DNA from: Podarcis gaigeae
Lineage: Eukaryota
Assembly: GCA_964106915.2 (NCBI GenBank)
Contig: OZ066916.1
Reading direction: 5' to 3' (one strand)
DNA length: 64,000 nt
Shown here: piece by piece, positions 1 to 64,000 of the stretch
Layout of the letters: every line of letters begins with the position of its first letter
How positions within the stretch are numbered: the stretch's first letter is position 1
Translations under genes and position numbers: made by a program
The notes under the pieces: model-generated
Database searches by the model: none
What the model was told of the DNA's origin: nothing
What the model saw: only the letters and a program-made list of their open reading frames with translations

Positions 1-406
1 TTTTCCCTCCAAGAACCACACCATCTGACTGCTTATATGGTGACAGTTTGACAGACTGGAAGCACTTTGCTAGCTGTTTATGTTGCCCTTTAAGAAACTG
101 CAATGTCTCCAGTGGAATTAACTGGCATTACAGGGAGAAGATAGATTGGAAGTCTGAAGTGCCTCCCCTACCTTTTGTGCTCAGTCCAGCAGTGGACTGT
201 TGCCTGCATGCCTAATGCAAGGAGACTCTGAGCATATAATACCACAAGCATGTTGCAATAAAAGATGTGCTGCAATCAGTAATTAGCTGTGCCAGAACAG
301 GCAACACCTGAGCATACTCAGAGTGTCCTGCCAAAAGAAAAGATTTCTCTAGTCACTAAGTTGCCTGCAGGGTACAAGGGAAGGAAACCCCTGGATACAA
401 CACAGA

Positions 407-524
407 GGGTTGTACCTAATATTAGTCATGCTCAGAGTAAACCTACTGAAATTAATAGATGTGGCAAACTCAGGACCACATTAATTACAGTGGATCTACT
501 CTAGATGTTAGTTGGCCACAACCC
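407..524. repeat. Old palindromic interspersed repeat (MITE-like); related copies at ~29495-29604 and ~40612-40713
   Basis: Shared motif ctcagagtaaacc(c/t)actgaaattaat and its reverse complement, with GGGTTGT/ACAACCC-like ends. Confidence 0.55.
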
Positions 525-1993
525 AGAGTGCTTCCTTCCCCAGTGTATACAAAATTGGGAGGCTGAAGCATGGACACAGCCTATGCCTCACTTACTTCTC
601 AGTAAATACGCAGAGGGTCACACTGTCACCCTTTCTTTGCAGTATCCTTGAGGCCCATGCAACATTAGTGGCTTAAAGTACAATGAGGTCATTCACTCCA
701 GCTGCTTTTCAAGTCACATTTACACATTGCTATACACACCAGAGAAGGGGTAGGGATATCTTCAGCCAATGCACATTATCTATTTGGTTTCCTTGCACCT
801 AAACTCATAGTCATGAAGCTGCCATCTGTGCATGTGCTGCCATCCACACGGACTGTCTCAAGTGTATGTGGCTTATGTTTTCCTTTCAGCTGGAAGCTGG
901 TTTGGGAGGAAGTGCACCACACAGCAGCATTTCTCAAGAAACAACAGCATAGATATGGACTGTGGCTAGAGTCATGTGCACACAGCTTCGGACTCCAGCA
1001 GTGGGATTACACCGGAGCCAGAATAAACAGTAATGCGTACACAGCCTTAGCCTTTCCTCTTATGTTTTCTGCATCAATGTCAGAACGCTTTATATGTCCA
1101 CCATTTCATGTGCAGGAAGAGTTCAAATGAGTTCGCCAACTCCTCTTTTCATTTGTTAAACAGGAGGGCTGCTGCTTCAAACGTATCATTTTTCTAAAAA
1201 TAAATTTTGCCCTCAGCTAACTCCACTATGAGCAGCATTAGCTGTGTGTGTTTGGATAGCGGAGAGGGCACTCATAATAATGGTGAGGGATCTTTCAGCT
1301 CGTGACATGGATGTCATGACTGGACCAGGGCTGCACCTTAAGTGATAATTGTAAATGGCAGTGACTACAGAAAAAAGGAAATAAAAGAAAATGACCTTGG
1401 TGGCGTTCTTGTTTTTGTTTTGCTTTGTTTTCTTCCAGCAAGAGTGATAATGCAGCATGCCTCGCTTCTTCTTTAAATGGAGCGTCGTAGCCTAAAATAC
1501 ATTCTCTGTCATATGAATATGCAATGTAAATGTTTTAAGCAGTTGTTGAGCGTTGGCACAGAGCTGGTCACTGGGAAAAGACCAGCTTGAAGTGAAGGGG
1601 GTTGGAAAACATGGCAAGTGCATCAGGAATTATACAACAGGAGGGGAAAGTGTCCACTGATTTTGTTTGGGGTGCTGGGAGCATCATAAATGAGCACACT
1701 TTCCTTGCCTTCAGCCATGCCATTTAGAGGAACAACTACTTTGGCTTTGAGTTCATGACCCTCCTGAACCAACAAACAGACTGATGAGCAGATGGCTATG
1801 CTGAAAGGCACCCTACTTTCTGCATGGGCTGAGCTCACCGCTGGGATAACTCAGGCAGACTGGGGAGAAGGCTCAAAAGGCTGTTCTGCAGACGCTTCCA
1901 AGGGCTGCGCCTTTCCCTGTTCTTTCAGTATGCAAAGTGGCTTTTGTAAAGCTCTCTCTCTTTCTCTCTCACTTCCCATTATTCAGTTACAGA

Positions 1994-2176
1994 TAGGTAG
2001 CCGTGTTGGTCTGCCATAGTCAAAACAAAATAAAAAAATTCCTTCCAGTAGCACCTTAAAGACCAACTAAGTAAGTTCTTGGTATGAGCTTTCGTGTGCA
2101 TGCACACTTCTTCAGATACACCAACTAAGTTAGTTGGTCTTTAAGGTGCTACTGGAAGGAATTTTTTTATTTTGTT
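1994..2176 (-). mobile_element. Penelope-like element (PLE) terminal fragment with inverted partial copy (fold-back), containing a hammerhead ribozyme
   Basis: Arms aaaacaaaataaaaaaattccttccagtagcaccttaaagaccaactaa and its reverse complement. Flanked by direct repeats ttcccattattcagtt(a/c)caga (1973-1993, 2177-2197). Near-identical to the element at 22918-23114. Confidence 0.8.
2082..2119 (-). ncRNA. Minimal type I hammerhead ribozyme motif
   Basis: Minus strand reads GUAU-CUGAAGA-A-GUGUGC-AU-GCACAC-GAAA-GC-UC-AUAC: stem I GUAU/AUAC, CUGANGA and GAAA cores, stem II, palindromic AGCU stem III, UC cleavage site. Confidence 0.8.
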
Positions 2177-3467
2177 TTCCCATTATTCAGTTCCAGAGCT
2201 GTCCCTACTGTTAAGCAGAGTGAAACTGCTGTCCCAGGTGCTGGCAGGCTGGGGGCAGGACCAACTGCTGTTCCTCATGAGTTGTTTCCCTCTGCTGGAG
2301 AACATATTTGTGTGTGGACATGCAGCCTACCCAGTCCACCTTAAAAAAGCCTGGAGCCCTCAGATGTTGAAAATAATAGTCCGATCATATTTTGGGATCA
2401 CCTAGCTTTAGGCAAAAACAAACTGAGGGAAAGGTTATCTGAAGTAAAAAGTGGGGCTGATGTGAGGCGGTTGTGACCATTTAAATTATCTCAGCAGCAT
2501 ATATTTTTTCAAAGGGCCATCCAAAAATCTAGGTATCTGGAAGGAAATTTGAAAACTTGAGGAAAATTTGACATTCTTTCCCTTTCATAGTGTCTTTCTC
2601 AAACTGCATTTACAGATCATAATTCATGCCATGTTGGATGGCATATGCAGACAGGCTCCTGTCACCCAACAGATTTGTGTCTGCAATTTGAATTGGAAGG
2701 GAAATGTTATTATGTACTGAAATGTCTGCTATACGATGGGCCAAGAGAAAAAAAAGCTTGAGAAAGATTTTGTCTAGGTTAACAACTTATTCTGATAGAG
2801 AAATCCTCTGTTTTTTATCAGAAGATTTTCATCCTTTTGTAGCCGATGAAATAGTACTGTATGCTTCAGTTACATGGAAACTCCAAGTGAACAAAATGGA
2901 AAGAACCAGGGCAGGTCATGTAGGGGACTCCTCAGCAGATAACAGATCTTTTTAATTAAGTTTAAATGGAGATTATATTGGGCTGGTTAAAATAACAATA
3001 GTTATATTTCCCCCCCTCTATAGTCATTTATGTAATGTAAATTTTATCTTTATTTTTTTATCTGGAAGTTGTCAAGGCCAAGGGCTACTGCAGCAAAGTT
3101 GACTGCAGACAACAGTTGGTTCTGCAAGTGGAAAAGAGAGGCACTTTTCTATGTCTGAGGCAACGAAATGTTGGACTGCTAGGTGTTTAGCTGAATGAAG
3201 TGGTAGAATCCTGAAGTGGTAGAATGAATCATATCAGTTCAGGAAGATCAGGCTGCAGGTGCCATTTCTGTCAAAAGTAAAGTAAGTTTAATGGCTGCCA
3301 TTGGGGTGTGGCATAACACAAAATGGCTGCCATGAAGGCATGTCAGAAAGGCTGAGCCAGTGTAAACAGAAGTTGAGCAAGAAAACCAAACAGTCTCTCA
3401 TGCATTGTGGTTTTTTGAGGGGATATTTGGTGAGTCCTTTTGCAGGTGCCATAGGAGGCACTAGACA

Positions 3468-3605
3468 CAGCAGTTCTCAACCTGTGGGTCCCAAGATGTT
3501 GTTGAACTACAACTCCCATCATCCCTGAGCTCTGGCCTTGCTAGCTAGGGGTGATGGGAGTTGTAGTTCAACAACATCTGGGGACCCACAGGTTGAGAAA
3601 GGCTG
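3468..3605. mobile_element. Palindromic hAT-type MITE (~138 bp hairpin)
   Basis: Arms ttctcaacctgtgggtccc.agatgttgttgaactacaactcccatca and its reverse complement; CAG...CTG ends; flanked by CACTAGA(C/G). Confidence 0.85.
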
Positions 3606-6600
3606 CACTAGAGGGAACAAGAGCACCCACGGGCACTGTGTTGACAACCCCTGAAGACATTTTACACACATATATGCATACATATATTCATCTGAGACTT
3701 TTATTTTTATCTGAAGCTTCAGACTGCAATATCCTTTTTGATAGAAAGATTTGTTTTTAACAGCTGTGTGACATAAATCAAATAGGTGCAGATTTTTCTG
3801 GCATGAAAATGTCATGATGGGAAATTTGCACTGTTGCTATGCATTTCATGAAACTGTTGAAGGTGTTGTGTGTCAATCAGGAAATAAATACACCCATGAT
3901 ACATCTGGTGTAAGAAATCTGATGGAACAGAAGTGTACTAAACAGCAGTGTTAAAACTTAGAATAAAAACAGTGGCAATCAACACAACCACAGTTGGTGG
4001 CACAAAGGAGTGAAAAAAAGATGTTGCTCCTTAGCTCAGCAACTCCCTTTTTAGGGGTACACCAAAATTTATATGCAGATCCTTAAAATGAATCACAATG
4101 CTAACTTTTCAGCAGGCATTAATGGCTAGAAATAGGAATGTGGTCTTAATGCATGTAGCTTTAGTGTATATTGCCTGTCCTGAGCCTTAAAAAAGGGATC
4201 TTCAGGTACAGAAATCAATGGTTGGCTTACTTTTTGAGTTTCATTGAGGTAGAGATCACAAGGCTTAGAGACATGTATTATTTGTAGACCATTTGAGCTA
4301 GGCATGAACTCACCTGAACCTTACTGCATTTCCTAAAATGGAACTGCACATTCAGAATCTACATGTTTGCTAAGAGCAGAATGTCTATTAATTTGCTCAT
4401 TTGGCAAAGCTGTAAGTATAGGACCACAGGAACAGCTGACACATAATCTTCCTAAAAATATGCAAATGCATACTTTGTATCAAGCGGGGGAACAAGCTGA
4501 AAGCCTGAAGCCTAGGTTAAACCACATTCTGGTTCTCCATGAGCCCTTTTCAGGTGTCAGCCTAAAGATGTGTCAATGGAGGAGCAGGACTGTACATTCT
4601 AGCCCTGCCTCCAGTATCTCTTCCCCTGCCAGGTGTAGCCTCAGAACTTTGCCCATTGGGTAGAAGGACTGAGCATTCTTTTCATGTTCTACTGAATGCA
4701 TTTAGAAGACTCCCCGTGACTGGGAATGCCAACCAAACTTAGATTCCTCCATATTTTCATTCTCATTGCAGAGAGCTTGCGAGTGGAACTGGTAGGGCTG
4801 GTGGATAGAGAGGGGTATGTGAGTCTGTGTATAAACTAGCCTCTTTACAAAGGTAAACATTTGCTTTGGTTGCTCCACCCACTTTTGCTTCTGGTCCCAC
4901 CCACCACTGTCAGGTGGTTCATTAAGGAATGTGGTCTTAAGGCTGAAGAGGGTACTCCACTTCTGTTCTACAGAATATTGTAACATTGATGATTGTGCAC
5001 AAATGCTTATTATAAAATAAACATCCAAATTAGTTGTTATTATCTGTGAGAAATAATAGGCACATCCCTCTGAATCATTCCTGGATCATAAAATCCCTTT
5101 TAAATTGATGGGACTTTAAAACAGACAACTGTGTCTGATTGCAAACAAGGTAGCAGGTCCCTACAAGGATCAAATTCATTCGTACCAGGAATATTGTGTA
5201 AGGAACATTTTAATAGATTCATGTGCTCCCATTCCTAGATAATTATCTTCCAAAGTGTGTGACACAAAGAATGATTACTTTCTTTTCACCCTAAACCATA
5301 ATGACCATGTATGCCAGCCCATGCCCAAAGCACCAGATAATTGGGAAATTAAATATAATTAGCAAACATACTTGAAAGAAAGAAATGCAGTGTGGAAATT
5401 GAAATGAACTTGAGGCTAGGATTAAAGGTGACCTAGAGAAATCTATTGCTCTCGTACATTTTCTCTCCCCCCCCCCCCCTATGATTTATTCTCACTGTTG
5501 GCCCATTATCTCAGCTAAAGTATTTTGGCAGGGCTCCATCCAAGCCGAACAAACAAAATGGCAGCAAAGGGTTTTCTTTTCTGTGTCTATAATATTAGTG
5601 TGTCTCTAATGTCACCATAACTTTTTACTAGCAAAGCACATCAGAACTTTAAAAGTAAGAGACTAGATTCATTATTTTTAAAGTTCTGAAGTATGCAGCT
5701 TGCATACAACCTGCATTCTCACATGCAACTCTGATATTCCCTTTAGGATCTTTTTCACACTGAGGCTTGAATGCACTCCAAAATATGGCATCCCTGGGGT
5801 TAACAATGACAAGATAGATCAAAGTGTTGTTCTGTATATAAAAAGAAGTATTAGTTTATTAATTAAAGATGCTGAAACAAAGACAACTGGCACACCAACA
5901 TGTGACTTCAGAGATTCTCCTAAATAAGCCTAGCCACTTATTACCCAAAGATATAGCCAGAACGAACACATGACATAATCAGAAATCCTGCATTTCAAAA
6001 GCATTTTGTAGGCTGCCCCCTTCCTTGCCAGATGTCAAATGCAATGGGTATATAGGGGGTGGAGAGCAGATGGAATTAGTGCAACGTATTGCTGACCTAT
6101 ATATTGGGTGCTAAGTTGGTCATTCTAATGTAAAAAGGAGCAGTGAAAGAAAATGTTGGCACACAAAATAGACTTGGAGGAATCACTGCAATGGCACTCA
6201 GTTAAATAGTAACAGTAATGGAAGAGATCATATTAAGGCAATGGTATTAATATGATGGCATTACCTTGTAGGTGGCAGTGAAGGTAGAAGACATCTAGCC
6301 CTCCACAGGTCATCCTTTCCCAAAATTTATAATATTGATAACACCACAGGTTGGGCAGATTGTCTCCTTCAACTTAAACAGTGACTCTTTTTAGAATGAG
6401 GTACGGAGAACAGCATGCAGCCCTTGTAAAAATCAATCACTGCATTCAATGGGATGCACAGTTCTTGGGAATATCTCCACTACTGGTAGCATCCCTTGTG
6501 CAATGCATTGTGCATCGTGTCATTTCCTAGTGTAAGGGAGTGGCAAAGTGATTACTCAAATTATTTAATCTTTCCAGTTCTCTGATGTGGTTTTGTTTCT

Positions 6601-9600
6601 TTCAAGCTTTAGAGTCTTGGGGGAAATATATTACCTTTGCCTAAGATAGCCGCTGATGAAAAGAGCCCACAGGGTAATTATATAGTTTAGCCTCTTGGTG
6701 ACATGGGGCTTAGCTTTATTCTGAATACAGTAAAGGCTATCCGGTCAATTGTTACATTCCTAAGAGGGACAATGGCGTTCTCATGTGGTTTCCTTATAGG
6801 TGTGCCCTCTAAGCCTATGAAAGGCTATATCATAGAGGCACCAGCCTTTTAGGGGTTTGTGGGCACATTTGGAATTTTGAGAGTATAATAGGCACTATCC
6901 TCTCCTTTTCTGACACTCTTTCCCCCACTCCTCCCAACAGTGAGAAAGAGAGAAAGTGCATGAGCACACATGCACACTCACATTCTTTGCTATTCCATGG
7001 CAGACAATCTACTAGAATTAAAATGCATCATCTTGAATCTGCATGATTTTATACAGGGTCAATCCCCCAAACACCATCAAATTAAAGTTTACAGTGTTGG
7101 GAGGGCACAGTAGAATAATAGATGTGGTACTTGCCAGCACCACAACAGATCTTCATGGATCTTCACATTTTTCACATAGGATGAAAAAGAAAACAACAAA
7201 TCACAGAATGCATCACTGACCTATGCTCTGATATCGATCATTTTGAGGGGATCCCTTGTAATAATAATAAGAAGAAGATGAAGAAGAAGAAGAGGAGGAG
7301 AATTCAGAGAATAGCAACATGTGCCAACATGTTTTTGCACTATAGCACTGTGGAAAGCACAAAATCAGTGATTGTTTGGGTTTAGCCAATGGAGACAGGT
7401 GTGATCTGTCATTTGATAGTGATGGTGGTAATGAAAAAGCTATGCAATTTGAAGCGGATCTGCTTTATTGGTTCTATCTTACGCTTATGTACTTTCACTT
7501 TTTCTCTCTTTGGTGCTCTCTCCCTCTCTCCCCCTTGCTTCTCCCCTTTGGTCACCTCATTTCCTTCTCCCTAAGGCTCCTAGATTGCAGTCAGTCCATC
7601 TCCTGCTCTGACTCTTGAAAAGCACAAAAAATTCTTAACGGCATCAATTATTTCTAAATTAACTTTGCATCTGTGCATAGAAGTTAGCATATGCATATTC
7701 TGTGGTTGTCTTTGCCCTCACCTGTTCTGTTGAATAATTTCTTCTTCCCTGGTGAGGCACAAGTGGCACCTTTGTCCTCTTACCTTAAGGACTCCACTGT
7801 GGGAGACCTTGGAAGACCTGAGCCTTCCTGGCTTCATTGCAGTCGCAGATAACTAGAGAAGGGCAGGAGCCTTTAAGGGGAGCATCATCTTGCAGCACAT
7901 ATGGTGCTGATAGTTAGGGTGCGCTTGGTGCTTCTGCTATGAAAGGGTTCTATCTCAGCTTCTTCCTTGCTGGAACAACTTCACAGCTCTGTATTTCCTC
8001 AAAGCCTTGACCTGTATCTAGCCTGAACTCTGCCTTCTCTTGTGCCCAGCCTGAACTTCACCTTGATGTATACCCTGGCTGAGCATTAACACACCACAAA
8101 GCAGGAAAATGAACCTCCTTCAGAATGGATCATCACACATAATAGGGGTTTTAACCATTCATCATTTCAGGCATATTGTAAACAAATATTGAAAGAATGC
8201 AGTGATTTAGATTGCAATAGAGTAGTCAGTGATTTATCCTCTTCTGTATTATTAAAAGGGTGGTGATTATTATTGCTGATGGTAATGAAACAAGGGAAAT
8301 AAAGCATCAGAGTATACAGAAATCCAGGAACTGAACAAGAGACCTTTTGCCGAAGGTTCACACAGACCATCCCAGATGCTCTTGTTCCTTGTTTCTTCCT
8401 CTATTTTAATATAGCATTTTACTTTGAAATAAAGCCAAAACTACATGTAAGGGGGGGAGGGAACTTTTGCATAACTGTACTACAAGATTGCTAAGTGAAA
8501 GAAAAATGGAAAAATCAGACTGTTGCATGTTGCGTGCCACTCAATTTCTGATCAGCGAAAGACTTCATGGGTTCTAGCACTTACCTTGGGTTTCGTTTCC
8601 TTGCAATGAAGACCATGGGAGACTGTGGCATCTTTATGATACAAAGTTTTATTTACACCTCTATGCAATTGAGCATAAGATGGAAGGGCTAACAGCATTA
8701 ACACTTTAACAGATTTTGCTTCCCTATTAGATTCCCAGGGGAATCCTTAAAGCCATAGTTTTGGATACAGCACACAGAGCAAGCCATGCCTCTCAGTCTC
8801 CTGTAAGGATCAGATGGAGTTAATTTGTTGTCACAATCTAGATCTTGCCATTCCTTTCCTTACATCTGATATCCATAATAATTAAAGCTGGACATCACAT
8901 ACCTATGTAATTATTACTATTCCAGTGCTTCGGAGAACCCTTTTGAGTAGCCATCATCCAAAAATATTTTTCCCAATGGATAAATCAGTGTTAATTTAAA
9001 CACTGCAGTTGTTAACCTTGTGATGCTGGTGATATAGGGGTTATTTAGAAAACCCTAAAATTTCTACTTGAATCTTTTCACCATTTCCCATGTTGTAATG
9101 AGCAACATTCCAGTTATGTATTGTCAGCAGACCACATCTGGCTTCAACATTTATCCTAAGAAAAGGTTCCCTAATTAGTCACCGGGTTTTTTTTGCTTCA
9201 GGACAGGTAAGTAATTGCAACACAATAACTTCTATCTTCCCGTTTTAATAATAAATGAAGAAACTTGGATGAAAATTATAATTACATTAGCATTCCCATA
9301 AGTGATATCTCTCCACCTCAAACATTGAAAATGATTAAGGACTAGATCATATTGTCTGGCTTCTCTTCTCAGTTATATTATTTGCATCCTGACCTTAGCA
9401 GTAGTTTTGTTTCAGCCACAATCTACTCTTTGGGTTAGCATGGTCACATTACAATCTATCTTAAATGAAAAGCAAAGCATATCTATATCTCTCTATTTGT
9501 AAATCTGCATACATGAAGCAAATACATCAAATTGAAATGAGGGCAAAAATCATCATTACAGTTTACCTGTTATATACAAAGCATATCATAACCTCATTAA

Positions 9601-10344
9601 CACCTCTTGGCTACTTTGGAAGAGAGCAATGAATGACCAAATTCAAGTACAGAGAATTCTTCCAACATAGAAAGCTTTGCTAAGGTTGTTGACATTTTTC
9701 CCATACTTTACATAAATAAATGACTTTCAGGTCTAATATTTCCTAAATTTGCATTGCAGCAATTCACAAAAATTGTCCACCTCTCAACAAATGTTGTGTT
9801 GTAAAGCACACCATTCCTCTTTAAATTGTCTTGCTTTAAAGGACAAGTGAGCGCTGTTTCTTGAGTCCTATGGACCACACAGCCATGCCACAGGTATAGC
9901 ACCAGGAGGGAGGCCACATAATGAAGGGGTATCCATCTTCATGCCTTTGAAGAGTGTCTAGTGGTCCTGCAAAAAGGGCAGAGCACAGGAGAGTTGGACT
10001 GGAAACAGATGCCCAAAAGAACACAGTCCCCCTTCAGGCCTAACTAAGAGCTACCTGTGGCACTGAACCACCAGCCTTCACTGCTGCCTTGTGGGCTCCT
10101 TGTTGGGTCCAAGGCAGCCCAGTTCCCCATTCCTCCCCACTTTGAGAAAATGCCCCCTCTCATCCATGCCAGCTCAGGACAAGATGAATAGACAGCTTTG
10201 CGTATTATTACAGAAGAAAGCTTCTAATGCCGTTTCCATCTCGCTGCCTAAATGTAGCACTCTAATCAGCTAATGGGGACAGGCGCACAATCATTTAATT
10301 ATCATTAAGAATTAATATCTGCTCATAGATGTAGACTGTCAGTT

Positions 10345-10770
10345 CCCATGGCTTTGTATAAATCTGTGGTGTAACAGCATCTGAAATATTCTGGACACTT
10401 CTGGTTGGCCCATTTCAAAAAGTATGTTGCAGAGTTGCGAAGAAAAGAGCAAAGGAAATCTTACCCATGAGTATAGCTTAGAGTGCTCTGGCTTTGTGAG
10501 TTTAGAAAAATAAGGATTCACAGGGTGGGAGAGTGAAGGGGTTTGCACAATTATGCATGATATATGAAGAAAGGAGAGGAAGAGCCTTTTTGTTTGGCTC
10601 TCATGAAATGAAATTGATGATCACTAGCTTTGGGACAAACTAAAGAAAGTGCATCTATACACATCTATAGATAACTTGTGGAATTCACTGCCACAAGATA
10701 TACTGATGGCCAGTACACAGCTTTAAAGGATGGGTTTAAAAAGGGATTCGACAAATTATTAGAGGGGTTT
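10345..10770 (+). mobile_element. Old, degraded CR1 LINE 3' fragment
   Basis: Decayed translation LYKSVV*QHLKYSGHFWLAHFKK resembles CR1 LYKxLVRPHLEYCVQFWSPHxKK; tggaattcactgccacaaga...tttaaaaagggattcgacaaatt resembles the end of CR1 ORF2. Confidence 0.6.
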
Positions 10771-10799
10771 GTCTGTCATCTGCACTTAGACATAATATA

Positions 10800-11041
10800 C
10801 AGTGGTACCTCGGGTTACAAACATCTCAGGTTACAAACACTTCAGATTACAGACTCCGCTAACCCGGAAGTAGTACCTTGGGTTAAGAACTTTGCCTCAG
10901 GATGAGAACAGAAATCATGCAGTGGCAGCACAGCAGCAGCGGGAGGCCCCACTAGCCAAAGTGGCACCTCAGGTTAAGAACAGTTTCAGGTTAAGAACGG
11001 ACCTCTGGAACAAATTAAGTTTGTAACCAGAGGTACCACTG
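10800..11041 (+). mobile_element. Tc1/mariner-pogo (Tigger-like) MITE
   Basis: TIRs CAGTGGTACCTC(G/T)GGTTACAAAC, TA target duplication on both sides; second copy at 58068-58292. Confidence 0.9.
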
Positions 11042-11109
11042 TATATAAGAAGAACCTCTGTGAAGTGACTCTCGGGGTGGCACAGAACTGCTACAATAGC
11101 TTCCCAGTA

Positions 11110-11112
<3 letters not shown>

Positions 11113-11151
<39 letters not shown>
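11113..11151. repeat. (GA)n microsatellite
   Basis: Direct reading. Confidence 0.98.
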
Positions 11152-11153
<2 letters not shown>

Positions 11154-11552
11154 GCAGAAGGGTTACTTCTATACTTCTGTAGAAGGGTTACTTCTATAGG
11201 CTGCAGTTCCTCAATTTGTCAAAGTACTTTATCTAACTGCCTTTCCCATGGAGTGAGTTTCACCAGCAATTCTTCCAGGGCTGACAATCCCTTCTGCCTT
11301 TTGGCATGGATGCCTCACCCCTGCCCTCCTCATCCTCTGGTGAACCCTATGGCTGATGATGTGGGCACACACACCCCACTGCTGCTGGGGGGGGCAGGTA
11401 TCCACAGGACAGGAAAGCTTGTCCACATCACAGGCATGGCAAGGGTGTAACATGTCTGAGTAGGAGATGTGGTGGTGAACAATGCACTCCTCGGGCCCAG
11501 ATCTGCCACCTGAGGTGACCTCCTCATCTCGCCTCATGGGCAGGCTGGCCTT

Positions 11553-11916
11553 AAAGGTAAAGGTAAAGGTACCCCTGCCCATACGGGCCAGTCTTGCCAG
11601 ACTCTGGGGTTGTGCGCCCATCTCACTCAAGAGGCCAGGGGCCAGCGCTGTCCGGAGACACTTCCGGGTCACGTGGCCAGCGTGACATCGCTGCTCTGGC
11701 GAGCCAGAGCCACACACGGAAACGCCGTTTACCTTCCCACTAGAAAGCTGTCCCTATTTATCTACTTGCACCTGGAGGTGCTTTCGAACTGCTAGGTTGG
11801 CAGGCGCTGGGACCGAGCAGCGGGAGCGCACCCCGCCGCAGGGATTCGAACCGCCGACCTTTTGATCAGCAAGTCCTAGGCGCTGAGGCTTTAACCCACA
11901 GCGCCACCTGCGTCCC
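11553..11916 (-). mobile_element. Sauria SINE (tRNA-derived), young, full length
   Basis: (ACCTTT)n tail, B-box GGTTCGAATCC on the minus strand, many CpGs retained, 11-bp TSD AGGCTGGCCTT (11542-11552, 11919-11929). Confidence 0.9.
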
Positions 11917-14906
11917 ATAGGCTGGCCTTGGGCTGTCTTAACTGTTTGGATAGTCTGTTGAAGCCCCCGCTTTCAAAATTTTACAAAGGAAGCTATTGAA
12001 TAACATCAAATAACAGAAGCAGAAAGAGTGGCCAAAAACCAAGCGTCCATTCCCTCCCCTGCAATTACTATATTCTCATGTTTGATATATTGCACACTTG
12101 CAGAACTTGTGAACTATATAGCAAGTGTAACCCACAGGTCATGCAACCCTAACCCTATCCACCAGGGCCTCAATGAAGCCCCTGTTTTGCTTGCTGCAAA
12201 ATGCCCATGCACACTCACAGGTTGTCAAGCACTTGGCAGACCACAATTAATGGCTGGTAAGCTATTTTTGGATTGGGGAATCACACACTTTGCAGAACTG
12301 TTATAATGCTTTTCCATTGATTTAGTATATTTTCTTTGTGGAATTTAATTTTGTTAGCTATCTTGAGAATGCTAATGCAAAGGCAGGATTTTGAAAACAT
12401 GAATAAATCAGATGGCTTGCTCTGTTCCTATATAATTCTACACCATCAAACAAGCGTTCCACATTTGCGAAGGGATGAGTGATGCTATTTGCCAGATTGG
12501 TAATAGTTTACCCAAAACATCTGAAACCATTACTGGTTCTAATGTAGAAGTGTAGGGACACTGGTCTCCTGTTTGATTTAATGACCAAACTCAGTTAATT
12601 TTTTCAATGAATAACTTTAGAAAAACCTCTAAGCAAACACTTCATAATATATAAGGAAGGCTGACACCACTCCTCATCTCAGAAAGATGGATACTGGCAG
12701 ATGATGCAGAGAAGGATAAATAACTTGGTGCTTCTTTGGCACTATTATTTACAAGATAATATTTCAAATGCAGAAATTACATTTTAAAATTCATGATACT
12801 GGAATGTTTCCAGGAAAATGGATAATAGTAAATATGGTGTTGTAGCAGAAATGGATTGTGTGTGTATAACTACAACCCAGTCCATTGCTCTAACAAGAGT
12901 CAAACCTAAGAAAAAGCGCTTGTTGTTTATTTAAAAGTTTGTTTAAAAGAGTTTTACAAAAGACTCCTCCCATAATTTGGAGGCTGATAGTTTCAAACCT
13001 CCTTTTTCCATGATTCTTCCCCCCATCCTCACTTTCCACTCAATGACATGCTAAATTCTGCATCTTACATATTAAATCATTTTAGGACAGTTTGATGTTG
13101 TTTGGTTTTCTGTGCTTTAGGATTCCACTTCACTCTCAACTCACAGCACATCAGAAGGGAAAAAATACTGGGACATCCAAGGAAATACTAGATCACAGGA
13201 TCCTGATGCAATATGACCCGTGTTTCTCAGCCAGATCCCTCTACTATTACCTACAGTAGAAAGTGAAAGCTGCCTCTCCCAGGAATCACACAACTTGCTG
13301 ATCTTTAGTAAACCCCCCCCCCCCTCATATAGCATACTTCTATAGCATGAACCTTACAGGTGATTTCAGAGAAGAGGCCAGGCCAAAATGGATGCTGAAT
13401 AGTGGAACAGCTTCATTGTACAATGAACAGTCTAAACCGCAGCTTGACTCACACAGTGCCACCTATAGCTGAAGTAGCAGCATAATGGTTAACTCTACAT
13501 CATGGAACCCAAGCAACCTACTGGCATGAGGGAGACTACAAGAATCCTTGAGATTGGCAAGTGCACACACTCTTGACCCCCAGCAGCCAAGTTTTATGAA
13601 ATTTTATTAAGAAGGCAAGTGCACAAAGCAGGTTTAAAGTGACAGGAGTGCTGTAGATCTATCTATGATGGCCTCGAAAGTTGAAAACAGGTTCTCAGTC
13701 GACTGATGAGTAACAGAATGTAGATGGCTAGCTCTTGAGGGATGATGAACCAAGATGGCTGGGTGGTGGTGGCACAGACCACTTTTAAGGATTCTATTCC
13801 CCATATTGGATTGACAACTGCTGTTGAGTGACCAACTGGAACCCACACCTGGCTGGGACTTGGGAAAGATGTTAGATACCATCTGGAGTAGAGGAAAGTG
13901 CTGGTGAAAATTCTCACCCAGATCTTTCCATCTCCCTGCTAATCTATAACTTGTGGACTTGGAGACATTGCAGATATTACATGTTTGGCTCGCTCAGTTT
14001 TAATGAAGGACTTGCCTTGCTTAGGATTAACAGAGAGCAGAAGACCAATGCTTTTTCATCCGATGATACCCATTAACTTTATAAAGGTCCATATGGCAGC
14101 AGTTTGAGCATCATACAGTTATGCTTGCCCCAGTTCTCTGAGACGTGAGAAGTTCCAGGAACTCTGCTTTTACCTAGACAACTTTTCAAAGGTCACCGGA
14201 AATTGTTGATATTTCCCATATTTGGCTTTATTTTCAAATATACAGATTGAACATAGGGACATGCACAGCTTAAATGTCCACTGCTCCCACATCAATATCC
14301 TGGGAAAGACAGCAAGCACCCCAAAATTCTGTTCAGCCTCTGACTCAAACTGCAGTCTTTCCAGGCAGACAGGCTCAGGTTATAAAAGCCCCAGCTGAGC
14401 GAACTGAAGAGAAAGGCATGTCCTCTTTCAGGAATGTCCTAACAATTAGTTCCTATGGAGATGCGTTTCCTGCAATTTGTGTAAAAAGCATACTACTAGG
14501 CCATTTTACCAGGTTTCCAGCAGTAGTATTCTGAGTGGATCCATTAGCCCAGTCCAGGACAAACCTGCAGTACACAAGAGCCTCATTAGAACAGTGTATG
14601 GACAGTGATTATAAAGCAAAGGAAGGGAGGTCAAAGAGATGGATAAATTGGCAAGAGGCAAGAAGCTCAGGTATGCAATAATTCTTTAAATGTGTGTACA
14701 CAGAATATCTGAAGCTTCTTAACCTCCACACTGAATATCAAGGGAAATCAACAATTGGCAGCAACCTTTCTGCTGTTTAACCAAATTGAATGAAATATGC
14801 AGGCACATACAGTAGATTGAAACCTATCAAGTTTCAGACAAATAGATACAGGGGTTTTTAATGTAAGCAAGCTTTACATTTTGACGTGTTTTGTTTTTTT
14901 AAGGAT

Positions 14907-16102
14907 TGCCTCATCCTAATTAAGGACTAGGTAAGACACACAACAGCAATGAGACAGAATTGAGTAGCACTGGTGTTGAGTAGCACTGGTATAACTTTTT
15001 GAATTTTTCATCAGAATTCGAAGAAATTTGGAGTGGGGGTGGAAGAATGGGTTAGATATTTGTTCCTGCTCAGCTAATGCTAGCCAGCCATTTCCTTCTA
15101 CATTGCATTACTGAAAGCAGAGGGGAAAAGGAGTGTCCAGGTAAAATGATCCCTTGGTTGGAAGCAGAGCTGTCAACCATAAAATTATACCTTTCTCCCT
15201 CTTACTCTCTGGTGCTTTCCTTACATAGAGAGCTTGCAGGAAAATCTATCAATTTTCACACATTTGCTGCCTGTGTCTCTGTGCCCTTCCAAATCTCTGA
15301 ATTGGTCTCAAATGGGTTTCTGAACAGCCCAATTTGGCTTGGATGACTCCTGAATCTTTCTGAGGCAGCTTGCTTCAGTTCTTGGATTCACCTAGACTGA
15401 ATACACACCTCTGGCACATATCACACACAGAGGCCATTGAAAAGAGGCATTATACTATTGGCTCATGTTCAGGTAATTCCTATATCCTCTTTCACCTTCT
15501 CCTTCTGTGCCAGCATTTAGCCATTTAGTGATGGCATTTATACCATGCTCTGCAAAGATCAGCTGCAGAGCAGAGCGGATGAGCTGCTCCCTGCAGTCTA
15601 TGTCCATATGTTCTTCTTGTCTCCTCAATCTCCCCCCACGTTTTCGCATTTGACCCCTTCTTCTTGTAACACGGTAGAATCTAAGAGGAGCTATGATATG
15701 CCAGTCCAGATGTTCATCTGGTCTAGTAAGTTGTTTTATATTGTTTTTAGTATTGTGTTAATATGTAACACATCCTGGGACCTGAGGGAGAGGAGCAGCA
15801 ATCAATCAATCATCATCATCATAGTATTCCGTTTCCAGCTGAATACTGGTAGGGTAAGAAAACAGCAATGCTACCCACATTCATGTCCAAGCATATGGTA
15901 TTTTGAAATATACCTTCTACTGTATTCAAATGTGTTCTGTCTTTATTTTGTTGTTATTAGCCAATATATCAATTTTAATTTTTTGTGCCATTTCAATTTC
16001 GATTTGTTTTAAAAATCTGTGCTTCAAAGCACTTTGCAGTGCTACTCAATTCTGTCTCATTGCTGTTGTGTGTCTTACCTAGTCCTTAATTAGGATGAGG
16101 CA
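14907..16102. repeat. Perfect 66-bp inverted repeat pair (14907-14972 and 16037-16102)
   Basis: Checked base by base as exact reverse complements; 1064-bp spacer. Confidence 0.95.
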
Positions 16103-16679
16103 GAACACCAGAACCTGAGTGGAGCACAGAGTTCAAGAAGTGCCACAGAGAAAACAAAGCAGATACTTTCCTCCCAGATATCATTCACTCTGTGCATCAT
16201 AGGTGGTTCTTTTCAGCCAATTAGAGCAGCGAGAAACCAGTGTGGATTACAGCTTCCTATATGTATGAGCTGTAGGCATTCAGTGTTCAGAATTACACTT
16301 GGTTGAAAAAGTATGGCTTAGGTAGCTGCTGACAGTCCAGTATCTGTTGTTGGCACCTGCTTGCCTAATTTCCATATAGTTACACCCGCCCCCTTGGGCC
16401 TTGCACGTCAAAATACGTTTCGATAGGCTTAAACGTAAATTTACTTGATGGCACTATTTGTTAGTTTTAACAAATCCCTTGAGATGTCCTGTGCATTCCT
16501 GCAAAGCTCTGCATCGCAAACTTCTTCCTGATCCCAGCGTAAGGCTGTTTCTATTTTCAGAAGGTCTCCTTCCTGAGTCTGTTTGGCTGGCTAGAAGCAA
16601 GTGCTCAGAACAGAGCATCCTTTCTGTATCCCGAACTCCTTTCTTCCTTCCCAGCTAGACAAGAAAACAAATACTGAGA

Positions 16680-18630
16680 GCAGCACGTGCGCAAGCGTCG
16701 GGTGCTGCTGCTGGATCTGCCTTTACGCTCGGCTGCCCAGCTCGGACGTGCGCCCCCCGCCGTGTTTAGATGATACCTTTATTTGCAAAGGCGAAGAGGC
16801 AGATCCAGCCTACCCACCCCCACCCCCACCCCTCTCCGATCTGAAACGGACATGTCTTTGGCCATCCGCTTTCCTCGCCTCCTCATTGTTGCACGCGCGT
16901 TACGTTGTTGCCAACAAAGGCGATGTAGCAAAACCACACAGAAGGGGGGCAAATGATCATAGCAGCGAGGAAGGAAAAGCCCGTCTTGCGATGTGTCACA
17001 CATCCATAAGGGGATGCTTCTGCCTGGCTTTTGCATAACCCTGGTTTGCCTGCCTCTTTTTCTCCTCCTTTTCCGAAGGAGGCAGCGCTGGAGAACGGGG
17101 GGGGGGGGGGCGCCGAGCGGGAGGGGAAGAAGACCGAGAGCCGAGAGCGAGCGAGCGAGGGGGCGGCCGGGGGCTCTCGCTGCCCTTCTCCCACAGAACG
17201 ACCTTCCCCGCGGAAGGCGCTGCTGTGGGTGCGCGGCGCCAAGAGGGGGCCGCGAGAAACCGAGGGGGTGGCGGTCCCTCACAACAGGAGCCCCCTCTGC
17301 CTGCGCGCTCCGTCAGCCTCGGCTCTCCTTCTCGCCCACCCCAACCCGGCCGAGCGGCTCCGACTTCCTCGGCGAGCGGGTCGAAACCGCGAGGCTTCGC
17401 TGCAGGGGGGTGGGGGGGTGGGAGGCGAAGCGGGAAGACCGCGGCGACACCAGCCGGCGTCTTCCACAGCAGCAGCAGCAGCAGCGACCCCGCGCGCGCC
17501 TCACATCACCACCAGCAGCCCAGCCACCCTCTCTCCCCCCCCCACCTCGCTCGGTCGCGCGCCCGCCGGTCGCGCGCGTGCGCGAGCCCCAGGCTGAGTC
17601 CTTTCTCTCTCCGTGTCTCCCTCTCCTGCTTCTCTCTCTGTCTTTCTCCGAGCCTCCTCCATCCAGCACCGGCGCCGAGGATGGGCAGCGAGAGCGCGCG
17701 CAGGAGCAGCCCCGGCTCGGCCGCTCCCCCCTGCGCCCGCTCTTGCTCGTGCTGCTCCTCTTGCCCCGCTGCCCCCAGGGCGGCGCCTCGGCTGCGCTCC
17801 CGCCTTTTCCCACCGAGGACGGGTGAGTGAAGGAGTGGCTCCTCCCTCGGAGCACCTGCTCTAGCCGGCGAAGGGGGTGGCGGCGGGGGGCGGGCGAGGG
17901 GTGAATTTTGGCGCGCTCTCGGTCTTCGGGGCAAGTGGCGGGCGGCTGCCTGAGGGGGACAAGTCAGTCAGTCAGTCAGCGGCATTCCTGCCCCGCAGGG
18001 AAAGGGAGCAGGCTCGCCTTTGGGCAGCCCCTCATAGCAGAGGAAACCGTCGGAGGGAAGGAGAGCGAGAAAGGGAGCCTGTTCTTGGGACGAGGATAGA
18101 AACAACAGCTTCCCAATCTCGGGTCCAGCGCCCCAGAACCCTCCAGCGTGGTTTTTGAATAGCACGTGTCCCTCTTGGCCTCTGGGAACACTGGGCACCT
18201 TCTTCCTCTCGCTCATCCTTTTTTTACCCATTTTGAGTCCTCAGCCCAGCCGAAGAGACCTTTCTCTGAGAGCTGCTCCTTTCCGAGCAGCTATTAACTT
18301 TTCCTGATTTTTTTGGTGCTTGTTTCGAAAGAGAGAAGTGGATGAAGAGGAGCTGTGGAGGTTTTCCCCCTCGACAGTCCCTTCATGCCCTTGCAGGCTT
18401 CTCTCCTTTCCCTCCTCCTCCTCCTGCTCCTTGCCGTACAATGAAGTCTTTAAAAGAGATTCCTGCTTGCCCGCTAGCTGGCTGGGCTCGCGCCAGGACT
18501 TCTCCACGGGAGCGCTGGACCATTCCTCGCGACTGAGCAAAGAATGCCATCTATGCAGAAGAAGAGGGCACCCTGCACACCTGGCTCTCCAGGGCTGCGG
18601 TGATGTGATTGGGGGCCATAGGTAAGCCGT
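16680..18630. promoter_or_regulatory. FUT9: CpG island, inferred FUT9 promoter and first-exon region
   Basis: Abrupt GC- and CpG-rich block in AT-rich surroundings, with GC boxes, an E-box CACGTG (~16684), G-runs, a (CAG)n tract and a CT-rich tract. It is the only non-TE CpG island upstream of the FUT9 coding exon. Confidence 0.85.
17450..17822 (+). other. FUT9: Putative FUT9 first exon (5' end approximate), ending at donor GG|GTGAGT
   Basis: Consensus donor GTGAGT at 17823-17828 inside the CpG island; the TSS cannot be placed from sequence alone. Confidence 0.6.
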
Positions 18631-19568
18631 TAGGATGCTCTCAGGGCGAAGGCAGGAAGGAGACGCCAAAAATGAATGGCCAAAGCACCCCACCCCTCTT
18701 CTTAGGTCTCCTTCCAGATGGGAGAATGGGGACGTTGCATTACTGAAATGCCTTTTTCCTCTTCCCCCTCCCTTTATATCGCTGTAGGCTGTGTAGTATT
18801 TTCAGACTATTTTCAGTATTTCAGTAGTGCTCTGTGGAAGGGTTGTTATGACAGCAGTTTCTCTCTCCACTCACCCCCCAACACCCCATCATTACTTTAT
18901 AGACAGCATCGCTGACTACGTTAGAAACATAGGTTTTTGAGCCTGTTGCTGAAGTAACTCTGCAATCTTGTAATCTTGGAAATATGAGCACACACATACA
19001 CCTGAGTCAGTGTTTATTGTAATAATGGTTCTGCTGAACTGAAGAAATTGGAGCATGTAGTAGTAATCCTACTATAATTCCTATTTGGGTTTTCGGTTTT
19101 CAGTGCATGTGTGTCTGTCAAATATGACAAAGGGACTTTTCTTCGTTTATACTGCAGCAGCATATATTTTGGATTATAGGACGGAATGCTTTAAAAGCAC
19201 ACACACACCACATTCATACACAGTAAGTTTCACAGGCACAGTAAAATGTCTTTTTGAATACTGGTATCTACCTAGAAACCAAGGTTGTAGCACTTGATTT
19301 GTGAACCTGCACTTGATTTGTGAGCATTGACAGTAACTTTTGAGAGCTGCTGTATTGCTGAAAACTAGGTAGTGATTACTAATAGTTGAAACGTTGTTGG
19401 TAGTTCAGAACTATCAGTTCCATGGGTTTTTATGGCAATGAGTCAGTCTGTCATTACTAGTAATGGTTATGTCATGGAGGGTTTGCTTTTCTATCACCAT
19501 ACTGTATTAAGCTGTAGCTCAAAAGCTATTGCTCTGATTTCTCTTCCCAAAAAAATTATTTTCAGAAA

Positions 19569-19695
19569 AAATATAGCATTTGTATATATATGCATACAGT
19601 GGTGTCACATGTGAAAAAAGAGAGAAGTGGTTCCTTGTTCTCTCTTTTTTCACACGCGGCATCATTGTATGCATATGTATACAAATGCTACATTT
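19569..19695 (+). repeat. Long imperfect hairpin (58-bp arms, 11-nt loop)
   Basis: Arms 19569-19626 and 19638-19695 are ungapped reverse complements that differ only by transitions. Confidence 0.9.
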
Positions 19696-22386
19696 GTGGT
19701 ACCTTGTTTCATCTTAACCTTCACCTTCCCCCGCCCTTTTAAGGTAAGCATTATCTCATTAGCCACATGTGAAGGGTTGTAACTTAAACATAGAATTCTA
19801 CCTCCCCCTCGTTTTAAAGGCTTTTGCATTTGTACCACTTCAGCCTAGACCTATGAGAAGTTTACCTCCATATATTTATAAACCTTTGTTCTATGGAGAA
19901 TAGGAAAGGACTACAGTAGAATAAAATAACTAGAGGAAGAAATAAAATGGAAAATGCAACACAGTGCCTTTGTTTGCAAAAATAAAATAAGTGTCTAATA
20001 TGTTCACCATAATATAGGGAATGAAAAATTAAATAGAATAATTGTTATGCACTAGTAATAAAGGGAATAAAATAAGAAATAATTGCATCTATAGACAAAG
20101 AAGAATTCTGCAGACTTGCCTTTGTACAAACACTGGTTAGGCAAAGTAATTTATTAAGAAATTGGAATTAATTGAAACATTTGTTATTGGATTGTACATT
20201 ACATTAAAGCAAATATCAGCTGGAACTCTTATCCCTTAAACTGAACCAACATCATGAACAGGCACCATGATCTGTGTAGCAGCAGTTGCTTCAGATACCT
20301 TACAGTTTGACATAAGCCTGTTGCTGCTGGTTCAATAAAACTCTGATGACGGTGCTTAGTTAGGAAAACTCCAGGCACTGAACCCAATCTAGAGATCCTC
20401 TGTGTGTGACAGGTGGCTGCATGCCTGCATGCTGTTGTACATGAGGGGTCTCTATTTGCACCCACCATAAAGATAGTTAGCTCCATTGGAGTGAGACTAA
20501 GGCAGGACTAGGGGAAACAATTTTAATTCATTGATCCCACTTTTTCAAGCAAATGCCAGCCAACTACTGTTAAGAGATTAACATACGCAGGCTTAATTCT
20601 GCAAATAATATGACGGAACAGCCTTGGATGCTGAATAGAAAGGTTTAGCCCCCATCCACAAGCACATTTTAGGTATATGAGACGCACTCATTATGGTGAC
20701 CTGCACCCAGATTGGTTTTGCCAATCAGCATGAAATTCTAGTATCCCATCTACACCTGGGGAATATCTGCACCAGAATAATCACTGACGGGGTGAAGGTG
20801 AATTTTAGCTTAGACTGAGTTTAGGATAATACTTCAACAGAGGTATATGGAAGATACTTGGGGCTTATTGATTTTTAAGAAGGATTGGGCTGGCAATTTG
20901 TACTTCTGTGTGTGTGTTTTATTTATATACCTTGGACTCTGATTTATTAAAACAAAATAATCAAAGTTCAACAGTATATGCTTATCTTGCTTTGTCTTTG
21001 TAACAGCTCTGTCAAGGTAAGAAGTTAAGTCGTCCAAGGCCAATGGCTGAGCATTATAGCTGAGTGGATGGCTGAAGTAGGGGGGGGGCATGTTCAATCA
21101 TCTCACTGGTTTATAAATGTGTATGACTAAATTGGTTAATTTTACCTGCAAGGGTGGGGGGGGGAGGAAATATGCTGGATAAAAGAGCTTTCCACTACTA
21201 ATGCTCTTAAATGATAGTTTAATATATCTGAAATATATGAATTATATTATTTCATGAAATAATGTTTTAAGTACAGTGGGTTATATAGCAAAATGTATAT
21301 TTAAAATAATACTATGAGAATTTACTGTGTTTTAAAAAACTAGAATGCAGCTGAGTCCAAATGTTGATTTGGGGCGTGCGTTTTGGAAAATGCTACTGAA
21401 TTCTAAACTGTGATTCTGTATTAATCATATGCAATCAGTTGGTTGGAACAACTGAAGAAGATATTATATTGGAAACATTATTGAAAACATTAAAATGGTG
21501 TGATACAGGTAAAGATATAAACTTCAGTAATGAATTAGAGAACAGTGGCTGAAATTCTTCACTGAAAAAGAGGCAATGGAAAGAAAAAGTCCTTTCGAGG
21601 TTCCAAGGGCATGGAAAGTATTAATGTGATAACCAGAACAGACAACAATAAAGAATATAATGAAAATAACAACACTGTAATACTATATAATATTTAGAAC
21701 TTTCAAGTGTTTAAGGCTCTTCTCAGGTTTTGTTTCAGCAACCCTTATCTCTAGAATGATTGCAGTTAATACAAATTCTTGTTAAAGATTACATGAATTT
21801 TCACAAATTATTTGGCTGTGGGGTTTTTTCCCCCTCTCTGTGTTTTTTCTCTCTGTACCCAGAGAGGATAACAAGAAAGTTTTCTTTAAAACATGCATAT
21901 ATATTTTTTCTACTTAAATCATAAACCTTAAACATTTATATCACATTAAGCATCTCTTTCAAAATAACCAATTTCAAATGACTTGGGATTTAATAGAATG
22001 GGTGGCAGCCAACGTTTTGCCTAATACAATTGGATTTTCCCTTCCTCTCTTGCTCTCTGTAGCCCCCCTGCACACTCCCCAAATCTGCTTGGTAGTGTTT
22101 GTGGGGACCCCTGAAACACATATGGGGGACACATGAGGGATTATAGGGAGGGGAAAGTGTAGGGGAAGTCATGTTGCACAAACAGAAATTAATAACACAA
22201 TCAGGTGGACATCACTTACTTATAATGGAGCTGGTTTGGGGTTTTGTGGCCAATGATCTCCCTGTATATGCAAAGTGCATATATCCCCTGTTTGAGAGGC
22301 ATTGATTCAACCTGTTAAATAAGGGAGACTTTGTAAGCTAGGACACTGAATCCCCCATGTTTCAGGACAGAATTTATGGGATATGG

Positions 22387-22619
22387 CAGTGGTGTCCAAA
22401 CTTTTTTCAAAGAGGGCCAGATTTGATGAAGTGAAGGTAGGGTTTTTTAGGATTGAAGTTGTTGAACTTCTTGTAGGGTTGGAGTTGTTGAGCTTCTTTT
22501 AGCAGAAGTTACTGAAGTTTTTTTAGGATTTTACCCCAGGAAATAAACTACCACAGAGGCCGGATTAAACCAACTGGCAGGCCGGATTAGGCCCCCAAAA
22601 CGGACTTTGGCCATACCTG
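22387..22619. mobile_element. hAT-type MITE
   Basis: Imperfect TIRs CAGTGGTGTCCAAA / TTTGGCCATACCTG; perfect 8-bp TSD GGATATGG (22379-22386, 22620-22627); GGCCGGATT subterminal repeats. Confidence 0.85.
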
Positions 22620-22917
22620 GGATATGGAGACCCTCCATGGTCATGTGTTAAGAGTGCTTGGGAGTTCCATCTCTTTTCTTTGGGTGCTTAAGGAAGAAAT
22701 GCAGATATAATGCTCTGGGGCATGGTCTCCCCCTCCCTGCTCAGTCCATTATCCCAAGCTTACAAATGTAGCCTACATTTTCCATAAAGGTTACACCCTT
22801 CCTTTTCCCCTAAATATAAAACCGCAGAACAGTTGAGAAATCCTAAAACACTTGACAACACTTTTACAACTGTACAATAAAAACTGCAACTAAAATAATA
22901 AAACTAAACAAATAAAG

Positions 22918-23114
22918 ATAGGTAGCTGTGTTGGTCTGCCATAGTCAAAACAAAAAAAAATCCTTCCAGTAGCACCTTAAAGACCAACTAAGTTAGTTCT
23001 TGGTATGAGCTTTCGTGTGCAGGTATCTGAAGAAGTGTGCATGCACACGAAAGCTCATACCAAGAACTAACTTAGTTGGTCTTTAAGGTGCTACTGGAAG
23101 GAATTTTTTTTGTT
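22918..23114. mobile_element. Penelope-like element fold-back insertion containing a hammerhead ribozyme
   Basis: Long inverted arms centred near 23021; 13-bp TSD TAAACAAATAAAG (22905-22917, 23115-23127); same family as 1994-2176. Confidence 0.82.
23022..23061 (+). ncRNA. Minimal type I hammerhead ribozyme motif, sense to FUT9
   Basis: GGUAU-CUGAAGA-A-GUGUGC-AU-GCACAC-GAAA-GC-UC-AUACC; predicted cleavage 3' of C23056. Confidence 0.8.
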
Positions 23115-23178
23115 TAAACAAATAAAGCAATGGAATAAAACTGGAAAATTCACCTATGATTCAGAAGAACAGATTCCT

Positions 23179-23500
23179 TCATTTAACATAATCCTGCAAA
23201 TAGCTTGGAGCATGATGTCTAGTCCTTGCTTGGTAGCATTGACCATGGAGTGCTGGATTTGATGCAGCAGGAGTGGTGAGCAGGATGACATTGTCCCTTT
23301 CTATGAAGTTATCATCTTCGGGTCTTTCAGTGGTACTGGAACGTGGTTTAATGTGAGATACATTTCTTGTGACTTTGCAGATCCTGTCTGCGCAGTGTCC
23401 GTTGTGTTCATGTAGAGTAGTTTCTGTCACTAATGGAATTGGGCAGGCACCTTCAGTGTACTCCTTTTCACACTTGCTAAAAATGTTTTTGTTTTGGCAA
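23179..23500 (-). mobile_element. Remnant of a Ty3/Gypsy pol (integrase) C-terminus
   Basis: The minus-strand frame contains VTRNVSHIKP and ends ARTRHHAPSYLQDYVK*; both are typical of Gypsy pol C-termini (VTRNxSHF; R..R..PxYLxDYV*). Confidence 0.55.
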
Positions 23501-24490
23501 GCCTGTATAAACATGTAGATTGTGGGCATGTGTTTCAATCTGATTTTTGGTTTATTGCTGATTTTAATTGTTTTTGAGTGTTTTACATAGTTGGATTTTT
23601 TTGCTGCTAATTCTGTTATTTTATTCTATTTGTAAACTGTTTTGGGGTTTTACTACAATCACTTTGTATATAAAACTTGCTAAATAAATAAATAAATCCA
23701 TAGCCAAGACCCACTTCCCAGGGTTCTAGGCATGGTGTAGTCCTGTGCTATCATAAATGAGCTGTTTTGCTTTGCTGGACTTATATACTCCTGGTATTTT
23801 GTCAGGATTATTTGATTAGTTATTTGGAATCCTCTTTTCTCATGTAAACAAGAAAGCAAAGTGTTGAGAGCTGATGATGGAGACATTCACATTGGTCTCA
23901 CATTGGTTTTAGTGGGAGTGTTTTAATTTAGCCCAAATTTGCTGTTGGTTTGTCACATTACATTGTAAATGAGGAGAGTATAAGATCAAAAAGGTTTGGC
24001 ATCTCCCTTGCCACTACTCCCCAACTCCAACCATTTTTGTTTCTTATTCTGGCAATGTACTATAAGCAATTACAGTGGCATTTCATAAAGCCTGCACAAT
24101 GACAATGTTATGACAGTATTAATCGACTACATCATGCACAGACATAAGGGATCTAGTAGCAATATTATCCATGTCCATTAGGAATTACTCATGAATATTA
24201 TTGTCCTTGACTTATGCTTGATGATTTAATAACTCCGTCCTGCAACACCTTCATTCTAAACAAACTTTTTTGAAAGTAAGTTGCCCTGAAATCACTGGGG
24301 ATTATTTCAGCTGATTGTTAAATAAATGGATAATCTTACTACAGTGAGTAAATGAAGACACCATTGCAGCATTTTAAAATTATTATTATTGCATAGGCTA
24401 AGTAAGATGATGAAGCACATCATTAATTTCATGAATCTGAAGAGGTCTTGGTGAAAATCACAAATTTGGTATGTACTCTTACCAAGGTCA

Positions 24491-24870
24491 GGGATGTGGG
24501 TGGCACTGTGGTCTAAACCACTGAGTCTCTTGGGGATTGCTGATCAGAAGGTCGGCAGTTCGAATTCCTGTGATGGGGTGAGGTCCTGTTGCTCGGTCCC
24601 AGCTCCTGCCAACCTAGCAGTTTGAAAGCATGCCAAAAAGTGCAAGTAGATAAATTGGCACCGCTCTGGCGGGAAGGTATACGGTGTTTCTGTGCAACGC
24701 TCTGGTCTCGGTGTTCCATTGCTCCAGAAGCGACTTAGTCATGCTGGCCACATGACCCGGAAAAACTGTGGACAAACACCAGATCCCTTGGCCTGTAAAG
24801 TGAGATGAGCACCGCAACCCCAGAGTCGTCTGCGACTGGACTTAACTATCAGGGGTCCTTTACTTTTACC
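24491..24870 (+). mobile_element. Sauria SINE, full length
   Basis: Homologous to the 11553-11916 copy; A/B-box-like head, CCTTTAC tail, TSD (C)TTACCAAGGTCA (24478-24490, 24870-24882). Confidence 0.9.
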
Positions 24871-27800
24871 TTACCAAGGTCAATATACTTTTGCTGTTTC
24901 CATTGCTTCTCCTTTCCTCTTTGTATTTTTTCATTTTGAATGTACTTTTACATAACCAGTTTTCACAGAGAATGATGAAATAAAAAAATCAGTTATTTGA
25001 AGCATGCATTGATAAGTTAAATAATTCAAAACCTGCATTTTGAGCGTTCTAAAATAGAATGTAACAAGTGGCACCTGCAACAAAAACTTACACTGTGTGA
25101 ATTCTTGTGCAAGGTTATGTGCAAGTGTGGCAGAACAACACTAGTGTTTCTTACCTTATTTTCCCTAAAGACTACCACTCAAGTTGCAAGTGAGGTCTAC
25201 TTCACACACTGCCGAGCAGCCTTAGAGTAATTCATGTGGATGTCATGAAAGCATTGATGCCTCCCTTAAGACAGCTTCTGTGTCTATACCTTCTGCATGG
25301 CAGACAAAAATTCAACAAGTGCACTGATGGGGACATGATCATCTGTGAATTCTGCCTGTTCAGCTGTTAAAGTCATGGGGAATAAAATATGGCAGCCCTG
25401 CAGACTGATGTAATGTTATGAGAATAAATGTACCAGTTATGCAGTGACAGTTTTATTATATAGGCATTAATTGGCTGTGTTCAGATATTCATTTCAATTT
25501 CATCTGCAGCCTGTGAACTAGTGCCATGGCTCCATACTCCTCCCTCCCCTCCTCTACTAGTACATCAGCTTCAGGATAGAGATCATTGCTTACATTAACC
25601 CCAAATTCTTCATTGCATTCAAACTTAGGAACTCTAGCTTAATGTTGATTAACAAACCCGTGTAATAAACTAGGATCTGATCAGGACTTATTATTCTGCC
25701 ATGTTACCCAACATTAAACCAGTCTTCTTACGGAAATGTAATGGCAAGTTAGGAACAACTTTTGCAAACTGAAGTTTTCTAATGTTTACAGATTCATTTC
25801 CAGTCCTTTCTAGCAACTTTTCCCAGAATTAGAATAAGTAAAAGTGCCACTTGCTTTAATAATGAACTCAGGTAGTGAGTGCCAACAGGATTGTAACCCA
25901 AATGGGGAAACAAAGGGAAGGTACCAGCTCGACCAGTGCAACCAATTTGTCCAAATTCCAAAGCAAATGAACACTATTTTGCCCAGAACTTTAAGAGACT
26001 TTTGAAGACTCAATAGTGCTTTGAATGGAGGTTCTGTAGGCTACCTGATACCATTGTGAGATCAGGTGATCAGTGGGTGGGTGACTCCAGCCACCTGTCA
26101 GTCTTGGATTTTGAGGGCTGGGGAAGATAATAATGTGACCTACTGGCCAAGTCCAGTTCCTTACCCCGGTTGTATAGTATCCTGGATGAATTCATGGTTG
26201 GCTAGCAGAAATCATGAACAGGAGCATTCTTCTTATGAGGGGGAAACTATTACAACATGTAGTTTCAAGACCCACCTATGCTAGATCCGGAGTCTCCAAG
26301 GATTAAACCCTCATCCCATATGGTCCTGGCCACCAGAAGCCAGTTCTAATAAATATGTCTTGAACTGCTTCTGGAGGATGGCCAGGCAGCTCTGGCAAGA
26401 TGCCTACTTAGATGTGTTAAGGATTTTCTACTGTCTCAGGAAATGTAGCTGCACCTAGGTTAGAATACACAGATAAAAGCAAGTTAAAATTTCAATGAGA
26501 CAAGACAAGAAAATAATCAAATAAAAAATACATCAAAACAACGTGTCAATATAGTACAATCACAAAAGCAGCAGCAGCAGCAGCAAACTCTTCCCTCCCC
26601 TAATTTAAAACACTCACAGAAGTAGTCAGGTAGAAAAGGTTTTCACTTGCTGTTGACTAGTACTACATAAGGATGTCAAGGTTCAACTAAGGAAGGACAA
26701 ATCTGTGAATTTTGGTTTCTCTCACATTGTTATATTTCCAATCTTAGGCCCACTTCTCCACATTCCCACATCATTGTGATGTTAAAAAAAAGTTCTCATT
26801 AAAATTCACCAGCCTTTTAATGCAAATTTCTCCTGATACACATTTTTTTAAACATTGCTTGTTCAGAAAGAAGCGTGAATTTCAAAGCATAGCTGCATTT
26901 CAGTTTGTGTATTTTTTCATATTAATTAAAGAGTTTTGCACTGAAATGTGAACCGGACCAAATTTCTTCCTTATGCTGGTTCAACCCAAAAAGATTAAAG
27001 ATTTGTCAGTGCAATTCAAGTTCATGGAGCAACCACCTTCTGTCCCTTTTCCCTGTCCCCATGAACCCAGAAACTTACTGGTGATAGTGTTGGAGGCAGC
27101 AGCAAATACCGACAGAGCATATTCTCATGCCAGGGATGGGACTGAGACCATCCTATTGGCACAATTTATGCCAGAAATAATGCCCACCCACCCCAGGTTT
27201 ATGAGATTAGTGGCTCCAGTCCATCCCCAGCTGGAGATGACACCTCTAAGACCACCTTCTGTCTTTCCTGTTGCCATAGGTAAATTGCTATGCCTTAGGG
27301 GAATAGGAATGGTAGTTTGGGAGCAAGTAGAATCTTGGGTACCATTCTCAGCTTGGTATGACTCACAAGGCTGTGAATACTCACAGTATTCCTAATATGA
27401 GAGTTGTCTAGCTACGTGTCCCTTGGCACAAGGTATTATCCAAAAGCAGAATTATATCATATAAGTTCTTTACTTGAAACATGATATACACTCTAGTATT
27501 CTCCAGCAGGAGGAGAAGACACAAATCAGAGGGTACAAGTTATGCTTTTTCTCCCCTACAGCACAATAAAGAGAATTTCGGTGGGCATTGTATGTTCTTT
27601 CCAGCTTTCTAGAGCATTCCTTCCCTCATTAGTGTTTTTAAGTGCTGTTGAAAGCATGCGAGTGAAGCTAGAGTTTTGCCTTCATCACCTTGAGCTTCAG
27701 GAGTTGAGACAGTTAAGGATAAGATAATTGGAGTAACTTTTTGCTCAGTTACAATTTTTGAACACATATCTATATACTTTGATTCTTTAAAATGCTATTG

Positions 27801-27922
27801 AATGTTTTCAGTATAGGCATTAGCAACACAAATATAATAGTGTGATCTTCAATATTTGAATCAGGAAATTGCAATCTCTTAAATACTTATTAACATATTC
27901 ACACACAATTAGCAGTTGTTGG

Positions 27923-27924
<2 letters not shown>

Positions 27925-27980
<56 letters not shown>

Positions 27981-27991
27981 TATATATATAT
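27925..27991. repeat. Compound (TA)n(CA)n(TA)n microsatellite
   Basis: Direct reading. Confidence 0.98.
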
Positions 27992-28217
27992 GGATTGCAT
28001 TACTTGTTACAGGAAGCCATAAAAAATGCAAAACAGGAATTTATACTGATGAAATTGTGATTTATGTTATAGTAAACGTTCAAAATGTTATGAATGTTGG
28101 CAGGCACATGTAAATACTGACAATACTGGGTGAATTTTGTGAATACCCAAATTTAGACATTGACTGCAGCATATGCATATTCAGATAAGAATGAGCAGAT
28201 TTCCCTATTTATATTCC

Positions 28218-28218
<1 letters not shown>

Positions 28219-28249
<31 letters not shown>
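28219..28249. repeat. (CTTT)n microsatellite
   Basis: Direct reading. Confidence 0.95.
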
Positions 28250-28546
28250 GTTTTGGGGGTTTGTTCTGCTCTTATCTAATTTAATATAGGAAATTCTTAA
28301 AATTAATTCCAAAATTGGCACGTGGACTATTGGCCACAGTTTAGGTCACATCATTTTTGGTATTGCACTGTTTAACATTATTCTATACGATAAGAGTATT
28401 TTTTTGAGGGGGTACCTGTTATATTTTAAGAGCATTATTATTAAGCAGCATAACATATCCATTGCTTGTCATGAACTAGTTGGATGCAGAGAGGTGGTGG
28501 AAGGAAAGATGGCTTAGAACCCAAGTTGTCTTGGTGGGACAATGAT

Positions 28547-29003
28547 TGTCCAGAGGAGGGCAACCAAAATGGTCAAAGGCCTGGAAACGATGCCTTATGA
28601 GGAACGGCTAAGGGAGCTGGGTATGTTTAGCCTGGAGAAGAGGAGGTTAAGGGGTGATATGATAGCCATGTTCAAATATATAAAAGGATGTCACATAGAG
28701 GAGGGAGAAAGGTTGTTTTCTGCTGCTCCAGAGAAGCGGACACGGAGCAATGGATCCAAAATACAAGAAAGAAGATTCCACCTAAACATTAGGAAGAACT
28801 TCCTGACAGTAAGAGCTGTTTTACAGTGGAATTTGCTGCCAAGGAGTGTGGTGGAGTCTCATTCTTTGGAGGTCTTTAAGCAGAGGCTTGACAACCATAT
28901 GTCAGGAGTTCTCTGATGGTGTTTCCTGCTTGGCAGGGGGTTGGACTCGATGGCCCTTGTGGTCTCTTCCAACTCTATGATTCTATGATTCTATGATTCT
29001 ATG
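28547..29003 (+). mobile_element. 5'-truncated CR1 LINE (ORF2 C-terminus plus 3'UTR), young
   Basis: Open frame [44 protein letters not shown]...; terminal (ATTCTATG)n octamer repeats. Confidence 0.95.
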
Positions 29004-30963
29004 TGTGGGCAGAGGGAGAAGAGGGAGAAGAATTTGAAGAGGAGGTTTTGGAAGCTGAAGGGGTAACAGGGCTTAGTGAGCTGGCAATGTCTGTGGCAGA
29101 GAAGTCCAGAATCAGAGGGAAAAGCTGAAACAGGGTAGGAGGGAAGCCAAGAGGCAAAGATGAGTCAGACTGGTGAAGAGTCACAGGTGTGTCAGGGGAT
29201 AAAAAAATTCTATGTACTCACCTTCTGCCTTGCCCAAAGCAAAATTGCCCGGCAGTGGATATGGCAATTTCTATGTTAGATTATCTGCCACCACCCATTC
29301 CACGTCATACATGCATGGTAGAATTGCCTTGCTACTGTACATGTTTACTCAGTACTATTTGAGAGCCACAACAGCAGCAACAAGTTTGAAAAATATTTTG
29401 CTGAGCTCCTGCTTCTCCATCTGCACTACTAGATGCTATCAAGGTAGGAATCTTTGCCAAAGGAATTGATTATTGTTAATGTTCAAACACAATGCTATAC
29501 CCAACTAAGTCCCTTTAAAATCAATGGCCTTGTTAGTCACAACTAACTTGAGTCCATTGATTTCAATGCATCTACTCTGAGTATGGCTTAGTTGCACACA
29601 ACCCACAGAGAGTAAGTTACACATTTTACTCTTTTAAACATTGTAACAGTACCCAAAGCCTCAACCCTCTTGTCACTATGTTTGCTAGAGGCTTTGTTCC
29701 TCCATAACAGCAAGGAACAGAAACATCACCTGAGGTGTGCATAAATCCAAAAGAAAGTGGTTTCACTGAGTTGATCCAAATGAAATATCTGGATCAAAAT
29801 GAAATATCTTGTCAGGTTTACAAAATGAAATATCTTCTCAGGTTTGCACCTCATAAGGTTGTTTTTTTCCATGACCAATATATCATGTACATATTAAACC
29901 TTAGAAACCCAAAGTCCCATTTTGATGCTGGCTTTCTCTCATGCTAGCCTTCCTATTGCTGAATCACAAGTTAAAAAATAAATGGTTTTAAACATGTTTT
30001 TTTGGTCTGGGGAAGCTCTGCCTCTTATCTTCCAGAACCCATCCTATTAGGCATGCAGAAGAATGACTTGCTCTCATTTGTAAGTTACTGAGACTGATTT
30101 TTAGGATTTATATCCAGTGTTAGGACCAGTTCAGAAACACTGTTTGTTTTATTTAAATGCAGCTAGTATTTCTTTTGCTTTGATAACTATCTTAGAGACC
30201 TGAGGTTGAGTACTGAGCCTTTGCTTGGGCAGTCTTGCCCACACTGACTATTCTGCCTCAAGGCACTTAATTACTAAGAGGAAAGCTGATCTCTGGCTGT
30301 TCCCTTTGAGATACTATAGGTCTGGATTCTATGTGCTCAGAGTAAAGTATTAAAATACAGGTAGTGGTGGCACTACCATCTGTAAATTACCCCAGGGGCA
30401 TTTCAGTATTCCTTAATCCATTGGAAACTGAAGCTCTTTAATTGGCATACATGCTTCCCTTCAGTATATCTTTCTGTAGCATGCCTGGCATTTGACCTTT
30501 TCCTCAAACTACTTCATAAACTGTTTAGGATGGTTGTAATTTTATTTGGTCTGATGCAGACTTCTTTATAGCAGAAACATTTTAAATAAATAAATCCCAC
30601 AGTAGGGGTAAAATCTATTTATTTTAAAAGTAAATAAATTTATAAGACGTTCTCTGAACAGAGAAGAATACGCTGCTGATAATTGTTAACACAAAGAAGC
30701 ATTTAAATCAATGATAACATGCAGTTTTAATCTCTGTTGAAATCAGAAATTTTCTTGTATAACAAGCAAAGGCTAACCCATTAGAAATAGATTATGTATA
30801 GCAAATGAAATATAGATTATGTATTTATTATCATGGACTCTATATTTCACTCTAAGACGAGCAAGTCACCTATAAATATTAGGATCCATATAACAGTCCA
30901 CAAATAGTGTCTGAATTTGGAAAGTTTCAAAGAAGCTTTTAATGCAGATATATTGTTTTCAGG

Positions 30964-31270
30964 GGGATGCAGGTGGCGCTGTGGGTTAAACAAGAGCAAC
31001 GGGGTGAGCTCCCATTGCTGGGTCCCTGATTCTGCCAACCTAGCAGTTCGAAAGCACGTCAAAGTGCAAGTAGATAAATAGGTATTGCTCTGGCGGGAAG
31101 GCAAACAGCGTTTCCGTGCGCTGCTCTGGTTCTCCAGAAGCTGCTTAGTCATGCTGGCCACATGACCCAGAAGCTTTACGCTGCCTCCCTCGGGCAATAA
31201 AGCGAGATGAGCGACACAACCCCACAGTTGGTCATGACTGGACCTAATGGTCAGGAGTCCCTTTACCTTT
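30964..31270 (+). mobile_element. Sauria SINE with an internal deletion of the B-box region
   Basis: Head gggatgcaggtggcgctgtgggttaaac joins almost directly to ggggtgagctccc; tail ccctttaccttt. Confidence 0.85.
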
Positions 31271-34200
31271 ATTATTTTGAGAGCATATATTAGCACAGGA
31301 TCCAGGTGAACATGAGACTAATATACCTTTGCTCCATTGACTGTTTTGTTTTTTAATAGGGCTATCATGGCTTCTTATGTAGCAATGTGAAGTAGACCGA
31401 CTTTTGACAGCGCTTTCTAGAAGGGATGTCATCTACTTGGCCACCTCAACCAGCATTTCTACATTGCATTATAATAAAAGGTTCATGACTGAACTAGGGG
31501 ATGCAATTTTGACTTTTTTGCTTTTAATTTGAAAATGTCACAGTGATATAATTTTCTTTTGCTTTCCTTGAGTGTTTATTGCACTCAGCAATTATGATTT
31601 TTCCCCTTGCTGTGCAGCTTTGTAAAATATTTATTTTACCCTCATAATAATTAATTATACAATTAATGTTTTCCTTGCCCTCTAGAATATGCTGTGCCCA
31701 TATTATTATTTGCAAACTGTGAGGTAAAATTGTAGAGCTTTAAGGGAGCCATGGTCAGAGGGTTTGTTGCTCACCGAAGGCATTCCATTAATTCCATCCA
31801 TACCACATATCATCTTGTCATTGTTTTCCTTATTTTGGTAATATTTGCATACCAAAAGTACATGGAGGGACACAGGAAAAGATACGTATTGTTTGACATG
31901 GCTTGCTGTCCTAACTGGGCAGGGCTTTTCCCTCTTTTTACATAGGGGTACTCATTTTCAGCATGTTCCTGTGTAATCATCTAGTTTGTTGCTAAGCCAC
32001 TAGCAAAGGTTGGAGTTTAATATTCTGTAGTGGCTGGTAAGCATTTAAGCATCCCAATTTAAAATAAATAATTCCAGGGCTCCTTCTCTTTTCTTTTCCA
32101 AAATTATTTGACATTGCAAACCTGCAATACTTAACATTTGTCCTGTGTTTTATGTGAGAGGTGGGGAAATGCAACCAGCCAGAAATTACCAGCCTTTCAC
32201 GGATCACTTTGGCATATGGAAAGGGCCACCCACCTGTCAATCACAAAGCATCATATAACATCAGGAGATTGTTAATTTTATCTGTGACTTGTCTTCAAGT
32301 TGCAGCTATAAAAGAAGTATCAGGACAACAGAAAAATGTGCAGAAACTCAAGAAGCACTGGATTTTGCATGCAAAAGAAGAATCATGAGTGCACATTGCA
32401 GGACCTGCAGTTTGAACTTGCCCATACCTGGCGTCATCAGGCACTTTAAATGTGGGTGTGGCTCACTAACAATAGCTTGACAGGCCAATCTTTGAGGTTT
32501 GGTGCGGCTATTAGACCCTTGGGCTGGTTGTGGCCCACTGTTCTACACACTAACATAATTGAAAAGCAGCAAATGAGTTTCTTTCTGTCATACATATTTT
32601 GTATGTATGTAGCCTGCAGCATATTCACTTGCAGGTTCTAGAATGTGGAAGATTTTATTTAGACTATACAGAACAGGATGATGATTAAACCTAAGTGTAG
32701 CAAATGACAGAAACCCCTCTGTATGCAATTTCATTAAATCACAAGTAGATGCCTTCTGTCTACACAACAATAATAAAAGATGCAATATTAAACTGAATTA
32801 TTCCATAAATAAGTAGATTTGTTGTAAATAACATGCAACTGTGTCGGGCTGTAAGCAGATCCTTAATTCTAATTATATCAAGTTGAATTATTATCGTTGA
32901 AGACAGCTAAACCACTGAATTAAAGTTGGCTTTCATTTAAAAAAACAACACTTTTATGGGCTTGAATCTTGGCATATGAATGCAGCAGAAAAAATATATT
33001 AGAAAATTGTTATTAGATTAATGCAGCCTAACATATATTTTAGCAGTGGTAATTTAAAAATTGTACTCTTTTGGGTGGCTCTTGCTGCAATACAGCAAAA
33101 AACAGTTCTTTCCTAATTTTGCTCTCTAACAGTCTCATGGAGTCCCAGTAACTGGAACTGGGTATGTCTGTAGCCTCAATACCTTGCAAATCTTTAGCAT
33201 CAACAATCTTATAAAAACCTCAATGACTTTTTGCACATCTCTTTTCAAATTTTTGGCTATGAAGCGATTAAGAAATTCTCCTTTGTGTAATATCTTCTAA
33301 ACTATTATTAGAAGATACGGAAATGTCAGATCTCCATTGTGAAGTTCTTACTTCCCATTTGTCTAATATTTAAACATTCTTTTCAATAGCTTTAAAGGGT
33401 CAATGGTAGTGGAGAATGTAACTGATCACCCTTGATTTCACCTTTGGAAATCTGAGGCACATTTAGTTGCATTCAGTTTTGTTCCATTTTGCTTCTCCCA
33501 TTTGTCAATAGGTAAAACTTTTCAAGTTCCCAGGAAAACAGTACCTCCTTATGAACAGATGCCCTAGAGAAGCTTTCTTTTGTGTGAATATGTTTCATTC
33601 AGTAAAAAGGGTGGTATAATGAACATGTCAGCTTAATTTTCAGTAAAAATGCTGGATTTCCTTTTGCTGAAATGAGAGGAGCAATCACAGGAGTTATGAA
33701 AGGAGAACTCTATTCATGAGCACTGGAAGTTTGATAACATGAAGTGCAATAGTGAGAAATGGTCAGGCTTTGAAGCAAAGGACAAAACTACTTTGAGTAA
33801 AGCAACTGAGCACTATGGAAGTTCCACTGAACAAGGAACAAACATATAGACATTAAATTCCATACAATGGAGCACAACGCTTTGTCCAAAACATTGGTGG
33901 CTGAATTAATACATCTTCTCTAGCTGTGCAGCAATACCAGAATGACATCACCACAAACTCCATATAATACAAGGGAGGCACATTTTTAATAAAAAAAAAC
34001 CTAAATGTAATGGTATGACATCTAATATTTTGTTGGTTTTGTGGGGTGAATAAATATAATGATGAGGAATAATATACATTGCAGAACATTTTCCTATGAT
34101 GTGCAAAGTTTCAGGGACTTTCCTACATTAAACTAAAAGAGAAAGTAAAACAATATCACTGTCATAAGGAGGGGGAAATAATTTGTGCTAAGGACTCATT

Positions 34201-36626
34201 AGCACCCTAAAGCTATAGTATAATTTATTTAGAAATAAAGGTTTACATGATTGAGATTTAAGTCCCTGTCACCCAGTAGCTCTGCGTTCTCTGAGTCAGC
34301 ACTTAGTGCTGAACCATATAGAGACTGCAGATTAAAGCAGAAGTCACCACCCACCCTTTTTGTTCTCAGGTACCCATATATGTTTATTTTAGGGAAAGTT
34401 AAGTTATTTGAGCTCATCTTTTAGTAGAAAAATGGCAAAAATTGAAAGGATTAAGTATATTTCCCCCATGTAGTGGCCTTTACAGTCAAATGCAATGCGT
34501 GGGGCAGTTGTGTCTCATTTTTGTATAAGTTTGCCTTATTAATGTAGTATAAAACAAGGATGAGGGTCTAGTTGCTGCACAATCAAAGGAGTTCACAAGG
34601 AAAGAAACAAAATCCAGCCTTCCTCCGTCTTGCCTAGCTAAGTTGTGCTCTTTTAAGTCATATTTTCCCCAGCCTACCTTCAGTACTGGAAGTGAGCCAG
34701 GCAGGGAGAAAATGCCATAAATCTACACAGCACAGCAAGGTGTGGTGAAAGAAGGAGCAAATTTAACTCTGTTTTCTCACATGCTCATTTTGCAGTATAG
34801 AGTAGACCCCTATCCCTGCTTTATAAATTAACAATACAAGTACACGTTTTAAGATTCATGTTAATTTGCTCTGCACATCTAGTTTGCAGAGTCTGAAGAT
34901 CCATTTTGCAACACAGAAACCTCCATGTGTTTAATGACTGCCCGCACAGTGGCCTGTAATTCATATACTCCAATCACCTGCATACCACACGTACAGCTGA
35001 CATGAACAGAACATTTGCAAAAGGCTTATGCTTCTAGTTACCTTCAGTTAATTTGGCTGGAGTGTTGTTTTCCTGAGATCAAAAAATTGTGCAAGATGCT
35101 TTTTGCATTTCATCAAATTAGAACATGTAGTTTCCCACGGTGGTATTTTGAATCCATTTTTGTTCGTACCTTTCTTTTGTTAATTCAGTAGCCACTAAGA
35201 CTTGCTCTTATTACGTATCTAAGTCCATCAGAAAATGACTGCTAATTATTTCCCTATGTCCTAGACAGGTTGAAACTGTCACTTCTGTTTAGAACAGGCA
35301 AATGCTCCTTATTCACCTAACTCTAATGGAACTGTCAAATTATGGTAATGTCAGACCAGAGCCTGGGCACACCAATTCAGAATCTGTTTATTCTTATTTT
35401 TATCTGATGAACTCAGTGCTTGCTTTGTATATTGCTAGTTCTTTAGAAGTTATGGTTTTAATTATACTTGTAAACCACCCTGAATGAAGTGCATGCATTA
35501 GAATAGTGGGGTAGAAGTTTGCATTTAAATAAAATAAATGAACTTATTGGAGGATGGGGGTAAAACTTAGGAGGAAAGGCTTGATGGGCCAAGATAGAAA
35601 GGAGATACTAAACAGAATTCAAGAGGCAAAAACCAAGGCATTCAACATCATGCTATTCCACAAGTTTCTAAGGAGAGACCATCTATGTCAGTTTCTCAAC
35701 TGTGAAGGAGGGAAAATGTCACCAGCATCTCAAACCTCACCAAGAAGTCATCCGTCAATTCAGAGCTGTTGCTTTAACCCCTCCTGATTAACTAATCATC
35801 AATATTTGGGAAGTGCCTTGAAAGGAAAAGATCATGTCTATTAGAGTAATAATTGATGTTAGTCAGACATCTGAGAGTTTTTTTATTTTATTTGGGAAGA
35901 CCATAGCCATTTACCTGGCTTACAAAATACTGCAGCAGTAAATGTGGAAAAACAAGTAGTAACTTGTATTTACTAATAGAGTAATCTGTATCTCTCCTTT
36001 TTAAAATATATTTTAAATGAATATTTCTGGAAGAACCTAAAATAGGGTGCTATATTTTCAAATTATCCTCAGCCTATGCCAATCTGGCATATTGTTTTTC
36101 TTGTAAAGGTAGCATGCATCTTATCCTGATGACTACTATCCCAGCAAACCTGCTAACTTATAGACATGTTTAGGGTGCAGTTCTGAGAGCATTGTATTCA
36201 GGCAACAAGTCAGTTGTTTTTCACAGAAATTGGTTCTTTCTCTACTATTTTCCATTGTGTACACAACTGTAATAGTCCACAACCAGGTGAGAATCCAATT
36301 CTACACATCTTTGTTCAGAAGCGAGTGATAATAAATGTAATAAATAAACCCTACTTAACAAGTAAATGTTCATGATTGAAGCCTTACAATGCCAGCCAAG
36401 TCATTATCATTGGTGGTTGTCATTGCCTGCATTTAACACCCAGGTGTGCCAACAACTGTTTTAAGAATGTCCTTCCTTTCTTAATGGGAATTAAATATCA
36501 TATTAAAAGGTCAGAGATGGAAATATTATGCTAATTTACAATGTTATATCCAATGGTCTTTTAAAGCAGACACTGACATTCCACAATTGCTCACACAAAC
36601 AACATCAAACGTTGTAGGTTGTATAA

Positions 36627-36707
36627 GAGAAAGTTAATTCATCTGAAATAGATGTGAGTTACACATCTGAGAAAGTTAATTCATCTGAAATAGATGTGAG
36701 TTACACA
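36627..36707. repeat. 39-bp perfect tandem duplication
   Basis: gagaaagttaattcatctgaaatagatgtgagttacaca at 36627-36665 and 36669-36707. Confidence 0.95.
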
Positions 36708-38932
36708 GTACTCATCTTCAGAATGGACCTTTCATCTCATTCCAGGATAAATGATGCACAGTTCTATTCCACTGTAAAATTCTGGAACATTGTAATTAAT
36801 GCCATTTGCTGTGGCTGCCAGTATTACGTAGTATCATCACACTATGCATTCATTTGGCAAAATTGCAGTCAATTGACATTTAAAATTCAGTGCTGTTCAC
36901 TTTTGTGGTTCTGCTTCCAATGTGTTCAGTCCTCCAGTTGCATTTTTTCTTGGCATCCCCTGCCTTCCGAAGAATCCTTGGTAGATTGCTCTCTGTAAGA
37001 ATAGGAAGCAACAGCAGACGTAGTAAGCAATTGTTTGGCTGAGGGCCATGATGTCTGTCAGCTGCACTTTGATCAAATATGATGTGATTGAACTGCCTTT
37101 CATTTCTTTAGATAGAACACATCTCAAAACTTTACATATATACTGAACAGCAGCTGATACTATAATGGACAGACAAGAGATAAGTTCCAAAGAAAACAGT
37201 GAAATTTAATTTACTGAATAACACAATTTTCATTTTCCTTAGTTTGATTAATGTAGACAGTGAGATAGTCCTTAATTACATTTTTCTCTAATAGTGTTTG
37301 GGCTTTATAATTGGAAATAATAATTTACAGTGAATGTAAAAAAACTAAATATTTTAAATACACACTATAATATTTTGTCTGCGTTCACGGTGGTATACCC
37401 TTATTTTAAAACATTTCCACCATCTAATAATTTAAAATTTTATACCTTGCTTTTCTTTTTAGATTAAATTCAAAGCAGCTTACAAAAAATAATATAATAC
37501 ATAAACCATAATACAATAAACACAACATATGCTTCAAATTACAATGGCAGTCCATTTTGCAGTATTTGACAGAAATAGCTTTAGGTGATAGACACAAAAC
37601 ATTATTTTGGACTAAAGGTAACTCTGATATATTACAAAGGTCTGCAACAAGCAGTGAGCAAAACCAAAGAGCTAGCAGACTAAAAGTGAAACCATAATGT
37701 AGGATAGCCCTATTAATGGGCAAACCCATCTCTGATCCATGCATGTCATAACCTGCATGATGCAAAACAAGGCAAGGAGGCACTAGTTGGCTCCAACCAC
37801 ACCAGAAGGTCTAAAGAGGCTTAAATAGCTAATCACTGCTGCCTACCTGATTGGCCAATATGCCCCATGTGGCAGGGAATTAATGCTCTTATGTTCCATA
37901 GTCATGTATCTCCAGCCTGACTTCAACCAGAACAGAATAAATCAATCCCCCTCTTGCGTACGTAGGGATGGCATTTTAAAGCTTCATAGCATGCAACATC
38001 AGGATAATATTTTGCCTTTAGTATGTGTGAAAAAGTGACCTATAGAAATTATTTGAAATCTTAACTTCCTGCTCCAGCAGAATGAACCCTCTGCTTCTGT
38101 TGCTAACATTGCTGTGGTTATCAGTGGCAAAAAAAGTTTAAAAGAAAATAAATCAGAAAGGGGAAACCACTCGGGAGTTACTAGGAGTTATTCTGCAAGC
38201 AGAAAAATGCATAAAAAATTAAAAAGAGAAGACGTGGTGAGGCTGTTATCCTTAATGGAGGCCCTAAGCTCTTCTTATCAAGATCTTAAACTTGAAGTAC
38301 TATTGTTTGGCCATCTCATTTAATTACTAATTTTACAGTCCCTAAGTTTAGTTTCTGTCTTATTCTCTCCCACCCCTTCATAGATCTGAAGAGTTCTGTG
38401 AATCACAGTCTCTGCCTGGCTTCTTTCCCCAGAGTCCAGGATACTTATTTCTTTTCTTTAGCTTTCCTGCTCCAGGGTGGTGAAATTTCCAGATGCTGGC
38501 CTCTGCAAGCTGTGGAGCTTCCAAAGTATAGGGCTGTTGCTTCCCTCTCCCTATTTGCCTTATCCTTTGTCTACTGATTAGGGTGGCACTGATGCACCCA
38601 TTCCTGTCTTGTCACTATGCCAACCAATTTCCAGACCGACTGTGTTTATACTTGACTGAAGACTGGAGCTTCATGTCAACAGTTTAGGATGGGCATTGCA
38701 TTCATGGTGTCCAAGCCTTCAGTGTAGTATTTCATAATATATATACAAAAGGAGTCAACAACTGGCTGCCCTTGGGTTATACTTTCCCTGTGAGGTGCTG
38801 CTTGTCCACCAGTTGCTTCCACAAAAGTAGAGGAGGGAAGATATGAAGGGAGTGGCAGCTGTGGCAACTAGCCTTCCAAGAATCCCACTTGGCTAGTACG
38901 AAGTGTGTATCATCCCCTTCCTCCTCTCAAAA

Positions 38933-39042
38933 TGACTTTTCAGCAGAACTGGTTATTGAACAGGGTTATTCTCTGTAGAATAATTTTATTCTCTGTTATT
39001 CTCTGACTTTTCAGCAGAACTGGTTATTGAACAGGGTTATTC
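38933..39042. repeat. 39-bp direct duplication with filler
   Basis: tgacttttcagcagaactggttattgaacagggttattc at 38933-38971 and 39004-39042. Confidence 0.95.
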
Positions 39043-42000
39043 AATGTAGCCATTGCATCTGGAGTGGAAATAAAATGTTTCAAGAAGCTAAGTTTTGAAA
39101 AAGAAAAACAATCCAGTCCAGCAATGGTAACCTTGTGACAAACTGCCACTTTTATTTACCCTTCCCAAATGGTGTGGAGTTCAATGAGCTGTAGAGTATG
39201 GTTACCATGTGTATGTTCATCATTCACTGCCTATCGCATAAAGTGATGACTTGCATGGGTGAATGAGCTATCAAAGATCAATCACCACAGACAGGATTTC
39301 CATTATCAGCCAGTGTTTCCACCTCAAATAATTACGTCTTGAGTTGATATTTGACACATTCGACAGGGTGCTATCAAGGGTTCAGCAGTAATCAACTTCT
39401 TAGGCACAATATTTGACTTCTACATTATGAAAGCATTGCTTTGGTATTTGCTTATATAAGATTAATTTTATGGCAGCATTCTGAGCAGGAAATTTGCAAC
39501 AAAGGATGAGCATGTGAGCATATGGTACATAGCAGAAGATCAAAAGCTTGTTTTGTGGAAGTAAGCATGAGGGTTTTTGATATTAATGTTGGTAAATAAA
39601 ATACTGAGCTCCTTCTAGCAAAATAAAAATAGACAGTTTATTTCTCATGACATGTCACTGAATGCTGAACCTCTTAATAGATTTTGCCAGCAAAGAATTC
39701 ATTTAAATGCTTTCAGAGCAGGCTGCTCAGAGGTACAGCTGTGACAATGTATAATTATTATATTTTTAAAGTTTAAAGAGAGAACAAGGGGAAATAAATT
39801 GTAACTCCTAAGGTAATTAACACTTTTATACATACACAGTAAAATAGAAATTTCCTAATATTTTTAAAATTATCTGGTGTCTGTTGTGTTATAAGATCAA
39901 TTGTCTCTTTGCAAAAGGAACTAGAATTTAAGAGAAGCTGCCTGACTCATGTAAATAAAGGCACAAAGAAGACAAAAGTTCACATGTATGGTTAGTGAAT
40001 GGCAACAGATAGACATATCCACCCACACCTGTGCCCAGTGGAAACCAATATGAAAAGCCTCTTAATCTGAAGGGACATGATAAAATGTGGCCCTGAACTG
40101 AAATATGAAGGCTATGGGCACACAATAACATAATTAAGGAGTCATGGTGCAGGATCCCCCCCCCAAAAAAAACCCCCGGCATCCACACCTTCCATGAACA
40201 GTAACAAGATACTTACCTTTGGTCTGATGCAGCAGATCTCTGCTGATATTACAATACTGAGCAAGAACATGGAGAAAAATACATTTTACATTGTTGTTCA
40301 TAATTTAATTGTAATCTGTTTGGCATGCTTTGTATGTAGAAAAGCAACTAAAGAATTTTTAGATAAAGAAAAAAATACTTCAGGTAGGTTTCTGACAAAA
40401 TCCACTAATCAAACTGTCACTTTATCTTAGGAACAGTGTGTAACACATTTTAGACTGATATTTAGATCAATTGTGACATTCCATCCATGTTTTATTTATA
40501 GAATGTGTGTAAGAATTTAACCTCTCAGAGGTATTTTAAAAATTGCATACTTCTACATGACTTAGCTGAATTCTGGTATAATCTGATTCCTATAATCTGA
40601 TTCCTGATATTTGGGTTTTAGCTACTGTTAGTCCTACTCAGAGTAAACCCACTGAAATTAATATGATTATTTTAGGTCCATTGAGGTCTGAGTAAAATTT
40701 AGTTGGATCCAACATTGTGTATCTAAAGATGTAAACTTAGGACACAAATTGCTTCAGACAGGAAAAAAAACATCACAGCACAGGGCCAGCAAAATCAAAC
40801 ATATGATAGAATTTGGGACTCCAGAACTCCAGCTGACCCTGGAGAAACTTCAGTAAGGCTTGTGGGTGTGAGAGGGGCTGGAACAGAGACACACTTCTTT
40901 AGCTTAGGATTCTTGCCTATAGAATGAAAGGCTAAAAAAAGAACTTTCAATAATTTCCCTAGTAGGGGTTTAGATAAGGCATTTTTCTATTCATTTTAGC
41001 CCTTTCATTTTTATATTCTTTATTTGTGCGTGTGTTTAATATTTACAATATTTTAAATGTTGTTAAGCTCCTGGATTGTAGACAATTTAAGCAGAAAACA
41101 GAGGGAATGTAGATAAAAATTAGTTGGTAGCACTTTTTAAATCTCTCTTTCTCTTTCTTTTTGGTCTGCCACCAATAAACGCCTTTTCCTTTTTATATTG
41201 TTCTTCCTTTCTTGGAATATATATATTTTTACAATTGATGGTTGCTGATTAGACATTACATTCACTCAGCACCCTTGTAAGCAGCTCTTATTTATGTAAT
41301 TCTTTGAGGTCCAGTCAGTGTTCTTCTGTGTGAAACAAAATTTGACCCAGTAAAGCATCTACAATAATGCATAGGTGAAAACAAATAAAGGGTGTAAATG
41401 TCCTTTACACAAAGATATGCTGAAGCAAATCTGTAGAGAGGACAAATTTCCATTTAACAACAGTTTATTATTAGCTCTATTGCTGTGTATCATAGGGTAC
41501 CTCAGTATATATATGGTAGTCCTTCAGTTTATTTGGGGACCTTATTCTTCTTAGACTACCTTGTTTGGCTTATAAAGCCTTGCAATCTGTTGAGCATAGT
41601 GGCCTTGTCGCTTTCTGAGAGTCTCACTGAGATGTGGCCTTCTGAACTTTCCAGGAGACTAGTTATTTGATACTAGTCTTCTTCAATGATTACTTTTCCA
41701 GGTTAGATGAAAGACAAAAACAATACTTTCAAACAGGAATAAAGCTCCAGGAATCCTGGTAACTGTAGCAGAGACCTGTCCTATGTTGCAGTTGCTGTTA
41801 CAATTGACAAAATAAAACCAGGAAGGCTGGAGGAAGAAGGTGAAAAAACCTGCACAAAGAGATGAAAGGACAGTTGGAGGGCTTTCCTGTTATTTGCCAA
41901 GGTCCCTGTTGAAAGAGAGAAAACTAACTGTGGTTCAAGGCCTAAGTTCTACTGAAGGGTTGAGCAAGAAGCATAGCTTCAAGGCTTGGGTAGAACTGTA

Positions 42001-45000
42001 GCTTCTGGGACACAGGCATATGAACGCTAAACCACACTGCTTTGCTTTTGGAAAGTGCTCCTTGCTATCTAGGACAAGCACAAAGTTGGTGACATTTTCT
42101 ATTTCTTTTTATATTTTCTCATTTATTTCTTCTTCTTTTTTTTTAGAAGCTACCCAGATCCTTATTTAATATCCTTATGCCCAACTGCACAAAAAACTTA
42201 TTTCACACTGCAATTTTTTCTTTTTGACAGTGCACAAAAAGGCACTGCAGGTTAGAATAAACCCTGATACGGGCAGAATGGAAAGATGGCTGGAAGGGCT
42301 GATTTAGCAAAAAGCAATTCTTCAATAGCACCTCAAAGATTACCAAAAGTTTACATTTGACAATTCCGTACAAATAATTACTTGTTTTCTCTGCCAATGT
42401 GAATTTTGCTGCTAGGTGGTCTGGAGAAGTTAGCAAATGTTTCACTTGCAGTGGCATGCTAGAAAGCAAATTCCATTTTCAGTCTTCAGAAGCATGTTTG
42501 GTAATCAGACATAGAAATCTGACAACTTGCAGTTGCTTCTAGTGAGACAAAGAATGACTATAAATCGTTAACAGTCACATACATGACCTTTCGGTGTTCC
42601 ATGTTATTAAACACAAACCTTTATTTTATAATTTTTTGATTTTCACTTTATGAAAGCAAAAGGATTCAGAATTATTATTCAGTTATTCTTATTCCATAAA
42701 ACAAGAAAATGGACTTCATCACTTACCTTGCTGAAGAAGCATTCTGATAATTGTTTGTCCTATTTCCATCCCTATACCCACATCTCAAAAGGACTCAAAT
42801 TGATTAGATTTTTATTTTTTAAAAAACCATCAATTTGCACTGCACAGTATAGTAATTTTTGATGCAGCATTATGACATACTGGCATGTCCATTGCCATTC
42901 ATAAACACTGGATATTCATGGTCTTTAAAATTAGTCTGAAATTAAATATAAATTTAATTGTACATTAGTTTTATGTTATGCAAGCAGTTAAACATGATTA
43001 CTACTAAAAATATATCTCACAGCTGTTCACAGACTACTTAAACAGAAGCACAATGGCATTTCAATTGGGCCAATTTTGTTTAAATCAATAGGAGTGTTTT
43101 CAGAGACAAGTTCAAAAATTTCATGTGGTATTATCCTGTTCACAATTCACATATGCTGTTCCCCTGTCAAACTCTCTGGAAACTATACAGTACTAGGATC
43201 TGTCTGCCCCATGTGAAAGCTCTACACCTATGTACAGCTACTACATGAGGGATAATAGTCTTCTCATTGACACTATAGCTTGCACAGATAAGAAGAATGG
43301 TGTGGTGGAATGTCCTTCGCTGAATCTTTTGAAACAATGCAGTCCTATGCAAGTCATCCCCAGGCATCTGTGAACATATGACTGTCCCCGTCATGAAATG
43401 AAAGTCTACCTATTTAGATGTGCTCTGGACTGCAGTTTCTAGCTATCTATAATAATAAAAAACCTTTTCAAAATAGGTTCCGCTCAAGATAGCAAAAGCA
43501 GATAACATCAGCTGTGCTGAGAGTTTTTTTTTCACTACACTGGAATAAAACATCAAAAACAGGTGGGAGAGAGCAGCCACATAGATAGAATGCATTAAAT
43601 TACACCTAGGTTTAATTTTACAGGGTGATTGGTTTCTTTCTCTGCTGATTACCACTTGGGTGTTCCATTGATGTGCTATTTGTTTATTCATTGTTGAGCT
43701 GAGATTTTCTTAAGCTTGATGTAGGATAAAAAGTACTAGTCTCATTTGGGAACAAAAATGGGATAAGCTACCCAAAGATCACAAAGTCTAGAGAACTGCT
43801 CAAAATGTGCTGTTTATTTTATTTCATAAACTTATATACCACTGGAGGTGGGGAACAACCTCAAAGCAGCTTACAAAAAGTTGTATGATATCACTTTGGG
43901 GGTGCTGGAAATATGTATATTGCAGTAGAAGCCAAAATTAAATTGACCATTTGAACTTTTCTGTGTAGTTTCAAGATTCATATTTTTAAATATCTACTTT
44001 GCATGCATTCCACAAATAAGAAGAATGAAAAAGGTTGTTTCCTTATATGACATTCTTCCTGATTTCCGTGCAAAATTTGGATATTCTGACTTCTTTAGGA
44101 GATTGGCTGTAGGCAGCTGGGATAATAATGACCGCTCCCCACTTACGCCTGTCCACGCAATCACATTTCCCCATCCGTTGCATGAGACCCAGAAATGGAT
44201 GTGGGAAGAATCCAGCTTTCTGTCTCTTTTTATCTAGTGTAACATGGACATATGAAGTGGCTTGGATTTCAGAAATTATTTGCTTTTTGATGTTGCATGG
44301 TTCTACAGCCATTCTGTGTCAAAACTTCTCAGGATCTGAGTGAGCATCTATTCCAACCATGTTTACTGTAGCTGCTAGGAAATAACTGTAACAATGTCTT
44401 TGATTTGATGCTAGAAATAAAACTTACCCTGATACTTGAAATTATAAGAGCTTACCAATACAGGAAAATGTTATCTTCAAAGAAAAATGTTCCCTGAATT
44501 TTATGACACTTCATAAGTGACATTGCCGTACCCTGTTATAAATTGCTGAAATATTATGAATTCCAGAGTGATTAATTTGTCTTTATTATGTATAGGGGCA
44601 CACACACACATACACACACACCCACACCCTGAGACTAAGATTTTGTGATGCTATTTCAAGTGCTGAACACTCATTTAATAATAAGTATCTAGAAATACAG
44701 CTAATTTAATAAAGTTCCTCATGTTATCATTAATTCCTTTGGCAGACCATTTCTTAAAAGCCAAAAGTTATGGCAGCAATTACAAAACTACACAGCTCTT
44801 TAGAGCTTGGTCATAAGAGACTAAGTTCCATCCCTTAAAAATATGCAATTAATTTCAGTTTTAATAAATTCAGTATTTTGTTCCTTTTGCAACAGAAGTG
44901 ACTGTTGCAGAGAGGAATTATGTTTCGGTGAAAACTGAAGTATGCTGATAGCTGCAGGATTGGGTTTTGTTCTGTTTGTTTGCTGAATTTTATTCAAATG

Positions 45001-46529
45001 CAATAAAGGAGTTTTCTGCTAACAGGACCACACAGCTGGAAACAACAATTTCATGAATCCATAACATGCATTATTTCTGTCTTATTGTCATTGCATGGAC
45101 CCAATCCGGTAGCAGTTATTACATAATTAGGCCTAGATGCTGGGTACAGAGAGAGAGGTGGGGTGACATGAGACTTTATCCTTTCATATGCATACATACA
45201 TCTAATAGAATGAATGCAAACAATTTCTCTTAGTGGACTGCATTTTTGTATGTTATTTTCACCAATGTATTCATTTCTATGCACAGTGTTACCTAATATA
45301 TGCACTTTCATAAACATTGGTTGGGGAACTGCATTTCAAAATTTGGATACATGCAAATTTTGAAGGATGGTTGTGTTTTAGAAAGTGTTAATTATTTTGG
45401 AGGGTGCAAATTCAATTGATCCACCTTTAAAAGTGAATTGAATCAGATTTCTTTCCCACTAGAGGTCACATTGTTTATCCAAGCCATCTGGTATTTCTTT
45501 ACAGAGCAATGTAAGATTCAGCCTGCCAGAATGGTTCTTGTGTTGCTCCAGTGGCCCATGAATTGGTTCTGTGACATGGAGCAATGCTACTCTGGAAGAT
45601 CTCATCTGTAATGAGGGCTCATATGGAATGTAATTCTATGTCTTAATAATACATCCCATTAGTAATCCCTTAAGCGACTATCATTTTATATTATAGACCT
45701 ATTTTCTTTCGCTTGTATTCTTGCCATGTCTTTAATGAGCTCCCATCCTTGGTTCTTCTTAATGAAGATTTGTAGGGAAAGCCACAATATTTCCCATCAA
45801 GCTTATTTTCTTTAAGCACACATTGTTAATACCCTAGACACACAGGCTTCTTTACTTGACCTACTCTGTCTTGACACTGCATCACCCCTCAGCCCATCTC
45901 TTGTGCTCTTTCACATCCATTTTATCCTTAGCCAGGGGCAGACAGTGCAGTGCTTACTTGAATTTTTATCTCCAAGGCACTTTTCAAATTTTAACACATT
46001 TTCTTCCCACACACAGTGGTGCAAAGGGAAGATGCATCAACCCTGGTTTGAAGTAGGAAGGAGAAAAACAGTGACAGAAACAGAGGGAGAGGAAAGCCAT
46101 CTAAATTTAGATTGTGTGTAAAAATAGACTGCAGAGGTCTGAAAAGATTTTTTTCCCTTTTAAAAGGAGGAATGGGCCATACACAACAGCATAAGATTCG
46201 GGAGAGGAGGAGAAGGAGTGGGAAGGGACCAGAAAAGCACAAACTGAAGAAAAGAACAGCCACTTAGCTGTCATATCTGTGGCCAATATGTGGTTATTGA
46301 CAGAGATGAAAAGCAACTAGGTATTGCTGCAAATGTTCTGGCTATTTTGAACTGGATTTGCAAACCAGACCTGTTCACCTTCACCTTTATCCAGAAGTCA
46401 GTCCCAGAATATACAGTGGGACTTAACATCCAAGTAAGTATGCAAAGGATTTCATTTTTCCAAAGCATACATAGGTTTTCACAGATGTGAATCCCTTTTA
46501 GTTAGATGCCTCCTTCTACTGGCTTTCAT

Positions 46530-46890
46530 TTCATTTTATTTTTATTGATCAGATTTGTGAGATGCCTCATAAAATACATTTTCTCATTGTCATGCAGAAT
46601 AAAAGAATAAAATATAAGAAAAAACCATATTATAATAAAACTGCAATAAGCTTAATAGACAATCAGCATAAAAACTCAAATACAAAATGAGCATAATAAA
46701 ATACCATATTTAGCACATAACATTAAATATGTAAATTAAAACCACCCACCATACCACAGGGATTTAAAACCAGAACTTATAATTCTTAAACAGGAGCCAG
46801 GCAGGCTTCCTTAGGCATTCCATAGCCAGGGATTCACCACTGAAAAGGCCCGCTCTAAAATGGCTACCCCCTGAGCTTCAGACTGAGGGA
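46530..46890 (-). mobile_element. Degraded L2-like LINE 3' fragment
   Basis: (ATTT)n tail, A-rich spacer, then ggcattccatagccaggga...ccaccactgaaaaggccc, which resembles reverse-oriented squamate L2 ORF2 ends. Confidence 0.4.
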
Positions 46891-49574
46891 CACAGGATAC
46901 TAATCTTACCACTATGTTTTGTTGTCATTTGGACAAATGATTTTTGCAATAGTTTCATATCAGCCATTGTCCCCTTTCCTTCACCTTTTTGTTTTCTTGT
47001 ACACTCTATATGTACACAGTTCATGACTCTTGATAAATCCAGAAAGATATTTCAAGGTCTCTGTCCTTCCTCCCTCCCTCCCTTCCTCAATGTTTTGCTT
47101 GTGGTTTGCTTGTTTTTAGACCACAGCAGGCACTTCTGCCTTTTTCAAATGCAAGCCCATCCAACGAACCAAGAGGGTGTGAGAATATGTACAGAGAATA
47201 CACAATGAGTTGCAAGGGGCAGCCTGATTCACAAATGCATGTACGCAGCATAATTTCTCCTTTCTTGATTATGCAGTGCTTGATAATTCTCAGTTGAGTA
47301 TGTGAACTGAATCCATTGACTAGCTGAATCCATGGACATTGTATCTAAAAGGAAAAGGCTTTGAAAGTTCAGAATCTGCTATTTGTTCTGTGAGTCTAGT
47401 AAATTCTAGAGTCTAGTAAACTGATCTAGTAAATTCATTCACACATACAAGCTAACACTTGCTGTTGCAATAATTCAATACTGAATATGCAACCATAAAT
47501 TTACTATGAAAAACCAGAGAAACAAAGAACTGCTGTGGAGAATGTATAGGCATACTGATTAAAGCTGCCCAGAATGGATGGGGCAACCCAGTCAGATGGG
47601 TGAAATATGAAGAATAAAAAGTAGTAGCAGTTGTTGTTGTTACTGTTACTACCTTTGGCATAAGCTGAACCAGGAAGATATGCTAACTGGTAGGACACTT
47701 AAACTCTTACGCACACACACAAACACACACACACACCACATTGTATGCAGCAGCACAATGCTGCACTTTTCAAGTAAGTGAATTAGAAATACAATAAAGC
47801 CTGAGGAAATGATGTTTGTCAATTCCTTTGTGTTATCAGCTGCTTTAGTGCAATTTACTTGCTTTCTCAAATGACTCAGTACGATAACAACATGTATTGC
47901 TCAAGTAAAAGCTACATGCAGATTAATGATAAGTAATAATTTGGTAGATGACCATCACATGTAATTTTAGTCTCTCAATAGCACAATCACTATATTACAT
48001 GAAATCAAAGTTGATGGGTTTTAGTACTGCTAAAATTAAATGTGCGTTCTGCCGTGTGTAGCCAAAATGGTACCACACCCACATGAGATACCATTATGCT
48101 CTGGGGGACCCAAAGGTTTGTGGAAGTACAAAAAAACTTTTTTGCATGGGGGGGCAAGGGGGACTCAGAGATGATGAAAAACATTCTGGCTAACTAACTG
48201 GAGCAGTGAACTGTAGCACTCCATACTGCAAAATTTTCTTGACAGTCCCACTTCCATTCTGTACATCACATTCTGAATACAGTGAGAGGGATTAATCATA
48301 GAAAGCATTATAATATGCTACAATTTGCATAGCACATTGGCCAAGGGGACCAAATTCATTGACACTAATGCTCTCAGAAGAAGGGCAATACTTATCTATG
48401 CTCTTTCATAAAATTGCAGAGAAGATTATGTACTATTTATGCAAAGAGGCAGCCTTAGAAAAAGACCATCATGTTTTGAACCCTTCTTCGTAAATTGCTA
48501 AGATCAAAACTACAGATAATATGCATGTGTGAAACATATTTGATCCAAAATCACAGATTTGCCAAGTGCAAATTCAGATAACTCACTATGGTCATCAGTG
48601 AGGAACTTCCTTACAGTGTGACTTGAACCAGAGGTTCACTCCATGTCTAATTGGCTGCCATCTTGTGGAACACACCACCCACTGAGATTAGAAAGACGCC
48701 AAGATTGTGAATGCCAACCTGCACTCCACAGTTATTTTTAGAGATTTTTCTCAGAATGATGAGCCTATTAACTGATAGCATTTGCTATTTTTTCAAGTAC
48801 TGTATTTTATTGGTTTTGTTTTATTGTTGCACCCAGCTGTGATATTATCTAAATGTTTAGCAGTTTATAATTATTTCTATTTCTATTTTTTTTTGGGGGG
48901 GGGGGGGAAGCTGCTCTACTTAGTTAAAATGAAATCAACAAGAACACCAAAATAGTATTAATAAATAGAGAGATGAAGAAAACTGAGTGGGTTTATAATG
49001 AAGGATGAGGCATTGGTGCCAGGAAAACTTGCATGTTCCCATAAAGGGTTAATTACCGGTAGTTGCAATTCAGATTGCATCTCTGTAAAAAGGGCAGTGA
49101 GCTATTTCTTTGATACTTTGATTTTAGTGGGACAGAAGCCACTGTGTAGCAAATGTACTCATCACAGTTTCAAAACAACAGGTTAGATTAGTTTGGAGCC
49201 CATAACTGTGAACACAGCAGACATTTGGGGGGGGGTAGAGAATTCAGATGGTGTAACTTCTATAGTTGGATGTACATGAGATGCACTTCAAACCCTTCTT
49301 AAAACTGAAATATGCATTGGTAGCTGCTTTCAAAGGAGTGCAATAAAAGGCTCTGCCTTAAGATTTGGAAAGCAATGCTGATATCAGAGAACTGCTTGAT
49401 CAGAGCATAGCTCAGTGCCCCATTTGCTCACCAGAGTGCTCACCAACCGGTACAAGCGGAAGATCAGAGTCAATAACTGGGGACACTGAGCCAGGGAGAG
49501 GGAGGACACGGCTTGCCTGCCTGCCAGGGTGAGAAAGTCAGAGGACGTTTAAGTTTGTAAAGGGCTAGGGAAGA

Positions 49575-49575
<1 letters not shown>

Positions 49576-49622
<47 letters not shown>
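49576..49622. repeat. (TG)n microsatellite
   Basis: Direct reading. Confidence 0.98.
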
Positions 49623-49623
<1 letters not shown>

Positions 49624-52600
49624 GAGTGTGAGAGAAGCAAATGGTTTATGTGGCTTTGAAATTGGAGCAGAGAAGGAGCATATCGGGACCAATGGCAGAT
49701 GTGAAATTGTATGTGTCTAGGAGAGAAGAATGTGAGGGTGGAAGGGACTGGCTTTCTTGCTAGGCATATCCTAGAGGGAGTTTACTGTTGGTAATGCTGA
49801 ATATCCATGGAGGCAGGGTGATGAATCTTCCTGGTGTAGAAGGCATAACCAGGTAGTCGAGTATAGTATTTCCAGATTCTGAGGACTCGGAATGATGTAT
49901 AGTGGCCCAGGCCTGTTACTGAAAGAGTGTGTTCGTAACCACTGGAAACTGCACACACATGTGTGGCGGCGGCAATAGTAGTGGTGATTGCATCACTTCT
50001 TTCCTGTTTTGCACTACTTTTGTATATAAAGTCTTAAGAATTCCCTTTGCATGCTCCTAGATCCTCAGGTGTCTTATATTTTTTCCAGTACACAAGGATG
50101 TGCATTCATTTAACCTTTTTTTTAATGAGCAAAGTGAACAGTTATTGCTCTCCTTTAAGTAAAGATACTTACCTTTCCATATTACATTGAACTGGTCTAC
50201 ATGAGGCTGCAATTGTGCCACTTAAGAACTATTTATACTCAGTTGCAGAGGATGTGACCAGTTAATGTACACCCTTATTTCAATGGAAAGATAAAAGGGT
50301 CTCATTGTTGTACATGCATTGAAGATTATTTAAAACTCTTTTTTATTCAGATGTAGAGTATATTCTAAAACAAATAAGCAAATATAATGATAAAAAACCA
50401 TAGCTTAGTGCTGTGTGCAGAGCTATGTGCTGTGGGTTCTGTGTGAATGAAATACAGAATATTTTCAAGATTTAAAAAGTGGGGCTGATCATATCAGAAC
50501 ATGATACAGCACTAGGGGTCTAGGCATGTGCTGTGTGGAATATGACCTTGGAACTTGATACTGCATGGCTGGGATTGAAAGGCTGTACCTCATCATCCAT
50601 GAGTGCATTGAGAATTTTCAGACTCCATCTTCAGCACCAGAACCCAACAGCCTTATGTTGAGAAGCCTCTGGAGCAGCATTCAATGAGGCTCAGGGGGCT
50701 GCAGCATAAAGGGAAATAATGGCAGCTCCTCTTCCTTTGGAAAAGGAAACTGTGTGGTTATATTCAAAAGCATATTCGCCTTGTTTTTAACATAATGCAC
50801 TATCAAAATGTTTTGCATTTTATAATGACTTTTGCCAGAAAACATAATATTATGGAAATAAAAATGTAGTTGTAAATGGGAATAGAAAAAAATGTAGACA
50901 TCAAACATAAAAATGTGTCCCTGTGTTTTTTACAATAGTTATTAAAATTAGTGAAAAGAACCCCCTGTTCCAAGGGAGTGGGGAAACAGCCCATTATTCT
51001 CATAAAGGCTTGTCTGTAGACAAAGGAACTGGCACTGATAAAATCCTTTGAGGGATAGAATCTTTTTGAAGATCAAATTAAAGGAAACTCTTGATGGGAC
51101 AATGAGTGCAGGTTCAAGTGTATACACAAGAGATGAAGGAAAGCATTTGATCTTTTAAGAACCAATATAGAAAGTTGTAGAAGGAAATACTTTTTTAATT
51201 GAATACAGGCTTTTACAAAGAAGGGGGATTGAGATCTCTTCAGCCATGAAAGTGGAATGAATATGATACTGAAGAGATAAGCAAATTGGATATTCAAAGT
51301 ATACCAACATTTCAAATTATGTCACAAGTGTATCTGCAGCATTTTCTTTCCATTTACAGTGAAGTTGACATTGTCCTTTAACAATCTACCAGTAATCCTT
51401 TAAGCACCATGGTTTACATTTTTAAAACCACATGTAATTCTAGAACAGAACAGAATTTAAATGTTGCATGAATTGAAATTGAGTCAATTTTTCGAAACAT
51501 GAGACTGTGGTTTTTAGAAGTTTTATTTCTGAGATTGGTATACAAAGTTCTAAACCTCTGAATACATGTCAGTTATTAGAAAATACATTTTTTAAAAGTG
51601 TGTTTTCCTGAAGTTTGACCTACTTGGAAATAAAATATTTAGTAGCTGCCATTTTGTGTGTGTGTTGTAATTTTACTTTCATGTGTTTTAGAGTCTTCTA
51701 AGCTTCCTTGTAAAGGCAGCATCTGGGCTAAAAATTGTATTAAAAAAATAAAATAAAGAACTTTAAAAACTCACAATAAGAAAAAATAAAACACAGAAAT
51801 ATCAAAGATACACAATGCCCAAACTGCAGCAACCTCAACACAACATTAAAATAAATGAATCCAGAGTCAAAAATTTCATAGTCCATATGTTTCAAAATAG
51901 AGTTCACATATAAACTGCAGATCTACTTAAATATTTGTTTTCTATCAAAATTTACTTCCGCGCTTATACTTTCTGTGTCACATGCCTAAGCCCAATCAGT
52001 CATGCCACAGTTTTGCCCTGGCACTTCCAAGCAACCAAAGGCAAAAGTAAGACCTGCACACCTAAATTAGATTTGTGGGGAAATGGTTCATGTACATTTT
52101 ATGCAATCACTGTTATTTCACATTGATTTTACCACAAGCAGCCATTTGTTTCTAGAGCTGCTTGTGAAACAATGCAACCCGACCAGTGCACAGATTGAGA
52201 TTACCCTATTCCTCAGATCACTCATAAATGGAAAGCTTTTTGATCAAGTGGTCTATAAATATTCTAAATAAACAAATAAAATAGCATGTGAACCACTTTC
52301 AGGATAGTCTCTTTGCAGATTGTTTTGGCCCTGATTGCTTCAATGGCTTGATTTCATCTGCTGTATGTTGAGCAGATTGCAACCTAGCTTGCTATTCTGA
52401 TTATTTAACAAGCATTGTTCCAGTTAATATCAAGAATACAGTGGCATTTTATTGAAAGTTGTACCTGTTCTTGGCTGGCTTTAAGAATGATTGAGACTCT
52501 TTAATCGAGTTGTGTGAAATATGCCTGCGGCCTCAACATTTATATCCCTGACAATAGCCATTTGTTTCTGCTTCACTGACTCCCAAAAATGGCAGTTTGA

Positions 52601-53332
52601 AAGAGAACATCTAATCCTAAAGCAGCCATAACTGCCTCAACTCTAATCCTAAACACTTTGTTAAGAGTAACTTCTACTGAATTTAACACTACAAATTATA
52701 TGATCCAGTTGCCATTTCTATACAGTAGTTGAAAATTTCCAGGCAATTAAAAAAACCAGGTACTATTTTTTTCCTGAAGGATAATATACACCGACCAATT
52801 TTACATAAATTTTTTGAGTTGGTCTAGCAAAACTTAATGAAAAGGAGGATATAAATTGCTTTTATTGTTTGGGGGCGATTTAAAACTAGAGAGGAACATA
52901 GTGTATAATTATGAACTGTTTTTCCGTAAATTAACTAACCAAAGAAGAGCAACAGATACTTGGCATATTTATTGGGACTGGCTTTTATCAGACACATAGC
53001 TAGGTGAAAACAGTACTGCTTTCCTGAAGGAAACTGCAAACTCATCTAATGAAGGGTAGCTGTTTGGAGCAGGCAGAATGTTTTTCTAGATATCTATTGA
53101 TCTTCAGATTGTAGTTGCTGCTGTGATTTATTTGTATGACAGTGTTTCAAATACTTTTTTAAATAGCCTTAGGCTTCCGATACACTTGACATATTTTTAG
53201 AATTGCAGTCATATCAATATAAAATGCACATCTTTTCTTTTCTGGGATGGGAGTTGATAATGCTATACCTACTTTCCTAAAATACATAGGCATTTTAATT
53301 TACTACATCTCTCATACACGTTCCTATTGCTG

Positions 53333-53470
53333 AGGGCTTGTTTTTCCAGCCAGAACTCAACAGAACTCAGTTATGGCACCTCTCAGGTGGGTGCCATTGC
53401 TATTATAAGAAAACAAAAGATGTGTTCATGGTGAGTTTTGGCAGATCTTTTTCTAGAAAAATAGCACTGC
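53333..53470. repeat. MITE-like interspersed repeat
   Basis: Imperfect terminal inverted repeats agggcttgtttttccag / ctagaaaaatagcact; internal agaactca duplication. Confidence 0.4.
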
Positions 53471-53735
53471 AATTGCTGCTTGTGGCGGCCACCCTATCCA
53501 AGCTGTCATACAACCATTTTTCTTTACTTTCATAGTCTTTCAGGGGGAAACCTCTTACAATCCTTATTTATTATGTCTCATTCTGAAAATTTCTGTATTA
53601 GAAATGCAACAGTGCTGCTTTGGAGAAAGCTGCTACAGAAGATTCCTATTTACAATATAGATCTCCTATTGAACAGGGGTATTCAACATGGTTCCTACAT
53701 ATGCTGTTCCTCTACATCATTTTCCTTGACTTATA

Positions 53736-54122
53736 GGAAGCAAGTGGTGCTGTGGTCTAAACCACTGAGCTTCTTGGGCTTGCCAATCAAAAGGTCAGTG
53801 GTTAGAATCCATGTGATGGGGTGAGCTCCTATTGCTCTTTCCCAGCTTCTGCCAACCTAGCAGTTCGAAACCATACCAATGTGAGTAGATAAATAGGTAC
53901 TGCAGCGGGGGGAAGGTAAATGGCATTTCCGTGCACTCTAGCACTTGTCACGGTGTCCCGTTGCACTAAAAGCGGTTTAGTCATGCTGGCCACATGATCC
54001 AGAAAAGTTGTCTGTGGACAAACGCCTGCTCCCTCGACCTGAAACAATGTAAGTGCCACACCCCATAGTCACCTTTGACTGGACTTAACCATCCAAGGGT
54101 CCTTTACCTTTTACTTTTTACC
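53736..54122 (+). mobile_element. Sauria SINE, more diverged copy
   Basis: Same internal motifs (ctgccaacctagcagttcgaaa, ttagtcatgctggccacatga) and cctttacc tail; many CpG>TpG changes. Confidence 0.85.
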
Positions 54123-54203
54123 ATCCCTGACCATTGACCGTGCTATCTATGGATGATGGGAGTTGTAGTCCACAATATCAGGAAAGCACCACATTAGCTG
54201 CCC
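54122..54203. mobile_element. Centre and right arm of a palindromic MITE related to 3468-3605
   Basis: catccctgaccattg...gatgatgggagttgtagtc directly follows the Sauria SINE tail. Confidence 0.65.
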
Positions 54204-54657
54204 AAGCTGTGGAACTCAGGTAGCTGTGGAATCTAGTAAAAGCTGTTTGCTATTAAACAAGTTGGAAAGTTGAATTTGACACATTTTTCTGCTGCTGAAG
54301 TTCTCAAATTTTGTCCTACTGAGCCTTGTCAAGTCAGGTGAGGAAGAAAATTTGACTAAAATTGATTAAAATAAAAGGTAATAAAGCAATGTGCTAGCTG
54401 ACATATATAGTGCTGTCAAGCTTTCTGAATACTGCTGTCCCAAGACATTCTGCTGCCTCAAGCAGAGATGCAAGTGCCCTCTCCACCTAGCCAATGCTTT
54501 AAAAGTCTTATTTGCACCCTGCAGAAACCATCTTAAGCTTTTATCTACTCTCCTCTGCCTGCCCCCAACTTCAAAAATGTCACTTCACCTTGCTGTATGT
54601 CAGGACCAGCCCTGATTATGAAAAAAGAGACTATAGACATAATTGTTTGCCCTAAAC

Positions 54658-56073
54658 CAGTGTTTCCCAACCGGTGTTCCACGGCACACTAGTGTGCCGC
54701 GAGACGTTGCCTGGTGTGCCGTGGGAGGGAGGCGGGCGAGTCGGGCGGCGAGAGGCGGGGCGGCGGCGGCGAGCACACGCGGGGCGGCGAGCGAGCTCCC
54801 TCCCACATCCCATCGCTGCTCACTTCGGCCGGCCTACTGGGCTGTCACAGGCGGAAGGCCTGCGCATGCGCGAGGTTTTTGCGCCTTCGGGATTCCCTTC
54901 ACGCCTTCCTCCTCCCGGGTCCGCGAGACCGGCGTTGAGACAAAAACGCAAAGTTCCATTCAGGGCTCCCCTTTTGCCTCGTCGTCTCACAGTTTGGAAG
55001 ATAGCAGCTCTCCAAATTAATAGTCCTCTTTGAATAGGCGGGGCCTGAGCGTTTCACCAATTTAGGCCTCCTGCCGGGATGTGATATGGCTCCACCTTCC
55101 TCAAGGTGGTTCTGCTTTTAAATAATTTCCACCCTGTCACCATGAGGACTAGCGACTTCTTTTCGTAAAGTATAAAATCGCTGCTCCTTGCTCTCGTGAG
55201 ACTGTGTGTTTTAATTCGAATAGGGTGTTCCGTGTACATTTGTGTGAGCTGTGCTGTAAAAAAAAGGGGTCTGTATCCGTTTGTCAGTGGCAATTGGATG
55301 GCCGGATACTGCAGTGATGGAAAAGTTTTTGAAAAGAAAAGAACTGGACTCTGAACAAAATTTGGAGCCAGATGAGAGCCCAAGTATGAGTGGGCATGAA
55401 AAGAAAGCAAAGATGGTTAGCTCAAGCAAATTCTCTGGCACAAGGCAATATAGCGAAAGCTATATTTCATTTGGATTTACTTTCACCGGAGATGCAAACC
55501 AACCAACTCCACTGTGTGTGGTGTGTGGTGAAAAGCTAGCTAACAGCGCTATGGTCCCAAGCAAACTTAAACGCCATCTCCAAACGAAACACCCTTCGCT
55601 TCAAAACAAGAATGCGGACTATTTTGTTCGCCTGCGTGAAAACACGGAGAAACAGGCAACTTTCATGAGACAAACCTCAAAGGTAAATCTCTGTGAGTTG
55701 AGCTTTTCAAGCATGATTGCTATAAAAACTAAATACAGAGAGAGACTGAGAGCTGTTGACGAAGAGCTACGTGTGTGTCTTTCTTCGATTCCAGCCAGAA
55801 TATCAGCTTTGTGTTCAGCCAAACAGGCCCAGGTTGCGCACTGAATAAAGTATTTTATAATTTTTCATATTTCTGTTTACTTACTATTTCATAATAAAGT
55901 AATTATAAAATACTTTCTTTGTGTTTATTTGATTCCTATTAAAAAGAGTTACTTTATATATAGTCAATATAGGCACAGAGTTAATTTTTTAAACATTTTC
56001 TAATGGTGGTGTGCCTCGAGATTTTTTTCATGAAACAAGTGTGCCTTTGCCCAAAAAAGGTTGGGAAACACTG
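54658..56073 (+). mobile_element. Internally deleted hAT (Buster/Charlie-type) DNA transposon, 1416 bp
   Basis: Perfect 15-bp TIRs CAGTGTTTCCCAACC / GGTTGGGAAACACTG. Perfect 8-bp TSD CCCTAAAC (54650-54657, 56074-56081). GTGTGCC subterminal motifs at both ends and a transposase-derived ORF. Confidence 0.95.
55317..55844 (+). CDS. Truncated hAT transposase ORF (175 aa): BED-type zinc finger fused to the C-terminal hAT dimerisation segment; catalytic core deleted
   Basis: [12 protein letters not shown]...[28 protein letters not shown] (Buster/ZBED5-like CxxC...H...H) joins directly to [20 protein letters not shown]...KQAQVAH*. AATAAA overlaps the stop (55844-55849). Confidence 0.8.
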
Positions 56074-57376
56074 CCCTAAACGCTTAGGAAGGGCTTTTCT
56101 AACTGCCTACACAATGTGTTCTGGATGGAATTGAGTCATAGATAAATTCTACACAAGTTTGGGTCTTGAATAAGCTTTGCCAAATGCAAGTCTTGCAGCT
56201 GAAACTTTTTTGTTATGATCCTTTGTGTGAAGTAGATCTCATTACAAGGCAATGGGGAGGGGAACAACTTCATGGTGATAAGAAGAAGAAGAAAAATCAA
56301 TTGAGTCCATCCTAAGATTTAAATGTGTGTTTTATTATGATGTGCAGATTTTTAGATGTTGACAGCTTCCCCATGGATTTACATTAAAATTCAAATCTCT
56401 GTCTAAAATTCAGTAGCTTCGTAATACACTGCACAACAGTTCTATAAGCAGCTTTTAAAAATTAATTTTATGTATGATTTTGTGCTGCAAGAAGTATAAA
56501 GCAAGCACTTGCTGACCTTTAATATTTAATCTTCTGGTTGCACATCATCATATTTTCTTCTTAGTACTTTTCTTTTTTTAGCTCCAGTACCAGAGGGATT
56601 CGGAAGGAAAATGAAAATTACCCCTTTACTGAAATTCATCAAAGATGCCTCCTCCATATTGTCATTCTAAAAAAGGACATTAAACATATGATGAATCCAC
56701 TGAGAGTATGTTTCCTTAGCTTTACAATGGAGGATTTCTAAATTGCTATAGAAGAAAACAATGTACAGTGGTAATGGGCTACCTACATGCCTGATCAGTG
56801 ATGCAGCACACATAACACAGTAGCAGAATAGGATTGATTTGGAAATGTCAGTCTTTTGTGAGAGACGGGGCTTATAGAAAGGGAGAAAGAAATCAAGAAA
56901 ATATTGAATGCCTCATCCTAAAATTGTATTAATTAGGATTGATGCAGGATACTATGAAATGGTTCTTAGCGGCAAGAAATAACAAGGAAGATTTTCCAAA
57001 AAAGCAAGGAAGATTTTCATTTGAGCTGGCTCCTACACTGCTTATGGCCTCACTAATTCCTCACCACACCCACCCTAGTACAGTTGTGTACCACACGCAA
57101 AAGACCGGAAAATCCAACCTGCCATTGTTTTGTGATTTTATTCATTGCATTTAAATTATTTACACCTTGCCCTTCACAAGATAGCTTCAATATGGCTTGC
57201 AATAAGGAGGCTAAAAATGTCATAAGATTTACAAAACAATAAAAACAGAATAAATATCTATATAATGATGAACAGATAAAAATATGAATACATATAAAAG
57301 CCAGGGGGCATGACAAGGAAAACATGAACATAAGTAAAATTTGGAGATGGCAATTAAATAGAACCATTCCCATGAT

Positions 57377-57703
57377 GGACTGCAAGAAGAACAAACCAAT
57401 CCATTCTTAAGGAAATCAGCCCTGAGTGTTCACTGGAAGGACAGATCGTGAAGCTGAGGCTCCAATACTTTGGCCACCTCATGAGAAGAGAAGACTCCCT
57501 GGAAAAGACCATGATGTTGAGAAAGATGGAGGGCACAAGGAGAAGGGGACGACAGAGGACGAGATGGTTGGATAGTGTCTTCGAAGATACAAACATGAGT
57601 CTGACCAAACTGCGGGAGGCAGTGGAAGACAGAAGTGCCTGGTGTGCTCTGGTCCATGGGGTCACGAAGAGTCGGACACGACTAAACGACTAAACAACAA
57701 CAA
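57377..57703 (+). mobile_element. 5'-truncated BovB (RTE clade) LINE
   Basis: Translation KLRLQYFGHLMRREDSLEKTMML.KMEGTRRRGRQRTRWLD...VHGVTKSRTRLND*; (CAA)n tail; 12-bp TSD CATTCCCATGAT (57365-57376, 57704-57715). Confidence 0.95.
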
Positions 57704-57723
57704 CATTCCCATGATAAATAGAA

Positions 57724-57880
57724 GATCATAAGAACCTACTGGAATAGTCCAGTGGCTCATCTAGTCTAGTGTACTGTTTTCACAGTGGCCAACCAGATGT
57801 CTATAGAGAGGCTGAAAGTAGGACCTGGAAGAGCTATCCCCTCCTGTGGTTTCCAGCAAGTGGTATTCAGAAACTATGAA
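57724..57880 (-). mobile_element. Old LINE (CR1-like) 3'UTR fragment
   Basis: cataagaacctactggaatagtccagtggctcatctagtctag...tcacagtggccaaccagatg resembles a common squamate LINE 3' end in reverse orientation. Confidence 0.5.
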
Positions 57881-58067
57881 AAAATGGAAACTATGACTGA
57901 TAGTCAAGTTCCCAAAGCAACTGAACTGGTGATCTAAACTATATGGCCAAGTGTGAACTCTATCCACTGACCATTGTAGATCTCATGTGTCAAAATCACA
58001 AGATTTCTTTTGGCATAAGGTACATTCTGAGGAAACAACCCTTATTGCTGATGGTCACACCTAAATA

Positions 58068-58292
58068 CAGTGGTACCTCAGGTAAAGTACTTAATTGATT
58101 CCGGAGGTCCGTTCTTAACCTGAAGCACCACTTTAACTAATGGGGCCTTCTGCTGCTGCTGCGCTGCCGGAGCACAATTTCTGTTCTCATCCTGAGGCAA
58201 AGTTCTTAACCCGAAGTACTATTTCTGGGTTAGTGGAGTCTGTAACCTGAAGCGTATGTAACCTGACGGCTATGTAACCCGAGGTACCACTG
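58068..58292 (-). mobile_element. Tc1/mariner-pogo (Tigger-like) MITE, opposite orientation to 10800-11041
   Basis: TA|CAGTGGTACCTC...GAGGTACCACTG|TA; the interior is the reverse complement of the first copy, with small indels. Confidence 0.9.
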
Positions 58293-61200
58293 TAAACCAT
58301 TGCTGATCCCTTTTTATTGGCTTCAATGCCATTGAAATGTGAGACAAAAGTACAAATATGAAGAAAACCGAGGGTGTAAAACTGATATGTGAAACATATT
58401 ATCAAATCCTCTACACAGATACAGCACTGATACACTATATCAAATGCAGCCTGCAGGCTGTCCCTTCCCTTTTTGCCTCAACTTCAGTTTATCCAAACTG
58501 TGGTTAGTTTTAACTACAATTTACTCAAGCGTGCCAACTTCAAACCTTTGTTTATGATGTAGGCTTGCTTCAATAAACAATGGTTAATCAGAACTTTGTG
58601 CTTAAAATAACTGCCATGGAAATGTGTTGATTATTCTTAGAATTTGTAGAAATGACATTACAAAATACAGTTTATGACAGATTTGCCTTGGCAGCATGCC
58701 TTCCAAGAAAAGCCCTCTAGTTTAGCTAAGAAAGGAACAGTGTGTAATCCTGGTGGAATAAAAGGAGAAATGGCTAGAGTGGTAAAACAACATCAGTTTC
58801 CAAATTACATATTCATGACTTTCACAAAACTCAAATTTAAAGTACCTTTCCAACTGACTTATGGGAGACTGATCATATTTAGTCTGGTTTTGAAATTGTA
58901 TTAGAACTTTTCTACAGAAGCACATTCAGTTTGCAAGGCTGGTATCAGAACAGTTGGAATTTATTCCATTTCATTTAACTTTATCAGCTAAGGATTATCC
59001 ATCCAAAAAACGTATTTGGATGATAAAGCATTTTGTTCTATTTGTTATCTGAAATAATGTAGAATTCCAGTCAGGTATTACTATCTTTGGAACACTGGAA
59101 GTATAGAAGCTCTGCTGAGCCATCTGTTATGCTCTTTAAAATGTTTAGGGGAGAGTTTTACCCCAAAACTTTTTTCCTTTAGGAAACATTTCCCACATTA
59201 CCCTGCCTGCTATAGAATCCCTAAGCCTCTTTTCCAGAACCACAATGGATAGCTGTCTGCAATCATTAAAGGACCCATAGTTAATTCTGTAGTTACATGC
59301 TTCTGGAGGTGAAGCTACATCCCTTGAGTCTGAAGGTGAAGGGAAAGCCATATGCTCAGGCCGGGTTGGAGGGAGGGTTAGGTAAAAGTAGAAGGGAGTG
59401 CTCTGCAGGTAGCACTGGGCCATGGATGCTAAGAACATGAAAAGCTTTTCTCATGCTTCTTTCCTCCTGCGACCCTCTTCCCAACTTCTCTCGCAACATG
59501 TGTGTTTCCTGCCCCTGTATCTACCACCAACCATTTAGTTTGGCCCCAGCTTCCATTGAAATCTTACCTTGGACTTGATTATTCTGCACATATTTACAGT
59601 CACTGCAACATTCATTGATGTTATTTGCAAGATCTACATCCTCAAGCAAATCAAAGGCAATTGTCTGTTATACACTCATAACATAAATGTATTGTTTGTT
59701 TTTCAAGAGCTGCAATAAAAATAGCTGTATTACTGAGCAGTAAATAATTCGATGTTGAAAATTTTAGTTAGCTTCCTTACAGATGATGGTGGCTTGTAAA
59801 TTAAACATTATGTATTAAACAATGATGTAGATCACATTTTCATAGTATTTTTTAAGGGGGAAGGGAAGATTTTACATATTATAGTTTTCATTAGAAATGT
59901 TTGTAAAGACATTTAATATTATACGTTCGAGTTTTCTGGTTTCTGCGGTACCTTTTCATTATATTTGTTTGCTTTGATCTGTTGGGGTACTTAGCTTTAT
60001 GTACAGTGTTTGGACATAATCTACCATTATTGGGTGCAATCAAACACCATTAAATTCAATGAGAGCTATGCTATTGACTTCAATCAAATGTTTGATTTCT
60101 CTCACTGTAATCACTAGTGAATGATCTGACTTGTGTGACTCATTCTCATAACAGAACATTATTGATTTTTCTCTGTGGGACTTCTCTCCTGAATGTAAAG
60201 ACACATTTTTCTTTCTCTTTCTTCTTCTTCTGGATTGCCTTTTCTCCAGCAATCAATACACTTTACTAAATTCATAGAGTGTCTTGTTAAAAATAATTAG
60301 TCAGAACAAAATGAAGTTCTGCCTTTTTTTACTCAGATTTTATTATCTTTTTGGGAAAACATAAATATTCAATAACTTAACTAGCATATCTTATATGATT
60401 CACACTGTATAAGAAACACAAATGTTTATGTTGTTAGGGTGAATGAGAGAAGACAGAAACTCTTCGTGGAGGAATTTGGCATTTTTTTCATTCATTGAGA
60501 TTCATTCTTAGCAAGAGGATTACAACCATGAGAACTTGTGTTGGCCTGCATAAATGGTAGAATTTTTCACAGTTTAACATGATGGTGGGTGTGCAAAGTT
60601 AGTATTCACTGGGGCTCCCAGTTTGCAGCAATCAAAATTTGTTTGGGACATTAAGGGTGGTAGTAAGGTATAGAAACAAGGAGCAAAGTTTTGCACAAAG
60701 CAACAAGTATATCTTTCCAACAGCAGCCAACCAGACTTGTCTCTCGTATTCTGAATTAAAGACTCCATGTACCTATCATAGCTAAGAGCTGTTGATAGAA
60801 ATCTCCATAAATTGAATTAAACCTTTCTGTAGAATTTATTTATTAATTAAATTGATCTTGTGTATCAAAAGAACATACAAAATGTATCAAACATAAGCAA
60901 TAAGATTTTAATAAAGAATCCCAATCACTGTGATTTGGGTGTCCTGGGAAAATAATTTACTGTGACTAAAATTTACTGTGTCTTTAAGCTGCCAGAAAGA
61001 CTATTGTTTTTGCTAAAATAAATAAATAAAAGAAAAAAGAATATTAGACTGTTTATTTGCTATCAGGTCATTTCACTCTCCTTCAAATCTTTCCATAAAA
61101 TATTATATTAAACTTATTATTACTATTATATTTAATACATGTAAAAATGTAACAGCATGCACTTCCCTTACAAAGTTTGTTTATGGTGGGGAGGGGAGAG

Positions 61201-61778
61201 ACAACATACTGGAAACTGTTGGCACACTAGCCTTTCATGATATGCTATCGTTGTCCACCCATCTACTTCAGCAGAGTTTAATTCATTTCTACTAAGGCAG
61301 CTGCTTGCAGGAATATTGAGGGGTTGTGGAGATAATGTTTGATAAAGGATTTCCTTGCTTATCACTCCATCCATCTGACATATTCTCTATCCAAGGGGGA
61401 ATATGGGAAGAAGTAACAGTAACTTAGATGAGATGTAAATTAGATTCCAATGTCCCTTGAAGTATTGATTTACACTTATGGAAAGAGATGTACCAATTGC
61501 AAGTATAGCTCAAGCAAATATTTCAACTGCTTTTTCCTGATATTTTAAAATTTTTGCCAGCAAAACAACAACTCATTAGGAAATATTGGTGACTGAATTT
61601 GGGAAATCCTGCATGCAGAACAACTGCTCTACCAGTGAACTATTTATTTACTTATAGGATTCCTGAAGCAGATTTTTCTCAGATGGTGTTGTTCAACCAC
61701 TTAGTGGAACAATAATGTATAATGTATGACATTGTTACCATGGGGTAACATTACAATAATTTAACGCTTGATGATGAC

Positions 61779-61812
61779 TTCCTATTTCCATCTTCCCTTC
61801 ACAGATCAAATT
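61779..61812 (+). other. FUT9: Splice acceptor of the FUT9 coding exon (AG at 61803-61804; exon starts 61805)
   Basis: Polypyrimidine tract plus CAG immediately before ATCAAATT-ATG. Confidence 0.85.
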
Positions 61813-62889
61813 ATGACATCATCACCCAAAGGAATTTTCCGGCCATTTCTATTTATCTTCATTGTGCTGGGATGCTTCATGGCATGTCTGCTTATTTATA
61901 TCAAACCGACAAACAGCTGGATATCTGGTCCTATTGAATCAGCCAGCTCTGTTCTAAAAATGAAGAACTTCTTCTCCACCAAAAATGATTATATCAATGA
62001 GACAACTATTCTGATATGGGTATGGCCGTTTGGCCAGACATTTGATCTGAAATTCTGCCCAACATTTAACATCCACGGGTGCCATCTGACTACAGACCGC
62101 ACACTATATAACCAGTCTCATGCCGTTCTTATTCACCACAGAGATATCAGTTGGGATCTGACTAATTTACCTCAGCAACCTAGGCCGCCATTTCAAAAAT
62201 GGATCTGGATGAACTTGGAATCACCAACACATACTCCACAAAAGAGTGGGATTGAGCATCTATTCAATTTGACCCTCACTTATCGTCGAGATTCAGACAT
62301 TCAAGTGCCTTATGGCTTTATGGTAGTTAGCACAAGCTCCTTTCCATTTGAAATGCCGAATAAAGAAAGACTGGTGTGTTGGGTGGTGAGTAACTGGAAC
62401 CCAGAGCATGCTAGGGTCAAATATTATAATGAACTAAGTAAATACCTTGAGATCCATACCTATGGGCAAGCATTTGGAGACTATGTGAGTGATAAAAATT
62501 TGATCCCAACCATCTCCGCTTGTAAGTTTTACCTTTCCTTTGAGAATTCTATCCACAGAGACTATATCACAGAGAAGCTTTACAATGCTTTTCTTGCTGG
62601 ATCTGTGCCAGTCGTTCTAGGTCCTCCTAGAGAAAACTATGAGAATTACATCCCTGCTAGTTCTTTCATTCACGTGGAGGATTTTCTCTCTCCAAGGGAC
62701 CTCTCAGAGTATCTTCTTTTGCTCGACAAAAATGATAAACTGTATGTTAGCTACTTTGACTGGAGGAAGGATTTTTCAGTGCACCTTCCTCGATTTTGGG
62801 AATCACATGCATGCCTTGCCTGTGACCATGTAAAAAGACACCAGGAATACAGGTCGGTTGGCAATTTAGAAAAATGGTTTTGGAATTAA
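61813..62889 (+). CDS. FUT9: Alpha-(1,3)-fucosyltransferase 9 (GT10 family, type II Golgi membrane protein), single coding exon, 358 aa
   Basis: Translation MTSSPKGIFRPFLFIFIVLGCFMACLLIYIKPTNSW...EKWFWN closely matches the vertebrate FUT9 sequence as I recall it. It has an N-terminal TM anchor, the alpha-1,3-FucT motif FYLSFENSIHRDYITEKLYNAF, and sequons NET/NQS/NLT. The conserved start is the ATG at 61813, 8 nt after a pyrimidine-rich acceptor (ttcctatttccatcttcccttcacag|). The first 12 codons of the ORF-track extension (61768-61803) are intronic. Confidence 0.98.
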   Translation: MTSSPKGIFRPFLFIFIVLGCFMACLLIYIKPTNSWISGPIESASSVLKMKNFFSTKNDYINETTILIWVWPFGQTFDLKFCPTFNIHGCHLTTDRTLYNQSHAVLIHHRDISWDLTNLPQQPRPPFQKWIWMNLESPTHTPQKSGIEHLFNLTLTYRRDSDIQVPYGFMVVSTSSFPFEMPNKERLVCWVVSNWNPEHARVKYYNELSKYLEIHTYGQAFGDYVSDKNLIPTISACKFYLSFENSIHRDYITEKLYNAFLAGSVPVVLGPPRENYENYIPASSFIHVEDFLSPRDLSEYLLLLDKNDKLYVSYFDWRKDFSVHLPRFWESHACLACDHVKRHQEYRSVGNLEKWFWN

Positions 62890-64000
62890 ACTCCTATCCC
62901 TTACTTGCACTTTACATATATATTTTTAAAATCTAACAAAACCATTATTCCAAGTGAAGATGGTGGGGGGAATCCCTCCAGAATATGTGACATCTTTGTT
63001 TCCTGGATACAACATATTCCAGTTACACTATCTCTGGATCATTCATCCAAAACTCTCCTTACTTTCCACAGAAAGGTATCTCATTAAAAAAGACTAATGA
63101 TTTCACGGACATTGGCCATGTTCTGTGTTGTTGACTTATTTGGAGAGGTGATCATTTTATTTTATATAGATGTGACTTTGAAAAGGAGTTAAGAGCTGGC
63201 AGCCTGAACAGAAGTTTAATTATTTTGTTAAAGCAATCAGCGCTATGGTGACTTCTTGTTATATTTTCATCAAATGCAAACACAAATATCATTTTTTGCA
63301 ATGTGTACTGAGAAAAACTGAGAAGTAACTTATGTGGACACTTTTTAAAGATTTGTATGTGAAACTGGTGCACCATGGTTGCACAAATTATTCCTTCTGA
63401 GCCACTGGCATGCTATCTTATTTATATTTTGTTGGAAATCCTGCTATGTATATAGCTGGTTATGTGCACTGAATAGTAATTTATTGTTTACCATTTCTTT
63501 TTAAAACTTCCCCCCATTTTTTATTTGTTTGTAATACAGCAGTCACTGGCCAATACATAGAGTAATGGTGTTTACATTGGCTCAGATAGTTTTTTTCTGG
63601 CTTAGAAAAAAATTAAAATTTCTAGCTAAGATTCAATATAGGTTCAAAGAAAAAATATTTGTGAGTTCAACTCTTTAGTGAAATACACATGTGACCTTCT
63701 ATGCCATTTTATATACTGCGTACAAGGTACAGTTCCAAAAGCAGTTTTCTATGAAGCATGGAAGGCTTCTACTGAGTAAAAATAAGTCTAAAGACCCGTT
63801 CAGCTCATGGAACTAGTTTCCTAATTATTTGAACTCTGGCCTTGGTAAACAAATACATTCTTTTTTTTAAAAATGTGCATTTTCCTCCATCTACTCTAGA
63901 ATGCTAGTTGATTGACAAAGTGAACATTTTCTATCCTTGGTGAAGTATTAAGTGGCATGCTTTGAAACCACACAGTCAGAATTAAATGCGAACTGAGTGC
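62890..64000 (+). other. FUT9: FUT9 3'UTR (partial, probably continues beyond the window)
   Basis: AU-rich sequence after the stop with no recognisable repeats. I did not spot a canonical AATAAA (only ATTAAA variants). Mammalian FUT9 is known to have a very long 3'UTR. Confidence 0.7.

Follow-up and report, generated by a model that had tools for sequence, protein, structure and literature searches.

We found that an upstream exon of the glycosyltransferase gene FUT9 in Podarcis gaigeae (hereafter exon A) carries an ATG that opens a reading frame into the FUT9 coding exon, and that, as judged from protein sequences, this ATG, its frame and the resulting 50-residue extension are conserved in lizards, snakes and birds. 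The original prediction had allowed a 1-in-3 chance that the phase was accidental. Sixteen database proteins share the ORF, its frame and the junction peptide, and two more have the extension with an in-frame insert, so the phase is not such an accident. The conserved extension likely marks a real, old and minor isoform of FUT9 with a long tail, one of several 5′ splice forms of the gene. In our preferred reading, which we consider somewhat more probable than its negation, the conserved frame encodes a 50-residue extension of the FUT9 cytoplasmic tail through direct splicing of exon A, with translation predicted from the sequence. The window in which these features were located is a 64,000-nt stretch of contig OZ066916.1 (assembly GCA_964106915.2), and all stranded features given below are on its plus strand.

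The canonical FUT9 coding sequence (61813..62889) is a single exon encoding 358 aa. It contains the Glyco_tran_10_N and Glyco_transf_10 domains (PF17039 and PF00852), its best matches are named FUT9, and it shares 92% identity with a snake FUT9 and 86% with a mammalian FUT9. The single N-terminal membrane helix of the FUT9 type II layout was also found. Near residue 85, the squamate proteins (358 aa) have a common single-codon gap relative to the bird proteins (359 aa). The 3′ acceptor AG (61803-61804) and the 8 nt preceding the canonical ATG (together 61803..61812) lie directly upstream of the coding sequence. As the original prediction had pointed out, the canonical ATG at 61813 is without a G at +4; it does, however, have an A at -3, so its context is adequate and not weak.

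The upstream ATG (17681-17683) has an A at -3 and a G at +4, and it is the only ATG in the interval 17016-17822. This strong-context ATG opens the coding part of exon A (17681..17822), which holds 47 codons and 1 nt and is followed by the 5′ splice donor GTGAGT (17823..17828). The donor agrees with the junction of the database models, and none of the three RNA contigs described below uses it. When exon A is joined directly to the acceptor, its 142 nt combine with the 8 nt that lead up to the canonical ATG into 150 nt free of stop codons, which predicts a protein of 408 aa (50 + 358). The coordinates originally predicted for the ATG, the donor, the acceptor (61805) and this stop-free frame were all exact. 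The surrounding region (17001..18000, unstranded) has a GC content of 0.71 and a CpG observed/expected ratio of 0.68-0.98 in 200-nt bins across 17000-17999, and the segment 17670-17830 has a single match in its own genome. The region is a CpG island that likely contains the FUT9 promoter and first exon.

Exon A has other features that we note in passing. A CT-rich tract at 17600-17666, with AGs at 17651 and 17665, contains look-alikes of 3′ splice sites 5′ of the upstream ATG, and with these exon A may at times be used as an internal one; the bird equivalent seems to lack the tract. The -1 frame of the exon (17680-17822) resembles a signal peptide with a leucine run, is without an ATG, and would lead to a stop after 91 codons upon direct splicing. 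A hidden second frame in exon A was considered and set aside, the -1 and +1 frames both being without a start codon. Eight squamate substitutions were found in the exon, two of them silent in the -1 frame and six in the +1 frame, the latter number arising because six of the eight are first-position changes.

To describe the predicted protein, we examined its hydropathy, structure and motifs. The long form has one hydropathy peak, in windows starting at residues 57-65, and the extension is without a second membrane segment. Because it has no hydrophobic segment, the predicted effect of the extension is a longer cytoplasmic tail; starting at the in-frame ATG upstream changes nothing else, and the membrane and catalytic parts are common to both forms. 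Structure prediction gave a mean pLDDT of 29, in which a helix at 59-79 was seen and the rest was unusable. The extension contains a cluster of Cys residues (18, 22, 24, 25 and 28 in exon A) that is common to both groups, squamates having five Cys, or six in one case, and birds four. The squamate forms of the two other motifs that had been proposed for the extension do not recur in birds. The Met-Gly myristoylation pattern, of PROSITE type, fits all eight squamate proteins and none of the ten bird proteins, which have a Pro at position 7. Likewise, RxR motifs at 37 and 39 (residues 37-41), about 20 residues from the membrane, are present in 8/8 squamates and absent from these positions in birds, where RxR occurs only at position 20 (8 of 10). 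Under the preferred reading, the likely working parts of the extension would be its first 18 residues, which are conserved, together with the Cys cluster.

We then compared the extension across collected proteins, so that exon A conservation among relatives was judged at the protein level. In a set of 250 proteins that includes many fish paralogues, the extension was present in 18 (8 squamate and 10 bird entries). The direct junction was found in 16 of these 18, while the other two, the ibis and gull models, carry a further 50-aa in-frame insert. The second-best protein match is a viper FUT9 of 408 aa, and an entry of the same length from Podarcis muralis and Lacerta agilis (P0137) equals the window protein in both extension and body. 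The peptide of exon A is also identical in P0149, P0152, P0154 and P0155. Three geckos and Rhineura match the P0137 extension at 50/50 residues (bodies 93-97% identical), two snakes at 46-47/50 (body 92%) and seven birds at 33-36/50 (body 85-89%). The bodies of the lacertid and the three geckos are 93% identical, and zero changes in 47 codons at the body's rate would have p ~0.03-0.04 per gecko, the three geckos not being independent. Extension length is 50 in squamates and 49, 51 or 52 in birds, and all the differences are whole codons. Radical changes, mostly to proline, separate lizard and bird at residues 37-43, which counts against a constraint on the protein. We considered whether a frameshift that was compensated nearby separates lizard from bird and rejected this, as an alignment with no shift and with whole-codon gaps accounts for the data.

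Among the matches listed, the extension was absent from 10 turtle entries, 1 alligator entry and 26 mammal entries, as well as from the listed members of two amphibian clusters (15 and 14 listed). At most 15 members per cluster were considered (e.g., 15 of 61, 222 or 459), so the absence outside squamates and birds is weak. Conservation of ATG, frame and Cys cluster across squamates, birds and turtles had been proposed as a check; it held for the first two groups and did not appear in the turtles (0/10 listed entries). Also among the matches listed, Zootoca, Erythrolamprus, Elgaria and several birds have the short form only, a point against the long-tail isoform. The 47-aa peptide has no match to a Pfam family, and it was found in none of the proteins among 50%-identity representatives and in none of the shorter proteins (25 candidates). 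When metagenomes were scanned for exon A DNA from a relative, none of 597 pattern matches was confirmed. The alternative FUT9 N-termini of snake, bird and marsupial have no convincing match within the window. Six codons at 18230-18247 agree with an alternative N-terminus in a FUT9 model from zebra finch (P0127, E 0.045), possibly as a conserved element and possibly by chance.

The putative direct exon A junction is clearly not the only form of the FUT9 5′ end. The RNA evidence comes from eight of 24 listed runs of relatives, whose class was guessed and not recorded as RNA; the contigs were taken to derive from spliced RNA because they break off at GT donors that lie 38-43 kb upstream. The contigs X2, X6 and X7, each from a different study, break at 61803-61804, and the intron 5′ of the acceptor is essentially uncovered. 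Acceptor 61805 is joined to donor 18621 in two of them (X6 and X7) and to donor 23275 in the third (X2, depth 43). The junction 17822>61805, which had been proposed as a check on RNA, occurs in 0/3 of these junction-bearing contigs, which drop rare forms, compared with 16 database gene models, on which the in-frame junction rests. Exon A, for which 17000-18400 was examined, had no coverage in X1, X5, X12 and X23, which is uninformative since a filter may drop reads; X21 had 6 reads, without a loose end listed. The length of the X2 contig, 11,853 nt, implies a 3′ UTR of about 10.7 kb running from 62890 onward past the end of the window.

These joins define two alternative upstream exons, each with a putative 5′ end. 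Exon B (18478..18621) has its 3′ end at the ends of the X6 and X7 contigs and is followed by the donor GTAAGC at 18622; it could be a cassette exon or the end of another first exon. Exon C (23168..23275) has its 3′ end at the end of the X2 contig and is followed by the donor GTGAGC at 23276. Short uORFs occur in both exons, and neither has an open ATG in frame. Assuming colinearity, the X6 contig starts 1 nt 5′ of an AG-defined 144-nt exon and the X2 contig starts 2 nt 5′ of a 108-nt exon. Judged from these lengths, with 30 letters visible, the contig starts would be as expected for internal exons. When exon A is combined with them in the computed layouts A>B, A>C and A>B>C, which no contig links, the ORF from 17681 has 66-78 codons and stops 21-201 nt before the canonical ATG. 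The original prediction had cautioned that an intervening exon would turn the ATG into a uORF, and exons B and C, which do join the acceptor, bear this caveat out.

Several smaller observations concern the region around these exons. Low-depth contigs (X1 and X5) span 17975-18357, between exons A and B, and reflect either RNA left unspliced or an alternative first exon of greater length. The strong-context ATG of exon C (23245-23247) differs by one base in the relative's X2 contig, so relatives vary at this uORF start. Just 5′ of exon C, an inverted repeat (22948-23115) with 74-nt arms, 99% complementary, and a 20-nt spacer is probably a small transposon remnant.

The conservation of exon A could also be explained by a role other than encoding a tail. 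It is possible, at a probability well short of even, that exon A has been conserved as a regulatory 5′ leader, its ATG kept mainly as a repressive uORF or the exon under DNA or RNA constraint (from promoter, splicing or RNA structure), and that the 408-aa fusion is a minor by-product of exon skipping whose protein has no function of its own. All three observed junctions go through exon B or C, and in each of the computed layouts the ORF ends before the canonical ATG; the start of the X6 contig 1 nt 5′ of the 144-nt exon looks as if exon B were internal. A low-complexity peptide with an identity above that of the catalytic domain would moreover be odd for a flexible tail. Among five birds, about 24 codons 5′ of the ATG are 93.7% identical, compared with 94.2% for the extension and 97.0% for the body, and with conservation this even on both sides of the ATG, constraint at the RNA or DNA level is possible. 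However, a pure uORF or non-coding element needs no frame with an exon 44 kb away, whereas the frame is kept despite length changes in 18/18 recovered proteins (long proteins being visible only where the model is in frame), and the ibis and gull insert is in frame too. The match between lizard and bird also jumps at the ATG. When the lizard was compared with five birds, 15-16 of the first 18 codons past the ATG matched, against 4/18 (ungapped) of the 18 codons 5′ of it, and the homologous segment 5′ of the ATG aligned best in another frame.

We regard it as very improbable that the in-frame ATG arose by chance in a GC-rich, stop-poor island and that the long models are annotation artefacts copied across species. 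The frame is indeed open far upstream, its nearest in-frame stop lying at 17036, and every long form is an automated model whose direct junction is seen in 0/3 contigs. Against this, annotation has no power to create a 50/50 genomic identity between lacertid and gecko and 33-36/50 with birds, and the lack of a long model in close relatives such as Zootoca would argue against blind copying.

Under the preferred reading, that of a minor long-tail isoform, transcription would start upstream of 17681; five bird models that begin 55-115 codons further 5′ of the ATG would fit such a start site. In directly spliced transcripts, scanning ribosomes would initiate at 17681, and the product would be a type II membrane protein of 408 aa. 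Its tail would grow from about 10 to about 60 residues, and the membrane helix (~59-79) and catalytic domain would be unaltered. Transcripts with exon B or C would produce the 358-aa form, and in those that combine exon A with B or C the ATG at 17681 would open a uORF of 66-78 codons that lowers output. The Cys cluster, a possible site of S-acylation, and the 18 conserved residues at the N-terminus may change the sorting or the lifetime of the long form, an effect that we propose by analogy with the long tails of B4GALNT2 and GM3 synthase.

A more elaborate version of this scheme would be a splice switch in lizards, snakes and birds, in which direct splicing yields an S-acylated, rerouted FUT9 and a cassette exon places a repressive uORF before the short enzyme. 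We consider such a switch unlikely. Its details, namely that constraint on the Cys-rich tail exceeds that on the catalytic domain and that the Lewis X enzyme is rerouted within or beyond the Golgi, seem to us equally doubtful.

The split between lizards and birds dates back roughly 280 million years. If the preferred reading is true, a tail extension kept since this split would be an overlooked isoform, directly testable in chicken, and would give sauropsids a means of tuning Lewis X that is seemingly missing in mammals. If exon A is a conserved uORF instead, it would mark a long-lived translational control element. FUT9 makes Lewis X (PMC9279290). The main text of a survey of translated human 5′ UTRs makes no mention of FUT9, which its supplements could list (PMC11317171). 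We found no paper on long FUT9 in reptiles or birds in a literature search conducted mostly outside subscription journals. Long FUT9 is not new to the databases, as it is already in automatic catalogues, often as RefSeq isoform X1. The X1 models (e.g., XP_028578835.1, XP_032999342.1 and XP_015140150.3) are automated predictions of squamates and birds, and a homologous extension is present in those of chicken and duck.

The cytoplasmic domain of FUT9 is reportedly relevant to its intra-Golgi localisation, a result ascribed to Brito et al. in 2008. FUT4 reportedly has a long form as well, for which our literature search gave no confirmation. Human FUT9 is the same enzyme with the same short canonical tail, and the extension is absent from the 26 mammalian entries listed. 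Tail length is described as controlling the position of Golgi enzymes (PMC9959560, PMC8840164). In human B4GALNT2, the choice between alternative first exons determines whether the cytoplasmic tail is long or short, and the membrane and luminal parts are identical (PMC9959560). This enzyme resembles long FUT9 in being a Golgi type II glycosyltransferase whose forms differ in the tail only, but the protein and the extra post-Golgi localisation of its long form have been demonstrated (PMC9959560), whereas the FUT9 long form is predicted from sequence. FUT9 further differs from B4GALNT2 in that inclusion of other exons may make the same ATG a uORF. The M1, M2 and M3 isoforms of GM3 synthase (ST3GAL5/SAT-I) differ in N-terminal tail length, and the long form carries arginine residues (PMC8840164), as would long FUT9. 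An Arg-rich motif, which must lie at a distance from the membrane, keeps M1 in the ER (PMC8840164); in comparison, the FUT9 RxR motifs at 37-41 are some 20 residues from the membrane and occur in squamates only. By analogy with B4GALNT2 and GM3 synthase, long FUT9 likely joins the Golgi glycosyltransferases with long-tail isoforms, with a function that is predicted.

What the first reader, a model, noticed from the sequence alone, without database searches (positions are those of the whole stretch)
22918..23114. Intact hammerhead ribozyme, sense inside the FUT9 intron, embedded in a fold-back that carries its own antisense strand
Seen: 23022-23061 reads GGUAU CUGAAGA A GUGUGC AU GCACAC GAAA GC UC AUACC. 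This is a full CUGANGA/GAAA/UH core with a 5-bp stem I, a 6-bp stem II and only a palindromic AGCU as stem III. The preceding arm (to 23021) is the reverse complement of the ribozyme's 3' half and downstream sequence. The ~197-bp unit has a 13-bp TSD. Established: Penelope-like retroelements carry minimal type I hammerheads whose palindromic stem III is completed by dimerisation. Inference: FUT9 pre-mRNA would contain a potential self-cleavage site (after C23056) that competes with a ~90-bp hairpin sequestering it. The fold-back may be what makes a sense ribozyme insertion tolerable, or it could act as a conformational switch or dsRNA source.
Basis: partly seen in the sequence, partly recalled or inferred. 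Interest (0 to 1): 0.8.

Follow-up and report, generated by a model that had tools for sequence, protein, structure and literature searches.

The report
Truncated Penelope retroelement carrying hammerhead motif
This is a young 197-bp insertion of a cut-down Penelope-like jumping gene in a lizard FUT9 intron, with the family's usual minimal hammerhead motif and inverted-copy layout; it is an ordinary example of a known kind, and nothing suggests the host uses it.

Summary
Window 22918-23114 is a 197-bp insert between perfect 13-bp target-site duplications. It has two inverted arms (74 nt, 99% complementary). A complete minimal type-I hammerhead core lies at 23022-23061 on the + strand, probably in the sense of a FUT9 intron.

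The functional reading is not supported. The motif matches the minimal hammerhead described for Penelope-like elements (PLEs) feature by feature. The fold-back plus a 30-32-nt tail at one end only is the published PLE insertion signature. The Anolis PLE enzyme cuts and extends both target strands and starts reverse transcription at two internal sites.

A second copy in the window (about 1994-2176) has the same two ends but a different arm junction. Its hammerhead sits exposed at the hairpin apex. Masking therefore depends on where the junction happened to fall.

In this copy the hairpin (-136 kcal/mol) shuts out the ribozyme fold by about 35 kcal/mol. Published assays also found single minimal PLE hammerheads inactive.

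Rfam hammerhead models do not hit. The scan has noted many such elements in this genome, and two earlier follow-ups reached the same verdict.

The parts
22905..22917 (.). Left target-site duplication, TAAACAAATAAAG
   Evidence: D2: 13/13 identical to 23115-23127
22918..22949 (-). The 'tail': the 30-32 nt AC-rich 3' extension, present only on the left (inverted) arm. On the - strand it reads ...GACTATGGCAGACCAACACAGCTACCTAT and forms a small stem-loop
   Evidence: Alignment of the four arms; fold. It matches the published 30-40 bp PLE tail that lies between two RT start sites (PMC8557442, PMC11167929)
22948..23021 (-). Inverted 5'-truncated arm. It is the reverse complement of the hammerhead's 3' half (from the centre of stem II) and of the downstream sequence
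   Evidence: I1 (74 nt, 99%)
23022..23061 (+). Minimal type-I hammerhead motif: stem I 23022-26/23057-61, core CUGAAGA 23027-33, bulged A 23034, stem II 23035-39/23044-48, GAAA 23049-52, palindromic AGCU 23052-55. The predicted cut is after C23056
   Evidence: Its features match the PLE min-HHR description in PMC4209133. No Rfam hit
23042..23114 (+). Direct arm, from the hammerhead's 3' half to the short 3' end ...TTTTGTT(T), without the tail
23115..23127 (.). Right target-site duplication
   Evidence: D2
1994..2176 (-). Second copy of the same family. The complete hammerhead is on the - strand (2081-2115). It has the same long-tail end at the left and short end at the right, with a different arm junction. 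Flanking direct repeat: 1973-1993 / 2177-2197

Best explanation
The feature is a recent, dead-on-arrival insertion of the 3' module of a Penelope-like retroelement (PLE). That module runs from the hammerhead to the reverse-transcription start region. The PLE enzyme cut an AT-rich target on both strands, and each free 3' end primed reverse transcription inside the element RNA. One strand used the distal start site and gave the arm with the 30-32-nt AC-rich tail. The other used the proximal start site and gave the arm ending ...TTTGTT. Both cDNAs were heavily 5'-truncated, one at the centre of the palindromic stem II and the other just upstream of the hammerhead. They were then joined head to head, which gave a fold-back between 13-bp target-site duplications. 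The hammerhead is a passenger of the element and serves the element's own life cycle, if it serves anything. In a FUT9 pre-mRNA it would be locked in a roughly 75-80-bp hairpin, and it is the kind of minimal motif that does not cut as a monomer. No host function is implied. Shown here: the anatomy, the second copy with identical ends, and the thermodynamics. Inferred from the literature: the enzymology, and that a single motif of this kind does not cut.
For: Anatomy: the TSD and arms. The four arms of two independent insertions share the same two termini to within 1-2 nt: long ...GCTACCTAT and short ...TTTGTT(T), 30-32 nt apart, with the tail at one end only. The TSDs differ in length (13 nt versus 16-21 nt) and are AT-rich.

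Literature. [quoted passage not shown] PMC11167929: Anolis Poseidon cleaves and extends both strands, prefers AT-rich targets, and starts reverse transcription at two adjacent internal sites, in an AC-rich stem-loop, that define the tail.

Geometry: in the Poseidon_Ac consensus the hammerhead cut is at nt 29 and the RT starts at 111-118, which is +82-89 from the cut. Here the long end is +88-90 and the short end +58.

[quoted passage not shown] All of these are the emergent features of PLE min-HHRs listed in PMC4209133.

Youth: a perfect TSD and 99% identical arms.

Masking is junction-dependent: copy 1 is locked, while copy 2 has its hammerhead at the hairpin apex.
Against: The window holds no PLE reverse transcriptase or GIY-YIG ORF. 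Sequence downstream of the ATG within stem II hits a stop after 9 codons, so the link to an autonomous PLE rests on architecture and motif, not on homology. The element is not sequence-similar to Poseidon_Ac (by eye). Rfam hammerhead models do not recognise the motif. Only two copies were available to compare. No RNA data were obtained.
Confidence: 0.85

Rival explanations
1. One reading: the antisense arm is a selected mask or conformational switch. It makes a sense-oriented ribozyme tolerable in FUT9 pre-mRNA, or regulates cleavage of that pre-mRNA.
For: The arm does abolish the hammerhead fold at equilibrium: a penalty of about 35 kcal/mol and stem pair probabilities of 0. The motif lies in the sense of the probable FUT9 intron.
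Against: Fold-backs are a generic product of PLE insertion (PMC8557442, PMC11167929). The other copy in the window has a fold-back that exposes its hammerhead instead of masking it. Single minimal PLE hammerheads were inactive in vitro, and the Anolis one needed its own protein (PMC4209133, PMC11167929). Published Anolis RNA-seq showed no read ends at the PLE hammerhead site (PMC11167929). The insertion is very young, so selection has had little time. A switch would need an alternative state within reach, and a 35 kcal/mol gap leaves none.
Confidence: 0.04
2. The roughly 75-80-bp near-perfect intronic hairpin acts as a dsRNA substrate (A-to-I editing, Dicer/Drosha processing, small RNAs), and this affects FUT9 or targets the PLE family.
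For: The hairpin is very stable: -136.1 kcal/mol, z = -22.6. Rfam gives sub-threshold matches to hairpin miRNA families, for example mir-559 at 62 bits against a gathering score of 95. It is established that long intronic inverted repeats are common editing substrates.
Against: The miRNA matches are below threshold and reflect only a long perfect stem. There is no conservation and no RNA data. The same would hold for any young inverted repeat, so nothing about this locus is special.
Confidence: 0.08
3. It is a fold-back DNA transposon (MITE) that happens to contain a hammerhead-like string.
For: It has terminal inverted repeats and a TSD.
Against: The TSD length differs between the copies (13 nt versus 16-21 nt). 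The ends are asymmetric, with a 30-32-nt tail on one arm only. The internal junction differs between copies while the outer ends are identical. This is the pattern of retro-insertion with 5' truncation, not cut-and-paste of a fixed unit. The motif meets every PLE min-HHR feature.
Confidence: 0.03

Closest known systems
Minimal hammerhead ribozymes of Penelope-like elements (Cervera & De la Pena 2014, PMC4209133; Lunse, Weinberg & Breaker 2017, seen here only as cited in the review PMC6765202)
   Same: Type-I topology, a short helix I (5 bp), a long GC-rich helix II, an unpaired nucleotide between A9 and G10.1, a G10.1-C11.1 pair, and helix III reduced to A15.1-U16.1 around a palindromic dinucleotide. 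It occurs mostly as single motifs in truncated elements, sometimes as two motifs on opposite strands 100-700 bp apart.
   Different: Nothing in kind. The paper reports these motifs in reptiles only for 'turtle and snakes'. This lizard family's sequence is its own; text searches for short substrings of the core found nothing in the paper library or in the Poseidon supplement.
Poseidon_Ac (PAc) of Anolis carolinensis and its in vitro transposition behaviour (Frangieh et al. 2024, PMC11167929)
   Same: The hammerhead lies about 85-90 nt upstream of an AC-rich reverse-transcription start region. There are two start sites about 30 nt apart that define an optional tail. Both target strands are cut and extended, the targets are AT-rich, and there is little or no homology between the primer and the start site.
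   Different: The sequence is not alignable by eye with the PAc consensus: stem III is ACGU there and AGCU here. In PAc the ORF starts at stem II, whereas here the frame from the ATG within stem II stops after 9 codons, so this family looks non-autonomous or is differently organised.
Generic PLE insertion architecture (Craig et al. 2021, PMC8557442)
   Same: Strong 5' truncation, an inverted 5'-truncated copy abutting the direct copy, and a 30-40-bp tail at one end only.
   Different: This copy is extreme: both arms are about 100 nt or less, so the whole insert is only the 3' module.
Animal non-LTR retrozymes (Cervera & De la Pena 2020, PMC7229834; Li et al. 2026 preprint, 10.64898/2026.07.22.740005)
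   Same: Non-coding hammerhead-bearing repeats, related to PLE pLTRs and flanked by TSDs.
   Different: Retrozymes are head-to-tail tandems whose two hammerheads excise a circular RNA. Here there is one hammerhead and an inverted arrangement, so no unit can be excised.
Conserved intronic hammerheads of amniotes (Rfam HH9 and HH10; cited in PMC7229834 as ref. 25)
   Same: A type-I hammerhead in the sense orientation inside an intron.
   Different: Those motifs are ancient and single-copy, with stable helices and loop-loop contacts. This one is a young repeat copy without helix III or loops, and it is not hit by the Rfam models.

Membership tests
Hammerhead ribozyme (catalytic core) | Conserved core C3 U4 G5 A6 N7 G8 A9 ... 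G12 A13 A14 ... A15.1-U16.1, H17 | tested here: met
   Direct reading of 23027-23056. The exact 35-mer occurs twice in the window and 0 times in shuffles.
Hammerhead ribozyme (catalytic core) | Recognised by curated covariance models (Rfam Hammerhead_1, Hammerhead_3, Hammerhead_II, HH9, HH10) | tested here: not met
   No hammerhead family appears at E<=10 on 6 kb or on 71 nt, and none at gathering score in 64 kb. My inference is that this is expected for a motif lacking helix III and loops. PMC4209133 needed a dedicated relaxed descriptor to find such motifs.
Hammerhead ribozyme (catalytic core) | Self-cleavage 3' of position 17 | not testable with these tools
   It needs in vitro transcription or end-specific RNA sequencing.
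PLE minimal hammerhead (min-HHR) | Type I, helix I of 4-5 bp with an ill-defined loop | tested here: met
   GGUAU/AUACC, 5 bp, open.
PLE minimal hammerhead (min-HHR) | Larger than usual helix II (6-8 bp) with an unpaired nucleotide at its 5' end, and a G10.1-C11.1 pair | tested here: met
   A 14-nt palindrome folds as 5 bp plus a CAUG loop (6 bp on paper). The bulged nucleotide is A23034, and G23035 pairs with C23048. Helix II is at the lower edge of the published range.
PLE minimal hammerhead (min-HHR) | Helix III reduced to 1-2 bp with palindromic 15.2-16.2 | tested here: met
   A23052 G C U23055.
Penelope-like element insertion | Variable TSD, strong 5' truncation, adjacent inverted or tandem partial copy | tested here: met
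Penelope-like element insertion | [quoted passage not shown] | tested here: met
   A 30-32 nt tail on the left arm only, in both copies, with identical termini.
Penelope-like element insertion | ORF with a telomerase-like RT and a GIY-YIG endonuclease, in this copy or in a demonstrable autonomous partner | tested here: not met
   No such ORF is among the 24 ORFs of 110 aa or more. Only four of them were scanned against Pfam, and none gave an RT or GIY-YIG domain. The rest of the genome could not be searched, so an autonomous partner is untested.
Non-LTR retrozyme | Two or more head-to-tail units, each with a hammerhead, delimiting an excisable unit | tested here: not met
   There is a single hammerhead on the + strand and none on the - strand of this copy. 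The arms are inverted, not tandem.

The most novel reading that the evidence does not exclude
Among the many copies of this family in the lizard genome, the position of the arm junction (masking versus exposing the hammerhead) is biased by host-gene strand. If so, exposed sense ribozymes, or long sense dsRNA hairpins, would be selected against in introns. This would be the first in vivo evidence that minimal PLE hammerheads act on host transcripts.
Probability: 0.04. Interest if true: 0.55.

Novelty: already known. Interest (0 to 1): 0.12.

Why it matters
It matters little for host biology, because it is one more young copy of an abundant retroelement family. Its modest value is as a natural record of PLE insertion. 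Two independent insertions in one window each pair a 'long-start' arm with a 'short-start' arm at nucleotide-identical termini. That is what the in vitro model of two internal reverse-transcription start sites and two-strand priming would predict (PMC11167929). For annotation, it shows that Rfam hammerhead models miss this class, and that such fold-backs produce spurious miRNA-like hits.

Tried and rejected
1. I take this as a limit of the models for motifs without helix III, not as disproof.

3. Literature look-up by sequence: a 13-nt string from the core occurs in no held paper. Core and tail strings were not found in the Poseidon supplement, whose GenBank layout splits the sequence into 10-letter blocks. 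Reading it showed the same architecture but a different sequence.

4. Lunse et al. 2017 (PMC5785218) is not held. It is cited only through the review PMC6765202.

5. More family copies in the window: blastn and a relaxed min-HHR descriptor found only the two copies. Two other descriptor hits (21452 +, 52216 -) have weak stems and do not look like hammerheads.

6. Homodimer cofold of the 40-mer: the minimum-energy dimer is a domain-swapped duplex through the palindromic stem II. It says nothing decisive about an active double hammerhead.

7. MITE and retrozyme readings were rejected on anatomy (see rivals and membership test).

8. Genome-wide orientation or masking bias could not be computed, because no tool here holds this genome. 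Earlier scan notes list many palindromic copies, but these are unchecked notes and an ascertainment-biased sample.

Full report
**What is there**

The sequence at 22918-23114 is a 197-bp insert bracketed by a perfect 13-nt direct repeat, TAAACAAATAAAG, at 22905-22917 and 23115-23127. Inside it, arms 22948-23021 and 23042-23115 are 74 nt long, 99% complementary and 20 nt apart.

On the + strand, 23022-23061 carries every conserved hammerhead position:
- Stem I is GGUAU/AUACC.
- C3-A9 is CUGAAGA (23027-33).
- An extra A sits at 23034.
- A palindromic stem II folds as 5 bp plus a CAUG loop.
- G12-A14 is followed by A15.1-G-C-U16.1, then C17 at 23056.

The same 35-nt core occurs once more in the window, on the minus strand at 2081-2115, and never in 100 shuffles. 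Stem II cannot be 6 bp with a 2-nt loop. The duplex has about 74-79 pairs rather than about 90.

**The proposed Rfam check fails**

No hammerhead family is reported at E<=10 on 6 kb or on a 71-nt slice. No family at all reaches its gathering score in the whole window. The only matches are sub-threshold hits to hairpin miRNA families, which simply reflect a long perfect stem. I read this as a limit of the models. The motif lacks helix III and loops, and the paper that first described this class needed a dedicated relaxed descriptor to find it (PMC4209133).

**What kind of motif it is**

PMC4209133 lists features that emerged in the minimal hammerheads of Penelope-like elements (PLEs) without being part of the search descriptor:
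- helix I of 4-5 bp;
- a large helix II;
- a conserved G10.1-C11.1 pair;
- palindromic 15.2-16.2.

All of them are present here. The same paper reports that most such motifs are single and lie in truncated elements, and that some occur as two motifs on opposite strands 100-700 bp apart. It also reports that a single motif gave no detectable self-cleavage, while dimers cut only weakly. The review PMC6765202 summarises the dimer model.

**Why there is a fold-back**

I aligned the four arms of the two copies in the window in RNA sense, and one search gave the repeats of copy 2. In both insertions one arm ends ...GCTACCTAT and the other ends ...TTTGTT(T), 30-32 nt short of the first. The extra AC-rich piece is therefore present at one end only.

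The outer ends are identical in the two copies, but the inner junctions differ. In copy 1 the inverted arm stops at the centre of stem II and the direct arm starts just before stem I. In copy 2 (insert about 1994-2176, flanking repeat 1973-1993 / 2177-2197) the long-tailed arm carries the whole hammerhead, and the other arm starts some 45 nt downstream of it.

This is the published PLE signature. [quoted passage not shown]

PMC11167929 supplies the enzymology for the Anolis Poseidon element:
- Reverse transcription starts at two adjacent internal sites in an AC-rich stem-loop, without homology to the cut DNA.
- The tail is the stretch between those two sites.

In the Poseidon_Ac consensus the hammerhead cut is at nt 29 and the starts are at 111-118, which is +82-89 from the cut. 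Here the long end is +88-90 and the short end +58. The sequences themselves are not alignable by eye: stem III is ACGU there and AGCU here. In this family the frame from the ATG within stem II stops after 9 codons. It is therefore a different and probably non-autonomous family with the same layout.

**Consequence for the RNA**

Folded as RNA, the 197-nt unit has a minimum free energy of -136.1 kcal/mol (z = -22.6). Forcing hammerhead stems I and II raises this to -100.8. In a 451-nt context the pair probabilities of both stems are 0, and 72 of 75 hairpin pairs exceed 0.9. As the transcript grows, the 3' strand of stem II pairs with the upstream arm as soon as it appears. The motif is indeed masked in this copy.

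In copy 2, however, the minus-strand RNA folds with the arms forming a 49-bp stem and the complete hammerhead sitting at its apex, with stems I and II formed. So the same process gives a masked ribozyme in one insertion and an exposed one in the other, depending only on where the truncated arm ended. Copy 2 lies about 15 kb upstream of the CpG island that probably holds the FUT9 first exon, so the fold-back is not tied to sense-intronic location.

Minimal PLE hammerheads were inactive as single motifs (PMC4209133). The Anolis one cut only when its own protein was present, and public Anolis RNA-seq showed no read ends at its site (PMC11167929). Taken together with the point above, there is little reason to think the arm is a selected mask or a switch.

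**Gene context**

The ORF at 61768-62889 (+) is FUT9 (PDB 8d0o, E 9e-200; Pfam Glyco_transf_10). A polypyrimidine tract and a CAG acceptor lie a few bases upstream of the ATG. A CpG island spans 16751-18250 and contains a GTGAGT donor at 17824 on the + strand. The element therefore probably lies in a FUT9 intron in the sense orientation.

**Earlier scan notes**

The index holds 209 notes with 'hammerhead' and 23 with 'hammerhead palindrome' for this same genome. Two follow-ups (s1-656169, s1-692057) judged tandem versions of the element to be ordinary Penelope-type mini-elements of a very abundant lizard family. Those notes are unchecked leads. They agree with what I found independently here.

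**Verdict**

The element is a known kind: a young, heavily truncated PLE insertion with its family's minimal hammerhead. The fold-back is best explained as a by-product of two-strand, two-start-site target-primed reverse transcription. The functional ideas (tolerance mask, switch, dsRNA source) are unsupported but not formally excluded. A genome-wide census of junction position against host-gene strand, together with end-specific RNA data, would settle them.

Noticed in passing
window 1973-2197: Second copy of the same mini-element (insert about 1994-2176). Its flanking direct repeat runs up to 21 nt with one mismatch. The complete hammerhead is on the minus strand, at the apex of the hairpin rather than masked.
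   Followed up: yes
window 16751-18250: A strong CpG island (GC up to 0.73, CpG observed/expected up to 0.94) with a consensus GTGAGT donor at 17824 on the + strand. It is probably the FUT9 promoter and first exon.
   Followed up: partly
window 54501-55844: A second CpG island (54501-55250) lies immediately upstream of a 187-aa ORF (55281-55844, +). The ORF has weak, below-cutoff Pfam matches to zf-C2H2_12 and zf-BED. It may be a hAT/BED-derived gene or remnant nested in the FUT9 intron.
   Followed up: partly
window 28542-28916: A 124-aa ORF whose sequence looks, from memory only, like the C-terminal end of a CR1-type LINE ORF2. Pfam gave no hit.
   Followed up: partly
window 22963-23100: The fold-back gives symmetric sub-threshold Rfam matches on both strands to TE-hairpin miRNA families (mir-559 at 62 bits against a gathering score of 95; also MIR5048, MIR1222 and mir-54). 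This shows how such elements can seed false miRNA calls.
   Followed up: yes
No run list and no read laying were possible, so nothing can be said about expression.
   Followed up: no
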